From a virus (taxonomy: Duplodnaviria; Caudoviricetes): a stretch of DNA of 64,000 nucleotides. The position numbers were made by a program, and so were the translations under genes. Within the stretch, counting starts at the first letter, position 1; each line of letters starts with the position of its first letter. The DNA is taken from positions 1 through 64,000 of IMG/VR virus record IMGVR_UViG_3300005077_000712; one strand, 5' to 3'. Below are positions 1 to 64,000 of the stretch, one piece after another. The notes beneath the pieces were generated by a model. It was not told the DNA's origin. It made no database searches and worked only from the letters and a program-made list of their open reading frames with translations.

Positions 1-606
1 ATTCCAACTTGAATTTGTTGACCATATACTTCCATTAAATTTTTCTGTAACTGCTGTATAAGAACCTGTATCTCCCCCAAAACATAGAGCTGAATTTTGA
101 ACACCTGCTGAACCCACATATCCTTTAGCTTCACTTAAATCACCACCAGATACAATAGACCAAGTATCTCTAATTAAGAAATCAGTATAAAGATTGTTTA
201 TAAATACTTCTTTAATACCGCTGTCAACAATTTCAAACTCATAATTTTCAGTAATTACAATAATTTCATTAGGTGGTATATATGGATGTTCAATATCAAT
301 ATATAGTAGATTTTCTACAGGAGTAAAAGAAAAAGTAATTGGTTCATTTATAAATGTTACATTTTTTTCTTTACACCATTGAGTAAGATTATTATTATTT
401 ATAGTTAAAGATGTTGAAACATCTGAAAAACTATTTAACATTTCTTGCCATGAATAGGAATTTGTTTTTATGTAGATAATTTTTAAATTATCTTTAAATT
501 TATAAACTCCTAAACTTACTTGTATAAATAAGTTGTTAAATGTATATTGGTCATATACAACATAATCATATAAATCTTTAGTTAAGTTTATATTTAATTT
601 ATTCAT
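1..606 (-). CDS. Kelch/beta-propeller repeat protein, paralog of 611..2848 (3' end outside window)
   Basis: ATG at 606 reads MNKLNINLTKDLYDYVVYDQ, matching the N-terminus of the neighbouring ORF; contains the same DTWSIVSGGDLSEAK...QNSALCFGG...AVTEKFNGS repeat. Confidence 0.85.
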   Translation of the reverse strand, partial: MNKLNINLTKDLYDYVVYDQYTFNNLFIQVSLGVYKFKDNLKIIYIKTNSYSWQEMLNSFSDVSTSLTINNNNLTQWCKEKNVTFINEPITFSFTPVENLLYIDIEHPYIPPNEIIVITENYEFEIVDSGIKEVFINNLYTDFLIRDTWSIVSGGDLSEAKGYVGSAGVQNSALCFGGDTGSYTAVTEKFNGSIWSTNSSWN

Positions 607-610
607 GTAA

Positions 611-2848
611 TTAATACCTAATTAAAATTTTATCATTTAAATCTAATAGAAACGAATCTAAAAATTTTGAAATAAATTTCTCTGTAACTGCTGTAGCTGA
701 ACCTGCATCTCCACCAAAGCATAACGCTGAATTTTGTGTTCCTGATGAACCCATATAAGCTTTAGCTTCACTTAAATTACCACTTAAAGTCCATATACTT
801 CCATTAAATTTCTCTGTAACTACTGTAAATGAACCTGTATACCCCCCAAAGCATAGAGCTGAATTTTGGGTTCCTGTTGAACCCACAGTATATTTAGCAA
901 CACTTAAATTACCACTTACAGACCATAAAAATCCATTAAATTTCTCTGTAATTGCTGTATAACCACTTGTATATCCCCCAAAGCATAGAGCTGAATTTTG
1001 AACACCTGCTGAACCCATATATCCTTTAGCAACACTTAAATTACCACTTAATGACCATGTACTTCCATTAAATTTCTCTGTAACTGCTATATAAGAACCT
1101 GTATATCCCCCAAAGCATAGAGCTGAATTTTGTGTTCCACATCCACCTATATCAGATTTAGCTTCACTTAAATTACTACTTAAAGACCATATACTTCCAT
1201 TAAATTTTTCTGTAACTGCTGCAACTGAGACTGCATACCCCCCAAAACATAGAGCTGAATTTTGGGTTCCACATCCACCTACTTGATATTTAGCTTCACT
1301 TAAATTACTACTTACAGACCATATACTTCCATTAAATTTCTCTGTAACTGCTGTTCTTGGGGGATCTATATCTCCACCAAAACATAATGCTGAATTTTGA
1401 GTTCCACATCCACCTACACCATATTTAGCAACACTTAAATCACCACCAGATACAGTAGACCAAGTATCAACTGTATTTTCCTTCCCTAATTCTCTTATAT
1501 ACTTTTTATCATATTCATCATTACTATCATCAATTTTTAAAATAACTACAACATTTGCAGGACACATAACTTTAAATATATCAACCTTATTTTTTGAACT
1601 TGTATTAATAACTGTATAAGGCTCATCTGTATGATTTGATCTTATATGTATATCTTTATAAAATGAAAGCTTCCCAATAAATTTCTCTGTAACTGCTATA
1701 TAAGAACCTGTATATCCCCCAAAACATAAGGCTGAATTTTGTGTTCCTGATGAACCCATACTACTTTTAGCAGCACTTAAATTACCACTTAATGACCATA
1801 TGCTTCCATTAAATTTTTCTGTAACTGCTATATAAGAACCTGTATATCCCCCAAAGCATAGAGCTGAATTTTGGGTTCCACATCCACCTATATAATCTTT
1901 AGCAACACTTAAATTGCCACTTAAAGACCATGTACTTCCATTAAATTTCTCTGTAACTGCTGTTCTTGAGCCTGTCCATCCACCAAAGCATAGAGCTGAA
2001 TTTTGGGTTCCTGTTGAACCCACAGTATATTTAGCAACACTTAAATTACCACTTAAAGACCATACAGAACCATTAAATTTCTCTGTAACTGCTATATAAC
2101 CACTTGTATATCCCCCAAAACATAAAGCTGAATTTTGAGTACCTGCTGAACCCATAGCATATTTAGCTTGACTTAAATTGCCACTTAAAGACCATATACT
2201 TCCATTAAATTTTTCTGTAACTGCATATTTAGCAGCAGTTAAATTACCACTTAAAGACCATATACTTCCATTAAATTTCTCTGTAACTGCTGTTCTCGGA
2301 GCTGTACTACCCCCAAAGCATAGAGCTGAATTTTGAGTACCTGCTGAACCTGCATAAACTTTAGCAACACTTAAATTACCACCAGATACAGTAGACCAAG
2401 TATCATTTATAAAATCATAAGAAGTTAAATTTTCAATACTTAAAGTCCGTAATCCATTATCAGAAATTTCAAATTCATAAAGATTTTCAGAAACTAAAAT
2501 TTTTGTAGGTACATATGATTCATATTCTTCTTCTAGATATATAGTATTTTCGACATTAGGATGTGTTACAGTTAATCCAGTTGCATCAAAAACAACATTA
2601 TGTTCTCTTGCCCATTGAATTAAATTATTTAAAGTAAATATAATATTTATTGAGGTATCAGAGAAAGAATCAAGCAAGTTTTGGTATGAATAAGTACCTG
2701 ATTTTATATAAATAGATTTAAGATTATCTTTATATTTATAATTTCCTGGACTTATTTGTGCAAATAGTTTATTGAAGGAATCTTGATTATATACAACATG
2801 GTCATATAAATCTTTAGTTAAATTTATATTTAATTTTTGGATAGGCAT
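611..2848 (-). CDS. Kelch-like repeat protein with two beta-propeller blocks (putative virion/receptor-binding protein)
   Basis: 11 full 44-aa repeats (W-x-LSGNLS-x-AK...GTQNSALCFGG...AVTEKFNGS) in two blocks plus one half repeat. Confidence 0.8.
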   Translation of the reverse strand: MPIQKLNINLTKDLYDHVVYNQDSFNKLFAQISPGNYKYKDNLKSIYIKSGTYSYQNLLDSFSDTSINIIFTLNNLIQWAREHNVVFDATGLTVTHPNVENTIYLEEEYESYVPTKILVSENLYEFEISDNGLRTLSIENLTSYDFINDTWSTVSGGNLSVAKVYAGSAGTQNSALCFGGSTAPRTAVTEKFNGSIWSLSGNLTAAKYAVTEKFNGSIWSLSGNLSQAKYAMGSAGTQNSALCFGGYTSGYIAVTEKFNGSVWSLSGNLSVAKYTVGSTGTQNSALCFGGWTGSRTAVTEKFNGSTWSLSGNLSVAKDYIGGCGTQNSALCFGGYTGSYIAVTEKFNGSIWSLSGNLSAAKSSMGSSGTQNSALCFGGYTGSYIAVTEKFIGKLSFYKDIHIRSNHTDEPYTVINTSSKNKVDIFKVMCPANVVVILKIDDSNDEYDKKYIRELGKENTVDTWSTVSGGDLSVAKYGVGGCGTQNSALCFGGDIDPPRTAVTEKFNGSIWSVSSNLSEAKYQVGGCGTQNSALCFGGYAVSVAAVTEKFNGSIWSLSSNLSEAKSDIGGCGTQNSALCFGGYTGSYIAVTEKFNGSTWSLSGNLSVAKGYMGSAGVQNSALCFGGYTSGYTAITEKFNGFLWSVSGNLSVAKYTVGSTGTQNSALCFGGYTGSFTVVTEKFNGSIWTLSGNLSEAKAYMGSSGTQNSALCFGGDAGSATAVTEKFISKFLDSFLLDLNDKILIRY
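680..2400 (-). repeat. 132-bp near-identical tandem DNA repeats encoding the Kelch blades
   Basis: Recurrent ccattaaatttctctgtaactgc and ccaaagcatagagctgaattttg blocks at about 132-bp spacing. Confidence 0.9.
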
Positions 2849-2900
2849 ATATATTTGTCCTTTAATTGTGATATATGATTATATTAAAAAAAGGGCAAAA

Positions 2901-2928
2901 AAAAAGACTAATTATTATTAGTCTTTTT
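2901..2928. terminator. Intrinsic terminator-like hairpin
   Basis: aaaaagactaat-tatt-attagtcttttt inverted repeat with A/T tails. Confidence 0.6.
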
Positions 2929-3056
2929 TCAATTTAATTATTTCTTCTATTGAAAGAAGATGTTTTAAAAAACTTATAGGTAAATCTTTAATATTAGTAT
3001 GTTTTGCAACCTCCATCTTATCAAAGATAAAAACTTCTGTTTTTTCTGTTTTTATA

Positions 3057-3416
3057 TTATGAATTTTCAACTTTCAATACATCTCTAATAATACCTTCAA
3101 AAACTTGTTTAGGAAAAGCTCCTGAAGCCATTTGTGGATTTTCATTCATAGGGATTATTAAAAAACTTGGTATTCCTTGTATTCCAAATAATTTTGCAAG
3201 TTCTTGTTCTTTTTCTGTGTTAATTTTGTAAATATCAATTTTACCTTCATATTCTTTTGAAAGTTGTTCAAGTATAGGTGATACCATTTTGCATGGTCCA
3301 CACCAATCTGCATAAAAATCAATTATAGCAGGTTTATCACCTTTAAAAGTAAATTCTTCATTATTTTCATAATCAAATACTTTTTCTATAAAAGTTTCTT
3401 TTGTTAAATTTTCCAT
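3057..3416 (-). CDS. trxA: Thioredoxin
   Basis: IDFYADWCGPCK active site; start moved to MENL, which has an AGAGG SD upstream. Confidence 0.92.
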   Translation of the reverse strand: MENLTKETFIEKVFDYENNEEFTFKGDKPAIIDFYADWCGPCKMVSPILEQLSKEYEGKIDIYKINTEKEQELAKLFGIQGIPSFLIIPMNENPQMASGAFPKQVFEGIIRDVLKVENS

Positions 3417-3462
3417 ATTACCTCTTATATTCAAAAATTTTTAAAAAATTATATTTTTTTAT

Positions 3463-3536
3463 GTAAATCAAATGGGACTCGAACCCATAACCTGCTCCTT
3501 GTAAAAGAGATTGCTCCGCCATTCGCTTTTGATTTA
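3463..3536 (-). tRNA. tRNA-Val(TAC)-like, degenerate D arm
   Basis: TAAATCA/TGATTTA acceptor, loop TTTACAA, T arm ATGGG-TTCGAGT-CCCAT; poorly paired D stem. Confidence 0.55.
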
Positions 3537-3540
3537 TAAT

Positions 3541-3738
3541 ATGGGGCTTCCACCCATTGCGATTATTAAGTCATGATCTTAATTTCTCTCTGGACCTCGT
3601 TCTTGAGTTCCCACCAAACAAGGACTCCCACCTGTTGTAGAATTAACTTGTACTTCATTAATTCCTCTGCTACTCAGTTAGCCCTTTCACTAATAACCTC
3701 CTAAAGTGTGCTTGTAAACAGAGGCATAGCAGGTCAAT
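3541..3738 (-). ncRNA. Unclassified structured RNA between two tRNAs
   Basis: GC-richer ORF-free 200 nt with complementary segments (ctgcta/tagcag, cctctg/cagagg, gacct/aggtc) and several hairpins. Confidence 0.45.
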
Positions 3739-3739
3739 T

Positions 3740-3814
3740 TGCATCCTGATGGGATCGAACCATCTACATTATAATTATGAATTATAGGCTTTAAACCAAA
3801 TGAGCTAAGAATGC
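3740..3814 (-). tRNA. tRNA-Met/Ile2(CAT)
   Basis: GCATTCT/AGGATGC acceptor, TATAA-TTCATAA-TTATA anticodon arm, TTCGATC T loop. Confidence 0.85.
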
Positions 3815-4006
3815 TTGTACTTTATCAATTTCTTTAAAAACAGATTCTATATTAATCTGATATTTTGAAATTAATTCTTCTGAAGAAACAAGACTTGTTT
3901 TTTCTGGTATGATTAATAACCATAAACATGTTTCATATGGCAAGAAAAAACATAATGCTCCATCTTCTCTAAAAAACTTAAAAGCTACAGCATGCTCACA
4001 TTGCAT
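3791..4006 (-). CDS. Hypothetical protein (3' end overlaps tRNA)
   Basis: 71-aa co-oriented ORF; last codons fall in the tRNA 5' end. Confidence 0.4.
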   Translation of the reverse strand: MQCEHAVAFKFFREDGALCFFLPYETCLWLLIIPEKTSLVSSEELISKYQINIESVFKEIDKVQAFLAHLV

Positions 4007-4026
4007 AAGTTTTAATTTCCAATATA

Positions 4027-4680
4027 TTATAATATTAAATTATCTTTAAAAGGATTTAAAAAATTTGTACCAATTGTATTATTAGGGAAATAATAAATAT
4101 TATAATCTCCACTATCTAAATAAAACAATTCAGGGAATTTATTTTTAAACCTTGAATAATTACCATTATCATCATATCCAACAAGTTCCTTTAATGTAAA
4201 TTGGCAATTATTAATTTTAGAAAAATTTTTATATTTAATTAGGTTTTCTTCTGTAGTATTTTTTGTAACAACATGAACTATTCTTACTTTTGTAAATTTA
4301 ATCAAATAATTAAAATAATCTACATCTTCTTCAAAAATATCACTACTTAAAACGCATCTATTTACATTTCTCCAAAAAGCATCATTGTAAAATTTTTCTC
4401 TTGAATGAACATCTACTTTAATGTTTCTTTCTTTACATTTAGCAAATAAAATATCCCAGAAAGTATCTTTATAAGTTTCATAATTATACAGGCAATCTCC
4501 ACCACCAGATATAGAAACTTTATCTTTTTTAAATGTATCAAAAAACTTATCCATTAAATTCCAATCTATATTTAATTGAATATCTTTTAATGGATGATTT
4601 TCCCAAATACAATACCAACAATTTGTCTGGCATCCAAAATTTGTAATTATTGATATATTAAGATTTTCTTTATTAAACAT
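4027..4680 (-). CDS. Radical SAM protein
   Basis: CQTNCWYC (CxxxCxxC) and SISGGGD motif. Confidence 0.8.
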   Translation of the reverse strand: MFNKENLNISIITNFGCQTNCWYCIWENHPLKDIQLNIDWNLMDKFFDTFKKDKVSISGGGDCLYNYETYKDTFWDILFAKCKERNIKVDVHSREKFYNDAFWRNVNRCVLSSDIFEEDVDYFNYLIKFTKVRIVHVVTKNTTEENLIKYKNFSKINNCQFTLKELVGYDDNGNYSRFKNKFPELFYLDSGDYNIYYFPNNTIGTNFLNPFKDNLIL

Positions 4681-4687
4681 AATTATA

Positions 4688-5671
4688 CTACTTTGTATGT
4701 ATTTGTGCTAATTGCCCACAACATAAGCCTGCTTCTTCACATTTAGCAATGGCATCATATATTACAGGTATCCCATGCTTTTCAAAGTCTTTACTTAATT
4801 GTACTAATTTATCATAATTTTCATAATTAGCATAAGCTGATAAATCATTTTCAAAAGCATTATTTGTTTTATTAAGTGGAATTAATTTAACAACAAATTT
4901 TTCTTTATTTAATCCTAATTCTATTAGTTTATTAACATCAACTTCAACATCATTAATTACAATAAAATTAAGAGTAACAGTTCTATTTGTTATTTCTTTA
5001 GTATTGATATACTCAATAATATCTTTTATACTTGCTACATTTGCTCCACCAAATAATTCAGATCTTTTATTTTCATCTGTAGAATTACAACTTATTTGGA
5101 AATGTAAAAATCCATCAAAGTATTTTTCTTTTACTTCAATAACTCTATCTACAATATCTTTCCAAATAAATCCTTCTAATGTTTTAACTGGTAATATAGA
5201 ATTAAAACAAGGAAGCCATTTAAAATTTTTATTATATTTCTCTGAAATTTTATATAAATTTTTCATTGCTCCTAAAACTGCATCTATATTATGAGCAGGT
5301 TCTCCCATTCTTGCAAAACCAATTTTTACCTTATTACTTTCATTAACATAATTTGTGTTAGATATTAATATTTCAATTTCTTGTTCAATTTCTTTTTGTG
5401 ATAGATTCCCACTAAATTTTAATGGGGCAACATCACAAAATTCACAATTATGAGGGCAACCTTTTTGTGTACTAACTGTTAAAAGCCATTTATCTTTATA
5501 ATCAACTAAATGATTCCAAATTACATGAGGATCTTGGCTATTCCTTACTTCTAAATGGAGTTTACCATCAATAGCAACATCTCTCATTTCTGTAGATTCA
5601 ATTATATAGCCATCTACATCAAGAATAAAAACTCTACCACTTGGTAAATAACATACATTTTTAATATTCAT
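4688..5671 (-). CDS. RlmN/Cfr-like radical SAM RNA methyltransferase
   Basis: STQKGCPHNCEFC, ARMGEP and C-terminal CCGQL motifs. Confidence 0.75.
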   Translation of the reverse strand: MNIKNVCYLPSGRVFILDVDGYIIESTEMRDVAIDGKLHLEVRNSQDPHVIWNHLVDYKDKWLLTVSTQKGCPHNCEFCDVAPLKFSGNLSQKEIEQEIEILISNTNYVNESNKVKIGFARMGEPAHNIDAVLGAMKNLYKISEKYNKNFKWLPCFNSILPVKTLEGFIWKDIVDRVIEVKEKYFDGFLHFQISCNSTDENKRSELFGGANVASIKDIIEYINTKEITNRTVTLNFIVINDVEVDVNKLIELGLNKEKFVVKLIPLNKTNNAFENDLSAYANYENYDKLVQLSKDFEKHGIPVIYDAIAKCEEAGLCCGQLAQIHTK

Positions 5672-5685
5672 AAATCCTCTATAGT

Positions 5686-5967
5686 TTAAGAAAGTTGATT
5701 ATCATTAACGTCTTTAATTTCAAAATCATCATCAAACTTCAAACGTACTAAAAATCCTTTTGCTGATATTACTTTTGCTTTTTTTCCAACATGAGATTTA
5801 AGTTCTTTAAATTGTTCTGCATTAAATCCCCAATCTTCAGCAGAACCTTGTACTTTTTTTAAGGTAACAATATCACCCTTTTTAAATTTTCCTTCAGCTT
5901 CTTTGCCAGTAGAATTTGAATCAGCATCTAATACTTTTTCAAGGTATTGTGTAAATAATGTAGACAT
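5686..5967 (-). CDS. Hypothetical protein with N-terminal YLEK motif and SH3/KOW-like domain
   Basis: MSTLFTQYLEKVL...FKKGDIVTLK; GGAGG SD. Confidence 0.65.
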   Translation of the reverse strand: MSTLFTQYLEKVLDADSNSTGKEAEGKFKKGDIVTLKKVQGSAEDWGFNAEQFKELKSHVGKKAKVISAKGFLVRLKFDDDFEIKDVNDNQLS

Positions 5968-6063
5968 AGTTTTCCTCCATAAATAAATTATATTATTATA
6001 TAATATATGGGAAACAATAAATTATCTAATTTTTATATTAAAACGCTTTTAAGCGATATTTTT

Positions 6064-6395
6064 TGGTGGATCTGGGGAGTTCTGCCACTCCCGTCTTGCA
6101 ATCCTTTATTTATAATCTTCTACACGGTTAGACAATTTAAGTTTGTCATTCTTTACGACTTTTGTTTGTCTCCACCAAACAGTTTTTAAAGAACTGATAA
6201 ACTTTTTTTGAAACAATACTTATTTTATTTTACAGAGTAATAAGTTAACTCCGATAGGTTTGACTAAGCAGCCATCCCTACAGGTGCTTGATAAGCTACA
6301 TTTTTTGCATTTAGTTTTTTTGCGTTCTTTAAGGTGACTACGCTTCACCCCGTGCTAATTATAAACTCAGATCCAATCGATACTAATTCAGACCC
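6064..6395 (-). ncRNA. ssrA: tmRNA; tag (A)AKNVAYQAPVGMAA*
   Basis: 5' GGGTCTG pairs with 3' CAGATCC-ACCA (G3.U); resume context CTAAAT-GCA; tag ORF 6308-6264 ends AA-TAG. Confidence 0.92.
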
Positions 6396-6482
6396 GTAAT
6401 AGATAGAGAACCGTATTAAACTCTATCTCGTTTTGTTTGAATGTACGCCCAGTTCCGTTACTGGTTTGTTGTGTTTTTATTT

Positions 6483-6557
6483 TGCCCTTACAAGGACTCG
6501 AACCCTGAAATGTGGGAGTAGAAATCCCACGCCTTAATCCAATTTGGCGATAAGGGC
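6483..6557 (-). tRNA. tRNA-Arg(TCT)
   Basis: GCCCTTA/TAAGGGC acceptor; TGGGA-TTTCTAC-TCCCA arm. Confidence 0.9.
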
Positions 6558-6560
6558 ATT

Positions 6561-6633
6561 TACGCTTAGAAGGACTCGAACCCTCATAACAAAGTTCGTA
6601 GCTTTGTACTCTAATCCATTGAGATATAAGCGT
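6561..6633 (-). tRNA. tRNA-Arg(ACG)
   Basis: ACGCTTA/TAAGCGT acceptor; CAAAG-CTACGAA-CTTTG arm. Confidence 0.9.
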
Positions 6634-6637
6634 ATAT

Positions 6638-6708
6638 TGCACAAGAATAGAATTGAACTACTATCTCTTGATTATCATTCAAGGGTTTTACCATTAAACT
6701 ACTTGTGC
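6638..6708 (-). tRNA. tRNA-Ile(GAT)
   Basis: GCACAAG/CTTGTGC acceptor; CTTGA-ATGATAA-TCAAG arm. Confidence 0.88.
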
Positions 6709-6713
6709 TTATG

Positions 6714-6796
6714 CGGAAGAGGTGAGACTCGAACTCACAAGGCTTTGACACCCAATAGTTTTCAGGACTACCTGTCTCCCTACTGACAACCCTTCC
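6714..6796 (-). tRNA. tRNA-Ser(TGA), C33
   Basis: GGAAGGG/CTCTTCC-G73; loop CCTGAAA; long variable arm. Confidence 0.85.
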
Positions 6797-6802
6797 ATAA
6801 AT

Positions 6803-7142
6803 TAGCTCTGATGGGATTTGAACCCATACTTGAGGGATTTTCTTACCACTATAGTTTTCACTACCATTATGTTTGTGGTCTGGACTTTCTCTTCATCATA
6901 TCATTTGACTTAGATGGACTCCCGTTAAGTCTCTGCACGTTTCTTTTAATAAAAAAGATTTCGCTCAGGATTGCCATCATCATTACATGTTAAGGTTCCC
7001 CTGAATTTGAGAGTCTCCACTTAATATATTTCTATATTAAGGCTCAATTTTTAATGCTTACTATTTTTACCTCTAATTACAAAAAAATAATAAACATTAT
7101 AGAAAAAAGTCCCTTGCCTCTACCAGATTGGGCTACAGAGCC
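6803..7142 (-). tRNA. tRNA-Leu(TAA) split by a group I intron (exons 7142-7107 and 6841-6803)
   Basis: Exon 1 GGCTCTG...AGGGACTT joined to exon 2 AAAATCCCT...CAGAGCT-A restores loop CTTAAAA. Confidence 0.85.
6842..7106 (-). mobile_element. Group I intron (IC3, trnL-UAA type), 265 nt
   Basis: IGS AATTGAGCC; P AAATTCAGGGGAACCT; Q AATCCTGAGC; R GTGCAGAGACT; S AAGAGAAAGTCC; terminal G before AAAA. Confidence 0.9.
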
Positions 7143-7290
7143 ATGTTAGATGAAAAAATTAAAATCTCCATAATTTAAATTTTTAAATATCAACCGAGTC
7201 TTTCCTTATTCAAGAATGATTCATGCTGACTTATGGAGCGTGAATATTGTTAATCTACCTCATAACTTTACCTCCTTTATTAAAATAATG

Positions 7291-7373
7291 AGCCTAGTAC
7301 TGGAGTCGAACCAGTGTGGAATTACTTCTACGGCTTACAAAACCGTCCCAATCGACCTCTATGGGAACTAGGC
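7291..7373 (-). tRNA. tRNA with TGT (Thr) anticodon and long variable arm
   Basis: GCCTAGT/ACTAGGC-U73; ACGGT-TTTGTAA-GCCGT arm; 14-nt variable region AGAAGTAATTCCAC. Confidence 0.7.
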
Positions 7374-7377
7374 AATT

Positions 7378-7464
7378 CGGAATGAATAGGATTTGAACCT
7401 ATGGATGCTTTTCAGCATCAATGGTTTAGCAAACCATCTCCTTAAACCACTCGGACATCATTCC
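7378..7464 (-). tRNA. tRNA-Ser(GCT)
   Basis: GGAATGA/TCATTCC-G73; loop TTGCTAA; long variable arm GATGC-TGAAAA-GCATC. Confidence 0.92.
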
Positions 7465-7470
7465 ATTATA

Positions 7471-8244
7471 TTAAAACATTTTTACTAAAAAATCAGATTG
7501 CATTGTCCCAGGAACAGGAACCATTGCATTATTATTAATCATAATTTCTACATCTTTAATTTCTGATAATTCTTTAGCTTTATTAATAATATTCATTATA
7601 TTGAAAGATCTAACAACACAATATTTATTAACAAATTTTGGAATCGTATCTTTTTTTATCAAAAAATGTAAACCACCTTTAGTTTCTATAAGATAAAATA
7701 AAATACCATTTTCAGCTAAACTATCATATAGATATTCAATAACTTGTTTTTCTTTTGTATCACAATCAATATCAATAAATTCTTTTCTTGAACTTGATTT
7801 TTGAATACAATTCATAAGTTCTCTTGTTTGAATATTTACAAAAGAATAATTAGGATTCTTACCGTTCATTAAAGCTGATGTAATTTCTGAAATTTGATTA
7901 CTCATTTCTTTTTGAAATTGCATATAAGCCTTTACCATACTTGAAGGATTAATATTCATATATACCACAAGAGACTTTTCAGGAATTAACATTCCGTTTC
8001 TTGTAGTTTTAAATTCAAGTAATGATTCAAGTTTTTTAATAGTATAAGTCTCTAATTTTTCTTTTGATTGAGCTATCTCTCTTCCAAACATTTCGGTTTG
8101 ACCAAGAGAATAATGTTCTCTTTCCTCTTTAGAAAGATATTTATTTCTTGCAGATAAACTTATGAAATATACTTCATCATTTTGTAATTCAGGGAGTAAA
8201 TCTATAAATTTATTAAATTGTTTTTGATCTTTAATTAATTTCAT
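7471..8244 (-). CDS. Conserved phage protein, possible AEP/prim-pol fold
   Basis: FIDIDCD (DxD) and ETKGGLH motifs. Confidence 0.45.
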   Translation of the reverse strand: MKLIKDQKQFNKFIDLLPELQNDEVYFISLSARNKYLSKEEREHYSLGQTEMFGREIAQSKEKLETYTIKKLESLLEFKTTRNGMLIPEKSLVVYMNINPSSMVKAYMQFQKEMSNQISEITSALMNGKNPNYSFVNIQTRELMNCIQKSSSRKEFIDIDCDTKEKQVIEYLYDSLAENGILFYLIETKGGLHFLIKKDTIPKFVNKYCVVRSFNIMNIINKAKELSEIKDVEIMINNNAMVPVPGTMQSDFLVKMF

Positions 8245-8753
8245 TTTATATACTCCTTCATAATTTTATCATAATAAGCAATGATTTCATCAAGTCTTAT
8301 AGGTTTATAGTTCCATTGTTCAACAGAACAATTAATAACAGGAATACCATCTATAAACATATGTTTCCATACACTATGAACATGACCACATAAAACAAAA
8401 TCACAAAAATCAGGGATTTCCGCTTTCATCATTGGCGGTATATGCTGCATTAATACAACTTTATTACCAAACTCAGCCATTACATGAGTAATAATTGTGT
8501 TAAGCCCATTATTATTATCATGATTTCCTCTAATGTAAATTATTTTTCCATTAAGCTGTTTTTCCCATTGTTTGTAATTTCCTTTAAAACAAAAATCACC
8601 AAGAAAATAAACTTCATCTTCAGGGTTTACTCTTTCATTCCAATTTTTAATTAATTGTTCATTCATATGATTTACATCTTTGAATGGTCTAAATTCAAAA
8701 TGAGTAATAGTTTTTGCATGATTAAAATGTGTATCACTAATAAACCATTTCAT
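8241..8753 (-). CDS. Calcineurin-like metallophosphoesterase
   Basis: SDTHFNH, LGDF, GNHD and GHVH motifs. Confidence 0.88.
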   Translation of the reverse strand: MKWFISDTHFNHAKTITHFEFRPFKDVNHMNEQLIKNWNERVNPEDEVYFLGDFCFKGNYKQWEKQLNGKIIYIRGNHDNNNGLNTIITHVMAEFGNKVVLMQHIPPMMKAEIPDFCDFVLCGHVHSVWKHMFIDGIPVINCSVEQWNYKPIRLDEIIAYYDKIMKEYIK

Positions 8754-8754
8754 A

Positions 8755-9000
8755 TTATTTTCCCATATTTAATATTGGAAATTTATCAACATAACTTTCA
8801 GTTTTTATAATTTCATTATCATTTTCATCAAATAAAATAAAATTCTTTTGATCTCCAATTCTTCTAAAATAATCATTACCACCATCAACAGCTATAGCAC
8901 CACATTTACATTCAACAAAATCATGTCTATATATTGACTCAATAACCGTACCACATAATTTACACTTTGCTTTATTTTTTATCATAAATATGTCCACCAT
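8755..9000 (-). CDS. Small Zn-binding protein
   Basis: CKLC...RHDFVECKCGAIAVDGG. Confidence 0.7.
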   Translation of the reverse strand: MVDIFMIKNKAKCKLCGTVIESIYRHDFVECKCGAIAVDGGNDYFRRIGDQKNFILFDENDNEIIKTESYVDKFPILNMGK

Positions 9001-10592
9001 CTCCCATTATGTTGAGGATAATCTAAACATTCCCAAAAACATCCTTTATTAAATCCTTTATTCCATACATGCCAATGGCCAAAATACCATCTCTTTGGTT
9101 GAAATTCTTTAAGAATCATAGATAACCAAATTCTTGATGGATCATCATACTTGTCATATCTATTATTAAGAACACCAAATTCCATAGGACATGTATGACT
9201 AAATACAATATCAATACCATCAAAATTTTTTATGTTATTTACAGAAGTCTCATAATCCTTTTCAGTAATTAACTCTTCAGGAAACCAATCAAACCCTGGA
9301 GTCCTGTATTTTTTATCTATACTCTCAGCACCACCAAGAAATAAACATCTTAAATCATTTATAACCTTTACAGTACCTCTTGGCATATAAATTACATTAG
9401 GCAGTAATTCATCTGTTGTTCTTGCATTGAGAGATGCAAAACAATTTCCAGTAAAAGCTACCTTTCCATCATATCGAGTTATAAGTGTACCCAACGGCAT
9501 AGTAAAACAAAATACATCATCGTTATAATTTATTATTTTACTATTTACTTTATAATTTTTTATAATATCTGAAATAGATATTTTATATATATTTTTTTTC
9601 CCAAAAGCATTTATATGTTGTTTACTTTGTTTTATAGTACAAATTTTATTAGAAGTTATACATAATTCTTGAATTATGTCTGCATCACTTTTATTTATAG
9701 TTGAAAATGTAATTCTATTATTAGAACATCTATGTCCATCTGTAAATTCTAATTCTGATAAAACTATATGTTTTTGTTCAATACTTAATTCTCTAAAAAA
9801 ATTAGGAAAACATTTTTTGGAGTTTAACATTTCATAAATTTTTCTTGAATAATCTCCATAAATTCTTATATAAAAAGGCTGTAATTTATTAAATTTTCCT
9901 TTCTTACACTCTTTAATTGTAAAGGGGAAATTTATATTATTAAGTAATTTAGTTAATCTAACTATTTTATCTTGCCTACTTAATTTAAATTGTATTCTTA
10001 TTTTTTTTGAGTTTGGTTTATAAATAGAATTATCCACAATAGTTGAATCACATACTACCCATACTAATAATCTAAGTAATTCATCTGAAATATTATATTT
10101 ATTATTACAAAATCCCGTTAATCTAAAATCATTTTCATTAATTTGTTTTTGTATTATTTCACTTGCTTTTATTTTATTATTATTTATAATAATATTATGG
10201 CCTAAAGTTACCATCTGTTTTGTATGAAATGATTCAATACTAATAATATCTTTTGCATATTTCTTAATATAATTTATTGGCTTACTATAAGATATTTCTC
10301 CTGTATTAATTTCAAACTGTGCTATTAAATCTTCATTAGTTATAAATTCAATATCTTTCCATCCATCTTTTGTTAAAACATCAGAACCTTTAGCTATACA
10401 TTCGTGATTTCCATCAAGCCATAAAACTTTAGTATCATGTGCTTTTATAAGCCCTTCAACCCAAGATGTTTGATGGGGCCAAAAACCAAAATCCCCAAGT
10501 GCTATTAAATACTCAGGATTTTGCTTATTTATTAATTTATTTAAGTGATAAAACTCCCCATGCAAATCACCACATATTGTTACTTTTCCCAT
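8982..10592 (-). CDS. Metallophosphoesterase containing an intein
   Basis: Start moved to MGKVTICGDLHG because the upstream in-frame part overlaps tRNA-Glu; LGDFG, GNHE, SHT and GHWH motifs. Confidence 0.85.
   Translation of the reverse strand: MGKVTICGDLHGEFYHLNKLINKQNPEYLIALGDFGFWPHQTSWVEGLIKAHDTKVLWLDGNHECIAKGSDVLTKDGWKDIEFITNEDLIAQFEINTGEISYSKPINYIKKYAKDIISIESFHTKQMVTLGHNIIINNNKIKASEIIQKQINENDFRLTGFCNNKYNISDELLRLLVWVVCDSTIVDNSIYKPNSKKIRIQFKLSRQDKIVRLTKLLNNINFPFTIKECKKGKFNKLQPFYIRIYGDYSRKIYEMLNSKKCFPNFFRELSIEQKHIVLSELEFTDGHRCSNNRITFSTINKSDADIIQELCITSNKICTIKQSKQHINAFGKKNIYKISISDIIKNYKVNSKIINYNDDVFCFTMPLGTLITRYDGKVAFTGNCFASLNARTTDELLPNVIYMPRGTVKVINDLRCLFLGGAESIDKKYRTPGFDWFPEELITEKDYETSVNNIKNFDGIDIVFSHTCPMEFGVLNNRYDKYDDPSRIWLSMILKEFQPKRWYFGHWHVWNKGFNKGCFWECLDYPQHNGRWWTYL
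9444..10400 (-). mobile_element. Intein (319 aa) with LAGLIDADG-like domain
   Basis: GNHE|CIAKGSDVLTKDGW...RYDGKVAFTGN|C; central LLVWVVCDS and LEFTDGH. Confidence 0.85.
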
Positions 10593-10612
10593 TTTAATAC
10601 TCTCTATTTTAT

Positions 10613-10684
10613 TAGGGCCATGGAGAATCGAACTCCAACTAACGGGCTGAAAACCCGTTGTACTAACCATTATACGATGACCCC
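10613..10684 (-). tRNA. tRNA-Glu(TTC)
   Basis: GGGGTCA/TGGCCCT acceptor; ACGGG-TTTTCAG-CCCGT arm. Confidence 0.88.
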
Positions 10685-10687
10685 ATA

Positions 10688-10821
10688 TGGGGGATAGATG
10701 GGACTTGAACCCATAACCTTCCGATTACAATTCGATGAAATGTCTTCTACCGCTATTTCTATTAGAAATAGAATTTTAAGAATCCATTTTTTTAACACTC
10801 TACCGTTGAGCTACTATCCCC
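10688..10821 (-). ncRNA. tRNA-like RNA with an inserted Y-RNA-type helix (element C)
   Basis: GGGGATAG/CTATCCCC-CA acceptor, normal D and T arms; about 58-nt insert between D and anticodon-like arm carrying TAGCGGT...CATC. Confidence 0.7.
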
Positions 10822-10826
10822 ATATT

Positions 10827-10918
10827 AAAAAATTACATGAATAATTAATAACAATTTTTTTTCTTTTTACCAAATTGTAGTTGATGTAACTGTTATAACC
10901 GCTATGTAATCATTTTTT
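10827..10918 (-). ncRNA. Putative Y-like RNA (element B)
   Basis: Terminal stem ATTACAT/ATGTAAT, AGCGGT internal loop, ATAACAGTT/AATTGTTAT helix, ACATC; downstream of Ro60. Confidence 0.65.
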
Positions 10919-10926
10919 CCTTAATA

Positions 10927-11024
10927 AAAATGATGGTGTGATTTTACGAATCAAGTTTTTTGTTCAGTAGCCAAAGTTTAAATTTGATTTGAAGTAACTT
11001 AATTCACCGCTACACCATCATTTT
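10927..11024 (-). ncRNA. Putative Y-like RNA (element A)
   Basis: 13-bp terminal stem AAAATGATGGTGT/ACACCATCATTTT, AGCGGT loop, GAATTAAGTT/AACTTGATTC helix, ACTTC; 11 nt from the Ro60 stop. Confidence 0.7.
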
Positions 11025-11035
11025 ACTATTTTATT

Positions 11036-12655
11036 CTATTGTTTGTCAACTCGTTTTTCTATTTCATCCCAAGTATTTATAATTTTTTCTGCAAATACAG
11101 CTTCTTTACCTGTCCAACCTGTTAAAATTGCACCTCTATAAATATTTTCAGGAAGTATAGAGTTATTATACCCTGCTGTTTGAACAGAAAATACATTAAC
11201 TTTTCTATTAACTGTATTTCTATATTCTTCAACAAGTTTTAATACATTTATGTTTCTAATATTAACTATATAATTTCTATAGTCATCTGTATTTAAACCA
11301 TATAATCCACCATGACCAGCTTGCATATCTGAATAAATAAATATATTATCATAATGAGTTTTATTTTTTAGAGCATCTCTAAAAAATATCCATATTCCGT
11401 TTTCAGTTGAACCACCTACATATTTAGGTGCATTTATACTATAAGTTTTATTAGCTGTATTAAGTTGAGTTAAAACTCCATTTCTTTTAGAAACAGAAAT
11501 TATTTCAAGTTTATCTCCAAAATATCCAACATAACCTTCATCAGAATTTATAGCTGTCATAAAACTTGATAAATTATTAATCTCTGCATTTACAACAGTT
11601 CCATATTCACTTGTTAATGCACCCCAAGCTGAACCCGAATTATCAGAAAGACAAATAGTTTTTCCTTTTAGTTTAGGAAAGTTATTCATTGCAATATCAA
11701 TACATTCTTCAAGAGTATCAAGAATTATTGCTTTATGATTAATATTTTCTTTTTCTATATATTTAAAAGCAGTATAGTATCTGAATGGAAATTGTTTTCC
11801 ATAAGGTACACCATTTTTTAAATATTCACAAACTTCTTTTGCAATTTCAACATCTTCAATTTCTGAAAAAATTCCTCTGAGATTACGAAGTAAAGCCATG
11901 TGCGGGACTTTAATAGTATTAAGAATTTCCTTCCAAGTTTTGCCTGCTGATTTAAGTCTTTCCCAAGTAGAATTTTCATCTTCAAGTTCAAGAACTCCTT
12001 GTGATTTCATAAGTTCATTTATTACATCTGAATGAGCATGAGATATACGAACTAAGTCACGAATCATACCTTTAGTTTGATATTTACTAATTTGATATTT
12101 ATTAAAAGTTTGAAGTTTTTCTGCCCAAGATCTTTTTACAATATTAGGCAAATTATTCTTTGAACCTTTTAAATACATATAGTATTCAAACTGATTAGTA
12201 ATATCATCAGGACGTAAAACTATTTTCTTTCCTATTTCTCTCATGAAATAAGGATTTGTTTCATTAAACTTTACACGATCTTTATGAAGCGCTGCTCTGA
12301 TAAATATAACAGCAGGATTCATACGCATAAGATAATTGTTTCTTAAATCAGATGCAAATTCGATAGTTGCTTTGAAATCATAATCAAAGGCATTATCAAT
12401 TGCTTCTGTCATTATATCAACAGTAGAAGTTTTAGGTTCTGAATATCCCATTTTACCTAATGTTGATTTAGAGCCATCTACACCTTTTCTATAGTAAGAA
12501 GGTTCACCAAAAATACCTGAAGCTAATACAATTTTAAGAGTATCTATCGGATTAAGTTTATAACTTGTTCCACCCATAAAATTAGTTACTACTTCTCCGC
12601 TATGCTTTCTAACTGTTGCTGTAGTTTTAAAAGCATGTGTTTTCAATCTGCTCAT
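11036..12655 (-). CDS. Ro60/TROVE-domain RNA-binding protein (Rsr-like)
   Basis: TROVE motifs (MRMNPA, MALLRNL, FPFRY) and vWA MIDAS DNSGS...SDMQ. Confidence 0.9.
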   Translation of the reverse strand: MSRLKTHAFKTTATVRKHSGEVVTNFMGGTSYKLNPIDTLKIVLASGIFGEPSYYRKGVDGSKSTLGKMGYSEPKTSTVDIMTEAIDNAFDYDFKATIEFASDLRNNYLMRMNPAVIFIRAALHKDRVKFNETNPYFMREIGKKIVLRPDDITNQFEYYMYLKGSKNNLPNIVKRSWAEKLQTFNKYQISKYQTKGMIRDLVRISHAHSDVINELMKSQGVLELEDENSTWERLKSAGKTWKEILNTIKVPHMALLRNLRGIFSEIEDVEIAKEVCEYLKNGVPYGKQFPFRYYTAFKYIEKENINHKAIILDTLEECIDIAMNNFPKLKGKTICLSDNSGSAWGALTSEYGTVVNAEINNLSSFMTAINSDEGYVGYFGDKLEIISVSKRNGVLTQLNTANKTYSINAPKYVGGSTENGIWIFFRDALKNKTHYDNIFIYSDMQAGHGGLYGLNTDDYRNYIVNIRNINVLKLVEEYRNTVNRKVNVFSVQTAGYNNSILPENIYRGAILTGWTGKEAVFAEKIINTWDEIEKRVDKQ

Positions 12656-12851
12656 TTTAATCCTCTTTACTTAAATTATTAGTCAAATAGCCAAGATCAC
12701 ATAAATATTTAAAATTTTTAAAACTTATTAGATTATATTGAACCCAATTATAAATTATATCTATATGATGATCTTTAGAGACTGAATTTAATTTTTTAAT
12801 TATATGATGTTTAGTTAATCTTTTTTCCATTTTATATTTCCTTTGTTAATG

Positions 12852-12923
12852 CGGAGTTACGGGGAATTGAACCCCGATCCAGTGATAGACAGTCACCGAT
12901 AATAGCCTTTATAAGATAACTCC
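12852..12923 (-). tRNA. tRNA-Asp(GTC)
   Basis: GGAGTTA/TAACTCC-G73; loop CTGTCTA. Confidence 0.88.
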
Positions 12924-12967
12924 ATAATTAATTTACATCTTTTTATGTATTCTTTTTTTAAATCATT

Positions 12968-13034
12968 TGAAACCGATGGGACTCGAACCCATATCAGACC
13001 TTTAGATCTGCTCTAACCATTGAGCTACGATTTC
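12968..13034 (-). ncRNA. tRNA-like RNA with a 4-nt anticodon loop
   Basis: Canonical acceptor, D (GCTC-AATGGTTA-GAGC) and T arms, but AGATC-TAAA-GGTCT in place of a 7-nt loop. Confidence 0.75.
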
Positions 13035-13104
13035 TATGATAAATATCCGTCGATATTTATCTACCACCACTTTTAATTCTGTGGAATGAATATAAAGCTT
13101 TATG

Positions 13105-13176
13105 TGGATACGGAGGGATTTGAACCCTTTCTTTCTCGTTGCAAGCGAGATGCTTTCCCAATTAAGCTACCGACCC
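13105..13176 (-). tRNA. tRNA-Ala(TGC), bulged acceptor stem
   Basis: G3.U70 pair; TCTCG-CTTGCAA-CGAGA arm. Confidence 0.8.
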
Positions 13177-13393
13177 ATTTTTTTATTCTTTATTAATTAA
13201 AGCAAAAAATCCAAAATTCACTAATGCAAAAAATATACGACTAAACATTTTTTCAACATCTGCACCTTGAATTAGAAGTATGGTAGCTGAAATTATTCCG
13301 AGACAACCCCATATAAGCATCATATTACTAATAGTTTTAATGATCTCTTGTTTGATCTTCATTTGTATCTCCTTTGTATCTCCTTTGTATAAT

Positions 13394-13468
13394 TAGCTTA
13401 CTTCAGATTTGAACTGAAACTTGATCGCTTCTAAGGCGATTCTCTCTACCAAATTGGAGTAGTAAGCC
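13394..13468 (-). tRNA. tRNA-Leu(TAG), short variable loop
   Basis: GGCTTAC/GTAAGCT-A73; ATCGC-CTTAGAA-GCGAT arm; variable CAAGT. Confidence 0.85.
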
Positions 13469-13471
13469 ATG

Positions 13472-13542
13472 CTCTCCTGTCAGGAATCGAACCGAAACTT
13501 ATTGATTCAAAGTCAATCGTGCTACCTTTACACCACAAGAGA
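13472..13542 (-). tRNA. tRNA-Gln(TTG)
   Basis: TCTCTTG/CAGGAGA-G73; ATTGA-CTTTGAA-TCAAT arm. Confidence 0.85.
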
Positions 13543-13555
13543 ATTTTTTACTATG

Positions 13556-13628
13556 GGAGATTAATGGGAATTGAACCCATATCTCTTGAATCACAATCAA
13601 GGGTAATAACCTTTATACCATAATCTCC
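13556..13628 (-). tRNA. tRNA-His(GTG)
   Basis: G-1:C73; loop TTGTGAT. Confidence 0.9.
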
Positions 13629-13655
13629 GTATTATTTTTAAAGAATATATAAAAT

Positions 13656-13729
13656 TCGGAGTGGTGGGACTCGAACCCACGTCTTCTCGAATCCAAATCG
13701 AGTGACTCAAACCACTAGCCTACACTCCG
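13656..13729 (-). tRNA. tRNA-Pro(TGG)
   Basis: CGGAGTG/CACTCCG-A73; loop TTTGGAT. Confidence 0.92.
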
Positions 13730-14156
13730 TGATTTCTACCCTTGTTTAAAGTTGCGGTAGAAGTACAACAAACTCAATGCCTAACTGGACTAAATTGAGT
13801 CTCTGATACTTGTTTTAAATTGCTTCAGGTGGCAATTACAACTTTTTATAGTTGTGTTTGTTTTTGAAAAAACTGAATTTAGAAAGTGATATTTCTTTTC
13901 ATATTTATATCTACTTTTTCAGTTTTTATAAAATTGCAATCATTACAAATATATTTTTTTGTAATGATTTTACTTCCATCATTAATAATTCTAACTTTAA
14001 TATTCTGTTTCCCACAATTTTTGCATTTTACCATATAAACTCCTTTTTAAGAAAAAAGTAAAAATAAAAGTAATCCTATCGCAAGCAATGAATGTCCTGA
14101 ACAAAATAAAACTATTATTAAAATCCACCACCACATTTTATTTCTCCTTTATAATT

Positions 14157-14229
14157 CTGCATGGGCAGGGATCGAACCTGCATTTTTCGATTTAACAGAT
14201 CGATGTTCGACCAATTGAACTACCATGCA
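14157..14229 (-). tRNA. tRNA-Asn(GTT)
   Basis: TGCATGG/CCATGCA-G73; TCGAT-CTGTTAA-ATCGA arm. Confidence 0.92.
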
Positions 14230-14906
14230 ATATTATATGTCTTTTCAAAATTTAATTTTTGTTTTCTATAATCAACAAAAATATTTATTTTCTCTAAATC
14301 TTCCCCTGTTAATATTTTAAGCTTTAATGGAAATTGTGTCCATTTTGCTATATCTTTTTCTGTTACATATCCTTTTATTTCATAATAACATTGCTCATCT
14401 TCAATAAAAAAATCAGGTATGTATCTTCTATACTTTTCTTCAAACTTATACAAAAATGATTCATTAGGTCTTCTCCATTGAATATTTTTTCTATCAAGAT
14501 ATTGAGCAAACTGTACTTCCCACATACCATGAAATTTAATACCATTATATTCAAAAGTCCTATGCTTTGCAAAAGATGTATGCCAAGTATCATCTTTAAT
14601 TTTTTTACTTATAGTTTTTTTTATTTTCTCTTTATGTTCTTCAGATAAACATATTCCTATTTTTTTCTTAGAACCATTTATCATTTTTTGTTTATTTATT
14701 AAATAATTAGGATTTTTATCACACTCATGAGCAACATGATACCCCAAATATTTTTTATTAAAAAGCATATTGCAATATTTACATTTATATAGCAACGATT
14801 CATCAAAAGTATATGTTAATATTTTGTGAATTGTTTTTATATGCCGTATTAAATGATGTTTATAACCAAATTTCCTTCCACAATATTCACAATAAAATTC
14901 ATTCAT
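14220..14906 (-). CDS. Free-standing putative homing endonuclease (C2H2 zinc fingers, NUMOD3-like, PD-(D/E)xK domain)
   Basis: Start MNEFYCEYCG after AGAGG; CxxC...H...H twice; YIPDFF...YYEIKGY; stop codon lies inside tRNA-Asn. Confidence 0.75.
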   Translation of the reverse strand: MNEFYCEYCGRKFGYKHHLIRHIKTIHKILTYTFDESLLYKCKYCNMLFNKKYLGYHVAHECDKNPNYLINKQKMINGSKKKIGICLSEEHKEKIKKTISKKIKDDTWHTSFAKHRTFEYNGIKFHGMWEVQFAQYLDRKNIQWRRPNESFLYKFEEKYRRYIPDFFIEDEQCYYEIKGYVTEKDIAKWTQFPLKLKILTGEDLEKINIFVDYRKQKLNFEKTYNIAW

Positions 14907-14967
14907 TTTTATTACCTCTATAATTATATTATAAAGGTAAAGAATAAAACTGTTATTTTTTATTAAT

Positions 14968-15001
14968 ACAGCCACTTGCTCCACCATTGAGCTACCTTGC
15001 A
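14968..15001 (-). pseudogene. 5' half of a second tRNA-Asn, truncated at the anticodon
   Basis: TGCAAGG-TA-GCTC-AATGGTG-GAGC-A-AGTGG-CTGT, then unrelated AT-rich sequence. Confidence 0.75.
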
Positions 15002-15063
15002 ATATCTTTAGTCGATCTTTAATGTTTTCTTCCCTCGACCAACAACATATATTATTTTATAAT

Positions 15064-15512
15064 AACCGAAGTTCCGTTATCGTAGGAACCCACACCTCTT
15101 ATGCGCTTTCAGAGGACGTTGCATGAGGTCAATAACATTCATTCCATGCAAAGAAAAGCATATCTAATTAGTTTTGATAATCTGCTCAATTATTATCATA
15201 ACCCTTTAACGTAGGAAAAAATCAATTTGGATTAACAAGAATATAAGTTTAATGTTCGATCAAAACATTATTGGCTTTATTTCCATCTCCCATGAACGCA
15301 TCCAAAATTAATTAACCCCATATTATTTCATAGATGAACTTACTTTAATATGTTTGCCATACTCTCAAGGCATTATTATTAATTAGTGATACACCCATAA
15401 TGAGTATGGAACTATGGGTAACACGTCACAATATTTAATCAGTTGTGATTCTGATATAGGATTTTACCTATATAAAAAACGAACTTCACAGTCTTAGCAA
15501 CTCCACCCGTTT
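15064..15512 (-). ncRNA. Large (about 450 nt) unclassified structured RNA
   Basis: ORF-free; GAAGTTCGTT near the 5' end pairs with AACGGAACTTC near the 3' end; about ten internal hairpins. Confidence 0.55.
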
Positions 15513-15521
15513 TTTATGATG

Positions 15522-15593
15522 AGCGTTAAGCGAGACTCGAACTCGCAACATTTAGTTTGGAGGACTAATTTTCTACCATTGAATTATTAACGC
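15522..15593 (-). tRNA. tRNA-Gly(TCC), C33
   Basis: GCGTTAA/TTAACGC-U73; TTAGT-CCTCCAA-ACTAA arm. Confidence 0.85.
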
Positions 15594-15600
15594 AAATAAA

Positions 15601-15747
15601 ATAAACAATATTCAGGGTACAGCCAAAATTTCTATATAACAAGTTATACAGCCTTTATTATTGACGTTTTTCCTGCTTGTCATCAATTCATCGTGCGCTT
15701 ATGATCACTATCACACAATTCATCTATATACCCTGAATATTGTTTAT
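15601..15747 (-). ncRNA. Structured RNA closed by a perfect 19-bp stem
   Basis: ataaacaatattcagggta...taccctgaatattgtttat enclosing about 110 nt with sub-hairpins; strand inferred from context. Confidence 0.5.
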
Positions 15748-15811
15748 GAGCTTATACTTGTTATATGAAATTAAATTATTCTAAACTTCATATAACAGGT
15801 ATAAGTTAATT

Positions 15812-15897
15812 TGTGAAATATAGGAATCGAACCTATCAAGAAGTTATTTCGGACTAGTACCTTATTACCTTCACCTCTCCATTGAGGCATATTTCCC
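15812..15897 (-). ncRNA. tRNA-like RNA with an expanded anticodon arm
   Basis: D arm GCCTC-AATGGA-GAGGT; T arm ATAGG-TTCGATT-CCTAT; GAAG-(25 nt)-CTTC in place of the anticodon arm. Confidence 0.65.
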
Positions 15898-15970
15898 AGC
15901 TTACTCATTTCACAGTTTAATAATTGTGAAGGACAGAAACCCCACACATTAGTTTAAGTTCTGTTTTATG

Positions 15971-16044
15971 CCTGACTTCTTGGTATCGATCCAAGTTCTT
16001 ACGGGCTTCAACCCGCCACTATGCACTTCACTAGCTCAAGTCAG
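15971..16044 (-). ncRNA. Non-canonical tRNA-like RNA (6-nt loop TTGAAG, T loop ATCGATA)
   Basis: CTGACTT/AAGTCAG acceptor; GCGGG/CCCGT stem; D loop lacks GG. Confidence 0.65.
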
Positions 16045-16197
16045 ATAAATAAAGTTTGTCTCTACCATAACCAAAAAAAATACATTTAGAAACATTTTTC
16101 ACAAAGCTCTACGGCCGTGCTACTAAGTTTTACATTTACCTTGAATTGCAATTTCATTTTTTAATGGTTAAGGTAAATAAACTTTAAAACTCTTATG

Positions 16198-16273
16198 TTG
16201 CAGGGGAGGGACTCGAACCCTCGTAAAAACGACTTATGAGACCGCGCTGGAACCAACTCCAGTCCACCCTGCA
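16198..16273 (-). tRNA. tRNA-Met(CAT), initiator-like
   Basis: TGCAGGG/CCCTGCA-A; GACTGG-AGTTGGTT-CCAG D arm; loop CTCATAA. Confidence 0.8.
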
Positions 16274-16278
16274 ATATT

Positions 16279-16350
16279 TGAGTTGTCAAGGACTTGAACC
16301 TCGAACTGATGGGTTACAGCCATGTATGATACCAATTTCACCAACAACTC
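16279..16350 (-). tRNA. tRNA-Tyr(GTA), short variable loop
   Basis: GAGTTGT/ACAACTC-A73; loop CTGTAAC; variable region only AGTT. Confidence 0.82.
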
Positions 16351-16356
16351 TTTTTC

Positions 16357-16507
16357 CAACTTACTAAATTCTTTAATTAAAGGAATCGAACCTTTCATAC
16401 TCCCGTATCGTCACCAAGAAACATAAGCACCCTTTTCAGGATTCTACAGGAATCGAACCTGTAACATAACCGTTATGTCACCAAGAATTAAAGAATTTAG
16501 TAAGTTG
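16357..16507 (-). ncRNA. RNA with a 22-bp terminal stem and two tandem T-arm modules
   Basis: caacttactaaattctttaatt/aattaaagaatttagtaagttg inverted repeat; two copies of TTCTTGGTGAC-hairpin-(A/C)AGG-TTCGATT-CCT. Confidence 0.7.
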
Positions 16508-16847
16508 AAAGGTGTAAACTTTCAACTTGTTTAATCACTTCACCAATGATTAAATGAAATCAATTTCTTACAGTATTTTATAACTAATAGTATAAGATTT
16601 TGATAATGGAAATAACGACACTTATTCGGGTGTATCTTTTTCTGACTTACCAAAAAGATCAAAACGGATAGTTTTCTTGACCTAAAAACTAACAAAATGA
16701 AACTTCAGAAAGTGTTATAAAAATTCTTTAGTTAAGGAATACATTAAAGCAGTATTTTGCCTTTGTTAATTAATAGGTTTATCATGTCCAAAACCTACAA
16801 AACTCCAAGTGTTTTATTTATACTCTAAATCAACGCAAAAAGAGTTA

Positions 16848-16939
16848 AAGATCCGCTTCGGAAAAAGGTACAGGCATTACTGCGTTTCCCTAACGCCGAT
16901 ATTGTTCTTTATATTCTTTCATAATCAGAGCGGAAATTT
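16848..16939 (-). ncRNA. Motif RNA copy Y (homolog of 17530..17617)
   Basis: CCGCTCT...AACAATATCGG...ACCT...CCGAAGCGG. Confidence 0.55.
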
Positions 16940-17022
16940 TATAATCAAACTTATTGTTGGACTCTATCGTTGGGATATAATCCCTATTGTTGTATGTCCT
17001 ATCTTCAGTTGGTTATACTATT

Positions 17023-17051
17023 ATTATAACATTTTTTAAATCTTTTGTCAA
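17023..17051 (-). promoter_or_regulatory. Sigma70 consensus promoter
   Basis: TTGACA-17-TATAAT. Confidence 0.9.
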
Positions 17052-17073
17052 GTTTTAATCTTTATAAGATTTT

Positions 17074-17330
17074 CAATTTACTAAATTCTTTAATTATTAA
17101 ACTGATTGGGGATTAATGTAGATGCAAAATTAAAATCTCTATAATTTAATTTTACTTCTATAAAAGTATTATAATATTCACTTACAGGTTTTCCTGCTGG
17201 AGCATATTAATAATCTTTTATAAGGCTTTTATAGGCTTAATCCACTTATACAATAGAGATTGACGTGAATCAGTTTCTAATCTACTAAAGCCATTTCCCC
17301 AATATAAAAATTAAAGAATTAAGTAAGTTG
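17074..17330 (-). ncRNA. RNA with a terminal stem homologous to 16357..16507
   Basis: caatttactaaattctttaatt/aattaaagaattaagtaagttg; inner TTGGGGA/TCCCCAA stem; starts just after a promoter. Confidence 0.6.
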
Positions 17331-17341
17331 GTTATACTAAT

Positions 17342-17370
17342 ATTATAACAGTTTTAAATCTTTTTGTCAA
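17342..17370 (-). promoter_or_regulatory. Sigma70 consensus promoter
   Basis: TTGACA-17-TATAAT. Confidence 0.9.
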
Positions 17371-17529
17371 GTTTTAATCTTTATAAGAAATCTTAATTTT
17401 ATTTAAATCTTATGAGATTCAGATTTAAATTTTTTATAAAATGGTCTCACCATTACTTACCCCTCGCAGGGGGATTTAAATGCAATTTTATAAAAATTCA
17501 AATTAAAATTTTTTATAAAAATTAAATAT

Positions 17530-17617
17530 ATAAATATCGCTTCGGGATAGGTATCGAATTTATAAACTAAAGAACCTGCTCCGATATTGTTTTTAATTTG
17601 TCTAGAGCGATATTTAT
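17530..17617 (-). ncRNA. Motif RNA copy X
   Basis: ATAAATATCGCT/AGCGATATTTAT stem; AACAATATCGG...ACCT...CCGAAGCG. Confidence 0.55.
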
Positions 17618-17663
17618 TTCAAATAAATGTTTTCAAAGATCATCTTCACTTGTTCGTGATTAT

Positions 17664-17692
17664 AGTATAACAATTTTTAAATCTTTTGTCAA
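17664..17692 (-). promoter_or_regulatory. Sigma70 promoter
   Basis: TTGACA-17-TATACT. Confidence 0.85.
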
Positions 17693-17705
17693 GTTTATAT
17701 AAACA

Positions 17706-17735
17706 AAAAGCCTTTGCTGTTTGGCAAAGGCTTTT
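17706..17735. terminator. Intrinsic terminator
   Basis: aaaagcctttgc-loop-gcaaaggctttt downstream of 17765..18088. Confidence 0.8.
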
Positions 17736-17764
17736 ATGATTTTTTAAAGTTTTTGTTAATCTGT

Positions 17765-18088
17765 TTATTTTTCTTTAAAAAACATCATAATTACAAATGC
17801 CAAGAAAACTATTGTTGGGACTGAAAGCCCTTTTAATGTTTCCGCTAAAACTCCAATTTGTGCAATAACATAATTTACAACTCCAATCTTTCCAACGAAA
17901 ACAAGATCTACTATAGCAACACCAAACAAAAATATATAAGCTAATTTTATTGGATTACTTGCTAAATCTGAAATACTTGTAATAATACCGTTGAATACTT
18001 TTTTAATTGCACCTGCTATTTCTGCTGTAGCATTATTAATTGTATTCATAAATCGTACTTTAAACGGTTGCCCTGGAACTACTGCCAT
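17765..18088 (-). CDS. Hypothetical membrane protein
   Basis: Two hydrophobic segments; GGAG SD. Confidence 0.7.
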   Translation of the reverse strand: MAVVPGQPFKVRFMNTINNATAEIAGAIKKVFNGIITSISDLASNPIKLAYIFLFGVAIVDLVFVGKIGVVNYVIAQIGVLAETLKGLSVPTIVFLAFVIMMFFKEK

Positions 18089-18315
18089 AAATTTCTCCTT
18101 TTACTTATTATTATATTATAGTATATTATATAAAAGTGTTTAATTTTTTTCTATAATTTTGCTACAAATTCCAAAAATTTTCCAAATATTTTCAGAATCA
18201 TCTTTATTATTTTTAAGAGTAATTTCTTTGCCTAATCCAATTTTTTCTCTTGGTATATAGGTATGAATTTCTTCCCCTTGTTCATTTCTTAATCCACACA
18301 TTAAATAAATCATAA

Positions 18316-18684
18316 TTAATTTATTGATACAATTTTTGATTCGGGTTTTTCTTCTAATGATTCATCAATTACATTTTCAATTGCTTTTTTTTCTTCTTCC
18401 CAATTAACTTTCTTTGGGTCGTAAATATCTCTTATAAGCATTTCATAACTTGCTTGAATTATTTTTTTTAATTCAATTCCGCCTGTTATATCACCTTTTG
18501 CTATTTGTTGAAATATTGGTGTAAAATGATTATGAGTTTCATCATAAAGTTCTTTTAATTCAATTGCACCTTTTTCTTTTTCTGGGAAGAGTGTTTTAAA
18601 GCATTTAATAGTTATTGCATTTAAATAAGAATTAAAAAATTCTCTAATTAAGGCATCTCCGTCTACTTTCATTGGTTGTTGCAT
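18316..18684 (-). CDS. Hypothetical protein
   Basis: 122-aa ORF with GAGG SD. Confidence 0.7.
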   Translation of the reverse strand: MQQPMKVDGDALIREFFNSYLNAITIKCFKTLFPEKEKGAIELKELYDETHNHFTPIFQQIAKGDITGGIELKKIIQASYEMLIRDIYDPKKVNWEEEKKAIENVIDESLEEKPESKIVSIN

Positions 18685-18739
18685 TTTTTTCCTCTTTAAT
18701 TTAATTTATAATATTATATAAATTTTAAAAAGGAAAATT

Positions 18740-19351
18740 TTATTTTTTTTTGTCTATTTTTTCAATTAATTTATCAATTTTTTCATTTCTATCTGAATCA
18801 TTTAACTTATTAATTAATTGTATTCCACCAACAGCTAATATTAAAATTGTTATTAAAGCTGTAATTGCTGTATATAATTTATTTGCAGTTGTAGCTTTTT
18901 CATTTGAATCTTTTGTATCTCTTGTAAGATTTTTAATATTTTCTTCTAAATCATCTAATTTTTTTGAAGAATCTAATATTAACCCAATTTTTGTTTCAAA
19001 GTCTTTTAAATCAAGACTAAATTTATTTTTATATTCTTGAAACTTTTTAATTTCATCAAGAATTTCTGTATTAGATGTTTTTAACATTAATTCATTCATT
19101 TTAGAAATCTTTGCAAATAAATCATTAAAAGCTTCTTTATATGTTTGAAGTATATTCATTAAACCTATAGAATCATTAACAACTTTTGTACTTAAATTAT
19201 TTATTGAATTAACAACATCACTTTGCATAGAAATGTTTCTTTCAAGAACACCCATCATTCTTTCTAAAAACTTTTCATTAGCAGACATCATTCTATCAAA
19301 ATTCAAATTATTATTGTCAATAATTGTTTGAATTATTTTATCATATTCCAA
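18740..19351 (-). CDS. Coiled-coil protein with C-terminal transmembrane helix
   Basis: Heptad-rich body; LYTAITALITILILAVGGI. Confidence 0.7.
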   Translation of the reverse strand: MEYDKIIQTIIDNNNLNFDRMMSANEKFLERMMGVLERNISMQSDVVNSINNLSTKVVNDSIGLMNILQTYKEAFNDLFAKISKMNELMLKTSNTEILDEIKKFQEYKNKFSLDLKDFETKIGLILDSSKKLDDLEENIKNLTRDTKDSNEKATTANKLYTAITALITILILAVGGIQLINKLNDSDRNEKIDKLIEKIDKKK

Positions 19352-19364
19352 TTTATATACCTAT

Positions 19365-19823
19365 TTATAATAATTTTTTAAATAAAGATTGTTGAAGTAA
19401 TTCTATCAAATAAAATCTTGAATCCATTGTATTTTTTAATAAATACCCAATATATATTTGATCTCCATTTTCCATAAAATATATTTGAAATAATAATATA
19501 TAATTTTTTAAATCAACTCTATAAAATTTATCATAATATAAAGAACTTACTAAATCACCATCTAATATCCACTTCTTAAATAATTCTGAATCTTCATCTT
19601 TAAAAATTACACATGAGCTATAACTAATTTCAAATTGTTGTGTTTCATTATTTGAAAGAGCTTTAAACATAAATAAGGATTGAAATAATTCTTCATTTGA
19701 TATATATGATTCTTCTATAATATCTTCTAATTGAGAAAGTAATTTATTTGAAATTTTGTCAAAATTTCTTGCTACTGTTGTATCTTTTAACAACAATCCA
19801 TTAATTTGGAAATTTGTTTGCAC
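19365..19823 (-). CDS. Hypothetical protein
   Basis: 152-aa ORF in a co-oriented run. Confidence 0.6.
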   Translation of the reverse strand: MQTNFQINGLLLKDTTVARNFDKISNKLLSQLEDIIEESYISNEELFQSLFMFKALSNNETQQFEISYSSCVIFKDEDSELFKKWILDGDLVSSLYYDKFYRVDLKNYILLFQIYFMENGDQIYIGYLLKNTMDSRFYLIELLQQSLFKKLL

Positions 19824-19842
19824 AAAAACCTTCTATCACATA

Positions 19843-20472
19843 TTATTTTTTTTTAATTATACTTTTAACATAATTAAAAGTAATAAATAAAAAGTTAAAT
19901 CCAATAAAAAAAGTTAATATTGCATTTATTAAAGCATAAATATTTGGATCTAAAAGAGAAGCATATCTAAATATTCCAAAAATATTTATTATAAACATTG
20001 AACTAAAAATTAATAAGAAAAATTTATAATTAAAAGTTTTATTAGCATAAAATATATAAATAATATTACCTAAACAAAAAAGATTAAAAAAACTATATAT
20101 TAATATATTAGGTAAGAAAAATACTGTCACTAAAGTAACTATGGTATAAATACCTATAACTATAAATCTATTTATATGTAATGAATTATTCTTATATAAA
20201 TTTGTTATTAATATATTTAATAAACCAAAGTAAATTAAACCATATCCATAAGAAGCTAAAATATGATTAATATTACCATGTGGTATTAATATTTCTAATA
20301 TTATTGGGAAAAAACTTAATATAAAATATAAAGCAAAATAAAAAACATATTTAAATATTGCTTGAGTCTTATCAATCTTTAATGCAATCATTCTTGCAAT
20401 CATACTAATAGAAAAAAAAGCAACAGTTATATATGTAAACATATATGCAAAATTTTTTAATTGTTCAAACAT
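19843..20472 (-). CDS. Multi-pass (about 7 TM) membrane protein
   Basis: Alternating long hydrophobic segments along the whole length. Confidence 0.7.
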   Translation of the reverse strand: MFEQLKNFAYMFTYITVAFFSISMIARMIALKIDKTQAIFKYVFYFALYFILSFFPIILEILIPHGNINHILASYGYGLIYFGLLNILITNLYKNNSLHINRFIVIGIYTIVTLVTVFFLPNILIYSFFNLFCLGNIIYIFYANKTFNYKFFLLIFSSMFIINIFGIFRYASLLDPNIYALINAILTFFIGFNFLFITFNYVKSIIKKK

Positions 20473-20588
20473 TAATTTATCCTATAATTTATTCTATTAA
20501 TATATTAAAAAAGACTGAAAAATCAGTCTCTTTTAATTTTTAAAATTTAATAAAATTTTGTTATCATATTAGTTAAAAAATATACTTT

Positions 20589-20942
20589 TTATAATGATTT
20601 AGTATATGTTTCACCAGCTAAACATTTTTCAAACCTATCTTTATAAATATTATATTGATTTTGAAAAAATGTCATATTTTCAAAATTTTCTTTCTGTTTG
20701 CGTTCTGATTCAAGAAGTTTATTTTTAATTTCACTCATTTTTTCAAAATGAGTTTGTTCCATTTTTATCATCTCAAATTTAGAAACTTCAAATTGCACAC
20801 GAACCCCAAGCCCAAAAAGCCCACCAGCAATTGTTGTGATTGTCACAATTACTGCCCATAACTTTGACCATGAAAGTTTTATAGGATATTCTTTCATTTC
20901 TTTAATATCTTCTTTAAGTTCATTTATTTCTTCTTTACTCAT
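20589..20942 (-). CDS. Membrane-anchored coiled-coil protein
   Basis: KLWAVIVTITTIAGGLFGLGV followed by a charged helix. Confidence 0.7.
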   Translation of the reverse strand: MSKEEINELKEDIKEMKEYPIKLSWSKLWAVIVTITTIAGGLFGLGVRVQFEVSKFEMIKMEQTHFEKMSEIKNKLLESERKQKENFENMTFFQNQYNIYKDRFEKCLAGETYTKSL

Positions 20943-21004
20943 ATTTTTTCCCTAAATATAATTTTTTTGTGTAATATATATATATTAAATTAATGGAGAA
21001 AATT

Positions 21005-21390
21005 ATGAGTATTTTAAATGCGTATTTAGAAAAAGTTGATGATAGTATAAAAATTAAAAAAGTGGTAAAAGAAAAGTATTTAATGAATATGAATGTTATT
21101 CAGATATGATGGATAAAACATCTGAAGCTAACATTACTCCAGAAATGGTACAAGATGTACTTGCACAACTTGGTAAATTATTATCTATGGATGAAGTGTT
21201 TATGCGTGATATAACAGAATTATGGACTGATACATATAATAATCGGATTGGTGGAGATAGTAATCGTGTTTCTTCAAAATTTGGTAATAATATAAGAACT
21301 CCAGAATCTTATATAGCACATACTATAATAAATGGGCATATTGCTACAAATAGTAGACAAAAAATTATAGACAGTTTTAAAAAATTATAA
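21005..21390 (+). pseudogene. YLEK-motif protein interrupted by a 1-nt frameshift near 21070 (or an assembly error)
   Basis: ATG 21005 with GGAG SD reads MSILNAYLEKVDD; adding one A at gaaaag joins it to 21106..21390. Confidence 0.6.
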
Positions 21391-21394
21391 TTAT

Positions 21395-21422
21395 AAAAGC
21401 CTCTGAATTTTCAGAGGCTTTT
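21395..21422. terminator. Bidirectional terminator between convergent genes
   Basis: aaaagcctctga-attt-tcagaggctttt. Confidence 0.88.
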
Positions 21423-21914
21423 TTATATAAATTTATCACAAACTTTTGTATTTGTTAATTCACCTGCTATATCACCAAGTAGCTTACATTTATACTTTGT
21501 TTTATAAATAAGTTTCCATTTACAATTTAAACAATTTTTTTCTTCAGTTGCAATACCAAAGTTAACTTCATCATTCTCAATTTTATTCTTAATTAAAAAA
21601 TCATATAGATCCTCAACTTCAGTTAAATCATCTTCCACATCTTTCCCTGTATGAATATTTCTATAAATAACTTTCTTACTACAAGTTTCATATAACCACC
21701 ATCCAATCCATTCTCCTTCATCATTAAATATTTCTTTTAATAAATGAAGAAGAGCATCATATTTAAGATTTTTAGTATTAAACATAACCCAAGAATCACA
21801 TACTAATTCTAATGATTTAGATACCTCTTTATCAATTTTATCTTGTTTTTGTATTTGCCCCATTATTTTTATAAAAACTTCTTTTGTTATCATATTATCC
21901 TTCAAATTTATCAT
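21423..21914 (-). CDS. Hypothetical protein
   Basis: 163-aa ORF with WIGWWLYE; C-terminal Cys cluster. Confidence 0.7.
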   Translation of the reverse strand: MINLKDNMITKEVFIKIMGQIQKQDKIDKEVSKSLELVCDSWVMFNTKNLKYDALLHLLKEIFNDEGEWIGWWLYETCSKKVIYRNIHTGKDVEDDLTEVEDLYDFLIKNKIENDEVNFGIATEEKNCLNCKWKLIYKTKYKCKLLGDIAGELTNTKVCDKFI

Positions 21915-22581
21915 AGTAATTAAAAACTTCTATTAACTGATTTCTATCTTTTATAGAATAAACATAATCCCCATCATTACAACGGACACAATAGTTTTCC
22001 TTATGAATTTGTTTATTATAAGGTACCTTTACAACATCTATATAAAATGTTTTTGGCTCAAAAGGAAATGATTTAATATACTGTCTACTTAAAATATCTT
22101 CTACACTCCCAGTAAATGTATCATACCTATCTTCACCTTGAAAAATTACTGCATCAAGGTAATATGCCTTTCCTTCTTTAGTTTCTTTAAAAATTGAAGA
22201 TAATCTTAAATTTTGATAATATGTTCCATCACACATTCCATATTGCCATTCTTCATCTATCCCAGTTATAGGACATATAGGTTGATGAAGGCAAAGTTTT
22301 TTTACTGCACTTGAGATTACTTGTGCTGTAAATGGTGCTGATCCACCACTCTGTCCTGATTCACTAAACTTTTTAACCAATGCAAGAACTTCAGGATAAA
22401 ATGGTTCTAATATAGGTCTATCATTTGGGCCATGGCATGATTTAGAAAGTATCTCTAATTCTTTTTCTGCTTTTAATAATCCATTACTTTTCTTTTTTTT
22501 CTTAAATATTTTTGTAAATGTTTTAAACAGGTTCATTAAATATGGATTCTTTTGTATTTGTACTTCACATGTATTATTCAT
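21895..22581 (-). CDS. Conserved phage hypothetical protein
   Basis: SGQSGGSA...PITGIDEEW motif. Confidence 0.7.
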   Translation of the reverse strand: MNNTCEVQIQKNPYLMNLFKTFTKIFKKKKKSNGLLKAEKELEILSKSCHGPNDRPILEPFYPEVLALVKKFSESGQSGGSAPFTAQVISSAVKKLCLHQPICPITGIDEEWQYGMCDGTYYQNLRLSSIFKETKEGKAYYLDAVIFQGEDRYDTFTGSVEDILSRQYIKSFPFEPKTFYIDVVKVPYNKQIHKENYCVRCNDGDYVYSIKDRNQLIEVFNYYDKFEG

Positions 22582-22901
22582 TTTCCCTCCTTCTTTTTTT
22601 CAATTTCTTTTAATTTTTTTATATAATCTTCTTGAGAACATGAATTATAAATATGAATTGTTCTTACATTTTTCCATAAAATAGTTTGTCTTGAATCTTC
22701 ACTATTAATTCTAATAATTTTTCTGTCTAAAAATACATGAGAACATTTAAAATAAATTTCAGTTCCATTATTTAATATAACAATACCAGCTTTATTCCCA
22801 GGAGTAAACTCCATTTCTTCTGGTGTAATATCAGTTTTATTAGTCAATGTTGAACATGAAATAAAACCTAAAAACATAATAAATATTAATATTTTTTTCA
22901 T
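22578..22901 (-). CDS. Putative lipoprotein
   Basis: MKKILIFIMFLGFISC lipobox. Confidence 0.7.
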   Translation of the reverse strand: MKKILIFIMFLGFISCSTLTNKTDITPEEMEFTPGNKAGIVILNNGTEIYFKCSHVFLDRKIIRINSEDSRQTILWKNVRTIHIYNSCSQEDYIKKLKEIEKKKEGK

Positions 22902-23149
22902 TTTTTGTCACTCCAAAATAAGTTATGAATTTTTAATATTACATCTACATTTACATTTTCTTTTAAAAGTATTTCAATTATTTTTAAATGTAAATCTTTA
23001 ATATCATCTCTTGGATTATATTGCCCTGTATCTTCAGGATAAATAAATTGTTGTGGCATTGGATTAGCGAAGTCATCATTAATACCACAATATTTGCAGC
23101 ATTCTGTACTACCTGTTATTGCTGGTAAAGCACAATTACATATTCTCAT
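22898..23149 (-). CDS. Hypothetical Cys-motif protein
   Basis: CNCALPAITGSTECCKYC. Confidence 0.65.
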   Translation of the reverse strand: MRICNCALPAITGSTECCKYCGINDDFANPMPQQFIYPEDTGQYNPRDDIKDLHLKIIEILLKENVNVDVILKIHNLFWSDKK

Positions 23150-23472
23150 ATTTCATACCTATTTGTTAGAGTTATTCCTTCTATATTATGATTTATTTCT
23201 TTTAAAAATACATCTGCATCATCAATGTAATATCTATCTTCAACAAAACATGATGATACTTTTTCTATTTTAAAAAATTCATCATAAGTAATTGGATCTT
23301 TAATATTAATATTTAACATTTTAGATTGTTCTTTTATATTTTTTTTTGATCTTTCGTTATAAGTAACTATAGTCCCATTATTTTTAGATGCTTCCATTAT
23401 TAATGCTGTTGTTTTCCCAGACTGTCTTTTCCCAGTAAAACAAATGATTCCATCTTCTCTTTGCATAATCAT
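23146..23472 (-). CDS. Small P-loop NTPase-like protein
   Basis: GKRQSGKTT Walker A; YYIDD Walker B-like. Confidence 0.65.
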   Translation of the reverse strand: MIMQREDGIICFTGKRQSGKTTALIMEASKNNGTIVTYNERSKKNIKEQSKMLNINIKDPITYDEFFKIEKVSSCFVEDRYYIDDADVFLKEINHNIEGITLTNRYEI

Positions 23473-23500
23473 ATTATTACCACCACAACTTAATTAAATT

Positions 23501-25822
23501 TTAACCACAGTCTCCTATACCACAAACAGGGCATTGTTTACATCCTGATATATAAATTTTCTTTGACCCACATTCTTTGCAAGTATCTGCTTCTTCTCCA
23601 TCAAGTATATAATTTTTAAGCATCCTTGTTACTGCCTTTGAAAAATCAACAATAGTTCCAGGGCATTTATTTAATTGATCTATTACATATTTAGGATGTC
23701 CACCATGTCTTAATAAACTTGACACAAGTCTTGAAAATGTTGAGTATTCATCACTATGAAATGTTTTATTAATATCTTGTATTAAAATTTCATCATCATG
23801 TTTAAATGCGTACTGCCCTGATTTAATTTTTACTAAAAATCCATTTTCAATTGTTTTAGGAATAGCCACATCTTCAATTTTTCCTACAAAAAATTCATAA
23901 GGTTTCCCTTCAAATAAACCTACAAAAATTATAAATTTTTCTTGTGATTTTTCACCTTTATCATTTTTAACCATTGCATTTACTCTATGAACTGCACAAG
24001 GCAATTCTTTAGGACGTTTTGGAGCAGAATGATATTCAATACTTGTCGGCCTGTTTATTTCTTTACTTTCTTTATGGACTAATATACCTTCTCTGCATCC
24101 ATCACGATAAACCGTTACTCCTATTATACCTCTTTTATAAGCATCTATAAATACATCACCCATTTCTTCTTTTGTAATTGAATTTGGGAGGTTAATAGTT
24201 TTAGATATTGCAAGTGATATTCTCTGTGCAACTACTTCAAGCATATTAAGATGCTCTGTAGGTGTTAAATCTCCAGCAGTAATAAAAACTTTTTTCATTT
24301 CATCAGGAATTAAATTACATTTTTGGCAAGAACCTTTATTATCAGATACTTGTTTTAAAATTTCAAGCTTTTGTTCAGAGCTAAAATTATCATCTAAATA
24401 CTTTTCAAAAATTGTATCTGTAATATACATTATATCATATTTTTTATCAAGTTGTTCAACTTTTCTCATATAAGTTAAAGCAAAAATTGGTTCAATTCCA
24501 GAAGATGTTTCCGCAATAGTAGATAAAGTCCCAGTAGGAGCAATTGAAGTTTGGCTACTATTCCTTATACCATATTCTTTTATATCTTCTTTTAATTTAT
24601 TTATATCAATATTTCTAATTTTTTTATATTTGAAAAATCTTTTATTTGCATCCATGAAGGTATCATAATCAAATTCTGGATAAGCACCATTTTTATCTAT
24701 TGTAGCTAATTTCATAGATTCATTCATTGAACATATTGTCAAATACAAAGACATTTCTTCTGCAAATTTCAATCCTTCTTCTGAGTTGTAAGCTATTCCC
24801 ATTTTAAACAACGCATGAGCTAATCCCATAAATCCAAGACCTATAGGTCTTACTGAAAGAGTTACTTTTTTAATTTCTTTAATTGGAAAATTGTTTACAT
24901 CAAGAGTATTATTTATAAAACGTGTTGCTTTAATAATTAATTGTTCAAATTTATCCCAATTAAAAATTTTATCTTCTACAAGATTAGATAAATTAATTGA
25001 TCCAAGCGCACAACTTGTATATGGTATATGGACAAATTCGCTGCAAGGATTACAAATAACTATATCACTTATATTTTTTGTTGTGCATTGTTCATAAGCT
25101 ATATCTTTATTAAATATTCCAGGTTCTGCCATAAGCCAAGCATTATTAAGAATTTTTTCCCACAATTGTTTTACTGTCACAATATTCCCATTATCATCTT
25201 GTAAAGAATACTCTAAACCATTTGAAATATTTTTAACAATATGTGGCGCGTTAGGAGTGTTTTGAAGTTTCTCATAAAAATCATTTCCAATTTTAATTGA
25301 AAAATTAAATCTATTAAATTGGTTAAGATTTAATTTAGCATCAATAAATTTAAGAATATCAGGATGACTAATATCAAGAAGAGACATGCCCGCACCCCTC
25401 CTTGCGCCCCCCTGTTGAACACCATCAAGAACTGAATTAAATATATTTATAAACTGTAATGGTCCTGATGATTTTCTACCCCCAAGACCTTTAATTCCCT
25501 CATTACTTCCTCTAAGAGTTGAAAAATCATAGCCTACACCACCACCCATGCGTGTTACTTCAGCACATTCTTTTACTGCATCAAATATACCATTTATACT
25601 GTCATCTATTTTGCCCATAGGGAAACAAGAAGAAAGAGTACCTATCCTTTCTTTTGTATTGGCGTTCATTAACGTAGGTGATGATGGTATAAAATTCATA
25701 TTTTTTATATCATCATATATTTCAGGATATATTGCTGATATTCTTTTTGCTATATGTTCCCATTCAGTTTCATCTTTAAGAAAATACCTATCTTTAAGAA
25801 TTTTAAGGATTGATTCCTTCAT
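23501..25822 (-). CDS. nrdJ: Ribonucleotide reductase, class II (B12-dependent)
   Basis: SSCF, RRGAGM, NPCSE and IAPTGT motifs; C-terminal TSCPD-like domain and Zn ribbon; no beta subunit nearby. Confidence 0.85.
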   Translation of the reverse strand: MKESILKILKDRYFLKDETEWEHIAKRISAIYPEIYDDIKNMNFIPSSPTLMNANTKERIGTLSSCFPMGKIDDSINGIFDAVKECAEVTRMGGGVGYDFSTLRGSNEGIKGLGGRKSSGPLQFINIFNSVLDGVQQGGARRGAGMSLLDISHPDILKFIDAKLNLNQFNRFNFSIKIGNDFYEKLQNTPNAPHIVKNISNGLEYSLQDDNGNIVTVKQLWEKILNNAWLMAEPGIFNKDIAYEQCTTKNISDIVICNPCSEFVHIPYTSCALGSINLSNLVEDKIFNWDKFEQLIIKATRFINNTLDVNNFPIKEIKKVTLSVRPIGLGFMGLAHALFKMGIAYNSEEGLKFAEEMSLYLTICSMNESMKLATIDKNGAYPEFDYDTFMDANKRFFKYKKIRNIDINKLKEDIKEYGIRNSSQTSIAPTGTLSTIAETSSGIEPIFALTYMRKVEQLDKKYDIMYITDTIFEKYLDDNFSSEQKLEILKQVSDNKGSCQKCNLIPDEMKKVFITAGDLTPTEHLNMLEVVAQRISLAISKTINLPNSITKEEMGDVFIDAYKRGIIGVTVYRDGCREGILVHKESKEINRPTSIEYHSAPKRPKELPCAVHRVNAMVKNDKGEKSQEKFIIFVGLFEGKPYEFFVGKIEDVAIPKTIENGFLVKIKSGQYAFKHDDEILIQDINKTFHSDEYSTFSRLVSSLLRHGGHPKYVIDQLNKCPGTIVDFSKAVTRMLKNYILDGEEADTCKECGSKKIYISGCKQCPVCGIGDCG

Positions 25823-25858
25823 ATATTAATCTCCAAAATTTTTTAAATATACTTCCAT

Positions 25859-26407
25859 TTATATTATTTTTGTAATTACTTTGTTTTTCTTTGTCACATA
25901 CATATAAGCTTGACCAATAATTGCTATATTTCTTTCAACTTCTTTTGATAAAATAAGTGGTTTATCATTATGTGCATAATATTCATCCATTTGATAACAA
26001 GCATTATGAATATTATTACTTGGCTCTTGACAATGTATTTCACTTAAATCTTTATTAATATGATTCGGATTTATAACTTTGTAAATATCATACATCATTT
26101 CTGTATATGGATATAAATTATCCATTTTAATATTTCTAAAATCTATAAAATCTTCATCATATTTTAAAGATAATTTATTTCTTGGAGCAATCCAAACTTT
26201 ACAATAAATCATATCTTTAATAAATTTTTCATTCTTTTCTGAATCTAACCACATATATAACATTTTATCTTCATTCTCATTTAAAAAATTAGTTGCTCTA
26301 AAACTTTCTAAATGATGATTTAATTTTATCTTTGATGGCATTAATCTATTTTTAAGAATACTGTTTCTATTATAATTTTCAGATATATGTATTGCAATTT
26401 TCCCCAT
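25859..26407 (-). CDS. Hypothetical protein
   Basis: 182-aa ORF. Confidence 0.65.
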   Translation of the reverse strand: MGKIAIHISENYNRNSILKNRLMPSKIKLNHHLESFRATNFLNENEDKMLYMWLDSEKNEKFIKDMIYCKVWIAPRNKLSLKYDEDFIDFRNIKMDNLYPYTEMMYDIYKVINPNHINKDLSEIHCQEPSNNIHNACYQMDEYYAHNDKPLILSKEVERNIAIIGQAYMYVTKKNKVITKII

Positions 26408-26538
26408 ATATTAATCCATTAAAAATCTTTTTATTTTGTCAAAAAATATAACTATATAAATAAAACAAAACAAAAAAATAATAAGTATTTTATCTACCCA
26501 CCATTCTATAATACTTAAAATCCATTCAAAAAAAAATT

Positions 26539-26826
26539 CTAATGTTTGCATTTACACTCCTTATTAATTTTATTAGTTATTCTTATTAACTCTTCTTCAA
26601 ATTTTTGTTCATTAGTAATAAGTTCATTTTCTAAAATATTAATTTGTTGTTTCAATTTTTCATTTTCTAATTTATAAAATTTCATACTTTTTAATTCAAT
26701 ATCATTATAAAATTCAAAAGTTTCAATATATTGCAAAACCTCTTTATCTTCTCTTTTTTTTAATATTTCTTTTATTTCCATTATTGAATCATAAGCAGTT
26801 GGAATATACTTCCCGTTAGTCATCAT
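26539..26826 (-). CDS. Hypothetical coiled-coil protein
   Basis: 95-aa ORF with GGAG SD. Confidence 0.65.
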   Translation of the reverse strand: MMTNGKYIPTAYDSIMEIKEILKKREDKEVLQYIETFEFYNDIELKSMKFYKLENEKLKQQINILENELITNEQKFEEELIRITNKINKECKCKH

Positions 26827-27123
26827 AATTTACTCCAGATTTTTATTTACTAATATTACCGCAAGTTTTACACTTTAAACTCCCATCTTTTTGTTCATAA
26901 TAATTATGACCACTTATATAACCCATTGATAAGGAAAAAAATGAAGAATAGATATAAGTATAATAAATACTACGAATAAAACAAATTATGCTGAAGATTT
27001 TTTTCATTTTTTACCTGTCTTTTATTATATTTTATAATATATAAAAAAGTCTAAAATTAAAATAAAAAACCCTAATTTTTTAAATTAGGGTTTTAACTCT
27101 TTATATAAAAAGTTAAATAATTT

Positions 27124-27381
27124 TTATTTCTTTTTCCAATGGAATCCTTTATAAATAGAATAATAAATCACATTTTCATTATGAAATCTTTTAATCTCAT
27201 ATTTACCATTATTACTAATCATTCCATTATTCTTTGTATTATAAATAAGTTTTTTGTTATTTATTATTTGCACAATTTCAATCTCTTCATATTGTTGCGA
27301 AAAAACAAAAGTTGTATTAAATAATAAAATTAAAATTAATAATTTTGTTATCATTTGTTTATTTCCCACCTTTCTTACCAC
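27124..27381 (-). CDS. Hypothetical exported protein
   Basis: Signal-like MITKLLILILLFNTTFVFS. Confidence 0.5.
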   Translation of the reverse strand: MVRKVGNKQMITKLLILILLFNTTFVFSQQYEEIEIVQIINNKKLIYNTKNNGMISNNGKYEIKRFHNENVIYYSIYKGFHWKKK

Positions 27382-27525
27382 TTTTCTTAACTTTAGGTTC
27401 TTTTTTAGTTGAACAAGCCATGAAATTTACCTCCATTATATAATATAATCTTATATTATCAAAAGGCTAAAAAAAAAAGACATTTTATTGTCTTTTTTTT
27501 ATAAAATAAAAATTTTAAAATTTAA

Positions 27526-27648
27526 TTATTTTTTTACTTCTGTTGTAACTGCCTTTTCATCAACTTTAGGAGTTTCATCAACTTTGGTACATGACATAAT
27601 ACCAACTGTAAAAATAGCAACTACAAGCAACATAAAAAATCTTTTCAT
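27526..27648 (-). CDS. 40-aa lipoprotein (not in the ORF track)
   Basis: AGAGG SD; MKRFFMLLVVAIFTVGIMSC-TKVDETPKVDEKAVTTEVKK. Confidence 0.7.
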   Translation of the reverse strand: MKRFFMLLVVAIFTVGIMSCTKVDETPKVDEKAVTTEVKK

Positions 27649-27742
27649 TCCACAACCTCTTTAAAATAATTTATCGGAAAAACCGATTTATAAAATATTA
27701 TATTATTAAATCATATAAATAATATAATTTTTATTTACTTTT

Positions 27743-28207
27743 TTAAGCTTTTTTTCCAGCAATCCATCCTCTGCAATTTTCAGAACCACATGAACAATTA
27801 AATGTATTATAAAGAACATCTTCTGTATCATTATAATCACATGTCAATCTATCAAAAACCTTAATAGGTTTAATAACAATTGCTGTTAATGTATTCATAT
27901 CTAATTTCAAATTTGGGTCACAACTATGAAGTAGTTTCCCAGAAAAAAATGGATCATGAATATATATTCCTTCTTTATGCTGAAGACTATGAAGTGTTTG
28001 TTTTGTTAAAAACCATCCTGTCCATCTAAATGCTATATCTTCAACATTAAGACTAATCAATGAAATTATTCCTTCATTAATCGCTTCAGGACTTTTTACA
28101 ATCTGAAAAAATGTTTTTAATGGTTCATAATCAAATACAGGGACTTCAATAGGATAAAACCTATCTTCTTGCTTTACATTTTCCCAATTTTTTATACTTA
28201 ATATCAT
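27743..28207 (-). CDS. SET-domain protein with post-SET Cys motif
   Basis: LLHSCDPN...LTCDY...FNCSCGSENCRG. Confidence 0.8.
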   Translation of the reverse strand: MILSIKNWENVKQEDRFYPIEVPVFDYEPLKTFFQIVKSPEAINEGIISLISLNVEDIAFRWTGWFLTKQTLHSLQHKEGIYIHDPFFSGKLLHSCDPNLKLDMNTLTAIVIKPIKVFDRLTCDYNDTEDVLYNTFNCSCGSENCRGWIAGKKA

Positions 28208-28788
28208 TCTTTCCCTCTAAATTTATAATTATTTAAAACACGAATATCCGTATCTTTAGTAAGACCTTTATTCCAATGTTTACATCCTTTATTTGCTTTA
28301 GAAATTTTTTCCTTATGCTCTTTTGTAAGAATTTTCCCAATATGAGATTGTTTCATTTTATTTCTTGATTCTAAAGAGAATTTTCTACCTATATTTGGGC
28401 CAGGTTTACCTTTGCATTTTAAACTTATTTTTAATTTTGTTTCTTCAGAATGTTTTTATGCCTTTACAACCTGATCCACCTTCTATTAAGTTATAACCAT
28501 AAATTTTATTATTACTATTAAAAAAACTTATACATTCTTTTTCACAATTATCTAGTTCTTCATATGTTTTACAATATCCTAAAATTTCCCATTTAAAATT
28601 ATGTTTTTTATATTTTCTTATAGCCATATAAAGATATTTTATGTTTTTTTATTGAAAGCCATACTTAAATGATATTTATAATATATATCAAAATTTTGTA
28701 TAGTTTGCCCAATATAAATTTTATTATTTATTAAGTTTGTTACTTTATAAATTAAACCAACAAAATTTATATTAATATCTAATTGCAA
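28204..28788 (-). pseudogene. GIY-YIG/NUMOD3 homing endonuclease with two frameshifts
   Basis: GLIYKVTNLINNKIYIGQT...(shift)...AIRKY...YGYNLIEGG...(shift)...HSEETKLKIS; both shifts lie in A runs. Confidence 0.8.
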
Positions 28789-28801
28789 TTAATCTACCTC
28801 C

Positions 28802-29116
28802 TTAAAATATAATTTTTGTTATTACTATCCAAGCTATAAAAAAAGTAATAATATTTCCTAAAATTTCTATAAAATCCATTTGTTCTTCTGTATATTTTGA
28901 GGCATTATAAAATACAAAAGATGAATTTATTAATGAAGTAGCTCCAAGCATTTTTTTAAAGAACATTAATGCTAATGCTGTAGAATAATTAATTAAAAGC
29001 AATGTTGAAGAAATATATGGGGCTATACAATTCCACATATCTTGCAAAAACATTGCATTTAAAAAAAGTGAACCAAAACTCATTATTATACCAAATATTT
29101 TTAAACCTTTATTCAT
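28802..29116 (-). CDS. Hypothetical membrane protein
   Basis: Three hydrophobic segments. Confidence 0.7.
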   Translation of the reverse strand: MNKGLKIFGIIMSFGSLFLNAMFLQDMWNCIAPYISSTLLLINYSTALALMFFKKMLGATSLINSSFVFYNASKYTEEQMDFIEILGNIITFFIAWIVITKIIF

Positions 29117-30210
29117 AAAACTTCTTCCCCCATAAAAAATATTTTACCTTTATACTTTTCTTTAAAATGAACTTTTAACTGTTTTTTTATAACAGGTAAA
29201 ATTTCTTTACCATCAAGTAGAATAAACATAATTGAACTTTCTTTTTCTTGTGCTATTTGAGTTCTTAATTCAGTTCTTTTATATTTTTTCTTTAATTCTT
29301 CTAATTTAATAGATGCCATATTTTCTTTTTCAAGAATCCAATTAGAAAATTCATCTCTGAATCCTTCAAGCATTTTAGCTTTATCAGCATATCCATAAGT
29401 ATAAAGTTCAGAAATATAATCATCAATAGATTCATTGATATATAATTCTAATATATCATTTATAGAAAACTTAGATAAAGCTCTATGTCTATTAAGATAC
29501 CATTGAGTTTTAACTTTATATAGATTACTTCCATCTCCTATTACAAAACCTTCAACCCCTTCAAGAGATTTAGTATATTCTATAAATTCTTTTAAAGTGC
29601 TAAGTTTATCATTAACATTAAAAGTATTATAAAACTGATATTCACCAGTTCTATTATTTCTTATAGCTAATGGTTGTAATTGTTGTTCTTTATATTGTAT
29701 TACAATTGGATTCTCATTATCTAAAAATTCAAATAAAGGAGTTAAACCATCTTTTAATTGAGACATAACTTTTTCTTTAACTTTATCACAAGTTTTTGAA
29801 AATAGTTCAGTTGCTTTTATAGCAACTTCAGAATAAAAACTTTTTTTAGATTTAAAAATAATCTTATCATTAACTAAAACAGGCATAACTAAAGACCCAT
29901 CCCATTTAGTATCAATATAATTAATTTTATTCCAATTAATTAAATATTCTTGAGTTTCAGGACGTTGATTAATATTGAAAAATTTATGATATGGTCTACA
30001 AATAATATCACCAGTAGACATATCAAAAGTTATACCTCTACACTCTCTTGCCAAAGCAGAATTAAAAGTAGTATCAGTTTCAATCATATAAGAAATTATA
30101 CCAAATTCAATACCATCAACTATTTCAGTTTTTAGTTTAATTTCTTTCTTATTCTTTAATATATCATCAAACTGACTTATATTTGTTATTATTGGAAAAT
30201 TCATTTTCAT
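29113..30210 (-). CDS. RNA ligase, T4 Rnl1-like
   Basis: ECRGITF, KFFN, KWDGSL (motif I), EGFVI and KVKT motifs. Confidence 0.85.
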   Translation of the reverse strand: MKMNFPIITNISQFDDILKNKKEIKLKTEIVDGIEFGIISYMIETDTTFNSALARECRGITFDMSTGDIICRPYHKFFNINQRPETQEYLINWNKINYIDTKWDGSLVMPVLVNDKIIFKSKKSFYSEVAIKATELFSKTCDKVKEKVMSQLKDGLTPLFEFLDNENPIVIQYKEQQLQPLAIRNNRTGEYQFYNTFNVNDKLSTLKEFIEYTKSLEGVEGFVIGDGSNLYKVKTQWYLNRHRALSKFSINDILELYINESIDDYISELYTYGYADKAKMLEGFRDEFSNWILEKENMASIKLEELKKKYKRTELRTQIAQEKESSIMFILLDGKEILPVIKKQLKVHFKEKYKGKIFFMGEEVL

Positions 30211-30364
30211 GCCTCAATTCACATTCAAGTTCTTCTCTTTTAAAGTCTTCTTTCTCTCTATTAACTGCATATCTTTCAATTCTTTCTCTTTCTGAAAAGG
30301 ATTTATTCATATAATTTTTCATAGTTTTCTCCTTTGTTTTAATATTCATTAAGTCCATAAGCAT
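30167..30364 (-). CDS. Hypothetical protein
   Basis: Short charged ORF; true start probably MKNYM. Confidence 0.4.
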   Translation of the reverse strand: MLMDLMNIKTKEKTMKNYMNKSFSERERIERYAVNREKEDFKREELECELRHENEFSNNNKYKSV

Positions 30365-31244
30365 CTTGTCTTACATCAAAAGTAAATAGACCAAGTTTAT
30401 CTTGCCAACATTCTGATAATACTTGAATCCTATCATCAAAAACACCAACAACATTAAACTTTGGTTCTATGTATTTTCTATATAACTCTTCTTTAATAAT
30501 TGAATCTCTTCTGTTATCTCCTTCCTCTCTCATATAAAGATAATCATTATCAATGAGATAATAATTTAACCACATAGCTGTTTCACTTCTATATTTTGAA
30601 TCTCTACCTGAAAGAACAATTATGATATAGCCTGATTTTTTTAAAGCATTTAAAATACTAATAACTGGATATATAGGAAGATCCATACCAACTTTAGTAC
30701 CATCAAAAATATCTCTATCAGGATGTTTCAAAGCTAATGTACCATCTATATCAAAAATAAATGCAGGTTTTTTATCTGATTTAACTATATAAGAAAAATC
30801 ATAACAATCTCTTTCAGGTTTATTTGCTATATATTTTTTATAAGTATTTCTTATAACTCTTTCACCAACAGAAAATGGTCTTCGTTTATCTCTTTCAATT
30901 GCATCATCAAGAGATACATCAAATCTTTTTATTTCAATATCTACTTTTGGAGATATAGTTTTAATAAACTCTATATTTTTTTTAAGAGTTTTTGGGTTAA
31001 GATTCATTTCATCTATAACAAGATTATGACCATCCCTAAGAATAGTTTTTACATTTTCTCCCCAAATTTTTTGAACAAGTTTCTCTGACTTATAAGAATA
31101 ATCATCTATCATGTGTCTAATAGCATCACGATTAACTCTTTTATAAGTTTTATTAGTTTTAAGAAATTCAGTTACCCAAGTAGATTTACCTGAGCCTTGT
31201 ATTCCTTGAGTAAGTATAACTTTCATTTTTATTCCTCTGTCCAA
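30339..31244 (-). CDS. pseT: Polynucleotide 5'-kinase/3'-phosphatase (T4 PseT-like)
   Basis: GIQGSGKST P-loop, RDAIR, HAD motif DIDGTLA, SGR, FDDR. Confidence 0.9.
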   Translation of the reverse strand: MDRGIKMKVILTQGIQGSGKSTWVTEFLKTNKTYKRVNRDAIRHMIDDYSYKSEKLVQKIWGENVKTILRDGHNLVIDEMNLNPKTLKKNIEFIKTISPKVDIEIKRFDVSLDDAIERDKRRPFSVGERVIRNTYKKYIANKPERDCYDFSYIVKSDKKPAFIFDIDGTLALKHPDRDIFDGTKVGMDLPIYPVISILNALKKSGYIIIVLSGRDSKYRSETAMWLNYYLIDNDYLYMREEGDNRRDSIIKEELYRKYIEPKFNVVGVFDDRIQVLSECWQDKLGLFTFDVRQDAYGLNEY

Positions 31245-31456
31245 TCAAAAGTTAATGAAACTTTTGATTTTTTATTTTTTTTAGATGCTTTCATTTTAAA
31301 TTCTAAAGTATCATTAAATTTCAATATTAATTGTTCTTTATCTTTTCTAAGTACAAGTTCTCCACCTTTAAAGGCAGATGCCAACATTTTTAAATAATTT
31401 GAGATTGATTTAGAATCTTGGACTGCTTTATGTTTAAAATTTAATTTTTTTTTCAT
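31229..31456 (-). CDS. Amphi-Trp domain protein
   Basis: YLKMLASAFKGGELVL...KVSLTFDW pattern with terminal Trp. Confidence 0.7.
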   Translation of the reverse strand: MKKKLNFKHKAVQDSKSISNYLKMLASAFKGGELVLRKDKEQLILKFNDTLEFKMKASKKNKKSKVSLTFDWTEE

Positions 31457-31467
31457 ATTTTTTTCTA

Positions 31468-31956
31468 TTAATTTCCTTTTAATTTAATAAATTTTCCATT
31501 ATTTGTTTCACTAAACCTTTTTAATTCAGTTTTTGCAAAATCACCATAAGCAATTAAAACCGATGGAGCATTTGCAGAATCACCTTTTCTCCCATCAACA
31601 TAATGGAAAGCAAGTCTACCTTTGAAAAAGAAAACTGCATCTGCTCTATCCCACACTTCAGAATGAAAACCTTTTGTTTCAGTTCTTGCAAAAGTTAAAG
31701 CAATACAATTATTATGTTCATGACATTTTTTTAACCAAATATATGTTTCTCTACCATATGGAGGATTACAAAAAACAAATCCTTCCCAAACTTGAATTAA
31801 ACCGTTATTATTTATATTGAAATGTTTTTTAGCAGTATCCCACGGTCTACTTATTGGGCTACATGGATCTAAATCGAAACTAAAAAAATCAGTAATATAT
31901 TTAGGTGTAAGCCATTCATCATTATTTTTTGTATTTGTATTAAAACTATTACTCAT
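31468..31956 (-). CDS. Phage DNA N6-adenine methyltransferase (Dam-type)
   Basis: NDEWLTP, FDLDPC and FCNPPY motifs. Confidence 0.85.
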   Translation of the reverse strand: MSNSFNTNTKNNDEWLTPKYITDFFSFDLDPCSPISRPWDTAKKHFNINNNGLIQVWEGFVFCNPPYGRETYIWLKKCHEHNNCIALTFARTETKGFHSEVWDRADAVFFFKGRLAFHYVDGRKGDSANAPSVLIAYGDFAKTELKRFSETNNGKFIKLKGN

Positions 31957-32273
31957 TTATTTTCCTTTAAATAATATTCTCTATATTCTGATAATATAGA
32001 TTCTAAATTACATAAAACACATGGGCATGAATCTTTAGTACAATCACCAGAATGAATTGGTTTTTTATCTTCTAAAAGACTTCTGATAAAAAGTCTTACA
32101 TTAGCAATAATATCATCATATTCACGATCATACCATTCAAACAAATTATATTTATCTTTATGTAAATTATCATTTTTATAATACTCTGTCAAGTTATTAT
32201 TTTTATCTATAATACCCGCATCTTGTAATTCTTTAAGTGCAAGAACTTGAGAAGATGATAATTTTTTTACCAT
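31953..32273 (-). CDS. Hypothetical protein
   Basis: 106-aa ORF. Confidence 0.6.
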   Translation of the reverse strand: MVKKLSSSQVLALKELQDAGIIDKNNNLTEYYKNDNLHKDKYNLFEWYDREYDDIIANVRLFIRSLLEDKKPIHSGDCTKDSCPCVLCNLESILSEYREYYLKENK

Positions 32274-32314
32274 AATTTTTTAAATCTTTAATTAGTTTTT
32301 TATTACTCATCATC

Positions 32315-32662
32315 CTATTCTTCCTTTAAATATTTAATTTCATCTTCTTCACAAGCAATAATTTTATATTCTATAGCCTTAATAAAACTTTGATTAACAA
32401 TATCAATCACTATTTTATCTATCTGCATATTAGTCAATCTATTTTTATAATATTTACCTCTTTGAGAAATAACATATTCAAATGTTTCTGGATTACACCC
32501 TCCTCCAAATGTAGCATTATTAGAATCAATTATACTACATATCTCATCTATAAAACAATCCATTTGTTTATTAGATAAAATAGTTTCAAAAGTTCCTTTA
32601 ATAGCTATATAAGGTTCAAAAAATTCTTTTATTCTTAATTTTTTTCTCAATCTCTTTTTCAC
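32315..32662 (-). CDS. YggL/DUF469-like protein
   Basis: KKRLRKKLRIKEF N-terminus; FGGG motif; GTG start with SD. Confidence 0.65.
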   Translation of the reverse strand: MKKRLRKKLRIKEFFEPYIAIKGTFETILSNKQMDCFIDEICSIIDSNNATFGGGCNPETFEYVISQRGKYYKNRLTNMQIDKIVIDIVNQSFIKAIEYKIIACEEDEIKYLKEE

Positions 32663-32715
32663 TTGTAAGTTCCTTTTAAAAAGATTATACGCACTTCTTA
32701 TAATTACTGTTATGG

Positions 32716-32931
32716 CTAATTGCCTTTTAACTTCTCCAATCGCTGAATCATTATCGCTCTGTATTTATTTGCACCTTCAATCGCTCTTACTGTCTTTATG
32801 TTGCAATATGGTAGGTTTGTGCTTCTGTCTGTAAACCACTCATCAACTTCCTGTTCGGTAGGCAACATAGCCATAACATCGGTTATATTCAATACCTTGC
32901 TTTCGTCTTGTTTTTTAGTTTTGTTTTTCAT
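32716..32931 (-). CDS. Cassette ORF, hypothetical
   Basis: N-terminus VLNITDVM is encoded by an attC arm. Confidence 0.65.
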   Translation of the reverse strand: MKNKTKKQDESKVLNITDVMAMLPTEQEVDEWFTDRSTNLPYCNIKTVRAIEGANKYRAIMIQRLEKLKGN

Positions 32932-33002
32932 ATCAAGTTTTTTTTATTATTCAAAATTTGTGTTTCAAAATCGGCACTAAATATAGCCGAGAAACGTTAG
33001 GC
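32871..33002 (-). repeat. attC-like site with the next ORF start in its loop
   Basis: ccataac-atcggttatatt...aatatagccga-gaaac-gttaggc. Confidence 0.75.
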
Positions 33003-33266
33003 GACATGCAACCTTAATCTATACATAATATCTATAAATTTGACAAGATTTTCCGTGCTTAAAAACTTAATCGGAATTTCTCCAGCATCATACATTTTTA
33101 CTATTTCCCGCACGTCTCCTAACACGGCATTTGAGTCCGCTTCGCACATTGCCTCAATTATTACATCAGCTAAAAATCCGAACACTTTCGGCGGTATTTC
33201 CTGAATGTTACCATCACCGTCATTTGCAAAATTTTTTATTATATTTAATAACTTTTCTCTATACAT
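32997..33266 (-). CDS. Cassette ORF, hypothetical
   Basis: Stop inside GCCTAAC. Confidence 0.65.
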   Translation of the reverse strand: MYREKLLNIIKNFANDGDGNIQEIPPKVFGFLADVIIEAMCEADSNAVLGDVREIVKMYDAGEIPIKFLSTENLVKFIDIMYRLRLHVA

Positions 33267-33318
33267 AACTTTCTTCTGTTAATTCGGCAACGTCTCAAAT
33301 GCCGGGTAATGTTGTACG

Positions 33319-33600
33319 TCATTTGAGCTTTGCCCACTTTGTAATATTCTTAAACGGCTCAAACCGTGAATTATCAAAACAATACATTCCTGCACACAAA
33401 TAAACCACTGGTCCACCCTCATCACATACCCATGCTTCAACGGTAAACTTTGACATCGCACATCCACCAATTCCCCCTCTCGGACCAGCTGTAGACCCGA
33501 ATGTTTCTGGATAAGCATAATAATCTAAATCCATATACTCGACTTTTCGATCCTTAAGTATATCAATAACTTCTTGCGGTGGTTTGTTTTGATAATTCAC
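33319..33600 (-). CDS. Cassette ORF, conserved phage hypothetical
   Basis: YPETFGSTAGPRGGIGG motif; GTG start after AGGAG. Confidence 0.7.
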   Translation of the reverse strand: MNYQNKPPQEVIDILKDRKVEYMDLDYYAYPETFGSTAGPRGGIGGCAMSKFTVEAWVCDEGGPVVYLCAGMYCFDNSRFEPFKNITKWAKLK

Positions 33601-33645
33601 GGCCTTTCTCCTTTCATGTATTTTATTCTGTGACGCTCAAACGAC

Positions 33646-33726
33646 GCACAACACTCGCTAAACGCTTCGCTTCGCTCGGCCTTCGGCACATGGCTTCGCC
33701 ACGTCGTTTAGCTCTGCATGTTGTAC
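33646..33726 (-). repeat. attC site
   Basis: gcacaac...ctaaac...gtttag...gttgtac with R and L boxes. Confidence 0.85.
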
Positions 33727-33739
33727 GAAAGACGCACGA

Positions 33740-33943
33740 CTAATACTCTATTGGTTCATCCTTGTATTCATAAGTGTAATTACCGGTTCCCGTCCCGCTC
33801 GTTGTTAATACGCTATGAAGTGCCTCATGCCCGCAAATAACACATCGCTTGAATGACGAGTCTCCGTGCCATACATGTTCAGGTTCTACGGTTGACCCAC
33901 ATTTTTTACACTTATAACTTTGTTCAATCTTTATATACATAAA
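33740..33943 (-). CDS. Cassette ORF, Zn-ribbon protein
   Basis: MYIKIEQSYKCKKC...CVICGH; GGAGG SD. Confidence 0.7.
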   Translation of the reverse strand, partial: FMYIKIEQSYKCKKCGSTVEPEHVWHGDSSFKRCVICGHEALHSVLTTSGTGTGNYTYEYKDEPIEY

Positions 33944-33964
33944 TCCTCCTTTCGTGCGTCCTTC

Positions 33965-34055
33965 GTACAACAAAGCGTGAAACGAAAAACGACTTTATTT
34001 TATTTACAACACTTTTACTATTCAGCGTTCTTCGTTTACGCTTGAATAGTTAGCG
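33965..34055 (-). repeat. attC site
   Basis: gtacaac-aaagcgt(g)aaacgaa...ttcgtttacgctt-gaata-gttagcg with an extrahelical base. Confidence 0.8.
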
Positions 34056-34279
34056 AACATTGCCATCGACTTGTTGCTTGTACCAATCCGCTCCCTCGCA
34101 AAATATGTGCATAGAAATACTTTCCTCAACGCCATATCTTTTGGCCAGCCACTGATATTTTTAATACGTTGTTTATTCAAATCCCCCGCATAATGGTCGG
34201 GCAACGATCCGCTAACACGGCGTAAAACGAAAGCCGTCTTTATTATCTCAATTATCTTTCTGTACCATGTAGTTTTCAT
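34022..34279 (-). CDS. Cassette ORF, hypothetical
   Basis: GGAG SD; spans attC arms. Confidence 0.45.
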   Translation of the reverse strand: MKTTWYRKIIEIIKTAFVLRRVSGSLPDHYAGDLNKQRIKNISGWPKDMALRKVFLCTYFARERIGTSNKSMAMFANYSSVNEER

Positions 34280-34334
34280 CTTGATTAAACTCCTTGTATT
34301 ATCGGCCTATCGTTTACGCCGGAATAGTTAGGCG
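34210..34334 (-). repeat. attC-like site with ORF start in its loop
   Basis: cgctaac-acggcgtaaaacga...tcgtttacgccgg-aata-gttaggc. Confidence 0.75.
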
Positions 34335-34534
34335 ACATTGCCAAACCCTTTTATGTATTTAATACATTCTTGGAATCCAGCCACAAAATATACTTGTTCC
34401 TTTTCTGATATATTTAGTCCCTCGCTTATTCTTACTGCAATACCACCTGCTTCATAAATATTTGGCAACGGTCGCCTAACAGGGCGTATATTCAATTTCG
34501 CCCTTATTGCGTTAGTAGTATTACTTGACCTCAT
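34328..34534 (-). CDS. Cassette ORF, hypothetical
   Basis: Stop inside GCCTAAC; AGGGGA SD. Confidence 0.6.
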   Translation of the reverse strand: MRSSNTTNAIRAKLNIRPVRRPLPNIYEAGGIAVRISEGLNISEKEQVYFVAGFQECIKYIKGFGNVA

Positions 34535-34600
34535 AAACTTATCCCTTTAATATGATTATTTCTATCATGCGAAACTAAACATACGCCCCATCAGTTATAT
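34474..34600 (-). repeat. attC-like site with ORF start in its loop
   Basis: gcctaac-agggcgtat...atacgccc-catca-gttatat. Confidence 0.7.
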
Positions 34601-34608
34601 GACATGGC

Positions 34609-35148
34609 TTAACTCTGGCTCGCCTTCCGTGGCTCGCTTTTTATTATCCTATCAAAACATATTTGTTTCGGCAATAAACCTCTACAAATATAAACACTCG
34701 AAAACGGAGGATTCAAACTCGGTTTTTGTTCTGTATAATCTTTAAAATATGCCACCCTTTTATTAAAATAAAGTATTTCAAAATCATTTGCTTCAAACAT
34801 AGAAAATCTTTTTTCAGACTCGAATAATCCTACAACTCCAACAAGCATAGCAAATTTTTTATTCAACTTAAACAGTCTATCAAATACTTCGCCTTTTAAA
34901 CTATAAGGAGGATTTGAAATAATAACATCACAATCAATATCAATATTAAAAAAATCATCACCGTTTGAAATATGCGTATTTTTTACGGCATTGCCATTAT
35001 TCTTTAGCATCTTTACAAAGTTACTTTCGTTCGTATCAAATGGACACCATACTGCTAAATTTGAATTTACATATTTCAATAAAGGCTCAATAGCATATTC
35101 AGGTGTATAAAATTCATCCTGTTTTTTTGTAATTAAGTCAAGTTTCAT
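34609..35148 (-). CDS. Cassette ORF, adenine methyltransferase-like protein
   Basis: DEFYTP, WCPFD, DFF and ISNPPYS motifs; start MKLD after GGAG. Confidence 0.75.
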   Translation of the reverse strand: MKLDLITKKQDEFYTPEYAIEPLLKYVNSNLAVWCPFDTNESNFVKMLKNNGNAVKNTHISNGDDFFNIDIDCDVIISNPPYSLKGEVFDRLFKLNKKFAMLVGVVGLFESEKRFSMFEANDFEILYFNKRVAYFKDYTEQKPSLNPPFSSVYICRGLLPKQICFDRIIKSEPRKASQS

Positions 35149-35215
35149 AAACTCTCCATACGTGTTCGGCATCCTGCCTCACACTAAATATATTTTTTGT
35201 TACAATCGCCACGTC

Positions 35216-35281
35216 ATATAACAACGGGTAAGCGTTCGCTTCACACACCCTTCGGGTGTCGCTTACCCTGTTCAGTTGTAC
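35216..35281 (-). repeat. attC site
   Basis: atataac-aacgggtaagcg...cgcttaccc(t)gtt-ca-gttgtac. Confidence 0.85.
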
Positions 35282-35291
35282 GAAAGACGGC

Positions 35292-35498
35292 TTAACCCCC
35301 ACCATAAACATAAAAACCTTCTGCATCTTTAATCTCTCTCGGCTCAAGCGATAAATCAGCATGGGTATATCCCAACTTTTCAAGAACAAGTTTTCTCGCT
35401 TGCTCTGAATTTTCAGCATATGCGAAGGCTATGCCTGCTGTATAATCTCTTAATACATTTTCCCATACATATAATTTTAATTTACTTATTGCTTCCAT
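35292..35498 (-). CDS. Cassette ORF, hypothetical
   Basis: KLYVWENVL...AFAYAE...YGGG; followed by an attC. Confidence 0.7.
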   Translation of the reverse strand: MEAISKLKLYVWENVLRDYTAGIAFAYAENSEQARKLVLEKLGYTHADLSLEPREIKDAEGFYVYGGG

Positions 35499-35556
35499 AC
35501 TAAATTACCTCACTTTATATTTTACTTTCAATGCGTATTCTCATAGCCTTGAATAG

Positions 35557-35826
35557 TTAGCTAAAATGCTCGCTAACTTCTGCCATTTCAATATCATATT
35601 CTAATTCCATTTGCTTAGCTCCATACCCATTAGACATCCAGTCTATAATATCTGTAAGTTTAGAAACTCTTTCTCGCAATGCTCGCACTTCAGCTAACAC
35701 GGTGTCATGCGTCATTGATTCCCTACATTTATTACAATATATAATTCCTATTGGATCACCATAATCTTTTCCACATTTAACATAATCGCTATGACAATAT
35801 CTTAATAAGGCACCACATCCCTTCAT
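35557..35826 (-). CDS. Cassette ORF, hypothetical
   Basis: GGGAGG SD; stop inside AGCTAAC. Confidence 0.65.
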   Translation of the reverse strand: MKGCGALLRYCHSDYVKCGKDYGDPIGIIYCNKCRESMTHDTVLAEVRALRERVSKLTDIIDWMSNGYGAKQMELEYDIEMAEVSEHFS

Positions 35827-35883
35827 AATATCCTCCCTTGAATATCAACGACGCATACGCAGTCTCAGTTAGGCGAAAGACGG

Positions 35884-36120
35884 CTAAACCTTTCGTATTT
35901 CAAAATTTATTATCGAATATTTAAAATAAGCAATAAACAGTCTATATAATGCTATTATCAATAATTCTGTACTATAGATTCTCCACCCCGGATCGCCAAT
36001 GTTTACACATAAAACTTGATATTTCCATCCATAACTTTCTCCTTTTAGTCGCCGTCCTTCGCCCAACACTCGGCAAACGCCATGAGTACACAGCGTCTGC
36101 CTCAGCATGTTAGCAGCCAT
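35884..36120 (-). CDS. Cassette ORF, hypothetical (start uncertain)
   Basis: N-terminal part runs through an attC. Confidence 0.35.
   Translation of the reverse strand: MAANMLRQTLCTHGVCRVLGEGRRLKGESYGWKYQVLCVNIGDPGWRIYSTELLIIALYRLFIAYFKYSIINFEIRKV
36061..36115 (-). repeat. attC site
   Basis: gcccaac-actcggcaaacgc...gcgtctgcctcagcat-gttagca. Confidence 0.75.
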
Positions 36121-36352
36121 TTAAGACAAAAAACTTTTTAGCCTTATCTCTGAACTTGCCAACTCCAGATAATCTTACCATAAAATCATCACCTATGGCT
36201 TCAATAAACTCACCTTCTTTTAAGTGTGGTTCATCTCCAATCGCACTTTCATAAATCGGATAGAATAAACGGCTGCTAACAGCAGGTATATTCAATGCCG
36301 AGCATCGAGTGTAATCAGAGTTTAGTTTTTCAATCAAGCCTTGTGTTGTCAT
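36110..36352 (-). CDS. Cassette ORF, hypothetical
   Basis: ALNIPAVSS is encoded by an attC arm; stop inside TGCTAAC. Confidence 0.65.
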   Translation of the reverse strand: MTTQGLIEKLNSDYTRCSALNIPAVSSRLFYPIYESAIGDEPHLKEGEFIEAIGDDFMVRLSGVGKFRDKAKKFFVLNGC

Positions 36353-36413
36353 ATAATTTTGTATTTCAAATTTGGCACTAAATATACCTGCTCATACGCT
36401 TAAAAAGTTAGCA
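36274..36413 (-). repeat. attC-like site with ORF start in its loop
   Basis: tgctaac-agcaggtatatt...aatatacctgct...gttagca; same family as 32871. Confidence 0.75.
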
Positions 36414-36424
36414 GAAATAACCGC

Positions 36425-36602
36425 CTAATCTTTAGTGATAATCTTATATGTATAGTAATCACTATCTTTAAACATATTCATTCTATTCTTATATAAATCT
36501 TTTAAAGATTGCTCAACTCTTTCTTTTGCTTTCTTGCCACGAAATATTTTATATAATTTATATTCATCAAATGGATTTACTCGTCTTAATATTCTATACT
36601 CC
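36425..36602 (-). CDS. Cassette ORF, hypothetical
   Basis: MEYRILRR start after GGAGGGAG. Confidence 0.55.
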
Positions 36603-36633
36603 ATATACTCCCTCCTTTGATGGCGGTTACATC

Positions 36634-36687
36634 CGCTAACATCGAGCAAGCGACATTGAAACGATCACCTACCTTTTTTAGTTAGAC
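36634..36687 (-). repeat. attC-like site, degenerate copy of 36893
   Basis: cgctaac-atcgagcaagcgacattgaaacgatcacctacc...tta-gttagac. Confidence 0.65.
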
Positions 36688-36691
36688 GTAA

Positions 36692-36858
36692 TTATTCGCC
36701 AACTTTTTCTGATGATTTAGCTCCACCGCACATCCCCATTATCATTGATAATTGTCCTATCATCTGCAATCCAAGTTCTTCATGACTTTTACTTTTCGGT
36801 ATGCTATTTATTGCACACTCGCATAACTCAATTATTTTATCATATACATCATCTTTCA
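36692..36858 (-). CDS. Cassette ORF, hypothetical
   Basis: MKDDVYDK start after GGAGG. Confidence 0.55.
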
Positions 36859-36892
36859 TTTTAATCCTCCTGTAATAATGGCGAATAACTAC

Positions 36893-36946
36893 GCCTAACA
36901 TCGGGCAAGCGACATTAAAACGGTCGCCTGCTCTGTTTAGTTAGGC
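36893..36946 (-). repeat. attC site
   Basis: gcctaac-atcgggcaagcgac-attaaaacg-gtcgcctgctctg-ttta-gttaggc. Confidence 0.8.
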
Positions 36947-37156
36947 GAAACGGCTTAAAAATATTTCCATCATTTTGACCGCCTCTTCTCTATCACTGTT
37001 TTTTTCTCCCTCTGATAAATATTTATATTCTGTTTTCATTTGTCTTTTCCATCTATCAACTGCCCACTTCGGAATAACTAAATTTTTCTCTCCGTCTGGT
37101 TCTGCTAATGTTGGCTCAAGATAAATCTCATAGCACTTGCTAAATAAATACTGCAT
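36941..37156 (-). CDS. Cassette ORF, conserved phage hypothetical
   Basis: IPKWAVDRWKRQMKTEY...EKNSDREEA; stop inside GCCTAAC. Confidence 0.7.
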   Translation of the reverse strand: MQYLFSKCYEIYLEPTLAEPDGEKNLVIPKWAVDRWKRQMKTEYKYLSEGEKNSDREEAVKMMEIFLSRFA

Positions 37157-37165
37157 CCATCCAGA

Positions 37166-37418
37166 CTATTGACTATGCGCAAATGCGGCCAGCTCCTCTT
37201 TTAGTTCAGCCGTATCGCATAACACAGCATTAGACGAAAGAGGCTTTTCGCATTCTACCGCTTTATCCAGTATCCTATTCAATGGATCAGAATAATCTTT
37301 ATTTTTTAAATACTCTATATCTTTCTCCATCCTTTCTATTCTCTCTGTTAACGCTCGCACTTCAGCTAACAGAGATATTTGATATAATTTTAAAATAGAT
37401 TCTCTCAAATCATCCATA
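37166..37418 (-). CDS. Cassette ORF, hypothetical
   Basis: MDDLRES start after GAGGAGGG. Confidence 0.55.
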
Positions 37419-37460
37419 TATTCCCTCCTCAAATTTTCGCATATTCTCAATATGTTGTAC
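37364..37460 (-). repeat. Degenerate attC-like site
   Basis: agctaac...gttgtacgaaagac; weak arms. Confidence 0.5.
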
Positions 37461-37671
37461 GAAAGACTGCTCAATCTTTTTTATATTTTAATTCTAACTC
37501 TTTATAAAAACTACATATTGCACAACAATCTAACCCACAATCACAAAATGTTCGTTTGCCAGTTTTAATATATTCTTCTTCAATCCAATCTTGATAACAA
37601 GCCCAACATTCTCCGTGTCCACAACCGCATCTCTTTTCCATTAGCTAACCCCCTTCTATTCGTTGCCCTTC

Positions 37672-37739
37672 GTACAACACTTGCTAAATGCCACTTCGCT
37701 ACATGGCTTTGATACGTTGTTTAGCTCTGCATGTTGTGC
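37672..37739 (-). repeat. attC site, same family as 33646
   Basis: gtacaac-acttgctaaa...gtttagctctgcat-gttgtgc. Confidence 0.85.
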
Positions 37740-37750
37740 GAAATTGCGCC

Positions 37751-38125
37751 TCACTCACTGCTCTTAAAATCTTCTTCTGGACTAAACCAATCGTTGTTAA
37801 CGATATGACCTATCGCATGCACCTTGCTATGCTCGCACTTTACCCGTATTGTTTTACCCTTCAACTGACTCCATTTTGAAACTTCCGCTATCTGCATTAC
37901 CCTGAAAATAAAATGTCCCGCTACAGACTCTAACTTGTAGTGCGTAAAGCTTTTCGGCAAATATAGCGCATACCCTCCAAACCCCTGACCGATCCCGCCA
38001 TAATTAAGATTCACCCACGCAGACAGACACCCGTGGTCATCATTTGTAATTTCCGCTGACTCAATAATCGCATTTCTGATTTCTAATTCCATTTCTAATC
38101 TCCTATTAATTAAGCAACGCCTCAA
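37751..38125 (-). CDS. Cassette ORF, conserved phage hypothetical
   Basis: DHGCLSAW...QGFGGYAL; followed by an attC; true start probably MELEIR. Confidence 0.7.
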   Translation of the reverse strand: MRRCLINRRLEMELEIRNAIIESAEITNDDHGCLSAWVNLNYGGIGQGFGGYALYLPKSFTHYKLESVAGHFIFRVMQIAEVSKWSQLKGKTIRVKCEHSKVHAIGHIVNNDWFSPEEDFKSSE

Positions 38126-38137
38126 ATACCATCTCTG

Positions 38138-38776
38138 TTAGTCGGCATTGCTTAAATATTTTTCTAATTCTTTTTCAAGTGCTATTACAATTCTCTCCAA
38201 ACTTGCTCTGGTATGCTCCCTGAAATTATCTTCTCGTAACAGTATTTTCATTGTATCAAGTTGAGTCATAAGATGGATAAAATCAACTTGTTCTATCAAA
38301 ACTTTGCCTAATAAAGAATCATGAGTTTCAGCTTTCGGCAAATTTTGAGGAATTACTTTATTTATTAAATCTTCTATTCGCTGACATAGTTCTGGTCTAT
38401 TATCAGCATAATCTTCCAAAAGTCCATTTACAATAATTTTTGATACTTCTCTTGAATCTATTTTTTTATCCCCTCTTCTATACTCGTTTAAAAAATCATA
38501 GACATCTGACATTGATTCAAACTGTTTATGATAATCTTTAAATTTTTCATTAAAAGAATTTAATTGATCTTTTTCACATTGTTTTTCAAATTCAGGATCT
38601 TCAAGTTTTTTAGTATAAAAATCTGTTAGTCCACTACATATACCACATCCACCGTCACCATATTTCCCATGTTCGCACCAACCATTATCTGTTGATAAAT
38701 CTTTTTCCTCTTGCATTGCTTTATCTATTCCTTTTTGAACTTTAGATTTATCATATTTTAAATCTTCTATTTTCAT
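38138..38776 (-). CDS. Hypothetical protein
   Basis: 212 aa; stop inside GACTAAC. Confidence 0.65.
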   Translation of the reverse strand: MKIEDLKYDKSKVQKGIDKAMQEEKDLSTDNGWCEHGKYGDGGCGICSGLTDFYTKKLEDPEFEKQCEKDQLNSFNEKFKDYHKQFESMSDVYDFLNEYRRGDKKIDSREVSKIIVNGLLEDYADNRPELCQRIEDLINKVIPQNLPKAETHDSLLGKVLIEQVDFIHLMTQLDTMKILLREDNFREHTRASLERIVIALEKELEKYLSNAD

Positions 38777-38780
38777 TTCT

Positions 38781-39869
38781 TTATTGCTTCTCTTCTTTCA
38801 ATAAAAATTCAGGATTAATTACTTTAAAACTTGTAAATGGAAGATCTATACTCCTAAACACAAGCCCTTCTCTATCTTTAAGAGTATTAAGGACACTCTT
38901 TCCATAACTTTCTTTTACAACACTATTTACATCAGAAAAAATAAATTTTTTTGTATCAATAATTGGAACAAGTTTTAAACCTGTTTCGTCTATAAATCTA
39001 ATAATTTCATTATATTGAAAATATTCATTTTTGTCAATATTAAATACATTAAATATATAGAACTCATTTTCTTTTAACTCATAAGGATTACCTTGAATCT
39101 TTGGCCCAATAATTTCACCTTGAATGGCAATATTCATTTTATGCTTTTTACTATATTCTTTAAGAATAAAATCAATATTATATTTTTTAGCTATATTAAA
39201 ATAAGCATTATCTTTACTATTTGAAAGATTAATATTTCTTGAAGCAAATCCAAATTTACCTTTATTAAACCAAAAAGAAGAACTCATACCATCAAGTTTT
39301 TCAGTTAAATAAAATACCCTGTTCTGATTATTCCATATAATAGATGGAATAGATTGTATTCTTGTTTCATCAGTTTTTCTAATAAATGATGGGAATCCCT
39401 TCTCTTTATCCTCAAAAAATTTAAAATAAATTGTTCTAAATACTTTAAACTTAAAAAAGAATTTAAAGAGTTTAGATTTCTTATGATTAGTATTAAAAGC
39501 TGTTTGTTCTTCAACTAATTGAGGATCATATTTTTTAATACCAAGTATATCAGTAATATCAACACCTTCTTTAGCAACTATTTTAAAGCCACTATCTCTT
39601 AATGATTGAATAGGAATTATAAGTCCCTGACTGATCTGACCACGAAGTTTAATTATTCTAACACGATATTTTCTTTCTTCAAGAAATTCAAACATAGGTA
39701 TTTGAGGGACTATAGAATCAGTCTCCATATAGCAAACAAGATCACCAACATTAAATTCACCTTTTTTAACTACAACTTCCCATCCAAGGACTTGAGCTAC
39801 TTCAATTTTATCTGCTCCTTCAATTGGACGTATTGATATTATTTTTTGTATGGTTGCTAATTGTCTCAT
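38781..39869 (-). CDS. RNA ligase, DRB0094/Rnl5 family
   Basis: N-terminal IRPIEGADKIE OB-like domain; KTDETR, TEKLDG, QGEIIG, EGLV and FKVIN motifs. Confidence 0.88.
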   Translation of the reverse strand: MRQLATIQKIISIRPIEGADKIEVAQVLGWEVVVKKGEFNVGDLVCYMETDSIVPQIPMFEFLEERKYRVRIIKLRGQISQGLIIPIQSLRDSGFKIVAKEGVDITDILGIKKYDPQLVEEQTAFNTNHKKSKLFKFFFKFKVFRTIYFKFFEDKEKGFPSFIRKTDETRIQSIPSIIWNNQNRVFYLTEKLDGMSSSFWFNKGKFGFASRNINLSNSKDNAYFNIAKKYNIDFILKEYSKKHKMNIAIQGEIIGPKIQGNPYELKENEFYIFNVFNIDKNEYFQYNEIIRFIDETGLKLVPIIDTKKFIFSDVNSVVKESYGKSVLNTLKDREGLVFRSIDLPFTSFKVINPEFLLKEEKQ

Positions 39870-39871
39870 TT

Positions 39872-40225
39872 TTATACCTCATTTATTATTTCATTTGCAA
39901 TTAATAATGCACATTGTTCACATCTTGTTACTAAATCAATTTTTGATTTATTTATATCAACTTTATACTTTCTTTGGTATTCTGATAAATAAGAAATATC
40001 AGGGATTATATAAGGACTTTTATGATTCATTCCTCTTCTTAACATTTCTTCTGCTAATTCATCATGTCTTGTTTGCATTGATTCAGGCTCAATTTGACCT
40101 AATTCAATTCTTTTATTTATAGAGTGCTTTTTCTCGAAGTTATGCTTATGTTTATGAATTTCTCCATGTTCACCAATGAGATGTTTATTACAAAGTAATT
40201 TTGGGTCTACCATCCACATTCTCAT
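39872..40225 (-). CDS. Pyrimidine-dimer DNA glycosylase (DenV-like)
   Basis: MRMWMVDPKLLCNKHLIGEHGEIH...EMLRRG. Confidence 0.75.
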   Translation of the reverse strand: MRMWMVDPKLLCNKHLIGEHGEIHKHKHNFEKKHSINKRIELGQIEPESMQTRHDELAEEMLRRGMNHKSPYIIPDISYLSEYQRKYKVDINKSKIDLVTRCEQCALLIANEIINEV

Positions 40226-42098
40226 TTATTCCTAACCTATCCTCAATAATTTTACAATATTCTTCACTTAATTCACAACCAATTGCATTTCTATTTAATT
40301 CCTTTGCAACAACTAATGTAGTACCTGCACCTGCAAATGGGTCAAGAATTGTATCATCTATATATGAAAACATTTTTATACATCTTTTTGCAAGTTCTTT
40401 TGGAAACATTGCAGGATGCCCAATTTTTTTCATCTGTGTCTCAGGTGGAAATTTCCACAAAGCTAATGACCAATCTATAAATTCTTCTTTAGTTAAATCA
40501 GTTTCACCTTTTCTGTTTAACTTCTTATCTTCTTTTGCAAATACTAATATATGCTCAAAAGGTGTTGGAAAGGATGGGCAAGATGGCGACATAAATGAAC
40601 CCCAGGAACAATTATGGAATATTACTTTACCACTATAACTTTCATCTTCTTCTACTTGCAAATTGCAAACATCAATGTTTTCCACATATTCTTTTGTAAT
40701 TTCTTTTATTTTATAAAAGCCATAATGACTTCCTATTTTGCTTTTATTATATCTATATTTAAAATTATTATTTATATCTTCATTTAAGACATTTTTTTTT
40801 ATTTTATCAATAAATTTTCCATATATTCGTAACACATAAGCATCACTATTACCTTTTATAATTCTTCCACTTTGTAACATTGTATCTCTATTATTTTTTT
40901 TATAAACAGAAGATAATATTTTAAGTCTTAATAAAATATCTCTTATTTGGTAACATAGTTCTTTAGAAATGGAAACATAACCAACTTCTGTTTCACTAAT
41001 ATACCCATCACTTCTTATTAATCCTTTTATTAATTGTTTTTGTAAAAAAAATGGTGCTTGAAATAAAAATGGATGTATCTTTTTATTTTTTGCTAATTTA
41101 CCACCTAAAACTTCTAAAATTTTAGGCAAAACTTTTTTTGATGATATACAAATACGATTTAAATTTTCTCTTTTTTCATAAAAAAAACTCCAATTAAATT
41201 CTTTACAAATATTTTCAACATCTTTACAATAATTCGTTTCATTTAGACCAAAATCTATTCTTATTGTTGTATCTTTATGCGTAGATCCATCACCTATATA
41301 ATAACCTAATAATCTAAAAAAACCTTCAGAGTAATAATTTATTTTTTCGTTAGTTATTTTAGATAATCGTTCATTAAAATTTTCAACATTCCCATGATAT
41401 TGAGTTGTATATTTTGGAACTATTGCATACCACTCACCGTTATTATATAATTCTTCTGGAGTTTTCCACAAAAAATTCCAATTTACTCTTTTTTTTGGAG
41501 TATATTTTCCACATCTTCTTTCTAATGGGGAAACATAAATTTTATGACCTTCAGTTAATACAATATCTTCTCCAAAACTTGATTTTATCTTATAAATAAA
41601 CCCACTATATTTATTTCTAAATATATTTTCAACTTTTTTAAATCTTCTATTATGAGTTAAAACTTTATCACCAATTTTTATATTTTGTATTTCTATATAA
41701 CCATTATCTGTATTTATCAATTCATCAGGTAATAAACACCTATTCCCAACTTGAGACTTTTCCCATATAATATGTGTCATTGGTATATATGTTAAATTAA
41801 CCATAAATTGAATTATATCAGAACTAGTCGGGACTCCACCGTTGCGGCCATCACCAATATTTATAACTACACGACCACCTTTAACAAGTTTCATATATAT
41901 AAGAAAAAATATAGATTTAAGCCAATTAATATATTCTTTATGGTCTTTATTATCATTATAAAGATTATAAGGATTTTTATTATATTTATTATTTCCTAAA
42001 TCAACATTGTATGGTGGAGATGTAACAACTAAATGCACACTATCATCTTGAATAGTGTGCAAAGTTTTAAAGCAATCTCCTTGTAATATTTGTATCAT
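40188..42098 (-). CDS. DNA N4-C/N6-A methyltransferase containing an intein
   Basis: VTSPPYN, HPAMFP and DPFAGAGTT motifs; start MIQIL overlaps the upstream stop. Confidence 0.88.
   Translation of the reverse strand: MIQILQGDCFKTLHTIQDDSVHLVVTSPPYNVDLGNNKYNKNPYNLYNDNKDHKEYINWLKSIFFLIYMKLVKGGRVVINIGDGRNGGVPTSSDIIQFMVNLTYIPMTHIIWEKSQVGNRCLLPDELINTDNGYIEIQNIKIGDKVLTHNRRFKKVENIFRNKYSGFIYKIKSSFGEDIVLTEGHKIYVSPLERRCGKYTPKKRVNWNFLWKTPEELYNNGEWYAIVPKYTTQYHGNVENFNERLSKITNEKINYYSEGFFRLLGYYIGDGSTHKDTTIRIDFGLNETNYCKDVENICKEFNWSFFYEKRENLNRICISSKKVLPKILEVLGGKLAKNKKIHPFLFQAPFFLQKQLIKGLIRSDGYISETEVGYVSISKELCYQIRDILLRLKILSSVYKKNNRDTMLQSGRIIKGNSDAYVLRIYGKFIDKIKKNVLNEDINNNFKYRYNKSKIGSHYGFYKIKEITKEYVENIDVCNLQVEEDESYSGKVIFHNCSWGSFMSPSCPSFPTPFEHILVFAKEDKKLNRKGETDLTKEEFIDWSLALWKFPPETQMKKIGHPAMFPKELAKRCIKMFSYIDDTILDPFAGAGTTLVVAKELNRNAIGCELSEEYCKIIEDRLGINENVDGRPKITL
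40611..41738 (-). mobile_element. Intein (376 aa) with LAGLIDADG endonuclease
   Basis: NR|CLLPDELI...LGYYIGDG...GLIRSDG...VIFHN|C. Confidence 0.9.
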
Positions 42099-42475
42099 TT
42101 TGCAAAATTCCATTTACTTGAATAATCTATAGTTTCGTATTCACCAAGTTTTATTTCTTGATTTATATTTTGTAAAACTATTTGTAACGCTATTTTTGTT
42201 TCTAAATGCAATTTATCTAATTCTTTTTCCTGTTCTTCTGTAAGATCGCTATCATCATCTTTTGATCTCAATTCAAGTATTTCAGCTATATCTCTAATAA
42301 CATCAGAATTACCATAAGGACGTTTACAATTTATTGAAGGCGCACCATATTCACAGTCCCACCAACTTACATACATATTTCTTAATAGTATAAGATGTTC
42401 TTCTCTTAAAATAAATGTTTTTTTATTCATATCTTCCTCTTTTTTGATAAAAAAAATGTCGCACTGGTGCGACAA
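42095..42475 (-). CDS. Conserved phage hypothetical protein
   Basis: APSINCKRPYGNS motif. Confidence 0.7.
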   Translation of the reverse strand: MSHQCDIFFIKKEEDMNKKTFILREEHLILLRNMYVSWWDCEYGAPSINCKRPYGNSDVIRDIAEILELRSKDDDSDLTEEQEKELDKLHLETKIALQIVLQNINQEIKLGEYETIDYSSKWNFAK

Positions 42476-42500
42476 AACACCTAATGCGACATTTTTTGTT

Positions 42501-43283
42501 TTACTTACTCTTTGCTACTTGATCCATAAGACCCCATAACAAGATATTTACTTTGGTATCTTTTACAACACTTTTGATACCTTTAGTTTTAGAACGCCTT
42601 TTCTCGCCTTGAAATTCAATTCCACCTTTAATTACATTTTCCTGCACTACATTGAAAACTGTAAAGAGGTCATTTTGAAAATCATCTTCACGTCTTGGAG
42701 TGAGAAGAGTAGAAGAATTAATTTTGCTTGTATCACCATAGATACCAATTTTAGCTTCATTAGCAAATTGTTCTTTTTCTGTTTGATTCAGTTTAATACT
42801 TTTGTAGGTATCAACTTGAGTCATAATCTTATCACTACTCTTTGCAAAGTTAAAAATCAGTTCTTCAATATCACCCACTTGCATACCTGCATGTCTTTGA
42901 TTTATTCCACCAAAGATATTTTCAGCTATTGTGAGACCATTACTACAAACAAGTCTATAAAGACCTGCAAGAGCTTGAGCTGAAAGTCTACCATTATGGC
43001 TGTTAAATACTGATATTTCAGGGGCAACATCTTTAAGAGAAAGATTTAAAAAACTTTTGTGACGAAATCTTACGTTATGAACAGCATAAGGAGAAACAGC
43101 ACCTTTTCTTGTTTTTGATTGTTTTGCAAAAGTTGGATAATATCCAAATTCCTCAAAACCTTTAATTATATCTATAGTTGGAACCATGACATATTTTTCA
43201 GACATCTTTTCGCTTGGTAATGTTGAAAATATTGAGGGAGCTTTTTCTCGAAGTTGTTCAGTAGTCAACACATTTTGTAACAT
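42501..43283 (-). CDS. DUF932-family protein
   Basis: SEKYVMVPT, NSHNG, RLVCSNGL and FNVVQEN motifs. Confidence 0.8.
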   Translation of the reverse strand: MLQNVLTTEQLREKAPSIFSTLPSEKMSEKYVMVPTIDIIKGFEEFGYYPTFAKQSKTRKGAVSPYAVHNVRFRHKSFLNLSLKDVAPEISVFNSHNGRLSAQALAGLYRLVCSNGLTIAENIFGGINQRHAGMQVGDIEELIFNFAKSSDKIMTQVDTYKSIKLNQTEKEQFANEAKIGIYGDTSKINSSTLLTPRREDDFQNDLFTVFNVVQENVIKGGIEFQGEKRRSKTKGIKSVVKDTKVNILLWGLMDQVAKSK

Positions 43284-43346
43284 ATTTTTTCTCCTTTGTA
43301 ATATTGTATATTATTTCTTGTAACAATATTTAAAAAAATTAAATAA

Positions 43347-43562
43347 TTATTGCAAATAATTATTTAATAAATTTAAGTATTGTTTTTCTTTTTTGGAGAG
43401 TTTGTTTTTGGATTGAATTTCAGATATTTTGTTTTTTAAACTATTAAGAAATATTTTTTGTTTATGTTTCTTATTATGAACAGAATTAGTAAAATATTGT
43501 TCATATTTAGTTATAATATAAAAAAACAAAATAGCAGAAAAAACAATTATAAATATAATCAT
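43347..43562 (-). CDS. Small membrane-anchored protein
   Basis: N-terminal hydrophobic segment; directly after the promoter at 43584. Confidence 0.55.
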   Translation of the reverse strand: MIIFIIVFSAILFFYIITKYEQYFTNSVHNKKHKQKIFLNSLKNKISEIQSKNKLSKKEKQYLNLLNNYLQ

Positions 43563-43583
43563 TCTTTCCTCCGCTGTTCTAAT

Positions 43584-43612
43584 ACTATAACAATTTATAT
43601 AATGTTTGTCAA
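43584..43612 (-). promoter_or_regulatory. Sigma70 promoter
   Basis: TTGACA-17-TATAGT. Confidence 0.75.
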
Positions 43613-43615
43613 ACT

Positions 43616-43843
43616 TTAATTAACATTATTCCCTATATTTTTTAATATAGATATTAATTCATTAATATTATCAAAAGGTATTGATATACCTTTTTTCAAA
43701 GGAATAATTTCATTATCTTTATTCCACATTTTTCTTATATCAATATATTTTTTATTTTTAAACTCTGATATACTTACTTTTATAAAATTTTCTGCTTCAG
43801 GATTACCAATAATTCCTACATTTTCTTTCTCATCAAATAACAT
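43616..43843 (-). CDS. PC4/YdbC-like ssDNA-binding protein
   Basis: VSISEFKNKKYIDIRKMW...KKGISI. Confidence 0.8.
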   Translation of the reverse strand: MLFDEKENVGIIGNPEAENFIKVSISEFKNKKYIDIRKMWNKDNEIIPLKKGISIPFDNINELISILKNIGNNVN

Positions 43844-44013
43844 TTTTAACCCCTTTTTTTGTCAATAAATTTCCAAACCCTTAGAATATTTAAGAAGTAT
43901 TTAATATATTAAATACCTTAATATATTTAACACTACAACCCTTTCCACAAGGTTATTATATTGTAAAAAAAATAAATAATTTAATTTTTTTTAAAAAAAA
44001 GAGAAAAAAAAAA

Positions 44014-45903
44014 TTAATCATTTAATCTTACACTACTTCCTGTAGCTTTTGCCCATTTAATTGCTTCTATATCTGCTTCTGATAGATCAAATTCATCTTC
44101 CCAGTATTTAGGCAAATTAAGTTCTTTTTTAATTGGTTCATTTGGGTCAACAAATTCATCTTCATCACCTAAAAGATAATCTTTCATTATCATTTTATCT
44201 GTTACTGCCCATCCAATTTCTTGTAAATAAACATATTGACATAAAGCCATAACTAAGTCGTCATTGCCACTAATAGCAGCAATTCTTCCTCTTGATGTCA
44301 TACCAAAATTTCTTAATTCATTTACAGTTCTTATTGAATTAATTTTTAGTTCTTTTTTTGTTAAATAACTTTCAAGAAAAGAAATTGCATTTGGTCTTAT
44401 TGGGTTAACCATAGGGAAACCTGCTACAAAATTATGTTTACTTTTTTGATGCCAATAAAATCCTTCATAATTAATAGTATTACCAAAATATTGACATATA
44501 TTAATTCCAAGTCCATTTCTTTCAACAGATAATTTAGCATTATTATAATATTCACACATTACTTCAAGAACTTCTTTATATTGTTCTGTGTTAACTTTTC
44601 CTTTATATTCTGCTACTTGATTATTACCATCTTCAGGATCAAACACATGAAAGGTACAATAGTCATTACTTTCCCCACCGCTGACATCCGCAGTTATGCA
44701 ATATTGTTTTTCAGGTTCAGGATCTTTCCATATCCAAAGACCTTTAAGATATTTATATTCAGGATCCCAATTATTTTTCATATTTACAAAGACGTTTAAA
44801 TCTTTGTAATATCCTTCTGAATTTACATCATTTGGGTTTATAAAATCAACTCTAATTGGATTTTTTGTTTCAATAGCTTGTAATATATAACCTTCAATAA
44901 GTGAATGTTCAGTTTCATAAACTTCTTGTTTACATACTTCAATTTTATATCCTCTTGTTCCAAGAGTTTCAAGCATTTCAAGATGCCATGATTTACTTCT
45001 ATAGTGAGGAATATCATCAACTTCTACATCTATAAGTTTATATTTAGAATCAGGATTATCTTGCGCTCCATGAAGGATTCTAAGATAATCATTATTAACA
45101 ACATTATTTCTTGGTAAAGTAGATATTACAAAAAACTGTGATGGTAATGTTTTATTTGTAAAGTCTGTTAATGCACCTGCTGATAGAGCAGGAGTAGCTG
45201 CACTAAGTATTGCTTGACTATCTTGGTATGAAGCAAATTCATCAGTAACAAGTAAGGAGAGAGATTCACCCTGGGCAGGATCACCTTTATTTGGGAGGGA
45301 AGTAATTTTAGAGAAGTTGTGAGCAAATGTTACTGATGTTTTTGCAAATTCACTTGTTTGTTGTTTTAACCAAACAGGTAAATGCTCATACATAAATTTT
45401 ATTCTTTCAAGGAAAGTAGTTGAATCTCTTAAAGTTTTTGAAATTACTACTATTCTTTGGGAATCAAAAAATAAAGCTCTCCATAAAGCATAAGCACCAA
45501 CCGTTGTGGAGAAGGCAACCTGTCTTGATTTTAATGAAACTACATATCTATGTTTTAAAAAATCCATAGCAGCATTTACTTGCCATTTATAAGCATTATC
45601 TTTAATAACTATTGCACCTTTTGTTGGATGTGATACAGTACAATATTCAAGAAAAAAATAAGCAAATCCTGTTCCATTTACAACATCAGTTATTTTTTTT
45701 AATTCTTCTTTTGCTTGATCTAATGTTAAATTATCTTTTTCTTCATCACTTAACATAACTATGTTATGTTCTTTATAAAACTTAATTCTATCAAATGGGT
45801 AAAAAGTTTCTTCTTCTACTCGTAATAGAGATTCATCTATTATTGTTTGATCTTCTTGTCTTATATTTTCTTGAACCTTTTCTTGAGTTTTTTTCATGCA
45901 CAC
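44014..45903 (-). CDS. terL: Terminase large subunit (T4 gp17-like)
   Basis: KSRQVAFST, VTDEFA, ADVSGG, VERNG and NDDLVMA motifs. Confidence 0.9.
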   Translation of the reverse strand: MCMKKTQEKVQENIRQEDQTIIDESLLRVEEETFYPFDRIKFYKEHNIVMLSDEEKDNLTLDQAKEELKKITDVVNGTGFAYFFLEYCTVSHPTKGAIVIKDNAYKWQVNAAMDFLKHRYVVSLKSRQVAFSTTVGAYALWRALFFDSQRIVVISKTLRDSTTFLERIKFMYEHLPVWLKQQTSEFAKTSVTFAHNFSKITSLPNKGDPAQGESLSLLVTDEFASYQDSQAILSAATPALSAGALTDFTNKTLPSQFFVISTLPRNNVVNNDYLRILHGAQDNPDSKYKLIDVEVDDIPHYRSKSWHLEMLETLGTRGYKIEVCKQEVYETEHSLIEGYILQAIETKNPIRVDFINPNDVNSEGYYKDLNVFVNMKNNWDPEYKYLKGLWIWKDPEPEKQYCITADVSGGESNDYCTFHVFDPEDGNNQVAEYKGKVNTEQYKEVLEVMCEYYNNAKLSVERNGLGINICQYFGNTINYEGFYWHQKSKHNFVAGFPMVNPIRPNAISFLESYLTKKELKINSIRTVNELRNFGMTSRGRIAAISGNDDLVMALCQYVYLQEIGWAVTDKMIMKDYLLGDEDEFVDPNEPIKKELNLPKYWEDEFDLSEADIEAIKWAKATGSSVRLND

Positions 45904-46000
45904 CTTTTTTTAAGAATTTTATTTTATTAAAAACAAATATAAGTTTAATTATTATATAATATATATATTTCATTATTATCACTAAAAATGAGGATTTTTT

Positions 46001-49000
46001 ATGGCAGAAATATTAAGTAGAAATGATGTAAAACAAGCATGGAAACAAATAGATCGTAAGTTAAAAAGAGTTACGACAGATACAGAAATTGTAGGTGAAC
46101 TTAATACTTCATTAGTCCCAACACATATGCTTCCTCTTGAATTAGATGATAATTATACTGCTTTAGGCGCATTATCAGCAAACAATATATCTCAATTACA
46201 AGAACAACTTGAACTTGATAAATTAAATAGAACAACAAGATATGATAGATTACAAAGTGCTATGGAACATCCTGAAATTGATGGTTCTCTTTCTATATAT
46301 GCTGATGAAGCAACTACAGAAGACCAAGATGGTATTACTATTCATGTTCAACATCCTGACCAAAAGGTTCAAGAGATTGTTGAACAATGTTTTGAAAGAA
46401 TAGGCATTGAAGAAAAGGCATGGCAAATAGTAAAGAATTTTTGTGGTTATGGTGATGAATTTTATGAAGTTGCAATTTCTAAAACTGTTGATTCAATTTT
46501 AAAAATTGATAAACTTCCTAGAAAAGCAGTTGAAAGGGTTGAAGAAAATAATATATTAAAAGGTTTTAAATTTAATAACGAATCACTTGATAGTGAAAAT
46601 CAATTTTTTACATACCAAATTAATTATCAATCACAGCAAGAACAAGAAGAAGAATTAATATATCCATTTAGAATACTTCATTTTAAAACTAATTCAGATA
46701 AATATGGAGTATATGGTCAAGCAATTATTGATACAATTATTTCTACTATTGACCAATTAAAAATGATGGAAAAGGCAATGGTTGTTGCAAGGGTGACAAG
46801 AGCTGCCGAAAGAAGAATATATACAATTGATGTTGGAAATTTACAAGGTGAAAAAGCTATTAAATATGCTAATCAAGTTGTAGCTAATTTTAAAAATAAG
46901 AAAAAACTTAGTTTTGGTTCAGAAACATCAAGAACACTTGATTTACAAAAAGATGTTTTTGGAACTGTAGAAGACCTTGTAATTCCTAAAAGACAAGGAT
47001 CTGAAGGAAATACAATTACTACATTAGAACAAGCTTGCCTAAGTTTAGAAACAAAAATTGATTTATTAGACGGAAGAAGTTTACCACTAAAAGATATAAT
47101 TAAAGAATATAATGAAGGTAAAGAAAATTGGGTTTATTCTTGTGATCCTATAAATGGTAAAATAGAGCCAGCATGTATTAGTTGGGCAGGCGAAACAAGA
47201 AATAATGCAGAAGTTTTAGAAATAACTTTAGACAATAATGAAAAAATAATTTGCACACCAGATCATAAATTTCCTATAAAAGATATTGGTTTTATAGAAG
47301 CAAAAGATTTGAAAGAAAACCAATCTATGATTCCTTTATATAAAAGAAAGTCTAAAGAAGGATATGAAGAAATTTTTAATAATTATAATAAAGAATGGGA
47401 ATTAACTCATAGACTAGTGCGAAAACATATTGATTTGCCAGAATATATTTTTAATGAAAGTTATAAAGATAATCCCAAAACAATAACACATCACAAAAAT
47501 TTTAAAAAAGACGTTTATAATAGAGTTGGACTTGGTTTAATCAAATATAGAAAAGAAAATAAAAATTGGCATGATAATTATCCATCACCACCTGTATGGG
47601 ATAACCAAAAAGTTATATTTGACCAAAAACTTTTAAATTGGTTTATAGATATTGTTGCAAGCAATAAATTGTATAACAAAGAACAAGCTGTAAATTATAT
47701 ACAAAGTAATTGTAATAATTTCCTTAATTATTTTTTTGAATTAAATAAAAAGCAAGATGGAAAAATATCAAAATTTGTACCACATTTTTCAATAAATTAT
47801 TTACAAAAGCTTTTAATATTTGGAAATTTTAATGGGTGGAAAAATTTTAAAGATTCTTATAATTATAATAATCATAAAATAATTTCTATTAAAACTTTAA
47901 ATGAAAAAATAAATACGGGAACAATAACAGTTAACCATAGGTTCCATACATTTGCTTTAAGTTGTGGTATTTTTACTAAAAATTCAAATTTAGGGGAAAC
48001 ATCGGATCTTGAATTTTTAAGAGATAAAATATTTCCTGCTCTTGGTATTCCAAGACAATATTTTTATGATGATACATTTGCAAACGCAAATACAAATCTT
48101 TCATCTAAATCTGTTCCATTTGCTAAAAAAATTAAAAGAGTACAAAGAGCATTTTTAACACCTTGTTATAAAATAGCAATCATTGAATTAAAATTAAAAG
48201 GAATCTCTAATGAAAAAATTAAACAATTAGTTCTTTTAATGAATAATCCATCTAATATAGATGATAGAGAAAAAATAACTCTTGAAACTGAAAGATGGAA
48301 TTTAATTGCTGCTATTAAAGGTTTAAATGCTGAAAAAACATTTTTTCCTGATTATCTCATCTATCAAGATTTTCTTAAAATGAATAAAGATGAAATAGCA
48401 ATGTTAATGAAATTAAATATTATGCAAGATAATGGTCAAAACCCATTTGATATATTTGATATTGATGAAAAACCTGAGCTTGCAAAAGATTTAAATTTGC
48501 AACCAGGAGCAGGTGGCGGCGAAGCAGGTGCTATGGGTGGTGGTATGCCTATGGGTGGTGGAGAAATTGGAGGAGAACTTGGTGGTGGAGAAGGAACAGA
48601 GATAGGTGGTGGAGAAGAAGTTGAAACTGAAATACCACAAGAAGTTAGAGAAAAATTAGGACCTCCTCCGACTGAAGGTGGTGGCGAAAAAGCAGAAGCC
48701 AAACCTGAAACAGCTTCAGCAGATATTTATAAAAAAGATAAGAAGATTTATGCAGATGATTTAAAGAAACAAGTTGAAATAAAGAAAAGTAAAATTTTAA
48801 ATAAATTATCAAGTTTTATGGAACAACATAAAATTGAGATTGAAATTGAAAGAGATGAAGATATTTATAGGGAGATGTTATTAAAAACTAAAAGGGTTTC
48901 ATTTTCTGAAATATTTCTTAATGGCCAATTAGATGGATTAGATAAGATTAAAAAAGATATAGTAATTTATGATGAAGAATATGAAAGAATGGATTTTATA

Positions 49001-49018
49001 AAAAAAGACATCAGTTAA
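46001..49018 (+). CDS. Portal protein (T4 gp20-like) with intein and Gly/acidic tail
   Basis: HPEID, RAAERRIYTIDVGNL, IPKRQG, ALGIP motifs. Confidence 0.88.
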   Translation: MAEILSRNDVKQAWKQIDRKLKRVTTDTEIVGELNTSLVPTHMLPLELDDNYTALGALSANNISQLQEQLELDKLNRTTRYDRLQSAMEHPEIDGSLSIYADEATTEDQDGITIHVQHPDQKVQEIVEQCFERIGIEEKAWQIVKNFCGYGDEFYEVAISKTVDSILKIDKLPRKAVERVEENNILKGFKFNNESLDSENQFFTYQINYQSQQEQEEELIYPFRILHFKTNSDKYGVYGQAIIDTIISTIDQLKMMEKAMVVARVTRAAERRIYTIDVGNLQGEKAIKYANQVVANFKNKKKLSFGSETSRTLDLQKDVFGTVEDLVIPKRQGSEGNTITTLEQACLSLETKIDLLDGRSLPLKDIIKEYNEGKENWVYSCDPINGKIEPACISWAGETRNNAEVLEITLDNNEKIICTPDHKFPIKDIGFIEAKDLKENQSMIPLYKRKSKEGYEEIFNNYNKEWELTHRLVRKHIDLPEYIFNESYKDNPKTITHHKNFKKDVYNRVGLGLIKYRKENKNWHDNYPSPPVWDNQKVIFDQKLLNWFIDIVASNKLYNKEQAVNYIQSNCNNFLNYFFELNKKQDGKISKFVPHFSINYLQKLLIFGNFNGWKNFKDSYNYNNHKIISIKTLNEKINTGTITVNHRFHTFALSCGIFTKNSNLGETSDLEFLRDKIFPALGIPRQYFYDDTFANANTNLSSKSVPFAKKIKRVQRAFLTPCYKIAIIELKLKGISNEKIKQLVLLMNNPSNIDDREKITLETERWNLIAAIKGLNAEKTFFPDYLIYQDFLKMNKDEIAMLMKLNIMQDNGQNPFDIFDIDEKPELAKDLNLQPGAGGGEAGAMGGGMPMGGGEIGGELGGGEGTEIGGGEEVETEIPQEVREKLGPPPTEGGGEKAEAKPETASADIYKKDKKIYADDLKKQVEIKKSKILNKLSSFMEQHKIEIEIERDEDIYREMLLKTKRVSFSEIFLNGQLDGLDKIKKDIVIYDEEYERMDFIKKDIS
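47036..47983 (+). mobile_element. Intein (316 aa) in the portal
   Basis: EQA|CLSLETKIDLLDG...CTPDHKF...HTFALSCGIFTKN|S; degenerate HNH-like centre. Confidence 0.85.
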
Positions 49019-49229
49019 TGATGTCTTTTTTTATATCAGAAAGAGTTTCGTCTAATTCTGGTGTGTTTGGTAGAATTTGTGTTCCTAATTTATTTTTATC
49101 TATATTAAACATGTCATGAGTTATTTTTTTATCTGACATTTTCTTATAAACAAATATTGAAATAATTGATGTAAATATAAGAGTTAAAAATCCAACAATA
49201 CTAATCCATATAAGTTTAATTTTATCCAT
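49011..49229 (-). CDS. Small membrane-anchored protein
   Basis: LIWISIVGFLTLIFTSIISIFVY; GAGG SD. Confidence 0.6.
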   Translation of the reverse strand: MDKIKLIWISIVGFLTLIFTSIISIFVYKKMSDKKITHDMFNIDKNKLGTQILPNTPELDETLSDIKKDIIN

Positions 49230-49331
49230 ATTAAAATCCTCTTTTTTTATGATTTTATATTAATATATTCAATTTTTTATAAAATGTTTTTTGTTTTTTT
49301 GTAAATATAACCTATATAACTATATTTTTAA

Positions 49332-49847
49332 ATGAGAGAAAATATTATGGCAAAAAAACAAAAAGAAGAATCAAATGAAATAATAGAAGTTGTTGAGCCA
49401 ATTAAAGAACCTATTTCTACTGAAATAAGAATAACTGATGAACAATTTGAGGCAATTCAAACAGCTTTACAAACAGAATCACTTGAAAAATCTAAAGGTA
49501 TTTTTGATTATATTAAAAAAGTAGCTTGTAAATTATTTAGTTCGTTTGTTAGTTTACTTTTAAGTATAATTACTTTAAAAAATACTGGTAAATGGGTTTC
49601 AGTTATTACTATTAGTTTTGTATTGTATGTTTTATATACATTTCTTAATAAACATAATTATAGTATAGAAGCAATGACTATTGCTATTCCTCATATTGCA
49701 CAAATAGCTGTAATAGTATTTACGATTATTGGTGGTGTTAAGGGTGTTGAAGGTATTGTTGAAAAACTTGCAAGTAATTCTGATATTGCAAATAAAGTAA
49801 AAAATATGGTTAAAAGTGCAACTTCAAAGGATGACGATGTTAAATAA
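49332..49847 (+). CDS. Membrane protein, possible holin
   Basis: Two to three TM segments; precedes a lipoprotein. Confidence 0.5.
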   Translation: MRENIMAKKQKEESNEIIEVVEPIKEPISTEIRITDEQFEAIQTALQTESLEKSKGIFDYIKKVACKLFSSFVSLLLSIITLKNTGKWVSVITISFVLYVLYTFLNKHNYSIEAMTIAIPHIAQIAVIVFTIIGGVKGVEGIVEKLASNSDIANKVKNMVKSATSKDDDVK

Positions 49848-50295
49848 ATTATTTTTTTTATTAATATGTTTTTCTTTAATTTCATGTTCAACATTTGAAA
49901 AAAAAGAAAAAGTATATAATGTTAATACCAATGATTTTGCTATTAAGTGGGATGTAGAATATATTCATCCAACAGATAAAGAAGGTTATTTAATAGTTAT
50001 AAATCCTGAAACAAAAAAACAATTTAAAATTAGTTATAAAGATTTTTTTGTAATGGATAAGGCTTATAAAAATTGGAGAATAGTTGAAAAAGCTAATCCA
50101 ATGATTACAAGTATTGTAGAAAAAAATGAAATTTTGATAATTACTTTTAATTATTTTGATGAAGATTCAAAAAGTATTTTATCAGGTAAATTTATAGTAA
50201 ACACAAAATATTTAACAACAGATAAAAAAGAATTATGGACATGGCGTGGTATTAGTGGTGCATTATTAATTGCATTAATAGCTGTAGCATTATAA
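49837..50295 (+). CDS. Lipoprotein with C-terminal TM helix (unimolecular spanin-like)
   Basis: MLNKLFFLLICFSLISC lipobox; terminal GISGALLIALIAVAL. Confidence 0.55.
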   Translation: MLNKLFFLLICFSLISCSTFEKKEKVYNVNTNDFAIKWDVEYIHPTDKEGYLIVINPETKKQFKISYKDFFVMDKAYKNWRIVEKANPMITSIVEKNEILIITFNYFDEDSKSILSGKFIVNTKYLTTDKKELWTWRGISGALLIALIAVAL

Positions 50296-50316
50296 AATAA
50301 GTAGGAGAAATATAAA

Positions 50317-51609
50317 ATGAATTTTATTAAATTTCAAGAAATTAAAGACAAAGTTGAAAAATTACCTAATGTTAATTTTTACTCCTTTAATGAAGATACA
50401 ATTATTGTAAAAAATACAAAGAATCAAGCATTGTATCAAATTCCATTTACAGAAGAACAAGACGAAACTCTTACACTTCACTTACAAGAAGGTGAACAAG
50501 TCACAGAGGCAACACCTACATTAGAAGAAGAATTTATCTCTTATAAAAAAGGTATAAAGAATAGTGTAAAAAAAATATTTTCAAATTATAATGAAGGTGT
50601 TTCAGACCTAAAAAAATATTTTCAAGAACTCCCTCAAATAGATATTGATAGTCTTAAAAAAGATGTTAATGAAAAAAAATCATTTGCAGAAGCTATTGAT
50701 GTTTATTCAAAAAGTGATTTTGAACCTATAAGAAATATTAATAAAAAGTTTAAAAAACAACTTATAGAAATGAATGAAGATAAAAAAGAATTTATAAATC
50801 TTCTTAATATCTTTGATGAAAATAATAATCTTAAATCATATGACTTAAATTACGATCATTTCAAATCTATGTATAATGAATCTATGTTAGCTTATGAAGA
50901 ATTTAATAATACTCTTAAAAAGATGAGTAAATTTCATAAAGCTGTTGAAAGAATTGTAATGAATGAAGATATTGCTAAAAATATTATAGAAAAACTTGAT
51001 TATACTGAAAGTGCAAAAATCTCAGTACCTAAAACTCTTGTAAAGGTGAAACAACTTTATAAAGAAGATGAATTTAAAGTTAGTATTACTGACGCATCTA
51101 AAAAAATTATTAAAACATATAATGAATTTTTTGATGTTGAAGGTGATTCTGCACCAGTTCTTTATAATAAATTCATTGATGGTGGAGATGAAATTCCTAA
51201 ATATTTAAAATTCTCTAATGGTAAATATTCAACAACTGATGTTCAAACACTTGCACATGAACTTGAACAATCTTACTATGTTCTTTCTGACCTTACTCCA
51301 GAAGATTTAATGCAAATAGCAGATTGGAGAAATCAATGTGAATATATGTCAAGAACAAATATGATCTCTGATAAAAAAGTTGATGAAATCATTAATGGAT
51401 TTAATAAAAGATTCACAGTAAATAGTGCAGAAGAATTTAATGATGGTGATATGGCATTAGGATTTAAAGATTCTGAAGAAATGGATATGGAAAATGCTGA
51501 TGGTATAGCTTATGATGGTTCTTCTGTAAAAGATGATGATATTGAAGGTGAACTTGAATATGATGATGAAGAAGATTTTGAAGAAGTTAAAGGTGCAGCA
51601 ATAGCTTAA
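50317..51609 (+). CDS. Hypothetical head-associated protein
   Basis: 430 aa with acidic tail, in the head operon. Confidence 0.65.
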   Translation: MNFIKFQEIKDKVEKLPNVNFYSFNEDTIIVKNTKNQALYQIPFTEEQDETLTLHLQEGEQVTEATPTLEEEFISYKKGIKNSVKKIFSNYNEGVSDLKKYFQELPQIDIDSLKKDVNEKKSFAEAIDVYSKSDFEPIRNINKKFKKQLIEMNEDKKEFINLLNIFDENNNLKSYDLNYDHFKSMYNESMLAYEEFNNTLKKMSKFHKAVERIVMNEDIAKNIIEKLDYTESAKISVPKTLVKVKQLYKEDEFKVSITDASKKIIKTYNEFFDVEGDSAPVLYNKFIDGGDEIPKYLKFSNGKYSTTDVQTLAHELEQSYYVLSDLTPEDLMQIADWRNQCEYMSRTNMISDKKVDEIINGFNKRFTVNSAEEFNDGDMALGFKDSEEMDMENADGIAYDGSSVKDDDIEGELEYDDEEDFEEVKGAAIA

Positions 51610-51636
51610 TTAAAAATAAAAAAAGAGGATAATGTA

Positions 51637-52041
51637 ATGAGTGAAATATTCAATAAATATATGAAAAAAGCAAAAGAGTATAATGAAGTTAATATTCAAT
51701 TTACTCAATCAAAAGGTTTAAAATCAGGAAGAGATTTTATGTCAGCAGGAATAGATGATGTTCCTGAAAAGGATAGAAGTAAAGTCAAAGCAGGGATGAG
51801 TAGAAAATTTAAACTTAATAAAAAAATAACTCAAGGTATAAATGATGGCTCATTAGACCCACAAGAGCTTATTACTGCAACTGTGAATTTTCTTCAACCT
51901 ATGATGCTTAATAGCTATGAATCATATATAGATGCAAAAATGGCAGGAGAAGAAGCTACACTCTCTGAATTTAATGACGAAGGTTCTGAAGAAGATGATA
52001 TGCTTGAATTAAGTGATACATCTGCAACTGCTCCATATTAA
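51637..52041 (+). CDS. Hypothetical head-associated protein
   Basis: 134 aa, acidic C-terminus. Confidence 0.65.
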   Translation: MSEIFNKYMKKAKEYNEVNIQFTQSKGLKSGRDFMSAGIDDVPEKDRSKVKAGMSRKFKLNKKITQGINDGSLDPQELITATVNFLQPMMLNSYESYIDAKMAGEEATLSEFNDEGSEEDDMLELSDTSATAPY

Positions 52042-52122
52042 TACATGATGAAAGTTATGAATTTATTTAATAAATATTTAATAGAGATCCAGTTGGAATA
52101 TTTAAATAAGAGAGGTTAGAAA

Positions 52123-52800
52123 ATGTCTGATTCTAAAAATTTGCGAGCTTACATATCAACAGCATGGGTTTCTAAGGCTTTTGGATATACAGAAAGTATA
52201 GATGAAAAGAGTGGATCAGCTCAATTTATTCTTGAAGGAGAATTTCAAAGAGCTAATGCACAAAATAGAAATACCCGTATTTATAAATTTGAATTACTTA
52301 ATAGAGAGAATAATAAACTTAGAGAAATTATTGAATCAAGAGGTGGACATCCTATGGGAATGGATCATCCTATTCCTGATGGCACAGAAGCATCTATGAC
52401 TCGTATTCAACGTATTGATATGGAAAATGCTTGTGGTCTTACTACATGGCTTGAAATGCAAGGTGATGTAGTTTATGGTAAAGCTAAGATAATTCTTGGT
52501 GATTATGGTACAGGTGACAAATTAGCTGCTTTTGTTAAAGCAGGATATAAGCCAGGTGTATCTTCAAGAGGACTTGGTGGTGATCCTGTTATGACTGCTG
52601 AAGGTTATATGTATGTTCCTGATGATTATAATATGATTTGTTATGATTTTGTTACTAATCCATCTACACATAATGCAATTCTTCAAAGAAGTTTTCAAGA
52701 AGAAGTTGATTATTATAGTCATCTTACTAAAGGTAATACACAAAAAAATGTTTGGGAAGTTTTAACAAGCCTTAGTAAAAAGCATATTAAAGGTGAATAA
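52123..52800 (+). CDS. Prohead protease (T4 gp21-like)
   Basis: NRNTRIY, MDHP, GVSSRGLG and DFVTNPST motifs. Confidence 0.9.
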   Translation: MSDSKNLRAYISTAWVSKAFGYTESIDEKSGSAQFILEGEFQRANAQNRNTRIYKFELLNRENNKLREIIESRGGHPMGMDHPIPDGTEASMTRIQRIDMENACGLTTWLEMQGDVVYGKAKIILGDYGTGDKLAAFVKAGYKPGVSSRGLGGDPVMTAEGYMYVPDDYNMICYDFVTNPSTHNAILQRSFQEEVDYYSHLTKGNTQKNVWEVLTSLSKKHIKGE

Positions 52801-52802
52801 TT

Positions 52803-53177
52803 ATGAAAGATTATAATGAAGTTGAAAAAATATATAATGTTGAAATTTTAAAAAAATCTATTAATGAATCAAAAACTAATAGTGTAAAAGACAAAATAAG
52901 AGAAACAATTATAAATGGTATTTTTTCTAAAAAGAAAAGTTTTAATCTTAAAAACATATTAAAAGACCTTAATGAAGATGAATATAAAAAGATATATGAT
53001 AAATGTTATGATAACGATAGATTTTTGGGTACTATTCTTGGATCTATTAAAAAAGAGTATAAAGAAAAATATCCAAATTTTGATTGGTCTTATGATACTG
53101 TAAATCATAAGCAAGATGTTATTATATCTATAAAGTTTGAAAAAAAAGAATCTACTATTAATGAAAAGGAAAAGTAA
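52803..53177 (+). CDS. Hypothetical protein
   Basis: 124-aa ORF. Confidence 0.6.
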   Translation: MKDYNEVEKIYNVEILKKSINESKTNSVKDKIRETIINGIFSKKKSFNLKNILKDLNEDEYKKIYDKCYDNDRFLGTILGSIKKEYKEKYPNFDWSYDTVNHKQDVIISIKFEKKESTINEKEK

Positions 53178-53183
53178 AAAAAT

Positions 53184-53720
53184 ATGAAAAAAAAATTAGA
53201 TACCTATTTACAAAAACTATATGCTGAAGAAACTAATAAGGTTGATTTAGGCAGTAAAAAGAAAAAAGTTATTAATGAAGTTGTAACTCAAATTGGTAGT
53301 GAATCTGAACAACGTAGAGGTCTTAATAAAAGATTTGATAATGTTACTAAAGGTCAAAAAACTCTTACATCTCAACAAAAGAAATTAGGCCAATTAATTA
53401 TTGCTAAAGTTATGGATAAATCTTTAACTGCTGATGAAGTTATTAGAGTTCTTCTAAAAGTCCTTCCTTCAAATTATATGGATCAAGTACAAATTATGCT
53501 TAATCTTAATCCTGATAAAATTAAACAAGTTCCTGTAGAAGAATCAGTTAAACCTATAAATGAATTATTTGGAGAAGATCCTTTATTGACAGATGAAGAA
53601 GGAAATTCACAAGAATACCAAAGAGGATATGATGATGGCTATGAAGAGGGTTACAATTATGGCTATGAAGATGGTTATAAAGAGGGAATTGAAAAAGAAT
53701 TATTAAGACGCAATATTTAA
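53184..53720 (+). CDS. YLEK-motif protein with GYxxG repeats
   Basis: DTYLQKLYAEE; GYDDGYEEGYNYGYEDGYKEG. Confidence 0.7.
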   Translation: MKKKLDTYLQKLYAEETNKVDLGSKKKKVINEVVTQIGSESEQRRGLNKRFDNVTKGQKTLTSQQKKLGQLIIAKVMDKSLTADEVIRVLLKVLPSNYMDQVQIMLNLNPDKIKQVPVEESVKPINELFGEDPLLTDEEGNSQEYQRGYDDGYEEGYNYGYEDGYKEGIEKELLRRNI

Positions 53721-53757
53721 TAGTTTTGAAGAGGATAATGGTTTGGATTATTAACAT

Positions 53758-54027
53758 ATGAACTTATTAAATAAATTTTTAAATGGTGTTTATACAAAAG
53801 AAATTTTTAATGAGAGTGAAGAACTTGATGAATATGAATTTTATAAACCACTAAAGAATGAAACAAAGAAACAATATATTTATAGACACACACAAAAGCT
53901 CCCAATAGACCCAAAAAATATAAAGATGTTTAAAACAGAAACAATTAAAAAAATAATAATAGAGTACAGAGAGTATTATTCAGATCTATACGATCAATAT
54001 AAAAATAATGGTAAAAGGTTAATATGA
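53758..54027 (+). CDS. Hypothetical protein
   Basis: 89 aa; duplicated in degenerate form at 54421. Confidence 0.6.
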   Translation: MNLLNKFLNGVYTKEIFNESEELDEYEFYKPLKNETKKQYIYRHTQKLPIDPKNIKMFKTETIKKIIIEYREYYSDLYDQYKNNGKRLI

Positions 54028-54419
54028 AAAGAAGTGTAATAGATGTTTATTTAGAAAAGATTTATAATGAAGATGTTTTAAACAAACAATTTTATGGGAA
54101 AGATTTAGTCCCAATTCTTAGCAAAGAATCAGTTAAATCTAAAGGTAAAAAAGTTATAAATGAATTATGGGATAATGATGATGATTATTTACCTGAAGGG
54201 AATCCAGATGAACATCAAATGGGATATGATGATGGCTATGAAATTGGTTATGAAGATGGTAAAGCAAGAATTGAAAAAGAATTAATAAGACCTGAAGATT
54301 TATTAAGACCTGAAGAGCCATTAAATGAATATCAAATAGGTTATAATGATGGTTATGAAGATGGCTATAAAGATGGCAAAGCAATGGTTGAAAAAGAATT
54401 ATTAAGACGCAATATTTAA
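54024..54419 (+). CDS. YLEK-motif protein with two GYxxG repeat blocks
   Basis: DVYLEKIYNE; C-terminal EKELLRRNI identical to 53184..53720. Confidence 0.7.
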   Translation: MKRSVIDVYLEKIYNEDVLNKQFYGKDLVPILSKESVKSKGKKVINELWDNDDDYLPEGNPDEHQMGYDDGYEIGYEDGKARIEKELIRPEDLLRPEEPLNEYQIGYNDGYEDGYKDGKAMVEKELLRRNI

Positions 54420-54420
54420 T

Positions 54421-54650
54421 GGTATTTATACAAAAAAAAATTTTAATCAGAGTGATAAATATGAATTTTATAAACCGCTAAAGAATGAAACAATTAAAAA
54501 AATAATAATAGAGTACAGAGAGTATTATTCAGATTTGTACGATCAATATAAAAATAATGGTAAAAGGTTAATATGAAAAAAATGCAATTGATATTTATTT
54601 AGAAAAGGTTTATGAGAAGTCTATTATGTATCAGAAATATATTAAATAAA
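54421..54650 (+). pseudogene. Decayed duplicate of 53758..54027 and the start of 54024..54419
   Basis: Near-identical DNA (acaattaaaaaaataataatagagtacagagag...ggttaatatgaaaa) with deletions and a frameshift. Confidence 0.75.
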
Positions 54651-54718
54651 AAAACATAAATATACAAAAAATTACGAAAGAATTTTAACAATTAACAAAT
54701 ATATATATTAGTAATAAA

Positions 54719-55654
54719 ATGGAGGATTTATTAATGAATCTTAAAAGAGTAAAGGAAATACTTGAATCCAAAAGTTTGGATGAAAAGGAAATTAAAGCTC
54801 TTGACGAATTTTTTACTCAATATACAGAGGAAGTCAAAATAGCCGAAAGAAAAAAACTTGGTATTAATGGGAATGAAGAAATGATTCCTAAATCTCTTGC
54901 AGAAAAAGCTTTTAATAAATTTAACAAAGATGCTGAAACAGCTTTTAATCTTTTTAAAGAAGATTCAAAAAACGCTTTTAATCTTTTTAAATCTGATTCA
55001 GAAAAAGCTTTTGATCTTTATGCAGAAGATTTACAAAATGAATATGCTGAGAATATGGTGAAAGGACTTCAAGATCTTTATTCTGATATTGAAACAAGAG
55101 TTAAGAAAGACTTTATGGAATCAAAGGATGCCTCTATACTTAATGGTATTAAAAGACTTGTTATGCCATTAGTAGCAGCGGAAGAGCAACAAGCATTGCT
55201 TGAAGAAATTGATAAACTAAAGAGTGAAAAGAAAATCATTCTTGAAGAAACACAAGAAGTTACTAAAGAGAATATAATTAATTCATTAGTATCTGGTTTC
55301 CCAAAAGAATATGCAGAAGATATTAAATCTTATTTAGTTCCATCTAAAAATGAAGATGAGATTTATGAGCGTTTTTCTTTTATTTGTGAAATGGTTGATA
55401 AGGGTGCAATAAAACCTAAAACTGTTATTTCAGAAGAAGTTAAAAAAGTAGAAGATAAAAAAGTTGCAAAGAAAGTTGAAAAGAAACAAATTACAGAAGA
55501 AAAAAGACCTGCTATTAAACAAAAGAAATTAATAACGGAAGAGTTAAATTCTTCTTCAAGTGTTAGATCAAAATCTAAGGAAGTAACAACTGCTCCTAAG
55601 AAATTCTTTACTGATGAAGATGATGCTATTATTAGCATGTTATTTGGTGCATAA
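54719..55654 (+). CDS. Prohead core/scaffold protein (T4 gp22-like)
   Basis: Coiled-coil with I/L-T-E-E sites; lies between protease and capsid genes. Confidence 0.75.
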   Translation: MEDLLMNLKRVKEILESKSLDEKEIKALDEFFTQYTEEVKIAERKKLGINGNEEMIPKSLAEKAFNKFNKDAETAFNLFKEDSKNAFNLFKSDSEKAFDLYAEDLQNEYAENMVKGLQDLYSDIETRVKKDFMESKDASILNGIKRLVMPLVAAEEQQALLEEIDKLKSEKKIILEETQEVTKENIINSLVSGFPKEYAEDIKSYLVPSKNEDEIYERFSFICEMVDKGAIKPKTVISEEVKKVEDKKVAKKVEKKQITEEKRPAIKQKKLITEELNSSSSVRSKSKEVTTAPKKFFTDEDDAIISMLFGA

Positions 55655-55693
55655 ATTAAACAATAATAGTTTAAAAATATTGGAGGAATTATA

Positions 55694-57385
55694 ATGTTTT
55701 ATACCGAAGCATACAAACAAAGACAAGAATTAGAAAGTTCTCTTTTGTCAAAATGGGAACCTGCTCTTAATGCAAACGGCGGTGTTGCTAATGAACACCT
55801 TGCAAGAGCTACTGCTATTCTTTGTGAGAACTATCTTACTGAACTCAAAGGTGATCCAAGACTTATCGCTGAAGATAGAGTTCAAACAGGAGCATTTAGA
55901 GGAGTTAACCTTGCTCTACTTGGTCTTATTACCCGTGTTATTCCTGCCCTTGTAGGTGCAGAACTTGTTGGTGTTCAAGCTATGCCAACCCCTAAATCAC
56001 CTATATTTACAATGACATGGCACAAATCTGCAACCAAAGGTTTCACTACTGGAAATACAGGATCATTCCCTAATCTTCCTGATGGTGATGAACTTTGGGT
56101 AACTCCTATTCCTGACTCTTATGCTGAATTTGGTGGGGTTGATCCTTACTATTCATCTAATCAGGTTTATGAGAAAAAAACCAAAGCTCAAGTAGTTGCT
56201 TTCGCAGCTTCAGCTTATGAATTTGCATGGGCTAAAGAATTGGATAAAATGGATACTAAAGGTTATCTTTATCCTGAAAGTGTTGTAGTTTATTTTCTTG
56301 ATAGTACAGCAGAAATTAAAGATTTTGCAACTTATGGACCTAATGGAAATTATCTTGCAAGAGCATATATTACAGGTGGACTCAATGGCCTTAATGAATA
56401 TGTTATGCTTTTTACAGATGTAAATGGCGTGAATATTCCTATTGCTGCTGCTGATCTTTCTTTTGATCAAACTGCAAATCCTAAACTTATTGTTGCAACA
56501 GGTACTTGGCCAAATATTATCACAGCAATTGAAACTGCTTCAGGAAAGGTTGTTGGTAATGTAATATTCTCTTATCAATATGATGCTGAAGATGAAGGTA
56601 ATATTCCTGAAATCGAATTTAAAATTTCAGAAGAAGTAATTGGTCTTACTCGTAGACAATTAAGAGGAAAATATACAGTTGATGCTGTGCAAGATCTTAA
56701 AGTATTGCATGGTATTAATCTTGATAGCGAACTTGTGAACATGATGAAAAACGAGCTTATGCACGAAATTAATCATGAAATCGTAACTGACCTTCGCAAA
56801 CTTGCTTATCATGTAAAAGAACTTGATTTTAATGATTTTGTAAACTATACTGCTGGTACTGCTGGTGCTGTTACTACAGGTAACTATGATGATGCCGCTA
56901 AACTTGCTCTCGATGCAATTAATAGAATTGCTGCAAGTATATGGGTTAAAGGACGTATGGGATATGGTAACTTCGTAGTTGGTAATCCTATCACACTTTC
57001 TTATCTTGATAGAGTTCCTGGTTTCGTAGGTTCTGGAGTTACTTATTCTGGAAGAGACCTCTCTTATGCAGGCTCAGTTGGTGGTAAACTTAAAATCTAT
57101 CACGATCCTACCTTCCCTGAAGATGAACTTCTTATCGGTTATAAAGGCGGATCTGCTCTTGAGACTGGATACTTATACTGTCCATATCTCCCTATTACAG
57201 CAACTCCTACTCTTTATAATCCAACAACAGGAGACCCAAGTAAGATTTTTTATACTCGTTATTCTAAGACTCTTAAAGAAAGTGGTTCTGGTTTAACAAG
57301 ACCAAAATCTGTTATTCTTAATGGAGAGCTTCAATATGCGAGACTTAAATTAACAAATTACCCTGGTTCTAAACTTTTTGGATAA
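55694..57385 (+). CDS. Major capsid protein (T4 gp23-like)
   Basis: LLSKWEP, LVGVQAMPTP, RQLRGKYT, EINHEI and YCPY motifs. Confidence 0.93.
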   Translation: MFYTEAYKQRQELESSLLSKWEPALNANGGVANEHLARATAILCENYLTELKGDPRLIAEDRVQTGAFRGVNLALLGLITRVIPALVGAELVGVQAMPTPKSPIFTMTWHKSATKGFTTGNTGSFPNLPDGDELWVTPIPDSYAEFGGVDPYYSSNQVYEKKTKAQVVAFAASAYEFAWAKELDKMDTKGYLYPESVVVYFLDSTAEIKDFATYGPNGNYLARAYITGGLNGLNEYVMLFTDVNGVNIPIAAADLSFDQTANPKLIVATGTWPNIITAIETASGKVVGNVIFSYQYDAEDEGNIPEIEFKISEEVIGLTRRQLRGKYTVDAVQDLKVLHGINLDSELVNMMKNELMHEINHEIVTDLRKLAYHVKELDFNDFVNYTAGTAGAVTTGNYDDAAKLALDAINRIAASIWVKGRMGYGNFVVGNPITLSYLDRVPGFVGSGVTYSGRDLSYAGSVGGKLKIYHDPTFPEDELLIGYKGGSALETGYLYCPYLPITATPTLYNPTTGDPSKIFYTRYSKTLKESGSGLTRPKSVILNGELQYARLKLTNYPGSKLFG

Positions 57386-57409
57386 GATTTAAGATTTAGT
57401 CAATTTATA

Positions 57410-57437
57410 AAAAGCGGAGAAGAAATTCTCCGCTTTT
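57410..57437 (+). terminator. Intrinsic terminator after the capsid gene
   Basis: aaaagcggagaa-gaaa-ttctccgcttttttt. Confidence 0.9.
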
Positions 57438-57476
57438 TTTTTATATAAAAGTTTTAAAAAAGTAATATAATTATAC

Positions 57477-59162
57477 ATGAGAGAAAAATATATAAAAAAA
57501 GCTAATTTAGTTCATAATAATAAATATGACTATTCAAAACTGATATATACTAATTTAAATAATAAGGGTATAATTATATGTCCTATTCATGGTGAATTTG
57601 AACAAAATTTACATGCTCATTTATATTTAAAACAAGGTTGTAAACTTTGTGGTATAGAATCAAGAATTAATAAACGAAAAAAAACTTTAATTGAATTTAA
57701 AAGAAATGCTTCATATATTCATAATAACAAGTATGATTATTCATTAGTTGAATATATAAACAACTCAACAAAAGTTATTATAATATGCCCTATTCATGGT
57801 AAATTTGAACAAATTCCAAAAGATCATTTAAATGGTCATGGGTGTAGCAAATGTGGTGGCACATCAAAATTAATTAAAGAAGATATAATTATTAATTTAA
57901 ATAATATTCATAATAATAAATATGATTATTCAAAATTAAAATATATAAACGGAAAAAATAAAATTAAAATTATATGTCCTATTCATGGTGAATTTGAACA
58001 AACACTTGAAAATCATAAAAATAGACAATCTGGCTGTCCTAAATGTCACATTGCACAATCTTCTTATGAAAAGGAAATTATAAAAATATTAATAAGTATA
58101 AAACCAGATTTAAAAATATTAAATAATATATCTATAAATAAAATAAATGAGTTAAATATGAATAATAATTTTTTAGATAAAATAAAAGATAAACCAATAA
58201 CTCTTCTTTCACCATATATTAAAAATTCAGAAAAAATAAAAGTTAAATGTAATATCTGTAATCATGAATGGAGTGTATTATCATCTAATTTGAATAAAGG
58301 CAATGGATGTCCAAATTGTTTTAATAGGATTAGTTCTTATGAAAATGAGACTTATGATATATTTAAGAATGAAAATATTCAAAGGAATAAGAGATTTAAT
58401 AATTATGAAATAGATATTTTTTTTCCTGATTATAATCTTGGCATAGAATTTCATGGATTATATTATCATTCAGATAAATTTAAAAATAAAAATTATCATA
58501 AAGATAAATATTTAAAATTTAAAGAATTAAATATAGATTTAATTCAAATATTTGAAAATGAATGGATTAATAAAAAAGATATAGTTTTATCTATTATAAA
58601 AAATAGATTAGGATTAAATAAAGAAAAGATATTTGCAAGAAAATGTGAAATAAAAAATATAGATACTGAAACAGCCAAACAGTTTTGCAATGATAATCAT
58701 ATACAAGGTTATGCAAGTAGTAGTGTAAAAATAGGATTATTTTATAAAGATGAGTTAGTTTCTTTAATTACTTTAAGGAAGAATAGATTTAATAAAAATA
58801 GTATTCAAGAGATAATAAGATTTTGTAATAAAAAAGATTTAACTATAATTGGAGGATTTAATAAATTATTAAGTTATATTAAAAACAGTTTGCATATAAA
58901 TGAACTTTCAAGTTTTGTTGATGTTAGATATTTTAATGGAAATAGTTATAAAAATTATAAATTTGAATATCATACTGTTCCTAATTATTTTTATTTCAAA
59001 ACTAATAAATTGCTTCAAAATAGAATGATGTTTCAAAAACATAAACTTAAAAATAAACTTCCTATTTTTAATGAAACATTAAGTGAATATGAAAATATGG
59101 AATTAAATGGATATTATCGGATTTTTGATGCAGGGAATTTAAAATTTAAACTTGATTTATAA
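57477..59162 (+). CDS. Free-standing putative homing endonuclease (repeated CPIHG zinc modules, Vsr/Hef-like nuclease)
   Basis: Three KYDYS..Y...IICPIHG.FEQ...H...GC..C repeats; EIDIFFPDYNLGIEFHGLYYH. Confidence 0.8.
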   Translation: MREKYIKKANLVHNNKYDYSKLIYTNLNNKGIIICPIHGEFEQNLHAHLYLKQGCKLCGIESRINKRKKTLIEFKRNASYIHNNKYDYSLVEYINNSTKVIIICPIHGKFEQIPKDHLNGHGCSKCGGTSKLIKEDIIINLNNIHNNKYDYSKLKYINGKNKIKIICPIHGEFEQTLENHKNRQSGCPKCHIAQSSYEKEIIKILISIKPDLKILNNISINKINELNMNNNFLDKIKDKPITLLSPYIKNSEKIKVKCNICNHEWSVLSSNLNKGNGCPNCFNRISSYENETYDIFKNENIQRNKRFNNYEIDIFFPDYNLGIEFHGLYYHSDKFKNKNYHKDKYLKFKELNIDLIQIFENEWINKKDIVLSIIKNRLGLNKEKIFARKCEIKNIDTETAKQFCNDNHIQGYASSSVKIGLFYKDELVSLITLRKNRFNKNSIQEIIRFCNKKDLTIIGGFNKLLSYIKNSLHINELSSFVDVRYFNGNSYKNYKFEYHTVPNYFYFKTNKLLQNRMMFQKHKLKNKLPIFNETLSEYENMELNGYYRIFDAGNLKFKLDL

Positions 59163-59190
59163 AAAAGAGAGAAGAAATTCTCTCTTTTTT
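59161..59190 (+). terminator. Intrinsic terminator, near-copy of 57410
   Basis: aaaaaagagagaa-gaaa-ttctctcttttttt. Confidence 0.88.
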
Positions 59191-59271
59191 TTATATACTG
59201 AAAAAATATATATATAAATTAACAAAAATTACAAATATAAATTTATCACTAATTTGTGGAGAAATTTATAA

Positions 59272-60537
59272 ATGATTAATTTTAACATTGATGATAAAAG
59301 TATAAAAAGTATGTTTCAATATTTTGAAGCAATTGATAAAAAAGATGATATAAGTATTTCTGAAATTATTAAAAAACAAAACTTAAAAAAATCAGGTCGT
59401 AAATCTATAGAATTTAGTTTAATAAATTCTTTGAAAGAAAAAGATATGAGTGATATAGCAATCTATACTGCTTTATATCTTTCTAAACTAACAACTAATA
59501 AATGGTCTATGGATGATATTGAAAATGTTTTAGAGAACGAAAATTTTATAGATGAAACATTAATACCAATGTTATCAAAAAATTTTATTGATACAAATAA
59601 TTTAGATGAAGACCAAATAAGAGAAATTGCTAAGAAAGTACAAGAAAATATAGTTGAAAATGAAAAGAAAACAATATTAATGGTATCTGACTTTATTAAT
59701 GAGAGAAAGAGTGATAATACTATTTTTGTTCATCAATTAACACAATCTCAATTAAGTTCAATTCAAAATTTAATTATAGAAACTTTACAAATATTTGAAA
59801 ATGTTTTAGAGGATTATAACATTTCTGATTTCTTAAATCATGAAGCATCTGAAACATCATTAGAACAAACATATTTATTTATGAATAAATTACTTGGTGG
59901 TAATTTTGAATCAAAAACAACCTCATTATTATCAGAAATTAAAGTAGTTATAGATACTTTAGAAGATGTAAAAAAAACAACTAAATTAAATGAAACAGGT
60001 CAAAAAAAAGTAGAAAAATATTTAAAACTTCTTAATAAAGCAAAAGATGTATTTGAAAAATTAAGTGAAAAAACTATAATTTGGATTCAAGCAGAAAATT
60101 CAATAACTGATATAGAATCTCTTAAAAATTACTTTGATCAATTAGAAGCTGATAGAGCAAAATCTATAAAAGTAATATCACAATATAAAAAATTAAGCAA
60201 AAAACAGACTCAAATACCATCTGAAAATCTAGAAGAAGATGAGGAAATGAGTGGATCAGATTGGTCACATGAAAGACTTAAAAAAGAAATCAAAGAAATT
60301 GCAAGAATAATAGTAAAAGAAAAAAGAATTTCAAATCTTTCTGCTGAAGAACTTACTAAATTAAGTAATGAACTTGCTGAAAGTTTTATTAATGACAAAA
60401 AAAATATTGGGATAAAACAATATTTAAGAACAAGTGGGCATAAGGATTATGTTAGTGAAATAGCAAGTCAATTTGCAATTCAGTTAAAATCTAAAAATGT
60501 AACAGTAGGTAGACCTAAAGGAGTGGTTAAAAAATGA
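59272..60537 (+). CDS. Hypothetical virion protein
   Basis: 421-aa helical ORF in the structural operon. Confidence 0.65.
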   Translation: MINFNIDDKSIKSMFQYFEAIDKKDDISISEIIKKQNLKKSGRKSIEFSLINSLKEKDMSDIAIYTALYLSKLTTNKWSMDDIENVLENENFIDETLIPMLSKNFIDTNNLDEDQIREIAKKVQENIVENEKKTILMVSDFINERKSDNTIFVHQLTQSQLSSIQNLIIETLQIFENVLEDYNISDFLNHEASETSLEQTYLFMNKLLGGNFESKTTSLLSEIKVVIDTLEDVKKTTKLNETGQKKVEKYLKLLNKAKDVFEKLSEKTIIWIQAENSITDIESLKNYFDQLEADRAKSIKVISQYKKLSKKQTQIPSENLEEDEEMSGSDWSHERLKKEIKEIARIIVKEKRISNLSAEELTKLSNELAESFINDKKNIGIKQYLRTSGHKDYVSEIASQFAIQLKSKNVTVGRPKGVVKK

Positions 60538-60872
60538 GTAAAAAATTTTTTCATTATTTAAATAGATCAAATAAATTAAACAAAGAAGAAGAAAAAGATT
60601 TAGTTTCTTTTGTTGAAAATTTTGATGAAATAACTAAATCAAAAGAATATTTTGAAGATGATTATTCATTACCTTTATCACAACATATAAAACTAATTAT
60701 TGAATCAGAACAAAGTGAACTTGATAAGGCAAAGAATATGTTTTCTATGCTTATAAAAAATAAAATTGATAATGAAATGGCAGCAAAAAGACTTATGACT
60801 GCTTTTGGAGTTGATAAAGAAATAAAGAGCAAAGTAATAGCATTATTTAAAGAAAATAAAGGTGAAGCATAA
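60534..60872 (+). CDS. Hypothetical protein
   Basis: 112 aa, translationally coupled. Confidence 0.65.
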   Translation: MSKKFFHYLNRSNKLNKEEEKDLVSFVENFDEITKSKEYFEDDYSLPLSQHIKLIIESEQSELDKAKNMFSMLIKNKIDNEMAAKRLMTAFGVDKEIKSKVIALFKENKGEA

Positions 60873-61654
60873 TGCCAATAGGTGATTCTACATTTATCCC
60901 ATTAAATCCACAACTTTTTAATGATAATAATGAATTATCAAATTTTAAAAGTTATATATTAAGACAACTTGGGTGGCCTCTTATAAGAGTTGAAATTACA
61001 GAAGAACAACTTATGGATTGTATATTGGATGCAGTTCAATTATATCATGAGTATGCTGCTTCTGATTATGATGTAAGAGTAATTTCTGGATTTGCTGGTA
61101 ATCAGGTTGATATTCCAATGGATATAAATCCTAAATTTATTCTTGATGTAATATTTGAAAGAGATTATTATGATACTATGTCTGCTGGTTTAGGTGCTAT
61201 GGGTTATGAAGAAACTCTTGGTGGAGTATTACCATATAATATATCAGGAAGATCTGCTTTAGTACAAGATTTTGATATAGCAGGTTATTATTTATATTTA
61301 CAACATATGGAAGATTTTAAAAAAATGTTAGGAATAAGAAATTATTTTGAAGTTATTGGGAATAAGATACATTTATTTCCTGCTACTGTTAGTTATAGTA
61401 GGGTTGGTATTATTTATAAACCTATGATGAATGAACAAAAAATTGAGAATGAAATGTGGGTTAAAAAGTATGCTATTGCAAAAGCTAAGATGATAGTTGG
61501 AACTATTAGAAGTAAACTTGGTGGATTTTCAAGTACAGGTACAAACATTGCTGTTGATGGTGAAGCAATGAAATCAGAGGCACAAGCAGAAATAGATAAA
61601 CTTGAAGAAAAGTTACAATTTCTTGGTGTTCCTATGCCAATTATGCAGATGTAA
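60872..61654 (+). CDS. Neck protein (T4 gp13-like)
   Basis: LRQLGWPLIRVEITEEQL..CI.DA. Confidence 0.82.
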   Translation: MPIGDSTFIPLNPQLFNDNNELSNFKSYILRQLGWPLIRVEITEEQLMDCILDAVQLYHEYAASDYDVRVISGFAGNQVDIPMDINPKFILDVIFERDYYDTMSAGLGAMGYEETLGGVLPYNISGRSALVQDFDIAGYYLYLQHMEDFKKMLGIRNYFEVIGNKIHLFPATVSYSRVGIIYKPMMNEQKIENEMWVKKYAIAKAKMIVGTIRSKLGGFSSTGTNIAVDGEAMKSEAQAEIDKLEEKLQFLGVPMPIMQM

Positions 61655-61689
61655 AAATAATTTTAAATATATTGGGATAATAAAAAAAT

Positions 61690-63225
61690 ATGTCTATTAA
61701 AAGAAATTCTAAAAAAATAAAATTCATTAATCCTTTAGACGAAATTTATAATAATGAACTTTTTAATGAATATAGAAGAGATGTTGAAAATCTTGATAAA
61801 ACCTATGTTGAATTAATGAGTTTTAGTTTATTAAATAAAAAGAAACCAATTTATGAAAATTATTTTTTTGAGGCTGTTACACCCATTAACTCATCTTTTT
61901 TTGAATTATTTTTGGAAGCTATGGCTAAAGGTTTTATAAAAAATGAAAAATCTTTTGAAACTTTTTTAAAGAATTTATATAATGATGAAAATAATGTAAA
62001 TGTTTTTAAAAAGAATTTAAAAGATGCAATACAAAAAGATAATGAGTATAAAAATTTATCACAAGAACAAATAGATGAAAGAACTCAAAATGTTATAGAT
62101 AAAACTAAAGAAGAATATAAAGAAAATTATGATAGATCTTTGTCTGATTTCATTGAGGCGTTTAATAAATTATCAGATAATGAAATTACATTTTTATATA
62201 AAAAATATTTGACTTCTAATGAAGTTAAACAAATTAATGAAAATATTTCAAAATTTGAACAAGGTCAAAACAAAAACTTAAATTTATTCATTAATAAAAT
62301 TTCTAAATTAATGAGTGATAGAAAAGATGTTAATTTAGATGATAAAGAGGAAGAAGAAGGTAATAAACAAACTATAAAACTTAATATGATATATGAAGTA
62401 TTAGAAAAATCTAATGCTTTACAAGAAGTTTATTCTGTATTAAGAAATAATCATATACAAGTTTTAACAGATGGAATGAATTTAGCTGGTGAAAAAGTTG
62501 GTGTATCTTTGGCAAATGCTGGAAGTAGTAATAGCAAATTTGCTCCTGTTACTGGTAATGATGATAGAAGTAATAATATAAGAATTGCTCAAAAAGCTTC
62601 TATTTCTTATATAACAATTATGTCTTGTGTAGTTTTTATATCAGGAACATATCAGAATAAAGAAGAAGTTAATGAAGCATTTTTATTAAAGCAAATTAAC
62701 AAAACTTTATATAGTGAAGGCCTTTCTAATTTTGTGATGAGACCAATAAAATTTGCATCTAATATGATAAATAAATATATTACTGTTACAAGTTTTGAAC
62801 AGCTTTTAAGAGATCCAGGGGTGTTTGCAAAAAATGTATATAAATTTTTTAAATCAAGTAATTATACATTAAATAAAGTTTTATCTGATGCAGGAATACA
62901 AATAAAACCAAGAGATTTAGAAGAATTATTAAAAGATGGATTAGACAAAAATAATTTTGAAACTGCAAAAAACTTTTTAATTTCATATCTGAAACAATAT
63001 ATGAACAAAGACAACGTGAAGAGTATAACTCTTGAATATTTTCAAAACTTTGGAATTAAACAATCAGCAGGTGCAAAATTAAGAGAAGGTATTAAAAGTG
63101 TTGGTAAAGCATTAGGAATGAATAAGGAAAGTAGAGAACTTGAAGCACAAAGTAATCAAGCAGGGCAAAGAATGTCTGGTGAGTTAAGTAACGCTTCTAA
63201 TCCACCTACTAAGACTGAGGTTTAA
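61690..63225 (+). CDS. Hypothetical virion protein
   Basis: 511-aa ORF between neck genes. Confidence 0.65.
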   Translation: MSIKRNSKKIKFINPLDEIYNNELFNEYRRDVENLDKTYVELMSFSLLNKKKPIYENYFFEAVTPINSSFFELFLEAMAKGFIKNEKSFETFLKNLYNDENNVNVFKKNLKDAIQKDNEYKNLSQEQIDERTQNVIDKTKEEYKENYDRSLSDFIEAFNKLSDNEITFLYKKYLTSNEVKQINENISKFEQGQNKNLNLFINKISKLMSDRKDVNLDDKEEEEGNKQTIKLNMIYEVLEKSNALQEVYSVLRNNHIQVLTDGMNLAGEKVGVSLANAGSSNSKFAPVTGNDDRSNNIRIAQKASISYITIMSCVVFISGTYQNKEEVNEAFLLKQINKTLYSEGLSNFVMRPIKFASNMINKYITVTSFEQLLRDPGVFAKNVYKFFKSSNYTLNKVLSDAGIQIKPRDLEELLKDGLDKNNFETAKNFLISYLKQYMNKDNVKSITLEYFQNFGIKQSAGAKLREGIKSVGKALGMNKESRELEAQSNQAGQRMSGELSNASNPPTKTEV

Positions 63226-63228
63226 AAT

Positions 63229-63822
63229 ATGTATCGTCCAACAGCTCCAAGAATGTTTGAGCCTTTAAATCCAGAACATTCTCTTGTTGATTCTATAACT
63301 GAAGAAATGCACATGAGTGAAAGTCCTGAAATTATTTATTGGAGATTAAAAAAACCAGAAGAAATTGATGCTCAACCTGAAAATATAATAAGTGGTGAAA
63401 GTTACTTAGATGATCTTGATAAGACTTATGGTGAAAAATCATCTAAGGAAGGAAAGTTACTATATAAAGATCCTGTAAGGATTTATGGTAAGATAGACAT
63501 ACAGCCGATTATAAATGAATTACAAAGGATGGGATTAACAACAATAAAACAAATTGACCTTTACATTAATATTGCTCATGCACATGAAAGGTTAGAGGAG
63601 GTTCCGAAAGGTGGTGATGTTTTTAGAGTAACATATTTGATAAGGGATACAGATGGTGAGTTGAAGGACAAATATGTTTACTATCACATAGCTAACGTAA
63701 CGGAGGTTGATTTATATAATTATCAATATATTAATTATCAACTATTTGCAGAGCAAACAAATATGATGGATGTTGCTGATGAAATTAAGCAATATTTTGT
63801 AGACAATGAATTTAAAAAATAA
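63229..63822 (+). CDS. Head completion/neck protein (T4 gp14-like)
   Basis: DSITEEMH...LDKTYGE...PVRIYG...GDVF, downstream of the gp13-like gene. Confidence 0.6.
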   Translation: MYRPTAPRMFEPLNPEHSLVDSITEEMHMSESPEIIYWRLKKPEEIDAQPENIISGESYLDDLDKTYGEKSSKEGKLLYKDPVRIYGKIDIQPIINELQRMGLTTIKQIDLYINIAHAHERLEEVPKGGDVFRVTYLIRDTDGELKDKYVYYHIANVTEVDLYNYQYINYQLFAEQTNMMDVADEIKQYFVDNEFKK

Positions 63823-63837
63823 ATTGAGGTAATAATT

Positions 63838-64000
63838 ATGAGTAAATTTTCAGATAGGGCTGAACAATTCTATATGGAACAATTTAAAGATATGTTCAAT
63901 CAAGAAAAAGACAAAGAAAAAGCACAAAAACAACTTCGTAAAAAACTTAAAAAAGTAAATGATGAAGTAATTTTTGAAGATGTTCTTTCAACCATTGCTG
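63838..64000 (+). CDS. Hypothetical protein, partial
   Basis: GAGG SD; MSKFSDRAEQF stays open to the window end. Confidence 0.6.
   Translation, partial: MSKFSDRAEQFYMEQFKDMFNQEKDKEKAQKQLRKKLKKVNDEVIFEDVLSTIA

Follow-up and report, generated by a model that had tools for sequence, protein, structure and literature searches.

When a start codon lies between the two arms of a candidate recombination site, does the site exchange the beginnings of proteins, or does it travel with the gene that begins inside it? The question is raised by a row of small genes and hairpins in the window, i.e. the whole stretch of 64,000 nucleotides that was analysed, which belongs to a phage contig of 89 kb that is only 41% complete. 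The row forms a GC-rich island (31-45% GC versus 23-28% in its flanks) within a contig of ~25% GC, and is located in an early or middle operon of a large phage. With 15 core pairs counted, it comprises ~15 sites and 16 cassettes (table 1), and its cores fit the RYYYAAC/GTTRRRY consensus, many being textbook examples (GCCTAAC/GTTAGGC) and some relaxed (GTACAAC, ATATAAC). The array is probably an integrase-less cassette array of the integron type (CALIN) in mirror orientation, in which the hairpin lies 5' of the gene it travels with and the main crossover takes place at the proximal core.

The initial annotation drew attention to four long hairpins (S1, S5, S6 and S11), and each of them holds a core pair of the form xxxxAAC...GTTxxxx together with paired inner arms. 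Between the arms it had placed both a Shine-Dalgarno sequence and an ATG: the ATG is present in the large loop at all four sites, the Shine-Dalgarno sequence being clear only at S5 (AAGGAG, 9 nt before the ATG), weak at S6 and absent at S1 and S11. The peptides assigned to the arms (VLNITDVM, VSGS and ALNIPAVSS) are correctly translated, and those spotted inside other ORFs (AVLGDV, TVLAEVRA and SLLAEVRA) are the distal arms of the long hairpins S2, S9 and S14. Overall, the gene starts within its own hairpin in 8 of the 16 cassettes. Long hairpins measure 97-201 nt and short ones 54-91 nt, and at all seven short sites the gene starts 31-74 nt downstream, with a GGAG-type Shine-Dalgarno sequence of its own.

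Table 1. Features of the cassette array, with coordinates as positions in the window.
Feature	Position	Strand	Remarks
Whole cassette array	32709..38144	-	16 cassettes, every gene on the minus strand
Left array end	32709..32715	+	GTTATGG core; preceding flank resembles other array ends, that of L122 most closely
S1 ORF	32716..32931	-	71 aa, last cassette; hairpin-encoded variable 19-aa leader, then conserved 52-aa core
Hairpin S1	32871..33002	-	alpha type, 132 nt; ATG 32931 in loop; unit also in L130-L135
Long hairpin S2	33117..33317	-	201 nt; encloses first 48 codons of ORF 32997-33266; distal arm encodes AVLGDV
Short hairpin S3	33646..33726	-	representative of seven short sites
Other six short sites	33965-34055, 35216-35281, 36061-36115, 36634-36687, 36893-36946, 37672-37739		
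S5 ORF	34022..34279	-	85 aa, starts in S5
Hairpin S5	34210..34333	-	beta1 type, 124 nt; AAGGAG and ATG (34279) in loop; homologous hairpins with conserved Shine-Dalgarno sequence and ATG in L021 and L122
S6 ORF	34328..34534	-	68 aa, starts in S6; stop TAA within boundary core
Hairpin S6	34474..34600	-	alpha type, 127 nt; ATG 34534 in loop
DNA adenine methyltransferase gene	34609..35148	-	cassette gene, NPPY motif
Long hairpin S9	35692..35874	-	183 nt; encloses zinc-ribbon-like N-terminal part of ORF 35557-35826; distal core encodes VLAEV
S11 ORF	36110..36352	-	80 aa, starts in S11
Hairpin S11	36274..36413	-	alpha type, 140 nt; ATG 36352 in loop
Extra in-ORF core	37217..37223	-	GCATAAC on + strand; pairs with boundary at 36940
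Site S14	37364..37460	-	core pair present, arms pair weakly; holds start (37417) of ORF 37166-37417
Right array end	38138..38144	+	GTTAGTC core; overlaps stop of backbone gene 38138-38776; hairpin truncated here

Folding of the coding-strand RNA yields -22.7, -27.6, -43.4 and -38.1 kcal/mol for S1, S5, S6 and S11, respectively, with z-scores against shuffles of -3.1, -2.1, -7.6 and -4.4, and compensatory changes are found at 6 of 17 pairs in an alignment of 10 alpha-type copies from seven contigs; the hairpin is under selection. The short sites fold in an attC-like manner, with a 7-bp R box, an asymmetric internal loop and an L stem (in S13, a 7-bp R box, an 8/5-nt internal loop and a 9-bp stem), and the four long sites are similar. 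At 10 of 13 sites, folding is better for the coding strand than for its complement, and there are two invariant G.U pairs. A clear bulged G or T, the extrahelical bases typical of attC, is not visible in the folds, the strand asymmetry deriving instead from G.T/G.U pairs.

That the distal arm is translated, as initially annotated, appears likely from the homologues of three of the four flagged ORFs. It may be objected that translation really begins downstream of the arm, the open frames further upstream being fortuitous: two Met codons sit immediately at the core in the S1 ORF, an in-frame TTG occurs past the core in the S6 ORF, S1 and S11 lack a Shine-Dalgarno sequence, and the S5 ORF is of doubtful reality because it has no homologue and runs 28 nt beyond its own cassette boundary. 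Such an annotation artefact is, however, very improbable in the light of the S11 ORF, which is conserved in three other contigs (L125, L126 and L129) with a third-position bias, and in which no start codon follows the arm until the next Met at residue 58. In its post-arm part, 13 of 19 and 10 of 12 substitutions fall at the third codon position, and in its hairpin part 3 of 5 and 4 of 6. The S1 family (35 protein clusters) argues in the same direction, its leaders being highly variable, yet in frame with the start codon in all of the ~30 full-length clusters. The frame is open with an ATG in at least eight divergent leaders of this family and in five independent alpha-type hairpins; moreover, one S1-family lineage lacks both downstream Met codons, and another lacks the hairpin and retains the leader. 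The S6 homologue is of equal length with a variable leader, and in beta1 hairpins the Shine-Dalgarno sequence and ATG are kept in three contigs, with, in L122, a 25-aa leader ORF that terminates on the ATGA of the methyltransferase start.

The initial annotation also proposed that the in-gene GTT is the working crossover, so that the array would mainly fuse hairpin-encoded N-termini and translation signals to downstream gene bodies. This model is unlikely, and routine swapping of N-termini at the in-gene GTT is not supported for the flagged sites. At S1 and S11, hairpin and downstream ORF are found together in every copy, colinear across the GTT in nine other contigs, with the breaks at the other core; such colinearity had been named in the initial annotation as an outcome that would refute it. 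Six fetched loci, which represent five different neighbourhoods, carry the S1 cassette at 93-95% identity, its breakpoints being the upstream xxxxAA|C and the terminal xxxxAA|C; the S11 cassette is colinear in its three other contigs and likewise breaks at its two AAC cores. Since homology ends at this other core, which adjoins the stop of the previous gene, the cassette consists of the hairpin and its own gene. The variable core positions 1-4 follow the cassette so defined, in that they match the partner at the cassette's other end in 46 of 56 cases, as against 29 of 56 for the partner across the hairpin. Furthermore, complementarity between the two ends of a cassette extends into the 13 nt that lie outside the cores (7.9 of 13 versus 4.1 of 13 in controls), which is, to our knowledge, no feature of classical attC; this test of the cassette ends was used in place of hairpin scanners, which are too noisy in AT-rich DNA. 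Finally, the four flagged sites encode leaders of 18-26 aa that are hydrophilic, show poor conservation and are not domains. In a mirrored array, with the hairpin travelling ahead of its own gene, N-termini would, therefore, be left in place by the normal reaction.

On a longer time scale, the proposed exchange at the in-gene core does stand for the LAEVRA family. Here, one C-terminal module follows at least six N-terminal parts that are unrelated to each other, at least eight different C-terminal parts follow the same 20-nt junction, and DNA identity jumps from background to 85-100% with a switch exactly at the in-ORF GTT; a slower exchange at this point is, therefore, real, and could be caused by site-specific recombination or by homologous recombination within the 20-nt junction. 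The distal core of S14 and its next 13 nt constitute the same 20-nt junction as that of S9, and the composite cassette at 36941-37454 carries two ORFs. Crossover at the in-gene GTT is also favoured by the contigs L127 and L128, in which a ~95% identical hairpin (with a common leader) is followed by unrelated genes, and by the reading frame across the core, which is fixed within each hairpin type. From contig to contig, the type of hairpin varies independently of the gene-segment ends, methyltransferase cassettes having common ends and different hairpins. Because of this assortment, and of the hairpin shared by L127 and L128, the unit of hairpin and gene is not always stable. A more far-reaching reading, which we regard as possible and put forward tentatively, is that, once translated, the site halves are constant linkers that keep the frame (front, QNLPKADAYS-LLAEVRA; end, VSEHFS-stop), and that recombination at either core, one per DNA strand, combinatorially assembles small phage proteins from a front module in the hairpin loop and a back module in the cassette body. 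Front/back re-pairing at an in-gene site has been seen in only one gene family (LAEVRA); if the linker reading were true, phages would possess a natural system for the site-specific shuffling of protein modules.

If the array is of the integron type in mirror orientation, each gene would carry at its 5' end, on the coding strand, the attC-like hairpin with which it moves. The short hairpins would merely precede a gene bearing its own ribosome-binding site, while the long ones would owe their length to a variable loop in which the gene of the cassette itself begins, with its start codon and first 15-60 codons. The ribosome would start in the single-stranded, A-rich loop and read through the distal arm and core into the remainder of the gene, the end of which would often be the TAA of the boundary core. 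The main crossover would occur at the proximal core, which reads xxxxAA|C on the coding strand and has the integron bottom-strand polarity, so that hairpin, start and gene would move together and no N-terminus would be exchanged; the in-gene distal core would be a second, slower exchange point, as in the LAEVRA family, at which other-strand recombination or homologous recombination in the conserved 20-nt junction could be used. The anatomy, the limits of the cassettes, the conservation of ORFs that run through the arm and the strand asymmetry are shown directly by the sequences. We infer that the reaction depends on a tyrosine recombinase provided in trans, this putative enzyme, and hence the term 'integron-type', being deduced from the sites alone. 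Initiation in the loop would keep each cassette translatable whatever lies upstream.

As for the enzyme and the relatives of the array, no Phage_integrase match was obtained in the array's own 89-kb contig (41% complete), in which Y1 transposase and serine recombinase were not found either, nor intI and attI beside the array. Among four related contigs (L021, L126, L047 and L125; 93-100% complete) no Phage_integrase match exceeded the cut-off, the sole match in L125 (100% complete) being sub-threshold, at 13.8 bits, and lying ~10 kb from the array. GenBank phages contained no match to the island by megablast or to the S11 and S1 ORFs by tblastn; the flanking RNA ligase led only to a relative in an unrelated phage of 48% GC, from which the array is absent, and a Rfam search returned nothing at E up to 1. 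A 14-mer scan of viral contigs produced mostly chance matches, only L021 and L047 looking related, and no relatives of the S9 and S2 ORFs emerged from the viral-contig search. On the bacterial side, a genome scan returned only two MAG contigs, namely one chance match inside a large gene and one small phage-like contig, and the S1 protein was not found in 401 sampled Bacteroidota genomes. A model of alternating sites resembling pdif/Xer modules was dropped, as the arm sequences are not conserved as protein-binding sites; so were MITE insertion, as the complementarity spans the gene segment and not an insertion, and an IS200/IS605 hairpin, no HUH transposase being present.

The failure to find a recombinase in any contig searched would suit the view that there is no site-specific recombinase, the hairpins being RNA-level elements (translation platforms, processing sites or stabilizers) and the units being shuffled by phage homologous recombination between repeated motifs. 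The stronger folding of the transcribed strand, with its conserved G.U pairs, and the start codons within loops would suit it as well. There is also a precedent in T4-type phages, where, in the available text of PMC2839356 and PMC4122927, PeSL are stem-loop motifs that bound small accessory genes in hyperplastic regions, and where shuffling is modular, as here, and runs via repeated promoter and stem-loop motifs. This explanation is, nevertheless, quite unlikely, as the S1 cassette occurs in five unrelated contexts with only the 3-nt AAC in common at each junction, which leaves no homology for homologous recombination. The two ends of each cassette show mutual complementarity instead of identity to their neighbours, which is the signature of a circular intermediate cut inside the hairpin, and the cores match the RYYYAAC/GTTRRRY consensus. 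PeSL, as described in that text, contain an early promoter and are thought to recombine by homology, whereas here promoter-like sites are not enriched (25 found versus 20.5 expected, sd 4.8) and none recurs in the hairpins, the breakpoints are 3-nt cores that lack flanking homology, and the ends are self-complementary.

An integron-type array in a phage is in itself not new. Clusters of attC sites lacking an integrase were published for phages in 2023 (Qi et al. 2023, PMC9892861), and the available text of that report covers methyltransferase cassettes and the recombination of phage attC sites by IntI1. The two cases have in common that attC-type hairpins are lined up between small genes of virulent phages, that intI is lacking, and that methyltransferase cassettes as well as GTTRRRY at the array ends occur, but the clusters there are defined by a minimum of two predicted sites, as compared with ~15 here, and half of the sites here enclose the gene start, with all genes on the strand of bottom-strand polarity; starts inside sites and a mirrored orientation are not described in the parts of PMC9892861 considered. 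The short ORFs ORF-11 and ORF-18 in attI1, and those inside attC, relieve stem-loop blocks by translational coupling (for a review, PMC8876359), and in both systems ribosomes that start within the recombination site are led across it into the next gene, the leader ORF of L122 following the same logic. However, the short ORF there is a separate one, of attI or of the upstream cassette, whereas here it is usually the cassette's own gene and moves along with it.

With the canonical integron the array shares the RYYYAAC/GTTRRRY cores, the R box, unpaired spacer, L stem and variable loop, the AAC/GTT crossover, the match of the cassette's first bases to its own distal core, and the occurrence of cassettes in unrelated contexts. 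In the canonical case the gene precedes attC on the top strand, whereas here the hairpin precedes the gene on the coding strand; the array further differs in that no intI or attI was found with it, in complementarity that extends ~13 nt beyond the R box, and in coding sequence that runs through the site. Shufflons (Rci recombinase, sfx sites) change a C-terminus by inversion of the segments that lie between inverted sites, and encode their own recombinase. They resemble the array in having recombination sites within coding sequence, with different protein ends joined in frame, but all 16 cassette genes here are on one strand, and neither a recombinase nor inversion was seen.

Integron cassettes are usually described as a promoterless gene followed by a non-coding recombination site. 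Here, the site precedes the gene on the coding strand and supplies its start codon and first residues, so that each cassette brings its own translation start wherever it lands, which would explain how phages stack and express many foreign mini-genes, a methyltransferase included, in an operon. The same cassettes circulate among many uncultured phages, and no recombinase was found in those searched, which points to an enzyme from the host or from another element. Finally, the LAEVRA family indicates that sequence from the recombination site can end up as a fixed linker in a protein, the halves on either side being exchangeable.

Between the ORFs of the island (32.7-38.15 kb) some 15 imperfect inverted repeats are found, with cores of the form xxxxAAC...GTTxxxx. 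Seven of them are short (54-91 nt) and fold in an attC-like manner, with an asymmetric internal loop between a 7-bp box and a stem, while the remaining sites span 97-201 nt. The four long hairpins flagged in the initial annotation (S1, S5, S6 and S11) fold significantly better than shuffled sequences, with the start codon in a large loop, and at 10 of 13 sites the coding strand is the better-folding one. In the alignment of the alpha-type hairpins, compensatory changes are observed in 6 of 17 pairs and two G.U pairs are invariant. In 46 of 56 cases the variable core positions match their counterpart at the opposite end of the gene segment to which they belong, as opposed to 29 of 56 across the hairpin, and outside the cores complementarity runs on for approximately 13 nt. 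This pattern is characteristic of units with a cut site inside the hairpin and a circular intermediate. As a separate observation, three G-to-A changes (plus strand) distinguish one short hairpin from a homologous one; they correspond to G.U/G.T pairs on the coding strand, so that pairing is preserved on that strand only.

The unit boundaries emerge from related arrays retrieved with short conserved motifs from viral contigs and metagenomes (loci L021, L122-L124 and L125-L129). The S11 cassette is present in L125, L126 and L129 at 91-93% identity; homology begins right after the upstream AAC core, the first four core bases differing from contig to contig, and ends at the terminal core, just past the ORF stop. 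The protein of the S1 cassette has 35 homologous clusters, one of which, fetched from six places, lies in five different neighbourhoods; in all fetched places the unit consists of hairpin and ORF, with the two AAC cores as breakpoints. In the single unit of L123, a gene segment and then a hairpin stand between two cores. Thus, on the coding strand, the cassette is made of the hairpin followed by its own gene, with crossover at the 5′ core of the hairpin. This is the bottom-strand polarity of integrons, and the genes are therefore mirrored with respect to canonical integron cassettes. Methyltransferase-type cassettes, found in the window and in L021, L122, L123 and L124, have 45-60 nt in common at either end of the gene segment, and differ in genes and hairpin types; that of L021 holds an unrelated 95-aa ORF and that of L124 has the appearance of a decayed copy.

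Of the 16 cassettes, eight have genes starting inside the hairpin, seven have genes starting 31-74 nt downstream of it with GGAG-type sites, and one is without a gene. That start codons lie in hairpin loops is confirmed, and comparison among homologues supports that the distal arm is translated: in the S11 ORF the next start codon after the arm occurs only at residue 58, and most of the substitutions that separate the contigs are at third codon positions. In the S1 family a highly conserved 52-aa core is preceded by a leader of 16-21 aa that varies strongly, yet each of the approximately 30 full-length clusters has it in frame with an ATG; both core Met codons are lost in one lineage, and other lineages, devoid of the hairpin, still retain the leader. 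A homologue of the S6 ORF is likewise of equal length with a variable leader. In three contigs the beta1 hairpin (S5) retains a strong SD together with the ATG, and in L122 it encodes a 25-aa leader ORF, the stop of which overlaps the methyltransferase start. The S5 ORF of the window may, however, not be a real protein, since a search returned no homologue and it extends beyond its own cassette. One cassette, at 35869-36109, may be gene-less or decayed: it has a good SD followed by a 9-codon ORF.

The further proposal, that recombination at the in-gene GTT swaps N-termini between cassettes, is partly supported. At the flagged sites the copies are colinear across the GTT, an outcome which the initial annotation had itself named as refuting the swap and which speaks against it there, but exchange does appear, over longer times, in the LAEVRA family. 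When the S9 ORF, in which the distal hairpin core encodes VLAEV, was searched against the whole library, its C-terminal 47 residues were found to follow N-terminal parts of six or more unrelated kinds; among the S9-related genes, DNA identity is at background level up to the in-ORF GTT, climbs to 85-100% precisely there and drops again at the terminal core. Scanning metagenomes with the 18-nt junction yielded more small ORFs, in which eight or more unrelated middle parts are flanked by this junction on one side and by a shared C-terminal VSEHFS, the product of the terminal half-site, on the other. The window cassette at 36941-37454 has only the 20-nt junction in common. Such re-pairing of parts and the identity switch at the GTT identify the in-gene core as an exchange point over longer times, which may reflect recombination of the opposite strand or, alternatively, homologous recombination inside the 20-nt junction. 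Apart from this, the zinc-ribbon-like N-terminal part of the S9 ORF recurs as the last 40 residues of an unrelated ORF of 100 aa, which belongs to an ordinary, hairpin-free phage operon (L152), and in two unrelated metagenome contigs (L145 and L151) IS605-type OrfB/TnpB genes directly adjoin cassette genes.

The window covers the opening 64 kb of an IMG/VR phage contig of 89 kb (41% complete by CheckV estimate). The island, which is filled by small ORFs exclusively on the minus strand, has a GC content of 31-45% vs 23-28% in the backbone, and is flanked by a YggL-like gene on one side and an RNA ligase gene on the other. Most island ORFs gave no family match in Pfam, the exceptions being an adenine methyltransferase above the cut-off and two weak sub-threshold matches. 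Tyrosine, serine and Y1 recombinases were not found in the 89-kb contig, at 41% completeness, and the related contigs searched, four of them 93-100% complete, gave no tyrosine recombinase match exceeding the cut-off. An AT-rich backbone gene terminates inside the truncated first hairpin, its last codons and stop lying in the core and outer arm, which are richer in GC; the original end of the gene seems to have been replaced by the array. At the array end, the flank before the first GTTAT core is alike (..ctGTTAT) in unrelated phages, including L123 and L124, and is a candidate for an attI-like site, a preferred site of insertion, or the promoter of the next backbone gene.

Coordinates of the features discussed
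Sequence	Positions	Feature
Window	32690-32715	array-end flank; TATAAT on minus strand
Window	32709-38144 (-)	array
Window	32871-33002	hairpin S1
Window	34210-34333	hairpin S5 (beta1)
Window	34474-34600	hairpin S6
Window	34594-35281	methyltransferase-type cassette
Window	35557-35826 (-)	S9 ORF
Window	35869-36109	cassette; no ORF of at least 30 aa with plausible start
Window	36274-36413	hairpin S11
Window	36634-36687	short hairpin
Window	36893-36946	short hairpin, homologous to preceding
Window	36941-37454	cassette
Window	38138-38776	AT-rich backbone gene
L021	4517-4540	array-end flank
L021	4536-4940	methyltransferase-type cassette
L122	706-100 (reverse strand)	methyltransferase-type cassette
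L122	2285-2300	array-end flank
L123		methyltransferase-type cassette; array-end flank
L124		methyltransferase-type cassette; array-end flank
L145	1-1083	OrfB/TnpB (Cas12f-like) beside cassette gene
L151	838-1341	OrfB/TnpB (Cas12f-like) beside cassette gene
L152	1081-1203	zinc-ribbon-like segment of 100-aa ORF

Integrase-less attC clusters with methyltransferase cassettes are described for 17 phages, along with recombination of phage attC sites by IntI1, by Qi et al. 2023 (PMC9892861), and short ORFs in attI and attC are known to aid translation of the next cassette (reviewed in PMC8876359). Another precedent of modular shuffling is that of the PeSL cassettes of T4-type phages (PMC2839356 and PMC4122927), from which the present array differs in that promoter-like sites are not enriched. 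A literature search returned no paper on genes starting inside their own mirrored attC. The array is a large example of a variant of the phage CALINs (attC clusters without integrase), and is informative as to the core that serves as the main boundary and as to the in-frame exchange of modules within one family.
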